Part shown: piece after piece, positions 1-64,000 of the stretch
Layout: the number at the start of each line of letters is the position of its first letter
Numbering within the stretch: the stretch's first letter is position 1
Assembly (NCBI GenBank): GCA_951406725.2
Contig: OX597814.1
Span: 99,510,001 to 99,574,000 of the forward strand
Length of the DNA stretch: 64,000 nucleotides
Direction of reading: 5' to 3'
From: Octopus vulgaris
Lineage: Eukaryota
Program-made: the position numbers and the translations under genes
Notes under the pieces: generated by a model
The model's input: the letters and a program-made list of their open reading frames with translations, nothing else
Databases searched by the model: none
Told to the model about the DNA's origin: nothing

Positions 1-639
1 CGGATCTTGGTCGGATTTGAAATCAGAAAATATTTTAAGGCGTTTTCTTCCTCCATTTGCAATTAATTAACATAATAGAAGAACCGACAGCTCCTTTCAT
101 CCTTTCGAGGTCGATAAAAGTTAGTAGTTGAACATTGGGGTGGGTTGATGTAATGGATTTACCCACTCCACGGTTTTGCCGACCCTGTATAAAAATTTGA
201 AAGCAATATATTAGCTTTGAATTAGGGACGGGAAAAAAGGTTCTCGAAGAAACTCTGAAGGGAGCTGGTTAGATTGATCTGGTCTGGAGGACTTCCAGTA
301 CATAGACTATGGTTAATTTCAAGACATCCCTGCACTGACAGAACTGCAAGAGAGTATTGATTGCTCGAGACAAAGTGAGCCGATCGCAGCAAGTTAGATT
401 TAACGAACTCCACCATATCTCCCACCATCATCGTTGTCCAGGACGCTCTGCAAATGTATCAGACTCAGGTCTCGTATGTGAAACATTATCCATGCTATTC
501 GGAGGCTACTCTACTGTGAGTATTGTCACGAGTTAAGCTGAATCGGTTCTCTCCACCAGAAGCGAAAGATCATACGCTCCACTTTGATTATTTGCTTACT
601 GGAACAAGGCACGACAAACACGTGGTAATACCGCAAGGC

Positions 640-2990
640 TATTTGGTCTTTAGTCATTTCGCTTCATCTGAGAAATTCTAACTACCCTTTTCTCGGCCTT
701 TTTTCTTTGCCGGGTGGACTCTAGCACGTTACCTAGACCCTCTATCATGTAACAAGAGCATGTACTTGCTTCACTAAGAGTTAAGTCAAGAGCTACTGAC
801 TTGTTGTGGGTAATATGTTGAAGGCGTTGGCAGTCCCTCTCGTAGCTGAAAAAGCCCGATTCTGGAGGCATGTGTTCGATTACATTGAGAGCAGAAAAGA
901 GGGCTCCGACGAAGTTGAGCTCGTCTAGGATTTTGCTGACTTACCTTGAGCTGCCTCCGCTTGTTATCGCGAAGTATAGTCCGCTTATCCTCAAAATGCT
1001 GCGTACTAGTTTTGACCATAATACCCCTCCAGGTAGTACGGTCTGTGGCCAGTGTTTCAAGTTCAACAGGGGAAATGTTGCAGAGCTTCAGGGATTTCTT
1101 GAGATGATCTTCATATTGCTTCTTTGGACGACAAAAGAAACAATACCCTCTGCTAACTCCACCAAAACGACAATCTTGGGTATACGGTTTTCCCGCATCC
1201 TGATAACATTCCCACCCAGTGCAGTTGACGTTCGAGTATCAATTTCGATCGACTCCGGATCTCCGTATGTGCGATCTTGTCCTTCTAGGTCTCATGAAGA
1301 ATGCACTGGAGACAGAGGATATGAAAAGATTCGAGGAGATTGACATGACGACAATAAAGCATCCAGGTTTCTGAGGTATACAGAAGCTTAGAAACCACAA
1401 CAGCACGATAAACCTCGATTTTCGTGGAGAGATTCAGATCTCGATGAAGGAAGACCCTATCCTTTAGACGTCCAAAAGCGTAGGAGGCAAGGTGGATACG
1501 ATTCTGACCCCATTACTTGAAATGATGCTACACAAATAGGTGAATTTCTCGGTGATCGTCTTGGATCGAAAGAGTCACAGGGGGTGAACCATTTTTAGCA
1601 CGTTGAAGGATCTCTATTTTCTTGGTGTTGACCTGGAGTCCAGCCCGACGATAGGCGATTCACACAACGTCTAGGTTCTGCTGAAGGCTAGCTGGTTCGT
1701 GAGCGAGAGCTTCGCAGTTATCGGCATACTGTAATTCGAAGGGAGTAGTGGACTGAGTCATTGTTCGCGATTTTAGTCTCCTTATGTTGAAGAGACTGCC
1801 ATTGTAGCGATATCGAATTGGAATGCCATCTTCGGGGTTGAGGTCGTAGCGAGATAGTAAGGTCACAGCCACAAGGAACACATTGAAAAAGACAGGGGTC
1901 AGGACACAGCCTTGTTTAACTCCGACTTGAACGTTGAAGTAGTTAGACTGATCACCACCCAATGTCACACGTGCTTGCATGCCGTCATGGAACTGACATA
2001 GCATGGCAAGAAGCTTAGGAGGACATCCATGCCTCTGCAGGACATTCCATAGTAGTGGGCGGCTAATAGTATCAAAAACCTTAGTTACGTCAATAAAGAC
2101 GAACGAGACATCACACTGTTGTTCTTGGGCACTTCTTTAATAGGAGGCGATGACGAAGACCATGTCGATAGTACTGCGGTTAGCTCTAAAACCGTATTGA
2201 GACCCTGTGAGGATTCCTTCAACGAAGTGGCCAAGAAGTCGAATGAGCAGGACGCGTGCCAAGATATTTCCTACAACATTCAGGATTGAAATACTACTGC
2301 TGTTGTTGCAGTCTGAGCAATCTCCCTTCTTCTTCAAGATGGTGATTATGTCTGCGTGTTTCCAGCGTTGAGGGATCAACACACTTTTCGAACAGTAGAG
2401 GATAGTCTGGTGAATACGCTGGACAAGAGCAGGACCACCATATTTATAGATCTCCCCCGACACACCATCTGATCTAGGTGATTTCCTGTGTTTTTTAAGT
2501 AGGAGAGAGCTGTACGAATTTCCATGAGGGGGGGGGCGTAAAGTACCCAGCTCAAGGAGATGGGGGAGCTCATCAGTTAGTGTGGTGTCTGTAGGATTTA
2601 TCTTGTTCAACAAGGAGCTGAAATGTTCTGCCCATCTCTCAGGGATCTGGGTATTTTCCTTGTTGAGAGTGTTGCCGTCTGGAGATCGTATCGGATTGAT
2701 ATGACTGGAGGATCGACCGTACATCGATTTGGTTGCAGTGAAGAACTCGTGGATCTTATTTTCATCCATAAAACGTTGAATTTCTGCAGCTTTGTTCTTC
2801 CAATTCTGGACGTGTGCGTATGACCTGCTCGAGAGGTAGGCATCATCAACCCGGTTTTTACTTCTGAGACGAGGGAGGATCTCATCAGCAGATTCATCAA
2901 ACCAGTCAGGATTACGACGTCTAGTGTGTCCTAGTTGTTCGGTTGCAGGCAGAGTCTTCTTGAAAGTTTTAGTAACTTCTCTGCTGAAGT
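640..2990 (-). mobile_element. Degenerate RTE-clade LINE (RT domain and C-terminus), frameshifted
   Basis: Minus-strand ORFs 2137-2769 (KSPRSDG, KKGDCSDCNN, SQYGFRANRSTIDMVF), 1660-2004 (GVKQGCVLTPVFFN, LQYADN) and 786-1019 (CSQCNRTHASRIGLF, an RTE-type C-terminal motif). Boundaries approximate. Confidence 0.9.
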
Positions 2991-3095
2991 AGGAACAACA
3001 TGTTCTTTGTGCATCTCTTTAACATCTTGGAGATTTTAGGTATAATTATACAAATGTCTCCATCTGTTCTAATTTAATTAAATTCTATGTCTTTG

Positions 3096-3170
3096 TGCAG
3101 CTGAAGATTGCTCTACATTTTAAATTGCATTGTTCAATTAAATGGAGTTGCATAGAACAATCGTACTGCA
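3096..3170 (+). ncRNA. Degenerate type I hammerhead ribozyme motif
   Basis: UGCAG-CUGAAGA-(stem II with long loop)-AGAAC-AAUC-GUA-CUGCA. Helix I UGCAG/CUGCA is perfect; the GAAA box is mutated. Lies ~30 nt from a (TA)n(TG)n tract. Confidence 0.55.
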
Positions 3171-3199
3171 TTACCTCTGGATATCCTTGTTCCTTATTT

Positions 3200-3263
<64 letters not shown>

Positions 3264-4884
3264 GTAGTAAAATTATACATTTGTATATATAAAAGAAAAG
3301 GTATATACATATTTATAGACATGTATACTTCGTTTTCTTGATGTTCATCTACCAACTAGACCTCAGCAGACAAAATGCCTACCGAAATTTGTTCCACCTA
3401 TATACTTTCTTGGTTCCAACTCTATACTTTCTTCGAAAAATATTTTGTCCGCCGCTTTAACGAGTCCATCAGTAATGACTTTCGCATTGCAGTTATTACT
3501 ACTGTTAGAATTACTTTTACATTTCCCCCGACCTCTGTTACAATAAACATCTCATTCCAGCCACTTGTTACACACACCACGCATTTCTTCATCGCTTCAT
3601 TCCATTCCACACCACTCTCTCCTGTCATGTCTGTTGGTATATCTGTCATACGTAATTCAATGCGAAAGAATAACAAGAATGGTCCTTTTAATTGGTCACT
3701 CCTCCCTAAAAAAAAAAGATGAAATAAATACAAATCTACAGCACATCCCTGCCTTGGTAGTAGAGAGGGTGTTCATATCATTGTAACAACAGTCCGTTGA
3801 TGAACGAACTTACTATGCCCATAGGTTAGGGATACTAAATTTGGGTTTAACACTAATAAACAAACAATCCATCCTGTAAACATAACAAATACATTGGAGT
3901 ATATAAATTTCCGTCTAACAATGATTCACGCTGATTTTACGTTTATTATGATGTATTCATTCTTACTAGGAAAAGATGTATTTGAAAATTAAAACAAAAC
4001 AAAAGCAAAATAGGATAGGAACACAAAATATATGTCACCCTTCGCATGAAATGCTTCTGAATTCCACCACCTCTCCTGATAACTACTGCTACCCAAATTC
4101 AAAACCGATACTACAACAACAAAATAATTGTTTATTTAAAACAGCGTACACGTGTATGGTAGATTGACTAATTTTTTAAAATAACACGTTCCATTGCTGC
4201 TGTTCTTGGGGAAAACGGATCTGAAATATCGTTAACATTTTTACACTGTTAAGTTAGAAGTCAAAGGTCTTTAGGCAACATAGAATAGGATAGAATTTTC
4301 ATAGTTTTAGTGAGTGTGCGAGCGTACTTATTTATATTTGATACTGTGGGGAACTTTCTTTGAATGATAAAGATGAATGTTCGAGTCTCAAGCGCAGCCT
4401 TCGACCTTATTCCATTCATTTTCCCCCATTTTTAAGCCGTTATTCTACACGCTATTATATACAGATTTACTCAAGCTTATCATATATGTATGTACGTAAG
4501 TATGTATGTATGTATGTATGTATGTATGTATGTATGTATGTATGTATGTATATATGTATGTATGTATGTATGTATGGACGTACGTACGTGACTAGCTTGT
4601 ACACAGTTTGTGCCTACTAAATTAATGCACAAAGAATTAGCCGTTCTGGGGTTATATTGCCCTGCAGTTAAAATTAACTAGAAACCATAAGGCTTTACTT
4701 TAGACACATGGAAATAATAATCAAGATGTTTATGCTTTTGTCATTCACATTACTGGTTTAGATGAAGAACAATAGGGATTATAATACACTGAAATTATTA
4801 TTTTTAGGAGCTTGCTTCTGGTACAGCCGTATTTGTTATACTCTTCATGTAATTAAATGAACTTAATATTGATTTCAAGCTTTA

Positions 4885-5310
4885 AATTTTGGCACAATGC
4901 CAGCAAGTTTGGTGCATGGGTGAGTCGATTTCCTCGACCCTAGTGGTTGACTGGTATTTATTTTATCGACTCAATAGGATGAACGGCAAAGTCGACTTCC
5001 GCGGAATTTGAACTCAGAACGTAAAGACGTATGAAACGTTGCTAAGCATCTTACGAGGCATGCTATCCCAATTCGCCACCTTAAATGAGGTTTAATGGTT
5101 TCAAATTATGGCACGGGGCCAGCAATTTCGGACGCGGGGGTGAGTTGTTTACTTCGAACCAATGCTCAACTGGTACTTATTTTATCGACCCCAAAAGGAT
5201 GAAAGGCAAATTCGATCTCGGTGGAATTTAAACTCACACCGTAAAGATGGACGATATGCCGCTAAGCAGTTTGCCCGGCGCGTTAACGATTCTGTTAGCT
5301 CGCCGCCTTA
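4885..5310 (-). mobile_element. Two tandem copies of tRNA-derived SINE family A
   Basis: Reverse complement of the GGCGGCGAGC..AGAA head, B-box-like GAGTTCAAATTCC and body GTCGATAAAATAAGTACCAG. Units at ~4885-5082 and ~5105-5310. Confidence 0.85.
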
Positions 5311-5723
5311 AATGGATTCGATATTGAAAGTAGCATCTAATTAGAAAATGCTTCTTTCACACAGATTCATAATGCATACATATAAACACAGACAGACACA
5401 CAAACACGTAAACATATGTGTGTGTGTGTGTGTGTGTGTGAGTGTGTGCGTGTGTGCGTGTGTGTGTGCGTGTGTGTGTGTGTATGTGTGTGTGTTTGTG
5501 TTTATGCAAGGATTTGATTTTTTATAAATACATTCATCCAATTATGTATTAACCAAAACCTATGCAGAATTAATAGAATGAAATTACACACGCAAGCACA
5601 CACACACACACACACACACGCGCGCACGCACACACACACACATACAAGTACATGCACGTCATTGTAGAGTCGGGGTATACAAATGTGGCTCTCCATAAGC
5701 AATAGCAAATTTTTCTTGCCTTC

Positions 5724-5855
<132 letters not shown>

Positions 5856-5860
<5 letters not shown>

Positions 5861-5900
5861 GCTGAAGAGGTCACAGATGTGTGACGAAAGATTTCCGGAC
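5856..5900 (+). ncRNA. Hammerhead-like motif (partial)
   Basis: CUGAAGA-G-GUCACA-gaug-UGUGAC-GAAA with a perfect 6-bp stem II. Stems I and III are poor. Confidence 0.4.
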
Positions 5901-6056
5901 GATGGACATGAGTTAAAATAATAAAATAAGAACAGTAATAAACGAGTGAAGAAAAAATATATACAATGTGTGTTTATTTGTCAAAAAAAAAATACCCATC
6001 TCGAAATACATGTTTCAACACACGATTTCACATTAGGAATCTTGCAAAATGAATTG

Positions 6057-6256
<200 letters not shown>

Positions 6257-6578
6257 GAGTGAGTATATATGTATGTGAGTGAGTAGAAAGTAGAATAAGT
6301 TAAGCGCTTCATTGGAAGTCAACAATAAAAACGGTCCCCGGGTATTGGAGTTTCATCTTTTTTCGTTTTTTTATCTTGAATATCTCCAAAAGAATTCAAA
6401 AAACAAATGCACATACAACCATACATACAATCAGACTTAAAATCACATTTGAATAATTAGCGTAAACACATATGGACATGTATACACACATGAAACACAA
6501 AAATATACACATACAAACTTAAAAACACATACGTATCTATTTATTTATTTTCCCTTCTTTAATTATGTGTGTGTTAGG

Positions 6579-6610
<32 letters not shown>

Positions 6611-7342
6611 ATATATGTATGCATATATCTATGTATATATGATGTATGTATGTATATATATGTGTGCGTGTGGGTGTGTGTACGTATGTATATGAACAAG
6701 ACATATATACTTAAATAACACCATTGTAACGAATTTGTAAGGTATTGAAAGACTCTATACGATCAAATCCCAATGGAACCTGCTTACAGCGGTTAGCGGG
6801 TTCAAAGAAAATTGCCACTAAACAAAAGAAACAGCTTCTACTACCTAAAAACTTAAATAAATTCATACGAGAAAATAATGTATCTATTTTCTTCTTTCTT
6901 TCCACTTGACTGGCAAATTCGTTGATGTTTTACGTTGAGATTTTGGCAGCTAGTTGCCTTGCTGTTTTTGTCAGTTGTATTGGTAATGTATTTTTTCAAG
7001 TTTGTTCATTCGATTTGGTGAATCTATGGAATTTCCGAAATTTCCGAAATTGTCCCTATGCTATTTGATTCATATATGTTTCGAGTTGTACATTTGTGCT
7101 TGTTTGTAAATGAAGCGTACGTGTATTTCCGAATATGGCGAAATGTACAAATAGCCCTACATTAGTATTAATAATTGCATTTATATTTCTACCTTTTGCT
7201 CTCCAAGCCTCAGTGTATGTATGTATTTATGTATGTGTGTATGTATGTGTGTATGCATGCATGTATGTATATATGCATGTATGCATATATACATGCATGT
7301 ATGTACGTATGTGTTTATCTATCTATCTATCTATCTATCTAT

Positions 7343-7407
<65 letters not shown>

Positions 7408-8281
7408 CTTATATATGTATACATGTATATATGCATACAAATATGTCTACAACATGCAGGTATTCTTTAAAACTAGGCATAGTGGAGGGATCTTTCCTAG
7501 ACTCTATCACGCAAAAAATTCGGTGTATGAACAAAATACGTACAATGTGTATGTGCGAGCGATAGTGTTTATATTTCTGGAGTTGTTCTAAATTATAATC
7601 TTATATGTGTGTGCGCTTGTGCGTGTTTGTGTATGTTTGTGTCCGTGCGCGCGTGTGTTGTGATAAAATCAAGAAGAAAATAATTTTGTTCAGAACTGCA
7701 ATGAACTTAGCATTCACGAATTTGATAATCTTACATTAAGCAGTATCATGTAATATTTTTTATAGTGGTAGATTTTGATGAATGGATGATCTGATGATGG
7801 CAAAGAAAGCAAGCAAATTATCAGAGCTAAGGAAATATGCGCTAAAGTATATAGCCTGTCCAAGACTATGGTGAAATTAAAAATTATAAAGATACGAACG
7901 CTAGATTGGCTTATCGATAAAGTTTGTTTAAAAAAATATCATTGATAATTTTTGAACCCGCTCTATGGATTTGCCAATATAAAGCATTAGTGGATTAAAA
8001 ATAATAATAAATAAATAAAACGGGTTCATACATCACCTATGATTCTGCGAGATGTGGTTGCTATGTGTCAGGATAATAAATGCTAGAAAACAGTATCTTG
8101 TAGGAAAGCATTTGTTTTTTGATGAAATAGCGCTGTTGCCCCACGAGCTTGGTGTCGGAAAGAAGCCCACGATACTTTAAGGTGCATGTTGCTGAATCAA
8201 ACAGTTTCAAATAAAAAATGATGATGCTATATACACACATTTGTATACATATATGTTTTTATAAGCATAAATATATACCTA

Positions 8282-8329
<48 letters not shown>

Positions 8330-8335
<6 letters not shown>

Positions 8336-8516
8336 CCAAACATGAAAACACAAAGAGAAAACACAACAACGCGAGGACGTGAAACAAGTATAGTGTTATT
8401 GGATGCTCAGGAAAGGAAAGAAAGCAGGATTTAACGTTTCGAGCGGAGCTCTTCGTCAGAAACTTAGGAAAAGGAAAGATCCAAGGAAGGAAAGACGGAG
8501 GGAAAAATCGCCATCG

Positions 8517-8520
<4 letters not shown>
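8330..8520 (-). mobile_element. Short microsatellite-flanked repeat with a minimal hammerhead motif (Penelope terminal-repeat-like)
   Basis: Minus strand 8429-8463 reads GUUU-CUGACGA-A-GAGC-UCC-GCUC-GAAAC-GUU-AAAU. Flanked by (TA)n and (CA)n. Related copies near 11000, 16550 and 17450. Confidence 0.65.
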
Positions 8521-8556
<36 letters not shown>

Positions 8557-8773
8557 ACACACACATACACACACACATATATATATATGGACATACATAA
8601 TCATGCACACATACAAATATATATTCTTTCATATGTATAGTTATATCTAGAGTGGAAGATACATAGACTCACTCTTACGCACATATACAGACTTACACAC
8701 ACAAATATATATACACCAATCTACATATATTTATAAATATATGTGTGTGTGAGTGTTCGTGCGTGTGCATATT

Positions 8774-8830
<57 letters not shown>

Positions 8831-9282
8831 TATATACATACATATAAATACTAGCCTACGTACATTCATTCACAATATCTATACATGTACACAGTTCTAT
8901 ACATGTACGATTTTACAAATGTCTGCCGGTCTTTGGGTAAGTTTCTCTGTACAATGAAGAGTTTTGTCGATAATTTCTTTTAAAGTGGATGTTGAGAAAT
9001 AAATATCTCATTTTTGTCTAGACAGGTCTAGTTTATCTAATATCCATCATTCTTTGTTTCTGTTTTAAGTTCTGTGTATGGATGAGAAGAGGGCGGGACA
9101 GCGAAAGGAAAAAAGAAAACGAGAAAAATCGCGTAGAAACGACGCTGTATGAGCGAGTGTGTGCCTTTGTTTAGTTGCAGTTATTTTGTCCATATATGCT
9201 TGCGTGTGTGCGGGTATACTCGTGTGTGTGTGTGTGCTTGTGTGTGTGTGTATGTGTGTGTATGTGTGTGTATTTGCTTGTG

Positions 9283-9313
<31 letters not shown>

Positions 9314-10095
9314 TAATGTGATGTATCTCTATGTGCATTTGTGTTTCAATGAGACAGAAATAAAAGTGCGTCTGAGAAATGATGAGTTCGATAGACGGAT
9401 GAAATGTGAGTTAGCATGTGATTATATGTGTATCTCTGAGCGAATGTATGCATGCATATGTGTGTGTGTGTGTTTTTGTGCACTGCGTAAGGGAGTGAGA
9501 GTGTGAGAGAGAGAGAGAGAACAAGAAAGAGTAACAAAGAGAGGGAGAGAAAGGTTTGCAGGGAAAAAAATCATGACATAGTGAAAAGAAATTGATCACG
9601 AGAGAGAGAAATCGCAGTTGTGTGAGTATGAGAGAAAATGGGAAAAGAAGGACGATACTGCGTATGACTGTCTTTCATTACAAGGAAGATGAAAAAGGAA
9701 GATAGTTAAGGGAAGCGACTGTATATCTTTGCCTACGTTCCCCGCCCCGCTCTCATTTCGCTTCTACTTCAATCAATCGTTCTATCAGAAGTCTCGATCT
9801 CCTATCCGGTGGGTTACCCTAACCGCTTTCTGAAATTGTCGTGTGCTCATACCTCTGCATAATTTTATGAGCACTTGTCAGAATGATGGAACGTATGATC
9901 GCTTTGACATGAAAACCCATATTGAAAGACGCAGACATTCCAAAATATATTTCAGACGTAAACCAATATATTAATTCGACTATGTATATTATGTGTCCAT
10001 GGATAATGCACACACTTATACACATATACGCATGCAGGCACGTAACCACGCATTCAAAGCTGCATATAGACAACACACACACATGTACATATATG

Positions 10096-10145
<50 letters not shown>

Positions 10146-10211
10146 CATATGCATATATATACACCAAACCACTGCACACATATGTACATACATATACACA
10201 CATATATATAA

Positions 10212-10246
<35 letters not shown>

Positions 10247-10249
10247 CAT

Positions 10250-10830
10250 ACATACACCACACCACTCCACACACACTAGCACTGACCACTTCGCAGCACC
10301 CACACCACACCATCATCCACACACCCACAAACCATAGTCCACACACCCACACACTATCTTCAATAGCGTCACCACACATATTACTATATGAGCTGCCACA
10401 CACACACTGCTTAACTCAGTACACACACCACTCACCATCATGCACACTCCCACAACCACACTAGCACATAATAGCTGAACACAGACAATATATAGATATA
10501 CACGCAACACGCATTAACATACGCAGCATAGACAAAGATAAATTTCGACCACATACACCATACACATGCACACTGTTTGGTGACAGACACATAGACACAC
10601 ACAATGTGCACACACCACGTAGAAATGTACACAAAAAACATACACCCACACGTTACACACGCACACACGTTACACATGCACACACATAACACATGCACAC
10701 ACGTTACACATGCACACACGTTAAACATGCACACACTCTCACACGCCAGAGTCACTCGCCCCTATTCACACATACACACTTAAACACTCGCACACATCAT
10801 TCTCGCATACACACAAACGCACACGCATCT
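10250..10830. repeat. Degenerate CA-rich low-complexity tract
   Basis: Interrupted (CA)n and CACAT repeats. Confidence 0.85.
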
Positions 10831-10929
10831 TCTCTTGTTAGGATCACTAGCACTATTATTATCTCCCTTTCATTCAACATCTTTGTTATTCTAATCTCCC
10901 TTTCTTTCAACCTCTTTTTTCCCAATAAT

Positions 10930-11121
10930 TCGCCATCCTGGACCACTGAACTCCACATTTTTTTTCATTCTCTCTCACTTTATTTCCTCTTATTCCTTTC
11001 TGTTGAAGAAAATAGGCTCGAAACGTGAAGGACTTTTTCAATTTTCCTGAGCGTCAAACTAATACACTTGCTTGCTTGTTCTTACATCTGTCTTCGTCTT
11101 TCGCTTTTCTGCAAATTTCAA

Positions 11122-11125
<4 letters not shown>
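10930..11125 (+). mobile_element. Copy of the short HHR-like repeat family
   Basis: TTCCTTTCTGTTGAAGA..TAGGCTCGAAACGTGAAGGA followed by CTAATAC..TGTCTTCGTCTTT, ending at (TA)n. Homologous to 16510-16680 and 17400-17580. Confidence 0.65.
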
Positions 11126-11194
<69 letters not shown>

Positions 11195-11309
11195 TATGCA
11201 TATATATACACATACATACATACTTACATATGAATAGAAATGTAGAAAAACAAGGACAGAAAGACGGAAGAGAAAATGAAGTCGACATACTTAGCTTTTT
11301 TTCTTATTT

Positions 11310-11528
11310 TTTTTAATGCCAACAAGGGGCTAAACATAGAGGGGACAAAGACAGACAAAGGGATTAAGTCGATTAGATCTACCCCAGTGCGTAACTGGTA
11401 CTTATTTAATCGACCCTGAAAGGATTAAAGGCAAAGTCGACCTCGGCAGAATTTGGACTCAGAACGTAACAGCATACGAAATACCGCTAAGTATTTCGTC
11501 CAGCGCGTTAACGTTTCTGCCAGCTCAC
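11310..11528 (-). mobile_element. SINE family A
   Basis: Near full-length reverse copy ending ...ACGTTTCTGCCAGCTC. Confidence 0.9.
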
Positions 11529-11699
11529 TGACATTTATCAACATATTTCTTTTACTTTTATTTCTTTCGTGCGTTTGAGCCACGCAGCAGCGGCCATGAT
11601 TTTGCACCTTCTCCACGGATTATTCAGCTGATATCTTCAGCATGGTGGGATTTCATTTCATCATACTTGCATGTACTTTACTCTGTTTATTGGCTCATT

Positions 11700-12410
11700 T
11701 ATTGTAGGGGTTAGTTTCAAAATGCTGGTCTGGTAGAGCCTTTAGATGTGGGTTGACGGTATATTTCGTTTAAAGCAATGTCAAAATTATTTACTAGAAC
11801 CTTCTAGAATATTCCATGTGTAGATTATTACATATTTCTCGCGTCTTCCTTCCTGTGAGTAAAAGCGTAGCTTTTCATCATCTTCCTGTAATTATCTGCT
11901 ACATTGTTGCAATCATTTTAGTGTAATAACATTGGATCGCTCTGAGCTCTGCTGTTAATGTAGCACTATATGGTGACAACAACTGGGAGCAATTGTCCAG
12001 GCGGTTGCCCATAATTGTTTTCCACAGGGTCGACATGACTTCTTGGTCTCTTGCCCTAAAGGAATTTAGTGTTCATCCTATCACTTGTCTGCACTTTGTT
12101 GTCATCTTGGTAATGTGCATATGAAATGATGCATCATTATATTGTGATTCTCTGTCTCTTAATATCTGTAATTCTGTAATTGCAATGCCTTCGGGTCCTA
12201 AATATTCAGACCTTGGTGCATTTGTGGGTTGATAGCGCAGTGATTGGAATTTTCCAGCATTAAACCGAATGGGACGTAAATGCAATAAACCCACTTGTTT
12301 ATTGTATTTACGTCCCACGGTAAGATTGTGAAATCGTTAGGATTCTTTATTGTCTGTGATAATTTTCTATCAGAAGCTATGCTGATGATACTAAATTATT
12401 ACAGGCAATA
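11700..12410 (-). mobile_element. Degenerate CR1-like LINE 3' fragment with a short 5' inversion
   Basis: Minus-strand translation FNAGKFQSLRY..NDASFHMHITKMTTKCRQ..LDNCSQL..RREKY. The plus strand at ~12376-12410 encodes an inverted SYADDTKLLQAI. Confidence 0.75.
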
Positions 12411-12724
12411 GGTTGTTTGAGTATTGAAACCATGGTACGTAGGTAATCATTTTTTATTTTGTATATTTTCATTTGTTTTGATCACTTTTACATTTTGGTG
12501 TTTTGCTGAGATTTTTCTTAAGAACACACTCTTCGTGGTAATGGCGATTTGAAGTCTATGTTTAGCATATTAAGTATCAACTTTAGTGGTCATTCCTCTT
12601 AATTTTGTATGTAACATACTTTTTAATCTTCGGATTTTAAAAAATATGCTAAGCCACTGGTTTTAATTGATTAATATCAATTTCTACCCTTATTATTTAA
12701 TTTTACATACATATGTATATATAT

Positions 12725-13190
12725 GTACGACGTGAAGGCAAAAATTACACGCACTTTCACCATAACATATCTTTATTATTGCTACAATGCCTTCTGCGCA
12801 TGCGTGCTTATAGTTGGTATTATTGTGGTCACATAATCGAAATTTGAGCCTGATCACGTTATTTTTCATTCTGGCTTTACAGTGTAAGCATGACCACTCC
12901 ACTATCAATGTGCACCAAAGAAGAGCAACGAGCAGTGTTTCGATTTCTGTGGAAAAGGGTTGTACGATCAACAGTTCAAGATACAGCAATTCGCACCAAA
13001 CGCGGAACCCTATTGTCGAAGAAACTTTTGTTGTTGCATGACGATGCACACCCACACACGGCTGCCCATACCGTTGAAACCATTAACCAATTGGGTCTTG
13101 AGGTGCTAGAACACCCTGCTTACAGCCCAGATCTCGTCCCTTGTGACTATCGTATCTCTGGATCGCTCAAAGATGGTTTACGAGGTATTA
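12725..13190 (+). mobile_element. Internally deleted mariner (Tc1/mariner) transposase remnant
   Basis: ORF 12890-13225 contains LLLHDDAHPH (HDNARPH motif) and EHPAYSPDLVPCDY (YSPDLAPxD motif). Confidence 0.9.
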
Positions 13191-13600
13191 GACAGTTTAA
13201 GCATATATTCATTAAATTTGGCTGAAATTGATCGATGGGCGTTTAGCCCAATCGGATGCGCAAGGATTCGTGTAAGCATTGATTTGTTGGTTCGATTCTG
13301 GCTATGAATAGCTTATAATTTTCTGTAATTTGTTTGTATTTAAAAATTGTCGCTATGATATATCATAATACAGTTATTATTATACTATGATTCATCTATG
13401 ATTCAGCCTTTCTGGTTTGTATACAAACATTAGACAGTATAAGTATATATTCATTAAAATTTGGCTGAAATTATTGGATGAGCATTTATCCCAATCGGAT
13501 GTGCAAGGAGCCGCGTAAGCGTTGATTTTTGGGTTTGATTTTAGCTGGATTAGCTCATCATTTTTCGGTCATTTGTTTGTATTTAAAAAAATTGTCACTT
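13187..13600 (+). repeat. Diverged tandem duplication, unit ~243 bp
   Basis: ATTAGACAGT..CATTAAA(A)TTTGGCTGAAATT..CCCAATCGGATG repeats at ~13187 and ~13429. A related segment occurs at ~15465-15560. Confidence 0.8.
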
Positions 13601-14019
13601 CAAATCGGAGAATCAATAATATCAATATGCCAACTTTTTATTTTTGTAAGTACATACCTGTGGTGTGTGTCACACTTACTTCAAAGGAAGAAGTGAGTGG
13701 TAGAGCAGGAGAGAGGACAGAGAGGAAGTTAGAGAGAAAGATGGAGAGTGAGAGAGAAAGACAGAGAGAGTGAGAGAGACAGTGAGAGGCGTTCGTTTTG
13801 TGCTTTTAAATGTTTATCAGTATTTTCAGAATAGACTGAGACATACATCGCAAGAAAAGTAGATACATAGATCCAAAGAAAAGTTGATGCACACATTGTT
13901 AAATTAAAGGCAGGAGAGAGAAGGGACACAGAGGAAACGAGAGAGAAAGTGAGAGACACAGTAGATACATAGATCAAAAGAAAAATTTCACTTTTCATTA
14001 TCCCACTAGGATAAAATTG

Positions 14020-14700
14020 ACTCGCAATTGGTTGAGTATTCCACAGGCATGCATACCATTAACGTAGTTCTCAAGGAGATTCAGCTTCACAAATAATATG
14101 ACACGGCTGGCCTCTTTGAATTACAGCTAGAACTCATTTTGGCCAGCTGAGTGGACTGGAGCAAGATAAACCTTCAAGTGCTTGAAAGAAAAGGGAAAAA
14201 GAACGTATACAGGGGTAGGAAAATCGTTTTAGTCGTTACGGTCACTATGGGTGTTAATCCTGTCCTAAAAGCCGCATATGTGGGTCTCACAGATCCTCAG
14301 GCCAAGCCCCGAGATTAATACCGATGCGCAGGCTGTTGTTATCAATACACGACGGAATAGCAATTATTTTGTCTTAGCATTCACTGCTTATACTAAACAC
14401 ATGACATTTTTGCCTTGCGGTATGGAACATTTCCTTTATTTCCATTCTTTTTTTAAAATGGCACTCCCTCAGTTATGACGAAGAAGTTCCTGTTTATCCG
14501 ATCAATGGAACAGTTTGCTAATAAAATAAACGCGCAACTCGCTTAGTACTCCACAGACATGCATACCATAACGTAGAATGTGACAAGGCCGGCCCTTTTG
14601 AATTACAACTACAACTTCTGAGTGGACTGCAGAAAGGTGAATCGTACTCATGACTTTACGATCGTGGGCCGAATATTCCTAACTACTGAGCCGCGCATCT
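14020..14700 (-). mobile_element. Two decayed copies of SINE family C
   Basis: GACAAGGCTGGCCC..GAATTACA..CTGAGTGGACTG motifs at ~14020-14165 and ~14465-14700, shared with 55155-55435. Confidence 0.75.
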
Positions 14701-15029
14701 TCACTCTGTTAAGCGTAAGGAAAAAGAGTTAAGCGATAGAGACAGAGAAAGGAAAGCATCAGGCATTTACAATGACAATTAGACTGAAATAAGTTCGATA
14801 TTTTCTAGCTCCTTTACTGTTACGAATGTAGAAGACGGGAAAACATTTAATCATGAATAGAGGGGAAGTCTTTCAGGTGTTTACGTTTTTATTGTGGGAG
14901 TTCTAGAACGATCAAGTGTTAGTTCTCCCTTTTTTCTCTCACTTCCGGTACTTATTCGCCTTCTTCGTGTCTTTTATTTTGTGGAGAAAGGCCATATTTC
15001 TTTCTTCAGATACATATATTCTCTTCATT

Positions 15030-15215
15030 ACTATTACTTGACAACCGATATTGGTGTGTTTGCGTCCCCGTAGCTTAGCTGTTCGGCAGAAGCGAGTAAT
15101 ACAATAAGCATCAGGCTTACGAGGAATAAGTCCAGGGGTCGATTTCTTCCACTAACGGGTGATGCTTCAGTATGATCACCGTGAAATAACTGAAACAAGT
15201 AACAGAATAAAAGAA
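15030..15215 (+). mobile_element. SINE family B, 3' half
   Basis: CTTGACAACCGAT..GGTGTGTTT..GGGGTCGATTT..CTGAAACAAGTAA. Confidence 0.8.
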
Positions 15216-15420
15216 TACCAGAAGAAGTTTCTTTGAATATGTACGATATATTTTAAGGCTAAATAGTAATTCTGTTCACTTTTACGTAACTGAGATATTT
15301 TTATTGGATTATATAGTTATTGGTTTTATACTTCTTTCTATACTCTCTAACAGTCACAATATAGAAATATTTCGCATGGCTACAGGACACAATATACAGA
15401 TGCTTGCATTTTTTATATTA

Positions 15421-15449
15421 TCCGTGAGGCTTTCACGGGTCCGGCTAGT
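15421..15449 (+). mobile_element. Helitron-like 3' terminus
   Basis: GC-rich hairpin CCGTGA-GGCTT-TCACGG followed by CTAG|T. Confidence 0.55.
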
Positions 15450-15579
15450 ATATGAGTATATATTATGATATGTTATCATACAGTTATTATTATACTATGA
15501 GTCTACCATACTAGCTTTCTGTACGTAACTTGCAAGGCCTTTCTGGTTTGTTTACAAATATTATATTCATATATATATT

Positions 15580-15651
<72 letters not shown>

Positions 15652-16007
15652 ATTTGGAAAAACAAATTTCCAAATCAATCACGTGTAAACCTTCAGCGTT
15701 ATATGCATCTACATATCATACTTTGGGGTCTTATTTACCGTATATTTATATATTTATCTATAAATATACAAAGTATCTGATAAAAGTCTAAATTCAATTT
15801 TGGGGGATTAATCGATATGCGAGTATTCTATTTCAGATAATACAAAAGTAGCCTAATGGGTATATCTGACAGTAAACTCATGGTATCAGTTTGCACATCA
15901 CGAAATAATACTTAAAGGATATAACCCAAATTACTAGCTGGGTATATAAATTTACTTCATTAATTATATCATTCTTTAGTTAATACTTATATTTATTAAA
16001 TATGGAG

Positions 16008-16067
16008 GAACTACACGTGTTTCAGTATTGGAAGATTACAATATATATACATATACACTACTGTATA

Positions 16068-16122
<55 letters not shown>

Positions 16123-16171
16123 GTATATGCAATCGTCAGATTTACAATTATTCCAACACATCTTCAGGTTC
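16008..16171 (-). ncRNA. Type I hammerhead motif with a (TA)n microsatellite inside loop II
   Basis: Minus strand GAAC-CUGAAGA-U-GUGUUGGAA-[loop]-UUCCAAUAC-U-GAAAC-ACGU-GUA-GUUC. Helix I GAAC/GUUC, 9-bp stem II, palindromic loop III. Confidence 0.7.
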
Positions 16172-16446
16172 TATTTCAAAATATTATATATCTAATTTTA
16201 CATCCCTTTAAAAATAAGCAATACAATTAAGCATTAAAGATTAAAAATTACGAATCAAAAATTACGAATAAAAATTATACTTTGTACTATTAAGAATTAA
16301 CATTTATAAATTGTACATTATAAATATGAACTAGTATATATATATATCATGTAAAATCAAGAATATGTCAAATGAAGAATATGAGATATACGATTAAACA
16401 GCTGAATAAAAATGGCTGTGTTTAAATGTGATATATAACAAAGTAT

Positions 16447-16504
<58 letters not shown>

Positions 16505-16509
16505 TCTGT

Positions 16510-16680
16510 TACTTCTTTTCATATTCTCTCTCTGTTTATTTCATCGTCTTCCTTTCTGTTCAAGAGCGTTGTTGGCTCTAAACGTAGACTTTCTCACCTT
16601 CCCGGGCATCAAATTAATTCACCTGTTTGTTGTTTATACAATTGTCCTCGTCTTTTGTTTTTCTGTAAATTTCTACTCTA
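16510..16680 (+). mobile_element. Decayed copy of the short HHR-like repeat family
   Basis: CCTTTCTGTTCAAGAGCG..GGCTCTAAACGTAG..TGTCCTCGTCTTTTG, between microsatellites. Confidence 0.6.
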
Positions 16681-16702
16681 CGTACATATACATACATACA
16701 TG

Positions 16703-16776
<74 letters not shown>

Positions 16777-16799
16777 CACACACACATACACACTCATAA

Positions 16800-17175
16800 A
16801 GAATAAGGAGAAAATGGAGAGGTAATTACTAAAATTATTTATTAATTATAAAATATGACATCTCTGACAGCTGTTTCGTTTCAGAAATCTTTAGATGAAT
16901 TAATTTACAAAATTAAAATCATTATAAGATGAATCTCTTCAGAGGTAGTACAGACATACCGATTAGAAATATATTTTGAGATAACGGCTATAAATCGTCA
17001 ACATGTATTTCTAATCGATATGTCTTTACTATCTCGGAAGTGATTCATCTAATAATGATTTTAATTTTATCAATTAATTATCTAAAGATTTGTGAATCGA
17101 AACAACTGTCAGAGATGTTGTCATATTCTATAATTAATAATATTATTAATTACATTTCCATTTTCTCCTTATTCT
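16800..17175. mobile_element. Foldback element (~170-bp imperfect arms), each arm carrying a hammerhead motif
   Basis: Ends are GAATAAGGAGAAAATGG and CCATTTTCTCCTTATTC. Left arm, minus strand: CUGAAGA-GAUUCA..UGAAAC-GAAAC-AGCU-GUC. Right arm, plus strand: CGGAAGU-GAUUCA..UGAAUC-GAAAC-AACU-GUC. Confidence 0.8.
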
Positions 17176-17399
17176 GTAAACATTTAAAAATATAGGTACC
17201 ACAGTTTATATGGTTACCTTATAGCTGAACTTGCTAGAGATTGGAAACTAACCAGTATTTTCGTTGGATTTATGATTTCTTAATGAGGTTTATTACCTTT
17301 ACTTTATATACATACATACATATATATCACTACTACTTTATTATCTCCCTTCTTCCTAGCTCTCTTGTCTGACCCCTCTGTCCGGCAATGGCGATGATA

Positions 17400-17580
17400 G
17401 ATCGCTAGCCACTAAACCTTTTATTTTCTCCCTCTTTTTATTTCTGTGTTCCTTTCTGTTGAAAAGCGTAGGCTCGAAACGTAAAAAACGTTCTTACTTC
17501 CCGAGAGTTAGACTAATACGTCTTTTTGTTGTTTACACACCCGTCTTCGTCTTTTGATTTTTTTCATAAAATTCTCACTA
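17400..17580 (+). mobile_element. Copy of the short HHR-like repeat family
   Basis: CCTTTCTGTTGAAAAGCGTAGGCTCGAAACGTAAAAA at 17451-17488, ending at (TA)n. Confidence 0.65.
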
Positions 17581-17599
17581 TATATATATATAAATATAT

Positions 17600-17785
17600 A
17601 TATGTGTCTGTGTCTGTGTTTGTCCCTCCACCATCGCTTGACAACTGGCGTTGGTGTGTAGTGTGTTTATGTCCCTGTAACATAGCGTTTCACCAAAGAG
17701 ACTGGGGTCGATTTCTTCAACTAGAAATCCATTAAGGCGGTGCTCCAGCATAGCCGCTGTCAGATGAACGAAATTGATAAGAGAA
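17600..17785 (+). mobile_element. SINE family B, 3' half
   Basis: TGTGTTTGTCCC..CGCTTGACAAC..GGGGTCGATTT..GGCGGTGCTCCAGCAT. Confidence 0.8.
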
Positions 17786-17793
17786 TATATATA

Positions 17794-18040
17794 TTGGGTT
17801 GGTGCATAATCATTTCAGCGTTTTTTCAACAAATTTTATTCAACAAAAACAATAACAACATGTAACAAAAACATATTTAAATGATTATTCCGGAGCATAT
17901 TCACCATCTACTTTAATTACTGCTTCTCATTTGCCTGGCAGACGGTCAGACTGTCATTTAAAGTTGTTTTTGTTAAATATTATTATTGATTTTGCTGAAT
18001 AAAATTAGTTGAAAAAAAGCCGCAATAATTATGCACCAAC

Positions 18041-18044
<4 letters not shown>
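17794..18044 (-). mobile_element. Mariner-derived MITE
   Basis: TIRs TTGGGTTGGTGCATAA / TTATGCACCAACCCAA with TA flanks. The internal minus strand encodes a mariner C-terminus (DRLPGK*EAVIKVDGEY). Confidence 0.9.
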
Positions 18045-18075
<31 letters not shown>

Positions 18076-18169
18076 GTACACACACGTACACACACGCGTG
18101 TGAGTACGCGAACGCACATATAAATTGACTTAGATTTATATAAGATGCATAAGATCTGTTCATCAAATC

Positions 18170-18628
18170 TAAGTAGAGATTTCAAACTTTAAATCTTCGA
18201 AGCCACAGTCGAACCAATTCTACTATATGGCTCAGAAACCTGGACGTTATCAAAGAAGTTTGAGAGGCGGTTGGATGGAACTTACACTCGCCACCTTATG
18301 AGAGCTCAAAATCTCTCGTGCAAGCGTCATCCAACCAAAGTACAAATATATGGGAAATTACCACCTGTATCATCTCTTGTGAAAGGTAGAAGAGTCCAGT
18401 TTTCTGGACATTGTTGTAGAGCTGAAAACGAGGTAATTTCTGCTCTTCTCCTCTGGAAGCCATCTGCTCGCGATACCAGAGGGCGCACACTCTCCTAACT
18501 TGATCTAATCTCCAGGGATACAGGCATCCAGCAACAGAACCTCCGTAATGCTATGATGGACCGTGAAGTCTGGCGTAATATAATAAATTCCATTGTCTCG
18601 ACCTCGGTCGAACAATGATGATGATGAT
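18170..18628 (+). mobile_element. 5'-truncated RTE-like LINE 3' end with (TGA)n tail
   Basis: Translation PILLYGSETWTLSKKFERRLDGTYTRHLMRA..RRVQFSGHC..DREVWR, ending CAATGATGATGATGA. Confidence 0.85.
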
Positions 18629-19029
18629 AAATTGATCTTGGTGGTATTTCAACTCAGAACGTGATAAATCAGAATAAAAATCGCAATACATTTTGTCCGA
18701 TTCACCAATGATTCACTGCAATAAAAAAAACAACTGTTGTAATAACCAAACGTAAGTCATGAAAATAAACATTTGCTTCTGATTTGATTATTTATACATT
18801 GAGGATAGTGTATAAACTAGTTGCGGTACAAATAAACACCTAATAAACACAAGCTTTTCTGCCTATAAACATAAACGTCCGTATACATGCATACTCCTAC
18901 ATATGTACGTAGTAACTTTCCTATATGTGTGTGTGTATGTGTGCAAAGAGAGAGTTATGTGTCGTGTTTATATACTTAACTATGTTGTAAAAAAGAGAAG
19001 CAGCTTTAACATACTTGCGACAATACACT

Positions 19030-19497
<468 letters not shown>

Positions 19498-21859
19498 TTT
19501 ATTTCATGAATTTGTCATATAGACAGTACAAAGAGCTTTGCGGGCTGGACAAACACATTAATGAATGAAAATGAATTATAATGAATAAATGAGAGACGAA
19601 ACCCAACACCCGTCGATTGGATTTTTCTCGAAAACATATTTTCTTTCTTTTTTTTTAAATCAATATAATGTTTCGAACCTTTTACAAGGAGGAGGCACTA
19701 AAACCTCTTACTTAACATATTTTCTTTTTTCTTTACGCATAAAATTGTTAAGCGATTATTTTAATCAAGCTACGAATAGGTATTCACCATAAACGAAGAC
19801 AAAAGATGTTCTCGGATGCGAGATAAAGGCGACAACGACGAGTAACTATTATGTTTGTGTTCCATTATTGGTCACATGAACCTGTGATTGACTCAATGAA
19901 ACTTTTCATGGCCGATGTGACATCAGTTTTTGCTATTCGGTAAATAAAAGTGTGTGAAAGTCATCGTCGGGTTATATTAGTCGGCCTAAGTATAGATATC
20001 TAAATGTTATAGTAGGAATCGACTGATTTTCATGCCGACACGTATCTCGAAATCATAAGCACATCCTGTGTACCCAAAAATCACCGCAAGATAGAATTGG
20101 CATTCCATTCCAGGTTCGTTATAAAATCTAGACATGTGTAACATATCGACAATATCTTTTTAGTGACAACATTTGGAAATCTCATAATTTATCGCGAATT
20201 CATTTAATTGCATATTCTGTTTAAATGCATAACATTTTCAATCAACAAAGATACGGAATTAAGCAGAGTCACTTTACTTGTGAACCCAAAGGATTTATGA
20301 GACAACCTTAAGATGTAATCTTATAGACAAATATAACGAGAAACATCGATTAAGCAAAAATCATAACAGCAAAATTCTTATGGTATTACTACTAAGTTCG
20401 CTAAAAAAAGCTGTTAATTCTTTTATTATTTATTAGTGTCCATCATCTCCAACAATCCTAAAATATATTTGTTATTTTTCCCCACTGAGTGCTAAACAGT
20501 TAAATGTTATTCCTTTTTGTTTCACCTTTGAACTCGATAATTTTTCTCAGAATCAAAACATATTAACTTGGAATCCGCTGTTTTAAGTATAATCTGATAG
20601 TATTTGCCACTTTAGTGACTGCACATCTCTGGGCCGTTTACATTAGCTTTGGATAAACTTGTACAGATGAAGGATCGCTGATTGTGTGAAGTAGCTAAAA
20701 ATATATGTTGACACACATGAAAGGCACTGTTTAAAAGTAAAATCAAAGCACACTTAGAAAGGTGGAAGTGTAAATACTAGTCAAAGCTTTGGTATTATCT
20801 TGTAGCTGATGTGATGAAAGGATCAGCGAATGACCGATAAGTTGTTAGAAGGTGTCGGAAGGAAACGTTGAGTTTGCCAGAAAACTCAAAATGTTATGTT
20901 TAAGGTCAGACAACAAAAAGAAAGATAGAGATTGACAAGATAAGAAAAGAAGGAAAAAGACATTGAGAGATAAAGGAAATGAAAGGAAAAGAATTGTTGA
21001 AGATGTTAAGTAGAAGAATAAGAAATGAATACAAGAGAAAATTAAATCAATAAAGAAAACGATTAACCAGAATTTAAACACAAGTGTAGAAAACAAACGA
21101 AAACAGAATTGAAGACAGACATAAATATAGACAAGTACTAAGAATAAATTAATGACTGGAAAAGATCTACATTGACTTAAAAAATTAAAAACAAAGAAAG
21201 TAATGAAAACTGGAAATTCCGCTTTTTTTATATTTTCTTTTCTCAAGAGAAAAAACAAGAATTCTACAGCTTCCCTTTTCATTCTACTAAAAATGATGAC
21301 ATAAAAGAGTAAGTATTATTAATTAATTATTCTTCTAACCATTTGTTTCCTTTAATTAATTTCCTTCATCTTAAAATCCCTCAAAGCTGTCATCAGCTTT
21401 AAGTCATCTCGTTTCATCTTTGTATCTCATTTGACTTTATTATTTTTAATACGCTTATTGCTTTAATCTCTCGTAATCATATTTATTCCATAATTATTTC
21501 ATTATTTTTTTCCTTCCTTTCTTTTTCTTAACTAATTTCCCTTCTTTTCTAATTAGTTTTTTGTTCAAACTCGTTCTATCCTTAATGTAGGAGGCAGATT
21601 ACGTGGTTAAGAAATTTGATTCTCAGGAACATAGTTCCAAGTTCGATTCTCGACAAGTAAGCATCTTGGGTAAGTATCTTCTATGTCTTCTACCAGACTG
21701 ATTTATCGAACCGAAATTTACAATAGATTTTACACTATTCTCCGTGTTTAGTCACTTTATCATTTAGTAAATGTACAGTTGTTAACCTTAAATCGTATCC
21801 TTTAATGTAATAACACTACCACACATACACACAAATGCATGCATGCATTTATCAGTTGA

Positions 21860-22197
21860 GGAGGAGACCTCCTTCGGTCATGAATGACCATGAGATTACA
21901 CCTAGAAAGTTACCCTCCGAGGCACAAGTCTGGGCAAGGTTGTTTGTGGAATGCCAGCAGTCGCCCATGCAAACCACACTCCCCTCTCCACACCACCGAT
22001 GTTGTCCAAGGGAAAGGCAAAGACCGATACAGCTTGGCGCCAGTGATGTCGAAAGGCATTTCTACAGCTGAGTTAACTGGAGCAACGCGAAATAAAGTGT
22101 CTTGCTCAAGAACACTACACACAGCCCTGTCCGGAAATCGGACTCACAACATCACGATCGTAAGCTGGACGCTCTAACCACTGAGCCATGCGCCTTA
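21860..22197 (-). mobile_element. SINE family C (tRNA head plus TCTTGAGCAAGACACT core)
   Basis: Minus strand starts GGCGCATGGCTCAGTGGTTAG (A box), then GAGTCCGATTTCC (B-box-like). Confidence 0.8.
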
Positions 22198-22200
22198 TCA

Positions 22201-22251
<51 letters not shown>

Positions 22252-22267
22252 GCCATTGTTATTATTA

Positions 22268-22470
22268 TTGAGAAAAGTAAGAATCTAACCAAAGAGATGA
22301 CGAGAACGTGTGAGACAACAATTATTTCTGCAGTAATTGATGCAGTTAAAAGGTTGAAATAGGAATTGAGACAGGCATAGTTGACCTGCAGAAGTGCTGC
22401 CTTGTATTCTGCAAGAATCCAAAGAAAGGTTCTTGTGTCTTGAGGAAACTTGTTATCAGCAAGCCTCAAG
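22268..22470 (+). mobile_element. R4/Dong-like LINE C-terminal fragment next to (ATT)n
   Basis: EKSKNLTKEMTR..IISAVIDA..DLQK..SARIQRKVL resembles the C-terminus of the 34463-37342 element. Confidence 0.55.
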
Positions 22471-22486
22471 ACAATATCCTAACAAT

Positions 22487-22895
22487 AACTGGCAGAAACG
22501 TTAGCACGCTGGGCGAAATGTTTAGCGGTATTCTGTCTGCCGCTACGTTCTGAGTTCAAATTCCGCCGAGGTCGACTTTACCTTTCATCCTTTCAGGGTC
22601 GATTAAATAAGTACCAGTTACGCACTGGGGTCGATATAATCGACTTAATCTGTTTGTCTGTCCTTGTTTGTCCTCTCTGTGTTTAGCCCCTTGTGGGTAG
22701 TAAAGAAATAGGTATTTCGTCTGCCGCTACGTTCTGAGTTCAAATTCCGCCGAGGTCGACTTTGCTTTTAATCCTTTCGGGATCGATAAATTAAGTACCT
22801 GTTACGCACTGGGGTCGATCTAATCGACTTAATCCGTTTGTCTGTCCTTGTTTCTCCCTTCTTTGTTTAGCCCCTCGTGGGCGATAAAGAAATAA
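22487..22895 (+). mobile_element. Head-to-tail dimer of SINE family A
   Basis: First unit has the A and B boxes. The second starts at the junction AAAGAAATA|GGTATTTCGTCT and lacks the A box. Confidence 0.9.
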
Positions 22896-23071
22896 GAAAC
22901 GGAAAGATACCTATCAAATGTGTGTGTGTAATATTTTGGACAAATTGGCATATATCAAATAGTGTGCTGAGTAAAGCATGTTAACAGTTTGGGCTACCTG
23001 GTCTCATCCACGGTTGTGGGTATATTTCCGTTGGATCAATTTCCAAAATTCCGCAGTGTTAGTTGAGATAA

Positions 23072-23149
23072 TGATTAAGTAGCTAGAAGATGGATTTGGT
23101 ATTGGTCCTTATTTAGATTAATACCAAATCCATCTTCTGCTTACTCGAT

Positions 23150-23152
<3 letters not shown>
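23072..23152. repeat. Hairpin with a perfect 19-bp stem
   Basis: AGAAGATGGATTTGGTATT (23085-23103) pairs with AATACCAAATCCATCTTCT (23120-23138). Confidence 0.85.
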
Positions 23153-23213
<61 letters not shown>

Positions 23214-23214
23214 G

Positions 23215-23450
23215 TGTTTGTGTCTGTTTGTGTCTTTGTGCCAGTGTTTATGCCCTACCACCGCTTAACAACCGGTGTTAGTATGTTTACATCTTTACCA
23301 CAGCGGTTCGGCAAAAGAGACCGTTAGAATAAGTACTAGTCTTCAAACATAAGTCCTGGGGGTCGATTTTTCCACTAAAACCCATTCAAGTCAGTGCCCC
23401 AGCATGGCCACAGCCAAATGACTGAAACAAGTAAAGGATAAGAGATAAAG
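23215..23450 (+). mobile_element. SINE family B, 3' half
   Basis: GCGGTTCGGCAAAAGAGACCG..AATAAGTAC..AAATGACTGAAACAAGTAAA. Confidence 0.85.
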
Positions 23451-25369
23451 ATATTAACTGTGTACGAATTCAGCCTGTTTGACCTCGAATACCTCTGAGC
23501 ATCCATTGCCTAACAATCCATTTATCTATCTGTCTATCTAGTTATCAATCCCTCTACATGTTTGTATGCATGTATATAATTTCAGCGATAGCGTACATGT
23601 GTTCGTATGTTTATTTTACATGTGTACACATGTTTCTTTGCATACGAGAATGCATGAATATATTGCACAACACCTGAAAGCTAAACCAAGAGACCTATGA
23701 AGCGGAAGCAAGTGTATTTGAAATTTATGGGACTTGTCATGACACTGCTAACCTTTGACTTTACACTCACTGTTCCAATTACACAACATCGCTGCAGCGG
23801 AATCTGCTATTTCTCACATCTATATTTTCAAAAGCTATATATATATATATAAATATTACGTTATATTATTATATTATAGTATGTGTATGTGTGTATATCA
23901 CGCGCACAGACACAAACACATAATGTAAAGTAGACATGAGAATTTACATTAAACAAATAATTGAACAAATACTACCAGAGTTTGATATGAGCAACTAATA
24001 GTACGAAAGAAAAAAAAATATTTTAAGATTCTTGTAATCATGTCTACGTTATGTGTATATACATATGGATTAAATCATTTTGAAACATAAAAGCTTAAAT
24101 AACTTCACATACTAGAACTATACATATTCGCTGGATATCACACACACACGGACACACATGCACATACACACATACACACATATATATATGTATGCATGTA
24201 TATATTTATATACATGTATATATACACGTCTATATATGTATTCATACTACGCATACATACATGCATACATAAATACATACACACACACACATATATATAT
24301 ATAGGTATGTAAATATATGGACATATATACACATGTGTAGATACATACTTACGTAGACGTGTGTATATTACGGCTGGCTTTGAAGGAACATTTTTTTATA
24401 TCTTCCTTTCTTAATATATGTTAACTTTGAAGAACATGAAGGTTCAATGCCTCAACAGTGTTTTCGTGAGTTAAGATGTAGAATGATTATACAAGGTTAA
24501 TACGTTTAATATTTTCCATGAATTTCCATGGATTATTTCTTGATGATGAGATAACATGAGCGTTCGCAGGAAGTTTTGAATGCAGGAAATATTTGGCCTT
24601 ATCCTAGGCCGGGACAATTTTGAAAATGTTTAACGAAATTTTTAATCGAAGTTAAGATCTTTGTGACAGGATTTGTGTTGGTAGGAGCGTAGCTCACTTT
24701 AACAAATTAATATAAATACAGATTATAAATAGCCATATTTGTAAAAGAATGTAGAGGTATTATAAAAATATGTTTATAATGTAATGCATAACAGTAGGGA
24801 CAACAGCTTGATCTAGAGTGATAACACATACGGAATCTTTTTTCATATTCTAAATTAAGCTTATTTTCATTAGCTCTATAATATACCACACCTAAATGTC
24901 CACTGTAACATCCAAAGATTGTTGAGGCAAGCTTAGTTATTGAGAAAGGTAATGAAGAACGTTACAAAACTGCTTCTCTGAAAAATAGATCAATAACAAC
25001 GATCATTCATTGAGGGACAGCTTAAATCTTGAAAATTCAACACATCGCTTGTATTCTTACTTTCGTATTTAATATTTTATACGTATTTAGATCAGCAGAA
25101 CGGCAGAATATTTTGAGAACCAGGCTAAAATATTTCCGTTAAAATGTTAATGTAGCAAACTTTGTCTTTCATTACTAACTGCCCGTATGAATAAGTATCA
25201 GTACTAATCTAGAGTCGCTTCATAAAAGCATGTCGCTTCTCTAACATTTGCGACCATCACTGGTATTTAACTCCCTTAACAAAACATGTATATTTCACCC
25301 CAAATTTAATATTTTACATATAGCGTGGTACAATTTCAGTTAAAAAATAAGATTTAAAGGGAGTGGAGA

Positions 25370-25762
25370 AATATTCTTTTCTACTCTAGGCAGTAGGCCC
25401 GAAATTTTGGGGGAGGGAGCCAGTCGATTAGAGTGACCTCAGTATGCAACTGGTACTTAATTTATCGACCCCGAAAGGCAAAGTCGACCTCGGAAGAATT
25501 TGAACTCAGAACGTAAATACAGACGAAATACCTATTTCTTTACTACCCACAAGGGGCTAAACACAGAGAGGACAAACAAGGACAGACAAACGGATTAAGT
25601 CGATTACATCGACCCGAGTGCGTAACTGGTACTTAATTTATCGACCCCGAAAGGATGAAAGGCAAAGTCAACCTCGGCGGAATTTGAACTCAGAACGTAA
25701 CGGCAGACGAAATACGGCTACGCATTTCGCCCGGCGTGCTAACGTTTTTGCCAGCTCGCCGA
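25370..25762 (-). mobile_element. Head-to-tail dimer of SINE family A
   Basis: Same junction as 22487-22895 in reverse (GACGAAATACC|TATTTCTTT at ~25522-25541). Confidence 0.9.
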
Positions 25763-25929
25763 CTTTTGGGGGAAAATATTGATTAATATTTAAGTAAATT
25801 AATTAATGACACCATTTTCTTGTAATTATTGTCTTGTTTTCAGTCCACCTCACTTAGATATCGTCGCATTAATTCCATGAATTTTGTAATCGCATATCTC
25901 GACAGCCAAGTGAAACACGTCTATGCCAG

Positions 25930-26300
25930 ATATCTACCATCAGCCCTCATATATTTCAAGTTTCACTTGAAAAGGAAGATGTGGGCGAATAGGGGAGTGC
26001 TGCTCCACCCCACTGCAATTTGTTGAATGTGATGAGCAAGATCCAAGTAAATAGTATGTTCTGAGCGTAAACATGTAGAATAGAATGGGACGGCTGGAAG
26101 TGGACACTTGCATTATTGGTCGGGCAAACCGTGATTTTTTAGGTCCTCCTATGTGGACACTTGGAAGAATTCTTCTTTATTTTAAATATTTCCTTATTAT
26201 TAAGTTCTTTTTTACAAGTTCTGTGTAATACCGGATTGTACTGTTTTATAGAGTACTGTTCTCTATTTCTTGCAACCCTTTTTGGTTAATAAAGAAAGCA
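25930..26300 (+). mobile_element. Decayed Tx1-like LINE 3' end
   Basis: YFKFHLKRK segment resembles 38760-38810; ends AATAAAGAAA like the element ending at 39166. Confidence 0.5.
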
Positions 26301-27829
26301 TCATTGTCGTTCTTATTAACTTTGATCTCTGTTAGGTGATCGAGATATTAATCTCAGAGGTAGAGGCGCTAGTTCTTATATGTAAATGCTCTGATTGTCG
26401 CTATGGAAACGTTTCTTCCTGGGATTCTCCAATATATCAAAATATTTTTATACAAACAATATTCCATAAAGTCATAGGTGTTGAAATGTCGGACAATATA
26501 TTCTCTGAGAAGAATCTATTTATTCTGTATCACTTTCCCCTGAAATTTTTAGTAGCACTCTAGCCTCGTTTATTTTATAAAGTAATACTTGGAATTGCTT
26601 CTCAGCCACGCAACTGACCTGATTAAAGATGTTTGAAACATCAGTGAAACATTTGCTGATCGCAAAAGAAGAGTTAATTTACGTTTCTCAATTGCTTTGT
26701 TCCGGGTATATTCAACTTCGCATGTATTTCAACTTGTATTTTCAACTTGTCCGGTGCTCCTTTAGCTGAGCCACGATCCATCTCCTGCTCCCTCGACTCA
26801 TGAAATATTTCGAAGTTTTGGTTTCTGGGTAAAGTTTTACCAGAAAAATCTTCGTTGTAGCGTCAATGCAGCGTTTCCACGGTCTGTTAATGTAGTGAGT
26901 GTCTTAAAAGCGGAATCAATTTTTGCTAGAGCTCTGACCATATTGATGTTAACTTCACTCTGCCACAGTACATCGCCATTAAGCGGAAATAACGTTAACA
27001 AAATATAACCAAATCTTCCGCTCTTGATGCTTCTACTGTTATATTTTTACTTATTACTGCTTCATTCTTTTCTTTCTTTCCTCCTCTTAGTATAAGGTTT
27101 TCAAACAATGCTTCTCTAAAAGTAATGTTTTCTTTGCATCCATATAAGATTTCTTTTATAAAATTTTGAATGTCATATTATTACTATTGGCTTTAACTAA
27201 ACGTTTGTCGTCTGCTCCATTGATAATATGATAGCTTGATTAAGTAAAGTTTTGTGTTCCTTTCTCCTTTGTATATTTGTTGGTCATCTTTATAAAATAG
27301 TCCCTCAACAAACTATCAAATTTATTATGTTCAAGCAAACAACATTCAAAGCAAACATACTCCATAATACTTTCTCAGGTATCACGATTTAATTCTGGAA
27401 ATTTAAATGCAAAAGAAAAAAATACTAAGACATTTTCCATATCAAAGCAATCACAGGTATTGTATATGCGAACAAATCGCACGTTTCGGCTAAATACAGT
27501 TTACATTTTATTTTAGCCCAATCTCAGAGCTATATCATATCCACGTTGTTCTCTTTTGCTTTTCGTCTTTTGAGTGCTACATTAAACTATTTTTATTTTT
27601 CTCGACTTCAAGACTTAAATATGTGGAAATTGGGCTGCGATAGAATAATAGAGGTACTTTAAAACAAGAGACATATACACATAATCATACACATTCATAC
27701 ACATATGTACATATATATGTATATGTGCTTTTGCATATTTTTATATATACACATATCTGTATACATACATATAAGTGTTTAAATTTATACACACACGCAT
27801 ATATATATGTGTGTGTATGTATGTATTTT

Positions 27830-27893
<64 letters not shown>

Positions 27894-29218
27894 CATGTAT
27901 GTATATAAATTTAAATTTACAGTCTCAATTCGATATTTAGATATTCTTGCTTTTTATGATTAGTGTTAATAAAGCCGTCCCTCGTGAAGTCAATATTTTA
28001 ATATACCAAGTTATTTCCTTCTTTCTTCCTGGCAGCATATTAATCATCAAGTGTAGACAATATTCAGATATGCTCTTTATGCAGAAGCTGATCAGGTATA
28101 CATTCTGTAGATCAAGACGATCTGTAGCTAAATTAAATTCGAATACACTCTCACATATGATATCAAACTGTCTTTTAGCATCACATTCAACTAAAGATTA
28201 CAAAATGGATATTTTCCTTTGGGACATGTCTCTGAAATGGATCGAAAGATTTGAACGTTTAAAACAACAATATTTTTTTATTTTTTTATTTTTACAGAAA
28301 ATATTAATTTCATTTTCTTTAACCTGCTTATCCTGCTTTCAGTCCTTTTGGGTTTTTCTCAAATAGATTAAGATGGAATTACTATGAAAATCCCACATAC
28401 GCTTGACATTAGGAATATATGATATGAAATCACGTATCTGCAGATATTAAATTCATAAAATGAATGAATGAATTATACAATTTCAAGCAAGAATATATGA
28501 CTATAACTTAAACTCTACTTCTGGGAAATAATAAAATCATTTATTTTAGAATTGCTCCGAGTTTTATTTACTAAAGACATATTATTTATTAGAGTATATT
28601 TTTTTTCAGAAATTACATTTTGTTAATAGCACAAGATACACTGTTGTGGTTTTTAATCAGTTTATTTTTATGACATAAAATGATCCTTATACTGGGATTA
28701 TCATAACGCTTTTCTTTCATAATGAAGTATATAATAATATAGATTTTGAAATTATAAACATAAAAATCTCAACGTATTCTTATAGTTCTACATATATTTC
28801 ACTGTACAGATATACTCGGATGAATTCCGCTAATATTTTTATTAGTTGCTTCTCTATAATTAATATCAATTTTGAAAAGAAAAATGTAGACCGAGATCCG
28901 GCCTTTATTCCTAGTTAAATCATCTTATTCTCGTCACTTATAATCTTTGTAATGCATCATTCGAAGTGATGTATGTTTAATTTCCTTAATCTCTTCCAAA
29001 TATAAATTCTAACTCCGAAATTCTAACTCCTAGAGCCACATAGGATAAGATTTCAGCTCCCGTTCCTGCTTTAGTATCTTTTCTATCGTCCATAGTGTCA
29101 TCGCATTACACATTTTCAGTTCTTCCTTCCATGTCATAGGCCATTTTACAGCACTGTCATAACTGTTATTTACTGTATAAAATGCCTAGTGCGAGGGTCA
29201 TTGCGTACAATGAAAATT

Positions 29219-29445
29219 TGGCGCAGGCGTGGCTGAGTGGTAGGAATTTTGCTTCACAATCATATGGCTCCGAGTTCAGTCCGACAGAGTGATACTTTGG
29301 GAAAACTTTGTAATTGAATTTGGTAGATGGAGACTGAAAGAAGCCAATCATACATATACATATGCATATATATGTGTGTGTGTTTGTGTGTGTGTCTGTC
29401 AGTCTGTCTGCGTGTGCAAATGTGTGCGTATGTGTGTGTGTGTGA

Positions 29446-29488
<43 letters not shown>

Positions 29489-29700
29489 TGCTTGTGTTTG
29501 CCCTCCCCACTGCTTGACAATCGGAGTTATTGTGTTTACGTACCGGTAACTTAGCTGTTCTGCAAATGAGACCGATGAAATAAGTACCAGGCTTAAATAA
29601 AAAATAAACAATTACTGGAGTTGTGGCGTTCGACTAAAATTGTTCAAGGTGAGGCCCCAAATTGGCTGCAATCTAATGAATGAAACAAGTAGAAAATAAA
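29219..29700 (+). mobile_element. SINE family B, full length
   Basis: GGCGCAGGCGTGGCTGAGTGGTA head, GAGTTCAGTCC B-box-like motif, internal (TG)n, 3' TGAAACAAGTA. Confidence 0.85.
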
Positions 29701-32700
29701 GATATGTTAGAAATGTGATGAAATTGTTACGGTTCACAAAAGCCTATCGAATGACACTTCAACATTCCAGGTCCCCTACACAGGCATCTCTCTGTCTCCA
29801 GTCATATAAAAATACAACTGGTCTCCCATCTTTACTTCTTTGCCTTAAACAACAACTGATCCCTCTACTTCCATTCTTCAAAATACTATTACTATCTTCC
29901 CCACCACACATAAAAATAAACATCAACATGGGAACTGCGCACAAAAACATACACACTGCACTGACTTCATTTCTTACTCCCGTGCATGCTATGATTTCTC
30001 GACTTCCACACAAACAGCACAAATATACTTGCATATATTCGGATCTACGCTTTCTCGTATACACATATACATTAATACATACCCTCACGCAAGTTCACAG
30101 GTATAAATGCACAGATGATTTGCAACTTACAGCATATAAATGCACGCACACAACTCACAATTTGCAACATATAAACACAACTTTAAAATTTCATCACTTC
30201 TTCATCATAGCACTTTCACTATCAATCTCCTGTTTTGTTCGTTTCTTTCTGCAAGAAACTCTTGCCTCCACTTATTTCATTCCCACCATTAATCACTGGC
30301 TTCGTTTTCAGCAATCTAACTCCACTTTTTTCTGTTATAATGATATTTTAACACTCATACTTATCTCTACTTCCTTATGTTTTGACAAAGACAACTTTCC
30401 GAAAAGTCTGATTGCTTCTTTTTTTTGTTTTTGTTTTTCTGCCTTTGCATGCACTTCCCTTTCTACTGCGGTTCTCTGTTTCCCACTCCTGATTGTATCT
30501 ATGAGTCGCCAGGGATATATTTTCCTCGCGTAGACATTGAGCAAATCTTTATTAATATACTGGGTTTATTGAATATATCAATAGCGGTTTTCTTACACTT
30601 CTCATACATTTAACGAGAATATTGATTTAAAATATGTAGTAGTATATATAACATATTCTTGTGAACAAGAGAAATTATTTTGAATCAATAACTCCACTCT
30701 ATATATGCGACAACACATAATTTCATATGGAGGCATACATTATGTCGCATTTATAGAAAATATTTTCCGTTAAGTGAGTGCTTGAGTTTTGCTGAAATTC
30801 AAGGCACATAAAAAATATTCTTGTTCTGTTATAAATAATTCTGTTATACTATTTGTTATATTAAAGCTTTGTAATCTTTATAATAATGTCAAGACACATA
30901 CTTCATATTTACAAAACTGTATCTCCGAAACAATGCACGTGATTCTATATTAGAATATAAGAAAACCTGGACTTGAATACTGCTCACGTGTTTAGAATAA
31001 TAGTTCTGCACATTGAAATACCTAAGGTTACCACCCATAATTGAGTTTAGTCGGCTGATTGAGACATCACCAAGCTGCTTCAAAATTTAACTTACATTCG
31101 CTTAGTTTCTTTCATTTTTTCCGGAACATCAGTCATCACCGCTTTCAGTTTTGCAAGCATCAACCTACATATGTTCAAACGAAATATCAACCACACTGAT
31201 GTCACCAGTCTGGGAGTGTCTTCATTAGTCATCGGTGCAGCTGCCTTGCTTCCAAAGGGTTATATATAAAAAGTTTCTCATCTTCAAAATAATTTTTGTC
31301 TTTGCATTCAGTCGTCTCTCTCAGCCTGGATTTCTCTTGTTATTGATCATTCCAATTTAGTTCTTATCAAGTAAACCTATGATCAACTACCTTCTCGTCG
31401 TTATCAGCCAGTTTTTTTTCTCAGACATTGTCAAATATTTCCTATTTTCTAAGACAGGTTGTAGCCTGAGGGATATTTGGCTGCTATTTGTAGCAGGGTA
31501 AATGGTCACGAAGAGAATCTATGTATAGCGCTTATGAATCTATAAATCACGTTCATATATGCATCATACCCGTGTGTGAATGTGTAATACACTCAAAGGA
31601 TGGACGTGTATGGATGCTTATGTCACTTTGGATGAATTTATGTTCACGCGTGCATAGCAATCAGACAGTGGAGACATCTCATTCAAAAATATTCTTATTA
31701 TAAATGTCTCCAGTATATATTACTTCGAATTCTGTTTTATTCTGTTTACGAATTATTTTCTGATAAAGAATTGCTATTAAAGACAAAAGCAAAACCAAAA
31801 GAGCATAATTTAAAATAAGAATATAACAAAGAAGTAATATAACACAATAGTATCTAACAATATTATAGTTTGTTACATTTGGGTATGTTTATCGTTTTTA
31901 GCTTAATTAAAGTGATATGGGATGTTTTATTAGGAAATAAAATCCACTTCAGCGAGTGGATGGTTTTACAAACCATCGCTCTTGAGAATTATAAACTTGT
32001 TTAATATAGTTTACTAGGGCGAAAAAGATTAAGCGAAAACTGCAATTTTCGGTTAGTGCCTGTCACTAAATGAACAAACGACCGGAACATTTCGTTATTT
32101 ATGTCGATCGTATCACGATTTTCCTCAGCACTATCTTTATATATATGTACATATATATATACACACATTAGATCTTTGTTTCATTTTCTGTTAATAGAAT
32201 TTTTTGTTTTATTCTTTTGTTTGGGAATGATTTTTATTTGCTTGTTTTTTCTCTTCCATTGACGTATAAGATGTTACTAATGCGTATTTTTGTTATTCGT
32301 TATTTATCCAATTTTTTTTTAGTTCATATTTAATGTCTAAACGAAAGAGAATAAAACATTCAAGTCTTTAACAAGATTTAAAGAAGTTGACATCTGACAG
32401 CCAGTCGAAAATTAGCCGATAAAAAAAAATACTATTTGTCCACTCTTAGAGGGTGTTCCTAATTATCGTAAAGTTGAGCTTAGATTGAGTCTCAATACAG
32501 ATAAGAATATATTTAAGAGCTTCAGTTTTTGCAGCGCGGTAGGCGTTTCTTAGAGTTGAATATATATGTATATGTAAATACATATATACATACAGGCACA
32601 CACACACATTCACACACACACAAACACACACACACGTATATGAAATGTCTTATTTTTCTTTCCGTATATTCTTCGCTAAGTGATAATTCTTTCCTTCTTT

Positions 32701-34199
32701 TACACTAACTATCAACTAACATGAGGTGTATTAAATGATTTTGTTAACGTAACATATATATTTCTGTTGGAAGGAGAAAAGAAGTAAAAGAAACGAGGAA
32801 AGATATTTACAGAAAGATAAGAATTAGGAAAGAGTTGGAGATGAAAGGTCTGGTCTACCAGCTGTTTTCGATAAATTAAAACATCTTTGAAAGGCTGTTT
32901 TGCTATACATTTTTTCTTTTAGTGAATACCTGATTATTGTAATTTTTTTCTCCTACTGTTATATTGTTTAACAGCTTTTCAATGAATATTCAATGTCTGT
33001 ATTCTGAATTAAGAATGACTGATCTCGAATACAGCATGATATTCATTAAAGCAATTTGATTGACTGCTAAGCAACATTCCTTATCACTGTTCCCAGTAGA
33101 TATTAAAACTAGAATTACACGTATGTACATGTAATTATGTACATTTGTACGTATACATGTATGAATATATATGATTCATGTATACATATATATATATGTA
33201 TATGAACGTATATGTATAACAATAAAAAGATATAAACATACACATTAAGTACAGGACATCACCAACGAGCAACAAATACGTAACGAGAGACACAACGAGA
33301 GACAACACACAACGAGAGAGAATTACGGGACAAAATACCAAAAGAAATCTAACTCGTCTTCAGTTGTCGACTGTTTATTACTACCTGTTTCGTGCTTTTG
33401 CAGGGTTTTCTGCATGGTTCTTTGTTTGTATTACATGTGTAGCATCTAGCTGACCCTAATCGAGTCGAATAATTTATTAAACGCTTTCCCATTATTACAT
33501 CTTGGCTCCTAGTACCTCAGTAACTCTATTTTCCAGCACATCATTTTTTTTATTTCAGACGCTTTGAGGAGATTTACTAGCTAATTCAAATTGGTCGCAT
33601 GTACGTAAAATTCCAGTCGTTGGCTGGTAGCTATGGTGGATATCTTTTTTTTTTTTTACATACAGCGTGTGAAAAGAGCCTTTAGCTCGTAATAACTAAT
33701 GCATAATAGTTATATTATAGATATCTTTCCTCTAGGAGCGTAAGAATTGTTAGGCTACTAACTACAGGAGGTAGAGTTTGATTCCATTTTGTGTCCACAT
33801 TGTTATAAGCACTCCAGATATCCGATCTGAAAGTCAGCAGTTCTTGATCATGCGTTGCTTTCAACATTGGATTTAACTGTGAGAAATCTTGATATAGTAT
33901 TATATTTTGTAGTCAAAAAATAATTTCATAGGCGTAACTTTGACGGGCACAAGTTTTACACACTGACATGAAACATAATTGGATGTGATATTCATGCTTA
34001 CAAGTTTACAAGAAAATGTATGTAGCTTTCTAATCATCAACACAATCAACTGTAGATATAGTTACAAAGGAAAAATAAATTCAAAGGCATTGAATAATAA
34101 CATTCTTTACAATTATTTTAAATGAGGTTCTTTATTCAGATTTATGCAAAATGTATTATAAGCTTTACTATGATTATTATGTATTCATATATCATACCA

Positions 34200-34381
34200 C
34201 AGATTTCAAATTTATCTTTCATCCTTTCGGGGTCGATAAAATAAAGTGACAGACAGTTACAGATGTTAATGGCTAATCTCTACGCTTGAAATTATTATTC
34301 CTTCAATTTTACAGTGAATCGTTTATGTCGTAAACTTATCAACTCCCACGAAGTTGCTGGCGTTGTGACAAAATTTGAAAC

Positions 34382-34462
<81 letters not shown>
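34200..34462 (+). mobile_element. SINE family A fragment with (ATT)n tail
   Basis: CTTTCATCCTTTCGGGGTCGATAAAATAA..AAAATTTGAAACC followed by (ATT)n. Confidence 0.7.
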
Positions 34463-34466
<4 letters not shown>

Positions 34467-37341
34467 TAGTTTTATTTTTATAGCGTGCTTTCACTTCACT
34501 ACCGGGCGCAGCTCTGTGTGCCTTAGGTATGTGCTGTGATTTGTTGTGATGCTCTGATGGTTATTGTAAGGAAAGTGTTCTGCGTAGGATGTGTGCAGTG
34601 CCTAGTAGTGCAATTTTCTGTATGTTATATGTGTTTGTAAGTCCTGGTGCTTTTGATATGTATTTGTCTGAATATTTTTTTATCATGCCTAATGCACCTC
34701 CTATGATAGGAATTGTTTCTGTTTTTAGATTCCACATTCTAGTTACCTCTATTTTCAGGTCTTTGTATTTTGAGAGTTTCTCCATTTCTTTTAGAGACAC
34801 GTTGTCATCTGCCGGTATTGATACATCAATTAGAAAGCATTTTTTTCTTCATGATCTCTGACAACTATATCTATCTGTTGGCCTTAATTTTTCTATCTGT
34901 GTGTATCGGCATATCCCAGAGTATGGTTGCTTTCTCGTTTTCTGTGACCTTTTCTGGTGTGTGCGTATGCCATCTTTTTTCTGTTGTTATTCCATAATGT
35001 TGGCATAGCTTCCAGTGTATGTAGGTTCCAACTCTGTCATGTCTGTGAATATATTCCTTCTTAGCCAGGACTGGGCAGCCAGAGATAATATGATTTATTG
35101 TTTCTTGTTCATCTCCACATATTCTGCAGTTACTTGTTATATTTCTTCTCATTACATGCTTTTGGTAATTTCTGGTGGGAAAGCTTTGGTCTTGTGCTGC
35201 AATTAAAAATCCCTCTGTCTCTGCTTTGAGTCCTGAGCTTCTCAACCATTGCTGGGATTTTTCTTTCTCTATTTCTTTTGCGTTTAGTTTAATCCAGTAT
35301 TTACCATGAAGGGGATTTTCTTGCCATCGTTTTATCATGGTTCGTTGCTGTTCTATTTTTAGTTTGGATTTCATTTGTTTTATAGCTTTTGTTGTTTCTT
35401 CTTCTTCTTCTTCTTCTTCTTCTTCTTCTTCTTCTTCTTCTTCTTCTTCTTCTTCTTCTTCTTCTTCTTCTTCTTCTTCTTCTTCTTCTTCTTCTTCTTC
35501 TTCTTCTTCTTCTTCTTCTTCTTCTTCTTCTTCTTCTTCTTCTTCTTCTTCATATTTATGATTTCTTGTTTGTATTTGTCAGCTTCCTTAAATACTGAGA
35601 ACAGATTTTGTTTTGCTCGTGTTTTGCCGCTATTTGTATCAGTTTTCCTTCCTTCTGAAGTAGATATTTTTGTAGTCCTATGGTGGTTATTTTATAGTAG
35701 TTTTCCAGTTGTATAAGGCCTCTACCACCATCTATACGTTGTATATATAGTCTTTCTATGTCAGATTTTGGGTGATGCATCCTAGATCCTGTCATTATTT
35801 TTCTTGTTTTCCTATCTATTTTGGTCAGTTCATTTAGTGTCCAGTTAAGGATATTGTAGCTGTAACTTATAACTGGGACAGCTAAAGTGTTAATACCTAT
35901 TATCTTGTTTTTAGCATTAAGCTCTGTTTTTAGTATTGATCTAACTCGTCTATAATATTCTTTTTTTTATTTTCTCTTTCATTTGTGTGTGTTGTGTCTT
36001 ATCTAGTTCATGGATTCCTAAGTATTTGTAAGTTTGGCTTTGGTCTAATTCTTTTATTTCATTGGTTTTATCTAGTGTGATGTTGCTACTCTTAACTAGT
36101 TTTCCTGTTTTCAGGGTTACTTTGGCACATTTTCCTAATCCAAATTTCATATCTATTTCTTTGGTAAATCCATGAATTGTCTTTAATAGTGTTTCCAGCT
36201 GTTTGTCATTTGCAGCGTATAGTTTTAGGTCATCCATATATAAAAGGTAGCTGATCGTTTTGCCATAACATTTATATCCGCATCCAGTTCTATTTAGCAT
36301 ATCAGATAGAGGTGACAGTGCCAAGCAGAAAAGGAGTGGAGAGAGCGTGTCTCCCTGGAATATTCCTCTTCTAATGGGGATGGCTTTGGTTTTCATGAGT
36401 CCCTCTTTTGTTTGGAGCTGTAGCACTGTTTGCCATTTATTCATAGAGTGCCCTATGAATTTTATAATTGTTGGTGCTACTTTGTTAATGGCTAGTGTTT
36501 CGAGGATCCATGTGTGGGGGATGCTATCAAATGCCCTTTCTATGGCTGTCTTCAGTTATGGCTTTATTAATCATTAGTTGATCTTTACAGCCATATGACC
36601 CTTTGCGGCATCCTTTCTGCTCTTCTGGAAACAGGTTGTTTTCGTCCAGGTGCTTGTTCAACCTTTGCGATATCACTGCAGTAAAGGCCTTGAACATTGT
36701 AGGGAGACAGGTTATTGGTCTGTAGTTTTCTGGTTTTGCTGTCTCATTTGATTTAGGAATTAAGATGGTTTTCCCCTTCGTGAGCCATTCAGGCATTGTC
36801 TCTGGCTCTGCTAGTATGTTGTTAAGGTTTTCAGCCAGCTTTTTGTGTATTCCTGTTAGATATTTCAACTAGAAGCTTGGGATCTTGTCATGCCCAGGTG
36901 CCTTCCAGTTGCTTAGTCTTTGCAGTGCCTGGGTGACCTCTTCAGTTGTTATGGGGGTCCAAAGTTGCTCAGATGCTGAGTTTGTTGTTTTAATACTCCT
37001 TTTCTTTTGGTTGTTCGTTTGCCGACCATATTTCTCTCCAGAATTCTTCCACTTCTTCTGCCGTTGGTGCTGTAGTGATTTCTATTTTATTTTTGCCAAG
37101 TTTTTGGTAGAACTTTTTGGGGGTTGGAGTTGAACTTCTTGTTTTGTTCAAAGAAGCGCTTGCGTTTCTCATACCGGCGGATCCTTTGTGCTTTGGCAAG
37201 GATATCTTGCTTCAAATTTTTTTTTTCTCAGGTAAATCTTTTCCTGTGATGTTATATTTGCGGAGTATTTTTGTTTTCTTTTTGTTGCTCAGTAGCATTG
37301 ATTGTCTACTGATTTCATTAAGAATCGACAGATCTCTTCTA

Positions 37342-37342
<1 letters not shown>
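34463..37342 (-). mobile_element. 5'-truncated R4-clade (Dong-like) non-LTR retrotransposon: RT, zinc knuckle and restriction-like endonuclease; frameshifted
   Basis: PENYRPITCLPT, FPEEQKGCRKGSYGCKDQL, GIFQGDTLSPLLF, LLYMDDLKLY, CRICGDEQETINHIISGC, ILWDMPIHTDRKIKANR, EKLSKYKDL. Flanked on both sides by (TAA)n, the known Dong target. Confidence 0.93.
35398..35550. repeat. (CTT)n/(GAA)n tract of about 50 units inside the Dong-like ORF
   Basis: Direct reading of the sequence. Confidence 0.95.
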
Positions 37343-37399
<57 letters not shown>

Positions 37400-37415
37400 G
37401 TTATTATTATTATTA

Positions 37416-37480
<65 letters not shown>

Positions 37481-37502
37481 GTTATTATTATTATTATTAT
37501 TC

Positions 37503-37717
37503 AGGCGGCGAGCGGACAGAAACGTTAGCACGCCGGGCTAAATGCTTAGCGGTATTTCGTCTAACGCTACGTTCGGAGTTCAAATTCCGCAGACGTCGAC
37601 TGCCTTTCATCCTTTAGGGTTCGATAAATTAAGAAACGGTCAAGTACTGGGGTCGATGTAGTGGACTATCCCTCTCCCTACAAATTCCAGGCCTAGTAGA
37701 AAGGATTATTATTATTA
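37503..37717 (+). mobile_element. SINE family A with (ATT)n tail
   Basis: GGCGGCGAGCGGACAGAAACGTTAGCACG..GAGTTCAAATTCCG..AAGGATTATTATTATTA. Confidence 0.9.
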
Positions 37718-39168
37718 CTCGGAGTCTGGTTCGGACCAGATCTCCGGGTAGATAGGAACTCGGAAGAGGCCATGACTAGGGTGACCAAGCTCACCCTGAA
37801 ATGGGCAAAAGGGAAAAGGAAGCTGTCGCTAAAATGCTGGGCGAAAGTAGCGAATGCATATATCGCCTCTGTAGTGGTACTTTGTCTTAAGAAAACTCTA
37901 ACCAGATTGGAGCGCTTACTTTTCCGATTCTTATGGAAGGGTCTGGCTCCGCTGGTCAGAAAATCCATCTGCTGTCAACACACGCACAGTGGTGGTCTTG
38001 GGATGCCAGCCTTGATGATGCGGCGCTACGTCTTGAGGTTGTCGCACCTACAGAAATATCTAAATCACTTCGATGATATGGACGACGAAGATGACGACGA
38101 CGATAACGAAAATGAGGGTGAAATTGTGTGGGCATCTTTCGTGCGACACGTCTTTCCGCAGCACATCTCGTTGACAGAGCTGTAGTCAGGGGTTATAAGG
38201 TTAGACGTTTGGCATCTAGATTGCTGCCAGGAGCTCACTGCCCAAAACCGTGAGCGGGAAAACAACCCAATAGGAGGCCAGTTGAAGGTATAAGTGATGA
38301 TGGCCTAGAACTGAATCTAGGTATCGACGAGAACAGTTTGAGTATACTCTTCCAGAGGACCTTCGGGTCGAAGATCATGGACAATTTCCAAAAGCCTTTG
38401 GCTTGACAGTGCTACAGAGGGCATTGCCCGTTCGAGACCAGCGCTTCAGGCATGGAAATGCCAACAGCCGAATCTGCTTGAGATGCTTGCAAGAAGACGA
38501 AACCGTTCTTCATGCAATAATTCAGTGTCCGTGCATTAGAGAGTTGTGGGATTGTGTGGAGCAGCTGCTGTCGCGTGTAAGGCATATTAAGCTGTCTGCC
38601 AACTGTATAGTGAAAAGTCGACACACCACCTTCCCTAAGCAGAGAAGGTAGACAAATCTTTCTCTGCTTAGTGGCTGTAGCAAAAGAGGCTCTGTAGTGG
38701 ACCCGTCTGAAAGGTTTGAAGACAAGTACATTCCTATATGGTCAAGTCATCATCAGTTTCTTCAAATATCGTTTGAAGAGGAAAGTGAGGGTAGGGAGGG
38801 AGGTGCTGCCTTCTAGTGTGTTTATCAAAAGGTGAACAATAGTGACAAGACTGGTGAGACTGAATGAATCTACTCTGAATATGCTTTTCTAAGCAAGAGG
38901 AAAGGAACTGAAAGAGGGAAAGTTTTCGCGAGGTTTACCCCGGATTACTCTTGGTGGTCTGTCTCACTATTGGTGATTCTAGTTGTTTGTTTATTTATTT
39001 ATTTATTATTTCTCTACTTTCTAATATATATCCTCTGTTACATCCTTTAATGTGGTAGTATCTCCTCGATTGATGGTAGCCCCATATGTTTTTGTATTAT
39101 TCATGTGCTGTAACTCGTCCTTTGATATTATCCACCATGTCTTGGGCTCTTGAGGCCAATAAAGAAAA
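37718..39168 (+). mobile_element. 5'-truncated Tx1-like (L1 group) LINE
   Basis: LERLLFRFLWKG..GGLGMP and the zf-RVT-like RALPVRD..CLRCLQEDETVLHAIIQC. The 3' UTR ends AATAAAGAAAA, followed by (TGA)n/(ATT)n. Confidence 0.85.
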
Positions 39169-39169
39169 C

Positions 39170-39201
<32 letters not shown>

Positions 39202-39241
39202 AATGATGATGATGATGATCATTATTATTATTGTTATTATA

Positions 39242-39309
<68 letters not shown>

Positions 39310-40145
39310 CATCAAATGCTATTACATGCCAATTTAACAGGCAATTTACCCCGAAGTTTGGTGAGTACGAGCCTCCTCAAATCCATTGAATACAGCATGA
39401 CATTTTTCTACTGGATGAGAACGTGTGTCTCCCTTCTGATATGAAACCACGTAGATAGTAGTTTGGGTGCAATGCTTAATGAATGCATTACCTCAGAAAT
39501 ACTTGTTATTTTTTCCTTCTCCAATCTTTTCATCGCTCTGGCTAAGCCCTGATATTTCTGAGCTTCCTCTTTTTGTGTGTGTGTGTGTGTTTGGCATGGC
39601 TTTTACAATCAAATGGCACTGCAAAATCTATGACCTTACATTATTTGAAAGATTACAATAAACAGCTACAGAAAATACGGAGGCGTGGGGTGAAAGACAA
39701 TCAATTGCTTTGTCTCCGACTGCCCAGTCTTAGAAAATATAGTATACATGTACACAGATGTCAGCTTGCAAAAACTGGTAGTGATGCCGACATAATATTT
39801 GAACAGAAAAAGAAGTGGCATAAAAATACAACAGAGAAAGAGACTATGTATCCGATATACAAAAACATTCAGTGAGTGCAAAGCTAATCGGTAGCATCAT
39901 GTGGTAAAGAAACACCTGAATAAGAAGTTCAAAAGTCCAACAGATGATAATCTGTCAGTCTGAATGTCTGTCTCTCGCCCTCTTTCTCACGCACACGCAT
40001 AATCCAATTATAAAGATGTGCGAACAAAGATAACGACAACGTGAGAATTTAAAGCTCAAACATCTCTCTCATAACGGCCTATGAAATGTTAAAAACATAT
40101 GCAACCAATTTAGCCATCAATGACAACCTTTAGCTTCATAAAATA

Positions 40146-40710
40146 TCGGGTTGTCCGGAAAGTCCGTGCCGATTTATAGTAGCTTAACTTTCGACTTATT
40201 TTAGAACATGGTTGAATCCATAAAATAGGATTTAATTACACCTCCATTTAGATCACAGTTTAAGCTAGCTTATCGTGGAAGAAGGTTTATGTTCCTAGAA
40301 ACCTGTGTTAATTCTGTAACCCTTTAAAATGGAAGATAAGAAAGTTCATTTTCGGCACTTGATGCTTTGAGATCCAGACTAAAATTGCTGCAGCTCAGCT
40401 GGGATGTGTTACTCACCCTCCATATTCACCAGATGTTGCTCCTTCGGATTTCCACTTATTCAGGTCTCTGCAGAATAGTCTTAATGGTAAAAATTTCAAT
40501 TCCTTGGATGACGTAAAAAGATACCTTGATGAACTCTTTGCCATGAAACCACCTCAATTCTGGGACGAGAGTATTTTCATGTTAAAGGAAAGATGGAGAC
40601 GCATTGTGCAACAAAAGGATTCATATTTGGTTGATTAAGAATGTAAAGGCAAGTATTTATTGACCTTTTACTTTCCTTTAAAAATCGGCACGAATTTCCA
40701 TAAAACCCAA
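40146..40710 (+). mobile_element. Internally deleted mariner with TIRs
   Basis: TA|TCGGGTTGTCCGGAAAGTCCGTGCCGATTT ... AAATCGGCACGAATTTCCATAAAACCCAA|TA. Encodes MEDKKVHFRH and SPDVAPSDFHLFRSLQNSLNGKNF..ERWRRIV. Confidence 0.92.
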
Positions 40711-41538
40711 TATAACATCTAAGATTAGCGGTAGACCGATGAAAACAGACGATTGAATGTTCGCGGCTCAGGTAGTTGTGATATTACATTTGTTAAGTCA
40801 TCTATTAGTAGAATAACACACTATCGATCTGTGCACTAAAGTTAAGAAGAGGTGGGAAACCTTAACATACGAGTCCCTAAGATCGCTTCCTTGTAGTCAC
40901 TCGATCTGTTTGAAATAACAGCCAGTCCTCCTTCAAAAGTCCTAAATAATCTTAAAAGAGAAGACTGAATGCTGGAATGCTTTTAAGTCTGCTCAGTCAC
41001 GATTGATTATGGTTTAAACAACAACAATAATCCAAAATGTTTATATTTTCCTTTAGTTAGGTGAAAACGCCGTGTTCCTTACCTATCACAAAGCCTCCAA
41101 GACTAGTGGGAGGAAGGAAGGCATCTGAAAAAGCGATCCGTCCGATTGCATACCGAAGTGTGGACATTCCTAAAGGACCCTATGAAACCATTTAGGGTGC
41201 TAAACCTGGCGAATATAAATCTAATAAACCATTGCTGTTAGTTGACTATGATATGTTACATATAAGGATAGCCACGAAAATGTCTTCAATGAGAAATTGT
41301 TATTTCATAGTAGATTTTACTTTATGACCAATATACGTTCACAAAAATGATCGAAATGAGAGAAAAATGATAGGATTTCAACTAAGTAAGAATCGAAACG
41401 GCGTACATTCTATCTACTACATTTTCTATTCAGAGAACATATATTGATTTCTGCTTTTGTAAGCAATACCATTTGAGAGCATATACTTTGACAGTACGTT
41501 ATGAGGATTCTAAACTATCTACATGGCTATTACATATT

Positions 41539-41585
<47 letters not shown>

Positions 41586-42135
41586 CATACATATATACAT
41601 ACATATGTATACATACGTACATACATGCATGTGTCTGTGTGTCCGCATGTGTTAGTATGTGTTTGCGTTTTGTGCGTGTGTATTTGTCTGTATGTATCTG
41701 TGACTGTTTATCTGTTTGTGTCTCCGTGTGTGTCGTTTCTCGGTAAACTGAAGTCTATATGTCTAAATGATGGACTCGTTGACTTCATTCTTTTCCTATT
41801 TCTATTTGTTAATGTTGCAAGACCACCGCATTGAAAGAAAAGGAAGAGAGTGTGGGTAAGAGGTTGAAAGAGGAATCTTCTTACAAAAATATCAACAGAT
41901 ATCTATAGTAGTGGTCTTGGGATACAAGAACACGCAGAGAAAATAGATGGATAAGACATGTGTGCAAAACCTGTCAAGTCACATAAAAACCCCAACGAAG
42001 TTGAAAAGATGAATAAGTTGTAAGGTCAAACGCAGGTGCCAGTGGAATTCTTTTCTGAAATATAATGATAATGATGATGATGATGACGATGATGATAACA
42101 ATAATAATAATAATAATAACAGCAACGACAGCATC

Positions 42136-42171
<36 letters not shown>

Positions 42172-42454
42172 CATAATGTAAATTAAACAGTAAAAAACGC
42201 TTCCTATCATTGACAGTCGTGTATTTGAAATATGGAAGTCGAGTGTTACATATACATAAGTATGTTTATGTTTTTATTTATTTATTTTTCTTTTAAACAA
42301 CATATGCTTGTTTATCTGGAGGTATCATTTCAAGATACAGCCGTGAGGATTACGGAAAATAAGTTAATATCGTTTGACTGGAAGGGGGTTTGCCCTAACA
42401 AGGGGCATTTAAACAGTAAAGGGAGCGAGATTTTTATCCTTGCTGTCATGTTCC

Positions 42455-42555
42455 ATCATCATAATCAGCATCAGCATCATCATCATCATCATCATCATCA
42501 TAGTAATCACCATTGTCGGTGTCGGCGTCATACTCGTCGTTGCCATCATCATCAT

Positions 42556-42587
<32 letters not shown>

Positions 42588-42885
42588 TTACCCTCCTCTT
42601 TTCCTCCTCCTCACCTCTTTTTCCTCCTCTTCTTTCACCTCGAAGGAGACGGTGTCGATACCGCCACCATCACCATCATAATCGCCACCGTCGTCTTCGT
42701 CGTCGCCGTCGTCATTGTCATCATCGCCATGATCATCATCATCATTATCATCACCGTTGTCGTCATCGCCGTCGTCGTCGCCACCGTTGTCGTCACCATT
42801 ATCGTTTTCGCTGCTGACGTCATCGCCGCTGTCGTCATCCTCGTTACCAGCATCATTGTCAGCATCATCACCATCGTCATTATCT
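42455..42885. repeat. Compound trinucleotide low-complexity tract (CAT/CGT/CAC/CAA)
   Basis: Direct reading; gives poly-His, poly-Ile or poly-Val in different frames. Confidence 0.9.
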
Positions 42886-43082
42886 TAATACGTTTCTTAC
42901 CACTTATATATTCTTATTATTATTACCTATCTAGGAGTTCCGGTTTTCGTCCTGTGTTCAAATCCCAGGCAAATACTGGTACTGGTAGTATCAACTGACA
43001 CACACACATATATGTGTGTGTTTGTGCATGCGCGTGTGTGTGTGCGTGCGCGTGCGTGTATGTGAGTGTGTGTGTGTGTGCG

Positions 43083-43330
43083 TGTGTATAAATGTTAAAA
43101 ATTCACTTAGGAATAAGATACTAATGAGATATTAGTAACCTGGTTTTAGACCTCTATATTCATATATGTGTGTTTGTGCGTGTGTGTGTGTGCGTGCGTG
43201 CGTGTGTATGTGAGTGTGTTTGTGCATGTGTGCGTGTGTGTATATGTGTGTGTGTATAAATGTTAAAAATTCGCTTAGGAATAAGATACTAATATGATAC
43301 CAATAACCTGGTTTTAGACCTCAATATACA
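43083..43330 (+). repeat. Direct duplication of a ~75-bp segment separated by (TG)n
   Basis: TATAAATGTTAAAAATTC..TTAGGAATAAGATACTAAT..AACCTGGTTTTAGACCTC occurs twice. Confidence 0.85.
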
Positions 43331-43390
43331 TATGCTTCAGAATAAAGCATTACTTGAGGACAGAGCGAAATATGAAGCTGAATAAATGAT

Positions 43391-43524
43391 AAGGGAACAT
43401 GAATTACGTAAGCGACTACATTAGCTTACAGATGTTTCGGCTAAAGGATGCAGTACACTCAGCTCTAAGTATAGCAGAAGCGCTCGTTAGTTAATGTAGT
43501 TGATTACGTAATTTATCTTCCCTT
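43391..43524. repeat. Small foldback with a decayed HHR-like core
   Basis: Arms AAGGGAACATGAATTACGTAAGCGACTACATTAG and TTAATGTAGTTGATTACGTAATTTATCTTCCCTT. The minus strand has CUAACGA..GCC-GAAAC-AUCU-GUA. Confidence 0.55.
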
Positions 43525-44145
43525 GCCTTCCACTTTATAAACACGTATAAAACAAAAGTCAACTGAAAAATTAGTAATTTCACACACCCTTTAATTCCCA
43601 TTTCTGTGGATAAGGAGTAATTCAGTATAGCGGGAATCTTGAGACAAAAGGTTCCTTATTACTGATTCTTCAATAAAGATATTACACAGCTGCTGGTGTA
43701 TAAGAAATCAGGGTCTATCATAATCACAAACTAGTTCGGCCGTTCAAGATTTTGGACCTGGAGATCTCCATTTCCAGCAACTTCGAGGGCCACCTAGCAG
43801 TGGTGTCGGGCGTCAACGAAGAGCCCTCCACTACAACAAGACGACCAAAATTTTTTTTTCCAAGGTCTGGGGTCCTAGACCATCACCTGACCACCCTTAC
43901 CTGTGTTGTTGCTTAACAACAATAACAACAAACTACTTCAGGAATTCTGCATGTGTAAATATGTCTAAACCCATAATCTCCGAGTGGTATTAGTAATAAC
44001 ATGACCTCTACCATTTGTGGTTAACGTCGAACAAAGGTATTTACGGGCAGCGTGGAAGTGCTTTCCGCTTTACCAAGAATACGTTCTAAAATGATTATAT
44101 GCATCATATATGCTTCATAAGTCATATTGTAAAATTAAAAAAAAA

Positions 44146-44550
44146 CAGGAGTGGCTGTGTGGTAAGTAGCTTGCTAACCAACCACATGGTTCCGGGTTCA
44201 GTCCCAATGCGTGGCATCTTGGGCAAGTGTCTTCTGCTATAGCCCCGGGCCGACCAATGCCTTGTGAGTGGATTTGGTAGATGGAAACTGAAAGAAGCCT
44301 GTCGTATATATGTATATATATATATATGTGTGTGTGTGTGTTTGTGTGTCTGTGTTTGTCCCCCTAGCATTGCTTGACAACCGATGCTGGTGTGTTTACG
44401 TGCCCGTCACTTAGCGGTTCGGCAAAAAAGAGACCGATAGAATAAGTACTGGGCTTACAAAGAATAAGTCCCGGGGTCGATTTGTTCGACTAAAGGCGGT
44501 GCTCCAGCATGGCTGCAGTCAAATGACTGAAACAAGTAAAAGAGAGAGAG
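44146..44550 (+). mobile_element. SINE family B, full length
   Basis: CAGGAGTGGCTGTGTGGTAAG head, GGGTTCAGTCCC, CORE-like CTTGGGCAAGT, internal (TA)n(TG)n, 3' AAGTAAAAGAGAG. Confidence 0.92.
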
Positions 44551-44828
44551 ACTTCTCGAAAAAACTAACCGACATTAATTATCAATTGGTCAATAGTTGA
44601 AGCAACTACATTGTATATAACCGACTCCTATAGATATATAGTTTCTTAGAAATGTCTAATATCTTAAACGTAAATTGCAAGAATTTAGCTGTTCATTTAA
44701 GCTCATTTCCTAATGTTCCCATGTTTCCATGAAAAATTGAATTATATTAGATAGTTCAAATGTTTTACCGGAGGACAGTTTATCATGTAGTTTGGCCGTG
44801 CGGTTGTACATACATACATAGATACACT

Positions 44829-44862
<34 letters not shown>

Positions 44863-45046
44863 TGTATGTATGTATGTATGTATGTATGTATGTATGTATG
44901 TATGTATACATATATGTATGCGCGTGTGTGTGTATATATATTTACGTACATAAACACATGCGTACATGGACACACATAAGTTCTTACATACATACATTAC
45001 ACGTGCATATATATACATATGTGAGCGTGTTTCGCGGGTGCTCTGT

Positions 45047-45168
<122 letters not shown>

Positions 45169-46394
45169 TTATATATATATGTATATATTTACATATAAAT
45201 GTATATATAGTATATGATATATATATATATATATGTGTGTGTCTCTGTGTGTGTGTGTGTGCACGCGTGTGTGTGTGTTTATGTGTGTGCATATTTATCG
45301 TGTTTCAAACACGGAAATATTATATAATAACACTTGTGTTCTCGCTCCTGCTATATAGACTTTTTTTTCATGAATCGACTACTTTCTGTGTATTGAATAA
45401 ACAGTTTACTTGCAAACTAAGGCAGGTGATTCCATACAATCTAATCTCGAATTTCAAGTCAAGTTATTTTGTCATTTCTAGTTAATACAAGCTATTTCCT
45501 ACAAAAGTAGTGTACAAAAATCTGCGTTTGTATTTTGCTTTATTTTTTATGTTTCTGTATCTTGACAAAACAACTGGTACCAGCTCTATGTATTCTTGTG
45601 TAATATATATTGCTTCTCTTTGATTGCCATAATATGCTGACTCAGAAACCAACAATGCTTTTGTGAATAAATCTATGAACAATAAAATATTTCACTTTTT
45701 GCTATTATTGTTATGGAGGGTGTTATCTATTCAGCAACTTTACACAACTTAGAGATTAGCTGAAGCCTTGTTACTTTAATATCAATATCAATAGTGAAAC
45801 ACAATATACTGGTTTGGCAAATAACATTCAAAATACAAGTTAACGTATTTATCGGAAATATAAGATTTTATCTATGAATTAATAATGACATTTTAGATGA
45901 AGAGGAATTGATTATATAGCGGTTGAATTTTCGAAAATATCTATTAGTAGTTTGTCTATTCACTAATATAACTGATATTGATTCATATTGATATGATTGG
46001 TGAGTTGTTTTGCACCCAAAGTACATAAATTCGGAGAGATACTTCTGTAAAGTTTTAATTTACAGCCGATAATATAGAGATTGATATCTTTCCTGAAACT
46101 TGCTTGTTCCTGTCTGAATATTTGAGTAACAATGACTGAACAACATTCATACTTTATCTTACTGTTTCTTATTAGTTTCATTATGTATTTATTTATTTTC
46201 TCTAAACATATTCGGATTTGTCAGTATATCAGATTGCGTTGTTGCTGTTGTTGTCGCTGTCGTTGCCGTGGTGGTAGTTGTTAGTGATAACAGTGGTGGT
46301 ATTATTGATTGTAACGACAAGCCAAAATAGCCATAACTACTGCAACAAGCTAACCATTTTTATATTTCATTTTTATATTCGTGCACATACATAA

Positions 46395-46482
<88 letters not shown>

Positions 46483-47079
46483 CCATATACATATACGTAA
46501 TACATACATACGTACATATATATATATATATATACATGCACTTATTCATTCAGACATATACACAAATGCTCATGACAGAATCATAGCAGACTGTTAGTGG
46601 TCTGTGTCGACAAACACTGTGTGTACTTCTAAAAATGGCAAAGAATTCAATACCTGTGCTGTGAGGAGGTGTAGTTTCCGACATTTCGGTCTAAATACTT
46701 CTTCAGCTTTGAGATGAAAGCTATAAAAATATACAGAAGGGCTGCATGTCCTCACGAAGTGGAGAAAGAATATTAGGTTGAGAGTTAATTCACATGACGG
46801 ATAAAATTGGAATTACTGAGATGTAGAAGGAGAGGAAGGAAGACTGTTCATTTAAACCAATTGGTGCCACGTTTCAGCGTTCTGGACAAAATCTTAAGTG
46901 TGCTGATCCATGGTAACAGGAGAATGGAGTTGTTTATAGAGCTGAAGTTATGTCGACATGTAGAATAAAAGAAAAATACGCAGTCGAATGTGATCAGCGA
47001 GTATCGCAACATTTGCAAGTGATTCATATATCATATTAGTAGAGGAGTAGCATAAATTGTGTAATGGCCATTGTGTGCC

Positions 47080-47241
47080 CAGGAGTGGCCGTGTGGTAAG
47101 TAGGTTCCGGGTTCAGTCCCACTGCGTAGCAGCTTGGGCAAGTGTCTTCTACTATAGCCTCCGGCCGACCAAGGTATTGTGAGTGGATTTGGTATACGAA
47201 ACTGAAAGAAGCCCGTTGTATATGTATATATATATATATAT

Positions 47242-47324
<83 letters not shown>

Positions 47325-47553
47325 TGTATGTATGCATATGTATGTGTGTATTTACGTGTCTGTGTTGGTCCCCACAACATCGCTTGACAACCGATGGTGG
47401 TGTGTTTACGTCCACGTAACTTAGCGGTTCGGCAAAAGGGACCGACAGATTAAGTACTAGGCTTACAAAGAATAAGTCCTGGGGTCGATTTGCTCGACTA
47501 AAGGCGGTGCTCCAGCATGGCCACAGTCAAATGACTGAAACAAGTAAAAGAGT
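47080..47553 (+). mobile_element. SINE family B
   Basis: Homologous to 44146-44550 with an expanded internal microsatellite. Confidence 0.9.
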
Positions 47554-47845
47554 AGTACTGTAGCTTAGAGCTTGTGATTGTTCAATTATTAATGAAGAGA
47601 TAAGTGCTCCATCTACGGATGTAAAAGTGCCTGTAAGTGGTGGTGGTGGTGATGTGTGTATGGTGGAGCATCATGGTAATTCTTAGAGGTAATACAGATT
47701 TTTTTTGGAATACTATTTCGATGTAGCGCTTATATCAGCGACAATATGGAGTGAATACATATATACATACACACACACAGAAATACATGTATACATAGAG
47801 ACACACACGCGCACATACATACACCTACATACATACATACATACA

Positions 47846-47879
<34 letters not shown>

Positions 47880-48094
47880 AATACAAAAAAAAATACCCTG
47901 TTGATGTTGAAATTCCAATGAAGGAGCCTTGGATCTAGGTTAGAAATCGGTTCTTTCTCTATTGGCAAGAAATCTTGAAATAAACCGAATAATGACATAC
48001 ATACACTCATAAGCACATACATACACACAAACACATACATACATACATAAATACATACATACATACATACATACATACATACAGATAGACAGAC

Positions 48095-48365
48095 AGGCGT
48101 TGCTGTGCGGTAAGAAGCTTGCTTCCCAACCACATGGCTCCAGGTTCAGGCCCACCGCGTGGCACCTTCGACAAGTGTCTTCTACTATAGCCTCGGTTAG
48201 ACCAAATCCTTGTGAGAGGATTTGATAGATTGAAACCCATCGTACAGACACACACACACGCGCGCGCGCGCACACGCACATACTCACATATATGCATGCG
48301 TGTGTTTTTGTCCTCCCCCTCTGCTTGACTACCGCTACTGGTGTGTTTATTATCTTGTAACTTAG
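48095..48365 (+). mobile_element. SINE family B, partial
   Basis: CAGGCGTTGCTGTGCGGTAAG..AAGTGTCTTCTACTATAGCCTCGG. Confidence 0.8.
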
Positions 48366-48455
48366 ACTTCATGCATACACAAAAATACATACATACACAT
48401 ACGCGCGCGCACATACGCACACATATATATGTAAATGTATCTATCTATCTATCTT

Positions 48456-48516
<61 letters not shown>

Positions 48517-49061
48517 CTATCATATATATACAAATTGAGATAGGGGTTGTAAATGTGTATGTGTGTCTACGTTGAGCCGACAGACGCATTTGGCTGTAGG
48601 TAATCCTCGTTTTCTAAATGTTAAGCATCTGAGCATCTGAGAATGAAACCTCTCTACCAGAATTGGATGGCATCCAGTCCTCACAAGTTCAAACTACATC
48701 TTTTGTTATCGCTCATTTCAGGCGAAGACATGAGAAACGGGAATGAGTCTTGCTTAAGGAAGCAATACACTGAACCGTCCTTGATTCAAACACACCACAT
48801 TACTAGCCTTAGTTCAACATTCGAACCGCCATTCTACACCTCTTCATATATACGCACAGGCACACATTCATACATATATACACACCTGTACACAAGTATA
48901 TCGTGAGGTATTTTATAACTGCATTTACATGATCTAATATTTACATTGAGATATAACTTGCATGTTTCCAGGACACGTTATGTCTCCTGTTTTTATCAAT
49001 TATTTCCATTTGTAATATATTTTATCTATCGGCCTCATTTTAATTTACAGGTTCCATTTGA

Positions 49062-49430
49062 GTATGGCTTTACGGTTAAGATGCTCGCTTTGAAATCACA
49101 TGTTTTCGGGTTCGGTCCCACTGGGTGGCACGTCGGCTAAGTGTCTTCTATAACTCCTGGCCGACCAATGGCTTTGAGTGAATTTGATGGACACCGTATA
49201 AATTATATTTGAGTGAATTTCTATCTTCCGTTTGTGTTTATCCCTCACCGCTCGGTTGACAATTGGCGTTGGTCTGTTTCAGTTCTCGTAACTTAGCGAT
49301 TCAGCGATATAGACCGGTAGATTGAGTAACAGTCTTGGAAAAAGTTACGTTTACTAGGTCAATTTGATCGACTAAATCGTTTCAAGGCATTGTTGCAACA
49401 TGGCCGTAGCGCATTGACTGAAACAAACAA
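49062..49430 (+). mobile_element. SINE family B, old copy
   Basis: GGGTTCGGTCCCACTG..AAGTGTCTTCTA..CATGGCCG..GACTGAAACAA. Confidence 0.75.
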
Positions 49431-49462
49431 TTGATAAATGAAAAGATACACACACACACACG

Positions 49463-49494
<32 letters not shown>

Positions 49495-49835
49495 TATATT
49501 TGTGAGTGTGTGCGTGTGGTTTTATATCGTTTTACTGCTTTCCTTCCCCCTGTCCTTCTGTCGCTTCTCTTTTTCTGCTTTATTGCCTTCTTCTTTACTT
49601 ATCGCTTTGTGTTTTACTATCCTCTTCACCTTTCCTTTATTCTTCCTTTCATTCATATTTTATTCTGTTTCTACTTTCACTCTTTCTATTTACTTTTCTA
49701 CCCTCATTATTTTTCATTTTTTTCCCTTATTCTTTTTTTTCTTTTTCGCTTTCTTTTTCCTCATTTAACTTTATTTCATGTGTTTTTCTTTCCGCTTTCG
49801 CTTTCCCTTTTACTGCTATTCTATCCCCTATCCTG

Positions 49836-49915
<80 letters not shown>

Positions 49916-50038
49916 CATATATATATATATACATGTATATATATACATATATATATATATATGTATATATCTATCTATCTATTTATCTTTCTATCTATAT
50001 ATATATATCCATATCTATACATACATAATATATATATG

Positions 50039-50080
<42 letters not shown>

Positions 50081-50190
50081 CGAATATGTAAATATATAAC
50101 TGAGTACATGAGTGTATGTATGTATGTATGTATGTATGTATCTATCTATCTATCTGTGTCTGCATATATATGCCTGTGTTATATATATAC

Positions 50191-50246
<56 letters not shown>

Positions 50247-50358
50247 GTATATATGTATACCTATCTGTCTGTCTATCTATCTATCTGTATATGCATATAT
50301 ATATATGCCTGTGTTATATATACATACATAAATACGCACACATACATATATACACATA

Positions 50359-50389
<31 letters not shown>

Positions 50390-50932
50390 GGGGGAGGAAA
50401 GAAAGAGAGAAAGAAAGAAAGAGAGAGAGAGAAAGTGTAGTTGTGCGTGTGCATATATGCACAAACGTATGCAGCTAGTATGTAGGCTGTATCTGTTTAT
50501 GCGATTATGAATGACTATATGCATATGTAAGCGTGTATATATTTCTCTAATCTATTTATCTACATATCTATTGAACTCGCTAGCCTATCTATAAAGCGAT
50601 TCCGCCCTCCCATACACACCTCTTACCCAACTCCCCCAGCTTCCCACGTCACTACTTCATTCTACACGGAGTAACACCCCATTGACATAGTTGTGAGATT
50701 ATACTATCACAAAATGCATTGATGTTGTGCACTTTATGTACAAGTCAGGCGATTCTGATTGTACAACCTTCTTTCTCTAACACAAAGGTGTCAATACAAT
50801 TATAGCCAAAGCAGATGTTGCCTGGTTAAAGTAGTCGACCACATGAAATTGGCCGGAAGCCACCAAACTAAGGCTTGCTCTATTTAGGAGACAGGTCAGC
50901 TGCTGTCAGTCTGCTTGCATAGCTAAAAAAAG

Positions 50933-51028
<96 letters not shown>

Positions 51029-51309
51029 GTCCGTCTATCTAATCATGCATATATATATGTGTGTGTGTATATATATATACTTATTTACGAATTTATTATT
51101 ATTGTTAGTATTATCATTAGCTTCTTTATTCGCTACTGCAAATAATATTATTGTAATTACTATTTTTATTACGGGTATATATATATATGTGTGTGTGTGC
51201 TTGTGCATTTGTGTGTATGTGTGTGTGCGTGTGTGTGTATGCGTGTATATGTATATATATATATATATTTATGGAAGTATATATGAACGCACATACACAC
51301 ACATAGATG

Positions 51310-51347
<38 letters not shown>

Positions 51348-51414
51348 ATTTATATATGTATATATAATATATATGCATATACATATATTATATATATAAA
51401 TACATACATACACA

Positions 51415-51524
<110 letters not shown>

Positions 51525-53295
51525 TGTATATATGTGTGTGTGTGTGTGTTTGTGTGTATGTCTATGCCTGTGAGTGTGTGTATTTATATGTTTGTGTCCG
51601 TGTATGGAATATGTCATATAAATAGCTTTGATGTAATACGATTATTTACATTTCAGAGGACTCTTATGTAGTGTGTATGAAATTTATGTAATGCAGCATA
51701 CACTGATGTGGTTAATGCGTAGTTTTGTGCTGAACTACAGTTTCAATGAGAAATAGAAAACAGAATTTTTCTTGCTGCAGCTGATTAAACCCAGATGAGC
51801 GTTGAGTGAGTAAAATAATGCTCAAACTTACTCCAGCCGTGATCATCCAGTCCTATATATATATATACATGATATATTTATGAATGTGTTTTTGCGTTTG
51901 TGTTTGTCATCCCCTCATCGCTTGACAACCGGTGTTGGTTTCTTTAACACCATAAGGTCGCTCATGTCTGTGGTTTGGGTCCTGTATTTCCGATATTTAT
52001 TAAAGTAGTATTACTCATTGACTAATGATACTATTTTCTTTTTCTTTTTTGTTTTTGACATCACATGGATGTCACACTACCTTTTTATGTTCCGTACATC
52101 AAATATCTTAATAGTAACTTAACTGTTGGTTCACATGCGAATGACATACCTGAGTAATTTAATAGCTACCGTCTTTACTTGTAGGGTCTGGAGGAAAGTG
52201 TAGTACCCATAGCCTCGCAGGCACACCGAAACCGGTGAGATTTTTACCGTTAATATCCCGTTTAGACTATTACAGGGCGATCTCTGCTGGATTGACATAA
52301 ACAAGGATATTCCAAAGGGCAACATTCTAGGAAGGAAGGATGGATTGGTCGTATTGAGTAGCGGCTGTTGAGTGGTTTTTCTCGAGATGCAGCCCAGGAA
52401 ATCCTTGTCTGTAGCAGCAGCTCCACCATTCTAAGTATAGGGGCCTCTTATAGGTAAACATGGATTGATGTTTTAGCACATTATTTTACGATGCATCACA
52501 AATGTTGAGAGGGATTTTGTTAAACAGAATGGTTTATATAAATGGTCTTCAGTAAAGAATTGCTCACTTGTCTACCAAGTTCCTTAAATTGTCACATTAA
52601 ACCGGAGTAATTTCTCTGTCAGTTATTAGCCATAACTTATATTAATAATTAAAGTATGGAAGCGAGATGCTTTACTACTCCGATTCGCAATGATTATGTT
52701 TACTGAATTTAGTTTCATCAATGTACCTTATGAATTCATATACTATTTCCGAACCTCATACTGAAAGTAAATGATGGTGTATTCAGGATCATACCGAGTT
52801 AGTACTATTTCATTACTATTTACTTGAGTTTTTGAGAACAGAATAGGTGATACAGATTCAAATTGCTCTTCTATATCTCATTATTTCAAATTCCAAGTTT
52901 TATAAAAAATATTCTTTTCTACTCTAGGTACAAGGCCCGAAATTTTGGGGGAGGGTCTAGTCGACCACAGTATACAACTGATACTTAATTTATCGACCCC
53001 GAAGGGTTTTATAAAAATATTAAAATCCTTAATGTATACCCCGTTCTACTTATTTCCCGCCTCTTGCTCTTTTTGTGTTTCTACATTATTCCCGGTCTCC
53101 TGCTTGCTCATATCAAATTTTATCACCATCATAGCCTTCGTTCTTATTATTGTTGCTTTGTCATCATCACCGTTGTCATTGTCAGCCAATAACTGTCATT
53201 CAATTTGTCACCCGTTCTAATGACGCTTCAGATGTTACCAACATATCTGCTTCCAAACGTCAAAACGTCAATCAAAAGCAATGAGGGTTTGTCGA

Positions 53296-53375
<80 letters not shown>

Positions 53376-54801
53376 CTTTTTCTCTCAATCTCTCTTCCCC
53401 TCTGCTTTCTGATGTCATAATTCCATTGGGACTGACTTTACCATCCGTCCCCGGGCGTTTATAAGGTGAATACCAGTAATAAACTGCCACTTCATTGATG
53501 GTAAGATTGGCATGTGTCCACTGAAAATAGATTAAATATAACAAAAAAAAAACTTTTTGATGACATGTTTGTGACTAATTTGAGGGCGCTGAACCCAAAA
53601 ATTACATTTGTTTTTCCATATCACGTCAAATTTTTTGTCCTGTGATATATTTGTATTTTTTTAATAATCACCATAAAAAAAAAGATAAAAGAAAAAGTAA
53701 ACAATTCACACCTCCGTCCAATATCATGAAACAATTCTGAACTTGAAAAATGTGTTGATTAACTAAGGCATACGCTAAATAACTGCTTAAGAAATATAGA
53801 CTTAGTCACGTTTGTTGGTATATCAGTAAGTGATACATCGACCATGGAAGAAATTTTCTACTCAGAGTTTTTGACGGGTGCTTACAACTCTTATAACCGG
53901 TGGAACCTTCCACTATAGTTCTTACATATTACTTTACGAATTTTCAACAAATTCATAAAGATAGCTGTTGAAAATGAAATGTTAAGCTCATATTACAACC
54001 TAGACAACGAAGATTCTAGTGCAGTGTTTTGAGTACTTCTTGAAATCTTTTAATATCAATTTTCTAGAAATCTCTTTTAAAAAAAAGCACAAAAGAATTC
54101 CATCCTCTCTTCTCTCAAGTTTTCATAGATCAGTCATTAATTTTCTGCTTTCTATGTTGCTATTAATATCAGATTTTATTTTTCATAACCGAATTGTTGA
54201 AATATGTACGTGTACTTACAACAGTTCCTTCACTTCTTTGTGCTTTAAAAAACTACTTCATTAGGCTCTGTTTGATGTGAAAAAAAACGATGTCTCCAAT
54301 CTAGTAGTGACTTCCTTTACCAGCATGCAAGCATCTTCCCGTTGCCCGAATCTTCTGAGTTCAATGTTTCCCAGACGATAACAGCCGAGTTTAGCTGCAA
54401 GAAGGAATGAAGAGTTTCAGGTACCTTAACAAAACAAAAACCAACCAAGGCAGGGTTTAATATCCTTTTACCACGAAACATAAATATATAAGACAATGTA
54501 TCTGGTTTTAGCGATTATTCGTTATATCAACTATCGTTCTATTTCACATCATTGTATTTCAGCAAACTTCAATGAAGGAATAATGAAAGTAAGTCGTTTA
54601 ATAAAAAATGCAGAAACATCTTAATAGGTGATAACAGGAGCTAAAACCCGAATAAAAAGACATAGAGTTAATAACAATATCATTACCGATATCAATAACT
54701 GTAAACAAGGAAACTTACAAAAAATATCATATCTTACCAACAACAGTAAAACTAAAATTTACAGTTGTAATAACTATGGTAACCATACTGCAAAATTAAT
54801 A

Positions 54802-55080
54802 GGCGCAGGAGTGGCTGTGTGGTAAGTAGCTTGTTTATCAACCACATGATTCCGGATTCAGTCCCACTGCGTGGCACCTTGGGCAAGTGTCTTCTACTAT
54901 AGCCTCGGACCGACCAAAGCCTTGTGAGTGGATTTGGTAGACGGAAACTGAAAGAAGCCCGTCGTATATATGTTTATATATATATATGTGCGTGCGTGTA
55001 TGTTTGTGTATCTGTGTTTGTCCCCCTAGCATGGCCGTAGTCAAATGACTGAAACAAGTAAAAGAGTAAAAGAGAGAGAG
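54802..55080 (+). mobile_element. SINE family B, internally deleted
   Basis: GGCGCAGGAGTGGCTGTGTGG head. Deletion joins CCCCTAGCAT to GGCCG through AGCAT microhomology. Confidence 0.9.
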
Positions 55081-55154
55081 TAAACCTATGATATATATAT
55101 ATATATATAATTATCGTACCACCACCATAACCTCCACCATCAGAAATATTTTGA

Positions 55155-55435
55155 CAGGGTACTGGCACTCCGTCGGTTACGACGACGGAAGTCCAGTTGA
55201 TCCGATTAACGAAACAGCTTGCTCGTGATATTAACGTGCAAGTAGCTGAGTACTCTACAATCGCGTGTACACTTAGTAGCAGTCAGGGAGAATCAGCGCG
55301 ACACAGAATATGACAAGGCTGGCCAATTGAAATACAGGTACTATTCATTCTTGTCAGGTGAGTGGACTGAAGCAATGTGAAGCAAAGTGTCTTGCTGAAG
55401 GACATAACGCATCGCCGGTAATTGAGCTCACAACC
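55155..55435 (-). mobile_element. SINE family C
   Basis: GGCACTCCGTCGGTTACGACGA..GAGTGGACTG..AAAGTGTCTTGCT. Confidence 0.8.
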
Positions 55436-55879
55436 ATAGAAAATAAAATTATCTATAGATATTGACTTATGACTACCCTACGTAGTTCTTATTGCATTAA
55501 ATGTTTTATAATCTTGTTAGTGTAATAAAGAATTCTTCGCTATTCGACAACTGGAATATGAATGTCTATAGAATTGATATATATTTTGTTAAATTTAAGG
55601 TCAAACTCAACCTTTGGTGAAATTTTATTTTTGTTAAAACCGGACCCTAATTTAATCCTAGTGGAATACACACAAAAATTTGTCGGGAGTAGACATGTTT
55701 TAGATAACTTGCTAGTATCCGACAAGTTTAGTCATTCCTCAAGATAGTCCATTGATATGACCATAAGGATGTAATGTGAGCCAAAACGATTAGCTACACA
55801 TAATTCAAGTTTCTTTTATATGATATGTATTCCAGCAAAAAAAAACCTCTCAAGTTAATGATAGAATATGTACAGACTG

Positions 55880-56625
55880 AGGACCTTTACCTTCTGACCG
55901 ACAGATTTGAAAAATAATTTTTTGTAACAAAACACTTTCAAACTTCGGACACTGGTAGAACGTGTCGTATAAAACATCTTTTACTCTTAGCGTTTTGAGA
56001 AAAGCTTATATTTAGGAAGTTATTTCACGTTAAAGTTGTAGTATTTCGGTAATTTTAACCAACCAATGACGTGTATTCAGGTGTATAAAATTACTGCCGT
56101 TGTTTCTCAACAACAACTATCGGCGGTGGATTTTTCGCTTGTCACTTTTATTTATGACATCGTGCATGCGTTTGTACTAGTTTTAGCTTTAAGGTTTTAG
56201 GGTTAGGGTTAGGGTTTTAGGGTTAAGGTGTGAGGGTTATGATTTTAGTGTTAGAGCTAGGGTTAAGTCTTTAGGGTTAGGGTTTTAAGGTTAGGGTTAG
56301 GGTTTTAGGGTTAAGGTTAAGGTTTTAGGGTTAGGGTTAGGGTTGTCATAAATAACAGTGACAAACGAAATATACACCGCCGGAAGTTCTTGCTGACAAG
56401 CAACAACAGTAATTTTATTTAGCTGAATACACGTCATTGATTAATTGAAACTACCGAAATAGGACAACTTTAACGTGAAATTACTTCGTAAATGGAAACT
56501 TTTCGCAAAAGCGCTATGGGTAAAAGATGTTTTATATGACACATTCTACCAGTGTCCGAAGTTTGAAAGTGTTTAGTTACTAAAAAGTATTTTATTAAAT
56601 CTGTCGATCAAAAGGTAAAGATCCC
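55880..56625. mobile_element. MITE with ~280-bp imperfect TIRs and an internal telomeric-repeat core
   Basis: Ends AGGACCTTTACCTTCTGACCGACAGATTT and AAATCTGTCGATCAAAAGGTAAAGATCCC. Flanks AGACTG/AGACTT are a probable 6-bp TSD. TTAGGG/TTTTAGGG repeats at ~56180-56345. Confidence 0.9.
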
Positions 56626-56654
56626 AGACTTAACTTGTTTAGTTTGTCACTTTG

Positions 56655-56800
56655 CAAGGTTGAATTCAAATGCCACTGAGGTCAACATGTAATTCAGTCC
56701 TTTTGAGATTGATAAAATAAAGTACTTGTCAAGCACTAAGAAATGTTCAGTTGACTATCCTTGTCCCCAAAATGTGTAACTTTGTCAGTATGGTACAAAT
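56655..56800 (+). mobile_element. SINE family A, decayed
   Basis: GAATTCAAATGCCACTGAGGTCAAC..GATAAAATAAAGTAC. Confidence 0.6.
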
Positions 56801-57819
56801 TTTTGTGAGACTTCTAACATATATACGCATTATTCCTGTTTTTGTTTTAAGTTTCTCTTTGTTTACTCTTGTGGCTGTAATTTCCACCAAGTATCTGATT
56901 TCCTTAGATTTATTCATACTAATTCTTTGTTATATATATATTTTAACACATATCTATAGCTGGCATTTTAACGCAATATAACAATTACCATTGTCAAAAT
57001 ATGAATTCTGAACGCTAAAATAAATAAATACATAAATAAAACACTCTAGTATGTCATATATTCTGTCACGAGATAACACCATCGAGGTTTTCAAAAACCA
57101 TCGCTGTTCCAAGCAACACCTCTTAAGAAAGGTTACTAGCAGTTTACTAATTGTCAGCAGAGAAGCAAAGATGTAGCGTTAAACAGATTAAACAAATAAC
57201 TATTATCAGGTAGGTGTGAATGAGCAAGCGTTAACTGGTCAAAACAAATGTTACTCAGTAAACAACGTTTCATATATCTGCCAAATCTTAACTAGTTCTC
57301 TACTGCGTAGTGCAATCGGCTTATTTTTTTTAAAAGTTACAGTTAAATAGAAGGGGTCGGCGTTTGTTCTTCTCAAGACCAGACTTTACTTAATGGCTTT
57401 GATTAATTCTAATATTTCTATTAATCATTAGCGAGTAGAAAGTCTGTGAGCACATTGTCAAAAAGAATTCCAGCAGTTTTTCTAGGAATAGATTACAATG
57501 TAGATCACTACCAAGAGGCTAGCAGTGGAACTGGCCCTTGGAGATTCTAAATACTAAATACTAAATCGATTCTGTTTTGCATGTTTTGTAAAAAAAATTC
57601 CACTACTAAGGACCTTCAGTGACGGAAGTGAGTCATGCAGTGTTTGACGAAGGAAAGAATGCATAATATGGCAGTTCAACAAGTACTAATTTGTTGAACT
57701 GCTGAGAGGATTACGCCTAGTAGAAAGATAGAAGTGTTACTATATAACTATTGGAGAATGGCTGCCCTTATACAAATCTCAGTGACTAGCTGATATGTTC
57801 TGCCTATTATATCCTTTCT

Positions 57820-58010
57820 ACAATAGTCACAAGTCTGAAAATTTTGGTGCCTGGGGCAAGTTGATAACCTCAATCTCAATGCTCAGTTGAGGTTTTTTTC
57901 ATTGACTCCAATGAATGAAGGGCAAAATTGACCGCGCGGAGTTTGAACTCAGAATGTAAAGCGCCGGAAGAAATGCCGCTTAGCATTTTATCTGGTGCGC
58001 TAATGTCTGA
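57820..58010 (-). mobile_element. SINE family A, decayed
   Basis: GAGTTTGAACTCAGAATGTAAAG..GAAATGCCGCTTAGCATT. Confidence 0.7.
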
Positions 58011-58929
58011 GCATGATCGCTGCCTTTGTCCTGCATATAATATCCTTTCTTTTATAGGCACAAAGGCTTGAGATTTTTTTGGAAAGGGCTACACACTAAA
58101 AGAATTATACTCTTGTTATACTGTAGTTAAATATTAATATAGTTTCGATGGACATTTGATCAATTTGGGTTAAGCCAAACTGTTCGGCAGGATTGACCAA
58201 ACTATCTGTCAGCTGTCCTAAGTACAAATGTTAGGGTCACCTTTTCAAAATTAGAATAGTTTCATTTGGTTGAGATTCGAAGTAAAAATTTTGTAATTCG
58301 TATTGTAAAGAGTATCCCTTAAAATATTTCGTATGTTCTTGTTCTCGACTTTTTACTCCTCAAATTAAATATGTTGAAGGACCATTGATGCATTAGAAAG
58401 TTGTACTGAAAGTTCAAGCGAAGGCGATGAAGCTAGCGATTTCTCGATTACTTCTCCGGTGTAATATCGCCTACATGATACTTCCGTGTAACTATGCAGT
58501 AATTACCTCAAAAAATATCTCAGAAACAAGTAATGACGTCTTGTTTGGTTCTTGGAGAAAAGAACGAGCTCATGTTGTGGGAAAAACTACATATTACATT
58601 AGATTCCTCTACTTCGAACGTTATCCCAAAATATTACAGCTGATGTTTATTGTAGAGTCATGATCGCATAAGGGCTAAGGGCAAATATGTGTTTTTGTGT
58701 TGAAGAATATTGCGTATTGTATAAAGGATATTTAGATTCTAATTCTACAGTTCTGATGGCCATATCAAGTTTCTTTAATTGTTATTTATTTGATTACTTT
58801 ATGGTTTGTGATAGAGATGTTCTGATATCGTAGATATTTAAGAAGTCTTTCAGTTTGTGAGTTATCTTTTATCTTTTACTTGTTAGAGTCATTATACAAA
58901 CACAGGTGCAGCAGACACACACATATATA

Positions 58930-59090
58930 TGTACAACAGGCTTCTTTCAATTTCCGTCTTCCAAATACACTCAAAAAGCTTTGGTCGGCTCTGGATTATA
59001 GTAGAAGACACTTGCCAAAAGTGCACGTAATAAAACTGAATCCAGAGCTATGTGGTTGGAAAACAATCATCTTACCATACAGCCACCTCT
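58930..59090 (-). mobile_element. SINE family B, 5' part
   Basis: GGCTTCTTTCAATTTCCGTC..TATAGTAGAAGACACTTGCC..CTTACCATACAGCCAC. Confidence 0.75.
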
Positions 59091-60444
59091 GAAGAATTTT
59101 GCTGAATCTTAAGATGACATTTTTTCTTTAACGTTTTCATTCGAACAAATTTTATAGGTAGAATGTTGCGTTGGAACGGACGTGATTGATAGGCTGAAAG
59201 TCACTTCATAAACACACAAGTGCAATCAGATTGTGATTAAGGACCAGCTAAAAAGAAAGTGTGAAGATCGCTGTCATTCCTGCAGGGAATCGGTATAAGC
59301 AGAAGAAGGGATTCCAATATGAGCTACAATTTGTGTTAACGGCATCGGAGAAATGGTATAAAACATTGAGGTATGCGGATCTGAACTTAAAATTTAAATT
59401 CAGGAACTTAAGTGGTCTATTACGATGTTGTTCCTGTACCGTTATTGATTTTCAACTAATCACAATAATGACAATAAACAGGAACTGAGATTAAGAAATA
59501 TGAAATATATTACGTAACGAAACGAAAGGTGAACTCAGTAAGCAGGAGACAGAAAGAGAAGAAAGAGAAGAAAGAAACAAAAAAGAAAAGAGAAAGAATA
59601 AGAAACAAATAACAGGCAGAAAGAGAGAAATAAAGAAAGCAGGAGGGATAGAATGAAAGAAAGAAAGAAAGAAAATCAGCAAGAAAAGCAGAAAGGCAGA
59701 CAGGCAGAAAGAAAGAATCAAATAAACGAAGATAGAAAGGGAAAGAAAAAAGAAAGAGAAAGAGAAAGAAAGAAAGGAAAAGGAAAAAAAAAGCTTATAA
59801 AAGAAAGAAATATTTAAAGTGAGAAAGAGTGAAAAAAAGCATGGGGAAGAACTAAATTAGAATAAGGTTGTACACTCAGATCAGTCATTTTGTTCCCATT
59901 TCCTCATGTTCCAGTTGTCTTCCTCCTTAATTCCCAACGGGAAGTTTATTACTATTATTAGTGGGGAGAGGGATGACCAAAATGTTCTGTTCCCCTGAAG
60001 ACATCTTAGATGGTGTGTTATTGTCCAGCGATCTTCTAAATACTCTCTCGAACAGCAGTCAGTTAACACGTCTTGTCTCCAGCCACAGAACTGAAAACCA
60101 GTTGTTGGAGATCACAATGACAAAGTCCTCTTCCTTCTACGCTATACTAGGGCGTTATCAAAAGCTTTGTAACAGAATAGCTGTTTCTTTACTGCAGTTC
60201 TCACTTCATTCTTGTGTCTGTCAGTTTGTTTAAGAGATTAGCTGTCAATTAGATTCAGTCTTTGACGAACCATATCCATATTTCTCAACTATACACGATT
60301 ACTGTCCAAATTATTCATTGGACTATCGAAATACTTGCTACATAATTAATTAATGCTTCTACTAATTAGACATGTCTTAGATGTCATTTTAACAGCTGTC
60401 GACACACAAACAACCACACATATGTTTGAATGTATATGTGTGTA

Positions 60445-60499
<55 letters not shown>

Positions 60500-60501
<2 letters not shown>

Positions 60502-60528
60502 TAGCAGAGATACCCGGCGTTGCTCGGA
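60500..60528 (-). mobile_element. Helitron-like 3' terminus
   Basis: Minus strand CCGAGCAACGCCGG hairpin, then GTATCTCTG, then CTAA|T (CTRR). Confidence 0.5.
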
Positions 60529-60554
60529 GTTAAAATAGCATAGATTATTTTTTT

Positions 60555-60725
60555 CGTTTTACTTGTTTCGAGCATGTGACTGCAGACATACTGGAGCACA
60601 CCTTTTAGTCGAATAAGTCGACCCCATAATTTATTCTATGTAAGCCTAGTACTTATTCTATCGGAGTGTTTTGCCAAACGGCTAAGTTACGGGGACGTAA
60701 ACACAGCAAAATCAGTTGTCAAGCG
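60555..60725 (-). mobile_element. SINE family B, 3' part
   Basis: TTTTACTTGTTTC..CTGGAGCAC..GTACTTATTCTATCGG..GTTGTCAAGCG. Confidence 0.8.
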
Positions 60726-60774
60726 AAGTGTACATTTAAACACAAAAGAGGTATCCATCATAGAACTACCAAGA

Positions 60775-60817
<43 letters not shown>

Positions 60818-60967
60818 AAAATATACACTAATAAGGATCTTTAAGTGCGATGATAGCATCATTAGACCATTTTAGCTCTTATTTCTAGCAATATAGGTGT
60901 TTCTAACACCTTAGTCACATGTAGTGACAATTTTAATTCTCCTCATACACACACAGGCACACACACA

Positions 60968-61040
<73 letters not shown>

Positions 61041-61611
61041 GTATATATGTGTGTGTGTATGTATGTATGTATTAAACTACAAGTCAGGATAAACCTCAGA
61101 GGGATAGAAATATCGCTTGAATATTTTATAATATAGGAACACCACACGCATATATTACTATTATGAAAACCACGAAAGAAGATGGAAATAAGATTAATAC
61201 AAATTTATTTATTAATACGTTGACAAGACCTAAAATTCTTTCAGCTCATCGCTTATAGTATAAAATCAATCAAATTAAATTAAATCAATTTGGTTATTTA
61301 TTATAAACCAGAATATCATCAGAAAGAACGTACAAAGAAATTTATACATATCATATTGAAAACATAATGAAAACATTAAATAATCAAATAGGAAAAATGC
61401 AGTGTACCATTAAGATTAATATGTAATGTAAAAATATATACAGTTATAAAAATAGTTATTGTCATAAATTAATATAAAAAAACAATAATGTTACTGCAGA
61501 CATACCCATGCGAAAATACGATAACTTAATTAATTTAGTAAATTAACTATACTTAGTTTTATATCCCTGTGTATGTATGTATGTATGTATGTATGTATGT
61601 ATGTATGTATG

Positions 61612-61682
<71 letters not shown>

Positions 61683-61829
61683 ATATTTCGGAATGGTCAT
61701 ATTTAAACGTATATATATATATATATATATATATGTTCTTAATCATATCAAAGGGAAATGGAAATTAATTAAAAATTCCGTTTACAGTGGCCTAACGTGT
61801 AAAAGTTTTGTCCAAAGACTGTATTAGTC

Positions 61830-62113
61830 ATAAAATACAGTGTACATTTAAACACACGAGGAATCCACTCATGGAATTTAACCCAAGGTGTTCCTGCTGA
61901 TGACGATTTCACATAGAGAGTATATGTGATTTACTTGCTAAACTAAAATCAGAAACCAAATGGTCCTGGAAACTAGATGTTAAAATGTTTTTTATTTTTT
62001 TCATTTCGTTTCTGTCGAATTTTATCCCTAATTTTGTGGTTATGGAACCTAGCTGTTCTTTCTAGCGTGTTGAATCCCACGAGTGGATTTCTCATGTGGT
62101 CAAATGTACACTG

Positions 62114-62120
<7 letters not shown>
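61830..62120 (+). mobile_element. ~290-bp element with ~50-bp imperfect inverted ends enclosing a hammerhead
   Basis: AAATACAGTGTACATTT..GAATCCACTCATGG versus CCACGAGTGGATTT..AAATGTACACTGTATTT. A fragment of the same end occurs at ~60728-60776. Confidence 0.8.
61890..61973 (+). ncRNA. Type I hammerhead ribozyme motif
   Basis: GUUCCUG-CUGAUGA-C-GAUUU-[..]-AAAUC-A-GAAAC-CAAAUG-GUC-CUGGAAAC. Predicted cleavage after 61965. Confidence 0.7.
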
Positions 62121-62157
<37 letters not shown>

Positions 62158-62189
62158 TGTGTATAAGAGTATGTGTACATGAGTATATG

Positions 62190-62248
<59 letters not shown>

Positions 62249-62372
62249 TTAATAAGAGTGAGAGAATTAGATACTAATTTAATAGTATATCTATTCAACA
62301 CCAAGTGGCCCAGTGCTCCGAGAAACCTGGATTATTATAATATTTTATAATATATTATAATATTTTTACAAA

Positions 62373-62769
62373 AATAAATATAAGAGAGTGGTCACTATAT
62401 GGCTCACTCTAGCACTAGTTAATCCAAAAGGTTTCAACCACAAAAATACATGTTTCCCATGAAAGTCAGTACGATTGTTAGCTCACACGAACAGGGCAAA
62501 TAAAAAATAACAAAAATACAGATTATTTTGGGACAATTGTTTCGCTATTAATGAATTAAATGTAATTTTACTTACAAAAAAATCCACTTGTAGCTCCTCA
62601 GCCAAAACTATCTGGATGAAATCCACTCAATCACACGCCAGATTTTACCATAACGATAAATACACGTGTGGTTCAATTGATTTGGGAAACATGTATTTTT
62701 GTGGTTGAAACCTTTTGGATTAACTAGTGCTAGAGTGAGCCATATAGTGACCACTCTCTTATATTTATT
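62373..62769 (-). mobile_element. ~400-bp element with perfect 87-bp inverted repeats enclosing an intact hammerhead
   Basis: 62373-62459 is the exact reverse complement of 62683-62769. Flanks are AT-rich or (TA)n. Confidence 0.92.
62519..62614 (-). ncRNA. Intact type I hammerhead ribozyme
   Basis: CAGAUAGUUUUGG-CUGAGGA-GCUA-[loop]-UAGC-GAAAC-AAUU-GUC^-CCAAAAUAAUCUG. All core nucleotides present; helix I pairs 12 of 13. Confidence 0.88.
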
Positions 62770-63083
62770 ATATATTATATATATATATATATGAAATACC
62801 TAATGGTTTCACTTCGCTAGTCCCATAATTTAATAACATGTCTATTGTTTTGTATATCACCATTTATCGTATTTTGAATAGGTATGTATACATTAACATT
62901 ATTGTTATTTATATTAATTTATGACAATAACTATTTTTATAACTACGTATTTTTATATTATGTATTAACTTTAATGGTGCACTATATTTTTCCGCTTTGA
63001 TTATTTAATGTTTTCCAGTTTGATTATCTAATGTTTCCATTGTGTTTTCATTATGATATATATAAATTTCCTTACTCGTTCTT

Positions 63084-63184
63084 CCCTGATGATATTCTAG
63101 CTTATAATAATTAGCCAAACGGATTTAAAGAAATTAAATTTGATTGACTTTATACTATAAGCAATGAACTGAAACAATTGTAGG
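63084..63184 (+). ncRNA. Type I hammerhead motif (outer right arm)
   Basis: CC-CUGAUGA-UAUUCUAGCUUAUA-[..]-UAUAAGCAAUGAACU-GAAAC-AAUU-GUA^-GG, with palindromic stem III ACAAUUGU. Helix I is short. Confidence 0.6.
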
Positions 63185-63362
63185 TCTTGCGAATGTACTG
63201 ATAAATAAATTTTGTATTCATATTATCTCCATCTTCTATCTTGTTTTTATATATATATATGTATGTGTGTGTATGTGTGTATGTTGTGTGTGCGTGTGTG
63301 TATTTATATATGTATATATATTTATATAAAGATATATATATATATATGAATATATATTATAT

Positions 63363-63425
<63 letters not shown>

Positions 63426-63780
63426 ATGTATCTTTATATTTATATGGGGAAGGTAGTTCTAGATAGAAGTCATGCTCAAATGCATATGCATCAAGGTATT
63501 CTTCAACCCTCTACGTTCTACCAGCCTACATACTGAAACCGACAGGGAAGCGAATGAATGTATGCGTGAATATGCCCTTACTTGGGATTTTAATATTTCA
63601 AACATATCTGGTGTGAGAGCTTTCCTATAATTGCGGGGATAATCTCAAATTAACAATTTTCGCTTAACTATTCTATATATGACACCCTATCTTATTTTTT
63701 ATCTCGTACTCTGAACGCTATCTGCAGATATTTTCCCTGGCCCATGTGTTTTATATTCCTTATTACCTCACTACATTCTC

Positions 63781-63855
<75 letters not shown>

Positions 63856-64000
63856 CATAGAGAGAGAGAGAGAGTGAGAGGGATAGCGCACAGGGCATAT
63901 GAATTTAACATTTAATTAATTCACTGCGTATTCATTGAAACAGCTGTAAAGGATGAATTTTCGATTTGTTGTTAATAATAAACAATTAACTTCCCAATTT

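Follow-up and report, generated by a model that had tools for sequence, protein, structure and literature searches.

A 2-kb foldback with four hammerhead motifs in the Octopus vulgaris genome, probably formed by stacked insertions of Penelope-like retroelements

Introduction

Hammerhead ribozymes are carried by several groups of Penelope-like retroelements (PLEs). In the Hydra clade, as described by Craig et al. (2021, PMC8557442), a type I hammerhead is found close to the 3' end, (TA)n tracts are the targets and, where an inverted 5'-truncated copy is present, a hammerhead lies on both strands. PLE insertions in that account comprise an inverted, 5'-truncated copy, the tail is often present at one end only, and in its supplement Penelope-13_HM, with an inverted 5' copy, has a hammerhead on both strands, while many of the Hydra-clade hammerheads given there have the form CUGAUGA-U...U-GAA. 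The octopus Naiad elements of the same work (Naiad_Obim and Naiad_Ovul) also target (TA)n and form inverted or tandem insertions. For the Poseidon element PAc of Anolis, Frangieh et al. (2024, PMC11167929) report that in vitro both strands of the target are nicked and extended, AT-rich targets being favoured, that two internal starts of reverse transcription (RT), downstream of the hammerhead, define the tail, and that insertion did not require hammerhead cleavage. Moreover, dispersed hammerheads of truncated PLEs have been reported by Cervera and de la Peña (2014, PMC4209133), including dual motifs on opposite strands 100-700 bp apart, with palindromic helix III and weak cleavage as monomers. 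Finally, the metazoan non-LTR retrozymes (PMC7229834; bioRxiv 10.64898/2026.07.22.740005) are described as non-coding, high-copy elements with a type I hammerhead, organised as tandem arrays from which circular RNA is formed.

The locus described here is a foldback of 2 kb within a window of 64 kb, which is the whole stretch of Octopus vulgaris DNA that was analysed. It shares with the Hydra-clade PLEs the (TA)n targets, the 3'-proximal type I hammerhead and the inverted truncated copy with a hammerhead on both strands, and its outer family has their CUGAUGA-U...U-GAA form, but its helix II spacers of 48-78 nt are longer than those of almost all the Hydra motifs listed, six motifs of the window have no match in the supplement, and the 3' end of Hydra-1_Obim differs, by eye, from the window sequence (PMC8557442). 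AT-rich targets, a hammerhead located upstream and a one-sided tail are common to Poseidon PAc and the present locus, although the tail of the former measures 30-40 bp against 93-129 bp for the putative tails here (PMC11167929). The dispersed hammerheads resemble it in their truncated PLE context, opposite-strand pairing and palindromic helix III, but the motifs reported are minimal, whereas those of the foldback combine a complete helix I with a helix II that is long and branched, and they escape detection by Rfam (PMC4209133). Retrozymes are likewise non-coding, high-copy and equipped with a type I hammerhead; unlike their tandem arrays, the window copies are inverted monomers (PMC7229834; bioRxiv 10.64898/2026.07.22.740005). 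The Naiads share the (TA)n targets and the inverted or tandem insertions, but they are described without canonical hammerheads, which conflicts with the canonical motif of the third module described below, and those given in PMC8557442 have no sequence match to the window. As regards the clade, a Neptune type is as possible as a Hydra type. In the freely accessible octopus literature on hammerheads and Penelope elements that was surveyed, these families are not reported; the supplement of PMC7229834 may list cephalopod motifs.

Organisation of the foldback

Masked self-BLAST revealed three pairs of inverted repeats within the foldback (Table 1). The outer pair (61167-61524 and 62864-63247) is identical at 305 of 388 positions with 34 gap columns; the 49 mismatches in 354 aligned columns (30 transitions and 19 transversions) amount to a divergence of 14%. 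The pair of module 2 (61834-61882 and 62069-62117) is identical at 42 of 49 positions, and that of module 3 (62373-62459 and 62683-62769) at all 87. A preliminary description of this DNA, made from the sequence, had reported a 2-kb foldback with four hammerheads, and both the repeat pairs and the four cores are found where it had placed them, one of the cores reading CUGAGGA. It had also considered the inner modules to be unrelated, in agreement with the present comparison, in which whole-module similarity among the three modules was not significant (scores matched by 30, 32 and 149 of 200 shuffles). The outer pair does enclose both modules, but these are neighbours lying side by side and neither is inside the other. 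As for the boundaries, 61830-62120 is close to the 61834-62117 found here, but the third module, given as 62373-62769, extends over at least 62244-62769 according to contig depth.

Table 1. Features of the foldback and its flanks (window positions; strand of the feature)
Positions	Strand	Feature	Basis
61022-61073		TA/TG/TATG microsatellite, left flank; putative target	
61074-61166	-	Putative one-sided tail, 93 bp, adjoining the 3' end of the left arm of the outer pair	by analogy
61167-61524	-	Outer family, left arm: 5'-truncated copy, 3' end to the left	self-BLAST
61231-61322	-	Outer left hammerhead, decayed: CUGAUGA 61322-61316, GAAA 61242-61239, triplet UUA, site 61231	
61525-61567		AT-rich 43-bp piece with small hairpin	
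61568-61734		(TATG)n/(TA)n tracts with 30-bp insert at 61679-61708	
61735-61833	-	99-bp extension past the module 2 left arm; putative tail	inferred
61834-62117	+	Module 2: inverted 49-bp 3'-end copy (61834-61882) and plus-strand truncated copy (61883-62117) ending at (TA)n	
61897-61965	+	Module 2 hammerhead: CUGAUGA, spacer 48 nt, GAAA at 61952, helix III of 3 bp, GUC, site 61965	
62118-62243		(TA)n tracts with TA/TG-rich interruption	
62244-62372	-	Module 3 one-sided extension, 129 bp, same high-copy family	contig depth
62373-62682	-	Module 3 main copy, 5'-truncated at 62682	loose contig ends
62532-62601	-	Module 3 hammerhead: CUGAGGA, spacer 51 nt, GAAA at 62543, triplet GUC, site 62532	
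62683-62769	+	Inverted copy of module 3, 87 bp, without a difference from 62373-62459, ending at (TA)n	
62770-62792		Short TA-rich tract	
62793-63247	+	Outer family, right arm, 3' end abutting (TA)n	family matches from 62807
63086-63182	+	Outer right hammerhead: CUGAUGA-U...U-GAAA, spacer 78 nt, palindromic helix III, GUA, site 63182	
63248-63445		TA/TG microsatellite, right flank; putative target	

The three units follow the same plan. Each consists of two copies of the 3' end of one family, with the 3' ends pointing outward to a microsatellite, which adjoins both ends of each unit; each has an extension of 93-129 bp on one side only, and the predicted hammerhead cleavage sites of the three families lie 64-159 nt from the arm ends. 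Variable 5' truncation together with an inverted copy is present in both the outer family and family 3, the family of module 3. Microhomology is absent from the inversion junction of module 3 (62682/62683). The outer right arm contains a tandem duplication of 23 bp at 62988-63036. The putative tails at 61735-61833 and 62244-62372, both on the minus strand, have the heptamer GGCCACT in common.

Hammerhead motifs

All four cores have the complete set of boxes (CUGANGA...GAAA...UH), three with CUGAUGA and one with CUGAGGA, and all are of type I, their core boxes being 48-78 nt apart. In module 3 the motif is canonical, with G10.1-C11.1, a 2-bp helix III with a palindromic AAUU loop and a long helix I, and it is the only one with three intact helices; the others have mismatches at a helix base. 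In that of module 2, C and A are mismatched (C.A) at the helix II base. The outer right one is A.C at 10.2/11.2, against A-U in most of the family, and the outer left one has G-U wobbles at 15.2/16.2 and 2.1/1.1 (helices I and III). Both outer motifs have a U.U pair at the base of helix II, which is not to be read as decay because it is common in the Hydra-clade PLE hammerheads given in the supplement of PMC8557442 and is reported in the axolotl motif HHR_Amex2 (PMC7229834).

A strict three-helix descriptor was passed by two of the four motifs, those of modules 2 and 3, while 997 of 1000 shuffled sequences gave no match and three gave one. A relaxed descriptor, which is post hoc in that it was written with the motifs already seen, accepted all four, against no match in 1985 of 2000 shuffles and one match in the other 15. 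The folds constrained to the hammerhead are 2.4-4.5 kcal/mol costlier than the free folds. Rfam at the gathering score gave no hammerhead match in the window; among its 44 weak matches in 60900-63500 (E-value threshold) there were likewise no hammerheads, only miRNA matches driven by microsatellites. Only module 3, the youngest, clearly retains an intact fold predicted to be self-cutting.

Families and copy number

Contigs of four sequencing runs (X1, X3, X4 and X5, with three organism labels) were aligned to 62244-63250 at 80% likeness. Relative to a contig of a single locus, median depth reached 15,000-17,000 times over family 3 (62244-62685) and 23-36 times over the outer family arm, where summed contig depth is not equivalent to copy number. 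The ratio between both families was 434-757 in all four runs, and thus the 2-kb unit is not one amplified element, the case which the preliminary description had named as contrary to its own reading.

The bins of 62244-62372 had a depth of 5e4-6e5 in all four runs, so that family 3 covers this stretch and module 3 carries a one-sided extension of 129 bp. Loose contig ends before 62374 resemble the window sequence of the 62320s. At the other side, family-3 copies run past 62682 with different letters in 13, 4, 8 and 5 contigs of the four runs; the window copy is therefore 5'-truncated at this point, where an inverted copy adjoins it. At 62416 the two arms of module 3 carry a letter that is in the minority in the family, which fits a single template. 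One contig of X5 folds back at 62468, a different inversion point. Loose ends before 62625 show other family-3 copies to differ in helix I of the hammerhead, on its 5' strand, and these differences suggest subfamilies. In pattern scans of metagenomes, viral contigs and genome contigs family 3 had no match; matches of an 18-mer at eight metagenome loci were discarded as chance, being alike over just 18-31 bases.

In the outer family, opposite strands are connected, at differing places, in 6 of the 15 joints listed (out of 19), and five of these six were seen in two or three runs; the joint coordinates are blurred, since 7 of the 15 end at 63130-63140, where the window copy has private changes. 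The outer right arm was matched with no differences in X1 and X3, with 6 differences in 167 bases in X4 and with 4 in 155 in X5. If these matches are read as orthologous, the insertion would predate the splits among these organisms. No empty site was visible in the contigs, the aligned stretch starting at the boundary of module 3 and the reads ending at 62760-62802.

Age and order of the insertions

Divergence is equal in the outer pair and in module 2 (49/354 and 7/49; Fisher P=1.0), and it is lower in module 3 than in either the outer pair (P=1.4e-5) or module 2 (P=6e-4). Judged by arm divergence, module 3 is the youngest of the three units, and the outer pair is roughly of the same age as module 2; gene conversion between the arms could alternatively have kept module 3 perfect. 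The decrease in divergence previously proposed, from the two imperfect pairs to the perfect module 3, thus holds, the outer pair and module 2 being equally diverged. As regards the serial insertion at TA tracts that had been proposed, separate insertions at (TA)n are supported, with a depth contrast of 430-760-fold between the families, and no order is indicated for the outer pair and module 2 (P=1.0).

The outer arms are about equally decayed: the left arm has the family-majority letter at 25 of the 27 listed sites where the right arm departs from it, and 25 changes private to the right arm stand against 24 other mismatches, which fall outside the 32 table rows compared (88 rows being beyond those listed). 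Both arms share a minority letter at 63169. At a divergence rate of 0.0036 per million years (PMC13282606), hand arithmetic would date the outer pair to about 20 million years and module 3 to less than about 5 million years.

Predicted consequences at the RNA level

In the predicted folds of a read-through transcript of either strand, 310-321 pairs connect the outer arms and module 3 forms a perfect stem of 87 bp, so that the long dsRNA postulated earlier is predicted on condition that the locus is transcribed. In both strands each outer core is paired with its own antisense copy; locked in this duplex, the two would leave at most one free hammerhead per strand, that of module 2 on the plus strand and that of module 3 on the minus strand. 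As only the latter is fully canonical, the proposal that a transcript could be cut on both strands appears overstated. Differences between the window and the family go in both directions without strand bias, and a fossil signature of A-to-I editing was not seen among them.

It is conceivable, but we regard it as doubtful, that module 3 represents a non-coding family, hitherto undescribed and numbering ~10^4 copies, whose long-helix-II hammerhead is active and missed by Rfam, giving rise to dsRNA that opens itself, and with tails that map two RT starts. If this were true, perfect hairpins would regularly result from young insertions of the module 3 type, the ribozyme lying unpaired with the stem in their loop, the transcribed copies would open themselves into dsRNA with defined ends, so that the genome would have in them a major, self-renewing supply of substrates for ADAR and small RNAs, and the tails of 93-129 bp would reflect two widely spaced RT start sites, one per arm.

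Origin of the foldback

The element class, left unnamed in the preliminary description, is very probably that of the PLEs, in their inverted, truncated insertion form, which recurs in the window. In our view, the foldback was very probably produced by three insertions of hammerhead-bearing, (TA)n-targeting PLEs of unrelated families that piled up at one place, the foldback being a by-product and not a selected structure. PLE membership rests on architecture, since no RT or GIY-YIG endonuclease frame is present in these copies, which are too truncated, and the stretches open upstream of the hammerheads are short. A PNGF-like end at 62793 bears some resemblance to the C-terminus of a GIY-YIG domain and does not enter the argument.

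Following the published PLE biochemistry, the RT/GIY-YIG protein would nick AT-rich DNA on both strands, and reverse transcription would start internally, downstream of the hammerhead, to give two truncated cDNAs that would then be joined head to head; the use of two start sites would leave a tail on one side. The centre of the outer unit may have held TA tracts or grown them later, and modules 2 and 3 would have entered these, module 3 last, the hammerheads being passengers from the RNA processing of the elements. The tails of 93-129 bp, compared with the published 30-40 bp, are a counterpoint to this scheme, and only that of module 3 has been demonstrated to be family sequence, those of the other units being assigned by inference.

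Within this class of elements, we think it reasonably likely that the outer pair arose in one event and that modules 2 and 3 are nested within it. The outer arms could instead be separate insertions, or the result of one event nicking two adjacent tracts of a pre-existing compound microsatellite, with old genomic DNA as the centre, and this we consider possible though distinctly less likely. Such an arrangement without nesting would agree with the microsatellite near both ends of each outer arm (43 and 14 bases separate the arms from the inner microsatellite, a spacing that also fits two insertions), with the equal age of the outer pair and module 2, and with the presence in the centre of bases that have no family match (43 + 30 + 14), the 43-bp and 30-bp pieces being without a confident match to any family within the window. 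On the other hand, the chance that two outward-facing copies of a family of 20-100 copies fall within 1.4 kb is 5e-5 to 1e-3 per genome (assumed size 2.5 Gb); at a depth of only 23-36 times a single locus, independent neighbouring copies of the outer family are very unlikely, and inverted pairs are common in this family. This low copy number, together with the similar decay of the two arms, the minority letter that both arms have at 63169 and the tail at a single end, favours a single outer event. That family 3 is a non-LTR retrozyme, that is, a unit of some 245 bp, non-coding and tandemly repeated, which passes through circular RNA by means of its hammerhead and borrows a PLE RT, seems unlikely to us. 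Its canonical type I hammerhead and its depth would suit such an element, as would one X4 contig in which 62611 is joined back to 62370, since the resulting 245 bp fall inside the range of 170-400 nt given in PMC7229834; but this joint was found in one of the four runs only, at a depth of 109 against ~500,000 for family 3, family sequence goes on beyond the unit on either side, past 62682 upstream and for 129 bp downstream, and the window copy is an inverted monomer with no head-to-tail units at the locus. The joint might also be a trace of the partial tandem copies by which PLEs form their pLTRs.

The perfect 87-bp inverted ends adjoining TA might also be taken for the terminal inverted repeats of MITEs with TA targets and incidental hammerhead-like motifs. 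A fragment at 60727-60776 that appears to follow the left end of module 2 beyond its junction, by ~8 nt, points in the same direction, as the inverted end of module 2 may for this reason be fixed in its family. However, family 3 runs on beyond the left repeat as well as the inner junction, the points of inversion differ among copies (as in the X5 contig), and in every family examined the hammerhead is placed similarly with respect to the 3' end; these sequence comparisons go far towards refuting the MITE reading, which we rate as very improbable overall, in the case of module 3 and of the outer family. Least probable of all, to about the same degree, are selection of the foldback by the host and an artefact in the perfect inner hairpin. 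The pairing predicted for the read-through RNA, and the report that young inverted repeats are typical and preferred ADAR targets in animals (PMC9989829), would be compatible with an editing substrate, an siRNA precursor or a ribozyme-controlled hairpin maintained as a host RNA structure; yet the arms have drifted like neutral DNA, three of the four hammerheads have helix defects, the outer cores are sequestered in duplex, and no host exon was recognised near the foldback (nearby frames judged by eye; 10 of 73 long frames domain-scanned). An assembly or library fold-back would produce complete arm identity within a very high-copy repeat, and 62682/62683 is not bridged by any of the 32 contig pieces listed (out of 4788). 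Nevertheless, the other two pairs are diverged and hence cannot be fold-back artefacts, the right outer arm was matched without differences in X1 and X3, and the anatomy of module 3 shows the same asymmetry as three older units.

Taken as stacked PLE insertions, the locus matters little alone, being a pile of fossil copies in an insertion form that is already known and recurs in the window. What is mildly new are the helix II spacers of 48-78 nt missed by Rfam, the tails of 93-129 bp and a family of ~10^4 copies. Its value is that of a pointer: the genome seems rich in long-helix-II hammerheads that Rfam misses, one family being very high-copy, and the inverted insertions make testable both the supply of dsRNA for editing by PLEs and the priming of the two arms.

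Other units and features of the window

The window is AT-rich, of eukaryotic type and rich in microsatellites, its 64 kb containing 62 tracts of at least (TA)6, and a loose descriptor finds eight hammerhead motifs in it. An un-nested twin of the outer unit is present at 16797-17178, with arms identical at 159 of 178 positions, a spacer of 18 bp and one hammerhead per arm; the unit reaches 17305 by an extension of ~125 bp on the right side only, its minus hammerhead at 16942 reads CUGAAGA, and the first box of the plus copy is mutated. At 16012-16139, on the minus strand, a hammerhead-like motif (CUGACGA-U...U-GAAAC) with palindromic helix III has a (TA)n tract (16070-16121) in the loop of helix II, so such tracts do occur within these elements. 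Another (CUGAUGA-U...U-GAAAC, also with palindromic helix III) lies at 12382-12437 on the plus strand, with hairpins before it at 12270-12317 and 12348-12410. Furthermore, the 3' half of a plus-strand hammerhead (63898-64000, GAAA at 63937, palindromic helix III, ~65% like 17066-17164) begins right behind a TA/GA tract.

The fragment at 60727-60776, which is 85% like the left end of module 2 over 40 bp, is situated between a SINE-like repeat (60557-60724) and (TA)n; this repeat and the microsatellite load would be in keeping with an octopus genome. At 55881-56624 an inverted repeat of 281 bp (85%) surrounds a degenerate telomere-like (TTAGGG)n tract (56189-56344); a convincing hammerhead is absent from it, and it is possibly a non-autonomous DNA transposon. 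Inverted copies of a 184-bp tandem repeat family, 89-91% identical, are found ~2.6 kb apart at 22489-22894 and 25422-25754. In the 10 of 73 long frames that were scanned, the only domains recognised belong to LINE-type retroelements and a DDE transposase. Broken LINE-type elements (Pfam RVT_1 and zf-RVT) and a DDE transposase fragment are present at 786-3018, 34871-36868, 37700-38651 and 12854-13225, the copy at 34871-36868 having tracts of (TTC)n, (ATT)n and (TTA)n within it or at its borders.

Follow-up and report, generated by a model that had tools for sequence, protein, structure and literature searches.

The window, a 64-kb stretch of Octopus vulgaris DNA, contains two arms of one repeat unit, joined head to head and set between two (TA)n tracts (Table 1). 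With unit positions numbered from the first base past the predicted hammerhead cut, blastn maps positions 1-293 of the unit to 62531-62240 and positions 386-536 to 62682-62532, and the inverted arm starts with position 73 at 62683. The main arm is 99.5% identical to the closest other copies, the GC content of the unit is 0.32, that is, below 50%, and the longest ATG ORF within the element has 30 aa, in agreement with the first-pass annotation, which had found no ORF. That annotation had described an element at 62373-62769 bounded by perfect 87-bp inverted repeats. The two repeats are indeed exact reverse complements (87/87) with no extension inward or outward; the borders have to be moved, as a further 133 bp on the left belong to the same unit, so that the left repeat is internal and not terminal, and the 397-bp 'element' of that description results from a truncation peculiar to this copy. 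In substance, the description of a young non-autonomous retroelement bearing a hammerhead was right.

Table 1. Features of the insertion and its surroundings (positions in the window).
Feature	Position	Strand	Basis
Whole insertion: main arm and inverted arm, flanked by (TA)n tracts	62240-62769	.	blastn against natural monomer; sequence
Main arm (5'-truncated): unit positions 386-536 followed by 1-293, ending 3' at site B	62240-62682	-	blastn
133-bp PLE-type 'tail' separating end sites A and B, on one arm only	62240-62372	-	
Left '87-bp repeat': internal copy of unit positions 73-159 within main arm	62373-62459	-	
Canonical type I hammerhead motif (predicted)	62519-62614	-	descriptor, fold, variation and covariation
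Inverted arm (unit positions 73-159) with its 3' end at site A and a gapless join to 5' end of main arm	62683-62769	+	
Left flank: (TA)n target tract	62190-62239	.	sequence
Right flank: AT stutter and (TA)n target tract	62770-62792	.	
Older separate insertion of sister family D, same two-arm anatomy, decayed hammerhead (core 61897)	61735-62112	+	

Around this insertion, a member of what we call family A, lie relatives and repeats of other kinds. The adjoining family D copy is about 90% identical to other copies, and two substitutions weaken its helices I and III. A diverged sister copy (family E) at 12346-12705 has a hammerhead motif on the plus strand (core 12382), can be aligned with families A and B over the stretch that runs from ribozyme to end B, and abuts what appears by eye to be a LINE reverse transcriptase fragment on the minus strand. 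Broken fragments of LINE-like reverse transcriptases were recognized by eye in translations of 786-3018, 34871-36555 and 37700-38185, and an abundant short repeat, probably a SINE, has partly tandem copies of opposite orientation at 22489-22894 and 25474-25754. A repeat search of the whole window is dominated by microsatellites.

The hammerhead motif and its conservation

The minus strand carries, as had been noted, a motif that reads as a type I hammerhead: helix I, the core CUGAGGA (62601-62595), stem II GCUA/UAGC (62594-62591 paired with 62547-62544), and GAAAC-AAUU-GUC, with a predicted cut at 62532/62531. Stem III has 2 bp and a palindromic AAUU loop, and loop II, left out of the earlier description, is a structured loop of 43 nt. 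The helices are of canonical size (a long helix I, a 4-bp helix II), not of the minimal form that had been assumed. Of the computational checks proposed at that stage, a strict hammerhead descriptor returns the minus-strand motif as its sole match in the 64-kb window, and Rfam finds no hammerhead in 62300-62800 even with E values up to 10 allowed; a scan of the whole window with Rfam gave only microsatellite-driven matches among the 150 of 305 listed.

For the 96-nt motif the folding energy is -24.4 kcal/mol (z -3.8), a stability reached by 0/200 shuffles. The catalytic arrangement lies 2.7 kcal/mol above the minimum free energy fold, which is thus not the catalytic one. Two palindromic helix III segments are calculated to pair with each other at -6.4 kcal/mol, a modelled pairing in keeping with the cleavage as dimers reported for ribozymes of this kind (PMC4209133).

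In the fetched loci of families A and B there are 198 instances of the motif with a conserved core. The hammerhead consensus leaves core position N7 free, and in family A it is N7 that deviates, in 34/62 loci and with all four bases represented, against 0-2 loci for each of the other six positions of that strand. In 31 hammerheads of families A and B, 92% of the cells pair and 5/11 pairs change on both sides, with far lower values in slid controls, although these cells are not independent events because they rest largely on one split between the two families; family B also has a frequent U-U mismatch at the base of stem II (18/31 unpaired). Among the copies, N7 is free, the other core positions are rarely changed and the helices covary against the older sister family. 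Selection on the predicted fold is suggested by the core kept across families A, B, D and E, by the free N7 and by the compensatory changes in helices I and II. The 5' ends of insertions are not significantly enriched at the cut site (6/100 in an 18-nt bin, P 0.12), and there is therefore no genomic trace of cleavage. The minus strands of two fetched loci (L109:633 and L126:3019) show a further hammerhead family, whose stem II has 7 bp and whose loop II is long; it is unaligned with any of the families A, B, D and E. For comparison, 235 hammerhead_1 loci have been listed in the giant squid (PMC6962438), and 8/9 predicted Xenopus retrozymes failed to cleave in vitro (bioRxiv 10.64898/2026.07.22.740005).

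A young, dispersed tandem repeat

In the genome searched (2.8 Gb, 227 contigs), many copies match the first 310 bases at 99-100% and then diverge in their continuation. The unit recurs in tandem with a length of 533-536 bp, in arrays of 1 to about 14 units, and full units differ by 0.25% within arrays and by 3.1% between them. A 29-mer across the predicted cut site has 2,111 exact genome matches and a second pattern 2,355, each with 0 for its reversed control. All 30 bins of a monomer are covered by contigs from three runs whose RNA origin is a guess and from one large run, a result to be read as presence and not as transcription. At the level of sequence, the family has the traits of a non-LTR retrozyme: a short, dispersed, non-coding tandem unit of GC content below 50%, each with a predicted type I hammerhead.

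Two older sister families were recovered, family B with a unit of 484 bp (L149; 1,801 first-look candidates) and family D with one of 475 bp (L178; 1,587 first-look candidates). One family A array unit (L049:5836-6277) has many small deletions beside intact neighbours, possibly an artefact of assembly or polishing. Three loci on one contig (L033, L248 and L250, contig C1) have a common flank and a common inversion junction, probably through segmental duplication or a carried flank, and L248/L250 may be one event with L033.

Two fixed 3' ends used in pairs

The 3' ends of insertions fall at two unit positions only, site A (about 159-161) and site B (293), about 134 nt apart, and both run into (TA)n; 5' ends are scattered. 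Read by eye, the B end is mostly precise and the A end often has a short AT stutter. End B followed by TA has 808 exact genome matches, and read-through at B has 1,565. Among 66 non-overlapping loci (L003, L015, L025 and L030 having been left out for overlap with others), 33 are single-armed (19 with end A, 14 with end B), 31 are two-armed head to head and 2 are complex. The two arms of a two-armed insertion end at A and B in 30/31 cases, and at A and another position in the remaining one. In an independent set of 60 new loci picked solely by their end B, the inverted partner ends at A in 40, at B in 0 and elsewhere in 1, is cut off in 2, and is missing in 17 (three assignments were made by eye: L218 and L258 to A, L252 to none). 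Neither set holds an A+A or a B+B pair, among 31 two-armed loci and 41 resolvable partners respectively, and under independent choice of ends such pairing has a P of about 1e-9 in the first set and 4e-10 in the independent one. The same A+B pairing recurs in sister family B (9/9 counted pairs), in family D (4/4) and in an autonomous Penelope-like element (PLE) of the same genome (2/2).

Arm junctions are mostly blunt or have an overlap of 0-6 nt, with some longer fillers, and the inversion may extend from tens of bases to kilobases or be absent. The first-pass annotation had argued that a repeat length varying among genomic copies would indicate PLE-type inversion and a fixed one true terminal inverted repeats; the length varies, which decides for the former. 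Flanking matches of 11-26 bp occur near both ends in 4/66 loci (L014, L018, L020 and L054), and pure (TA)n hides such duplications elsewhere, the window copy included.

The two arms of an insertion also agree in their internal sequence. At subfamily-diagnostic columns they match in 422/429 comparisons, random loci disagreeing at 42%, and it follows that both arms of one insertion share a template. Six locus-private variants are, moreover, common to all covering units across an inversion. Since the arms often cross many predicted cut sites, and since 5' ends are not enriched at the cut, the template is likely to be an uncut multimer or circle. On the choice between a circle and a linear multimer, two loci (L066 and L024, the latter complex) have variants confined to particular units that stand in matching register in the two arms (4 columns), and a third (L038) contradicts this at 1 column.

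Resident Penelope-like elements

The genome has at least two young PLE families with reverse transcriptase (RT) and GIY-YIG matches that end in (TA)n (150 of 6,136 GIY-YIG candidates were scored). The first, represented by L111 and L112 (G000:C4:116249500-116256000 and C5:1040000-1046500), is a young two-ORF family with an upstream frame of 479 aa and an ORF2 of 781 aa. About 20 intact 781-aa frames are found among the 148 matches listed, and the copies are mostly 97-99% identical. Its ORF2 carries a C-x4-C-x2-C linker of the type described for Neptune and Nematis elements (PMC8557442), its two 3' ends lie 36 nt apart, and it is this family that supplies the two autonomous cases of A+B pairing; by eye, its 3' repeat contains a hammerhead-like motif with a U3-A8 core. 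The second (L196-L207) is very young and C-rich, with copies 99-100% identical, 1,810 first-look candidates and ends in (TA)n.

The first-pass annotation had raised the question of whether longer copies join a Penelope RT/GIY-YIG ORF. In the loci read there is no junction of unit and ORF; autonomous PLE families do coexist with the unit in the genome. The 50 GIY-YIG loci show no similarity to the monomer beyond short AT-rich matches, nor do 12 loci of the C-rich family save for a known neighbouring copy; the 60 B-selected loci contain no PLE ORF, and of the 4 earlier loci with ORF fragments nearby, the 3 that were read show these separate from the unit. As the unit lacks an ORF and none is attached to it in the loci read, the family does not qualify as an autonomous PLE.

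Discussion

The insertion at 62240-62769 is very probably a copy, truncated and inverted at its 5' end, of an ORF-less tandem repeat whose 535-bp units each contain a hammerhead motif; it is likely a non-LTR retrozyme, copied in trans into a (TA)n microsatellite by the RT and GIY-YIG nuclease of a PLE. Truncation at the 5' end, an inverted 5' copy, a one-sided tail and a microsatellite target are all present, and with the PLE hallmarks set out in PMC8557442 as reference, the features of ends, inversion and tail are marks of PLE insertion, the 133 bp that had been missed being the PLE 'tail'. It is from this signature on the insertions that we infer a PLE as the carrier.

How might such a structure arise? 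A PLE protein would bind the retrozyme RNA near a 3' structure and open the (TA)n tract, whereupon reverse transcription would be primed from both target ends on one retrozyme RNA, once at site B and once at site A. Both cDNAs would stop at random and then be joined, usually through an overlap of 0-6 nt; the overlap of the arms would appear as a 'perfect inverted repeat', and the stretch by which B exceeds A as the one-sided tail. If other animals are a guide, the hammerhead would cut to release monomers and circles, and it would probably do so as a dimer paired through palindromic helix III. It is tempting to go further and propose that PLE-type integration is intrinsically asymmetric, one complex making two starts on a single RNA, with one target end priming at B and the other at A, on a (TA)n target that is itself symmetric, and that retrozyme arrays are written ready-made in one event, possibly rolling round a circular RNA, by a PLE protein without detectable sequence similarity to them; we regard this larger proposal as evenly balanced between right and wrong. 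Both strands of (TA)n have an identical sequence, so any asymmetry would need to lie in the complex or in the order in which the steps occur.

Other origins have to be weighed against this one. The perfect inverted repeat, the lack of an ORF and the TA-rich flanks would suit a DNA MITE with 87-bp terminal inverted repeats in which the hammerhead-like sequence arose by chance, a reading with next to no probability given that the left repeat is internal, that inversion breakpoints differ between loci, that 33/66 loci of the first set have no inversion and that tandem arrays are common. Fixed-length terminal inverted repeats being absent and arm lengths variable, we reject MITE identity. Twin priming also yields outward-facing 3' ends. 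An L1-style event of this kind, driven by a LINE other than a PLE, might therefore be considered, as both 3' ends face outward here and LINE-like fragments occur in the window; there is, however, no poly(A) and no fixed LINE-type tail, the arms overlap in sequence instead of covering adjacent parts of the RNA, and two alternative 3' ends with a one-sided tail have been described as specific to PLEs (PMC8557442; PMC11167929), all of which makes mobilization by a LINE very improbable.

Two further readings stay closer to our own. The copies could be 3' remnants (solo pseudo-LTRs) of an unsampled autonomous PLE, later made tandem locally by unequal crossover, and not a separately mobile RNA. Hammerhead, end A, tail and end B follow one another as they do at the 3' end of the two-ORF autonomous family, and such a route has been proposed for vertebrate retrozymes (10.64898/2026.07.22.740005), yet the 126 family-A loci contain no fixed entry from non-unit sequence, inversions have multi-unit arrays on either side, their A and B ends intact, and crossover in a direct array would not give the six private variants found across an inversion. 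We consider the remnant reading improbable; it alone is disfavoured, and an ancestral origin of the unit from a pseudo-LTR remains likely. The other reading keeps the element and its carrier and takes the hammerhead to be inactive or irrelevant, so that spread would depend solely on a promoter and an RT-recruiting 3' structure. Templates that span cut sites with no pile-up of 5' ends there, a minimum free energy fold other than the active one, the stem II mismatch of family B and the finding that hammerhead mutants did not impair insertion in vitro (PMC11167929) all speak for it; against it stand the core conserved in four families, the free N7 and the compensatory changes in helices I and II, and on balance we hold it to be unlikely.

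The class of element is already known, and the family observed here is, at the level of sequence, a non-LTR retrozyme that works like a PLE insertion. Our literature searches returned no account of this family, of the long tail or of strict A+B pairing, in a coverage that excludes older subscription papers on PLE structure, where a prior description is possible; the accessible portion of the main text of an octopus repeat paper (PMC13282606) makes no mention of hammerhead, ribozyme or retrozyme. The borrowing of PLE enzymes by retrozymes has so far been proposed mostly from co-occurrence and sequence similarity, and here is a family that bears the full PLE integration signature on its own insertions. 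Near-absolute A+B pairing, in three retrozyme families and, with only two cases, in an autonomous PLE, turns a loose 'tail at one end' into a rule that can be tested in vitro, and the young, near-identical copies are a practical substrate and test bed for how PLE reverse transcription starts. They also carry a warning, in that short two-armed copies resemble MITEs.

Comparison with known systems

Animal non-LTR retrozymes (PMC7229834; 10.64898/2026.07.22.740005) are, as here, ORF-less tandem units of low GC content with one canonical type I hammerhead each, present in thousands of copies beside autonomous PLEs; their duplications of more than 4 bp may have a counterpart in the flanking matches visible in 4/66 octopus loci. 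At 535 bp, the unit exceeds the 150-450 bp given in PMC7229834 and falls inside the 51-972 bp of 10.64898/2026.07.22.740005. The octopus family differs from these in its 43-nt loop II and in that no matching pseudo-LTR was found among 62 PLE loci; conversely, the 5' inversions, the tail, the paired fixed ends and the targeting of (TA)n seen here are absent from the retrozyme descriptions in the accessible parts of the same two sources. Cleavage and circles have been demonstrated for coral, mussel and axolotl retrozymes (PMC7229834) and are a prediction for the octopus family. With the hammerheads of PLE terminal repeats, among which paired motifs 100-700 bp apart on opposite strands have also been noted (PMC4209133), the motif shares its type I architecture and a short palindromic helix III suited to dimer cleavage, whereas its long helix I and 4-bp helix II set it apart from the minimal form described there.

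Insertions of endonuclease-bearing PLEs of the Neptune/Naiad type (PMC8557442) have a tail of 30-40 nt, compared with about 134 nt here; in contrast to those elements, the octopus unit has no ORF, and the one-sidedness of its tail is close to absolute in our counts. A biochemical parallel is the Anolis Poseidon PLE in vitro (PMC11167929), in which two internal RT start sites likewise delimit the tail, the target is AT-rich, both target strands are extended and uncut RNA is the main template. The start sites are much further apart in the octopus family than in Poseidon, and where Poseidon shows no difference between strands in the choice of start site, the two arms of one octopus insertion nearly always use different ones.
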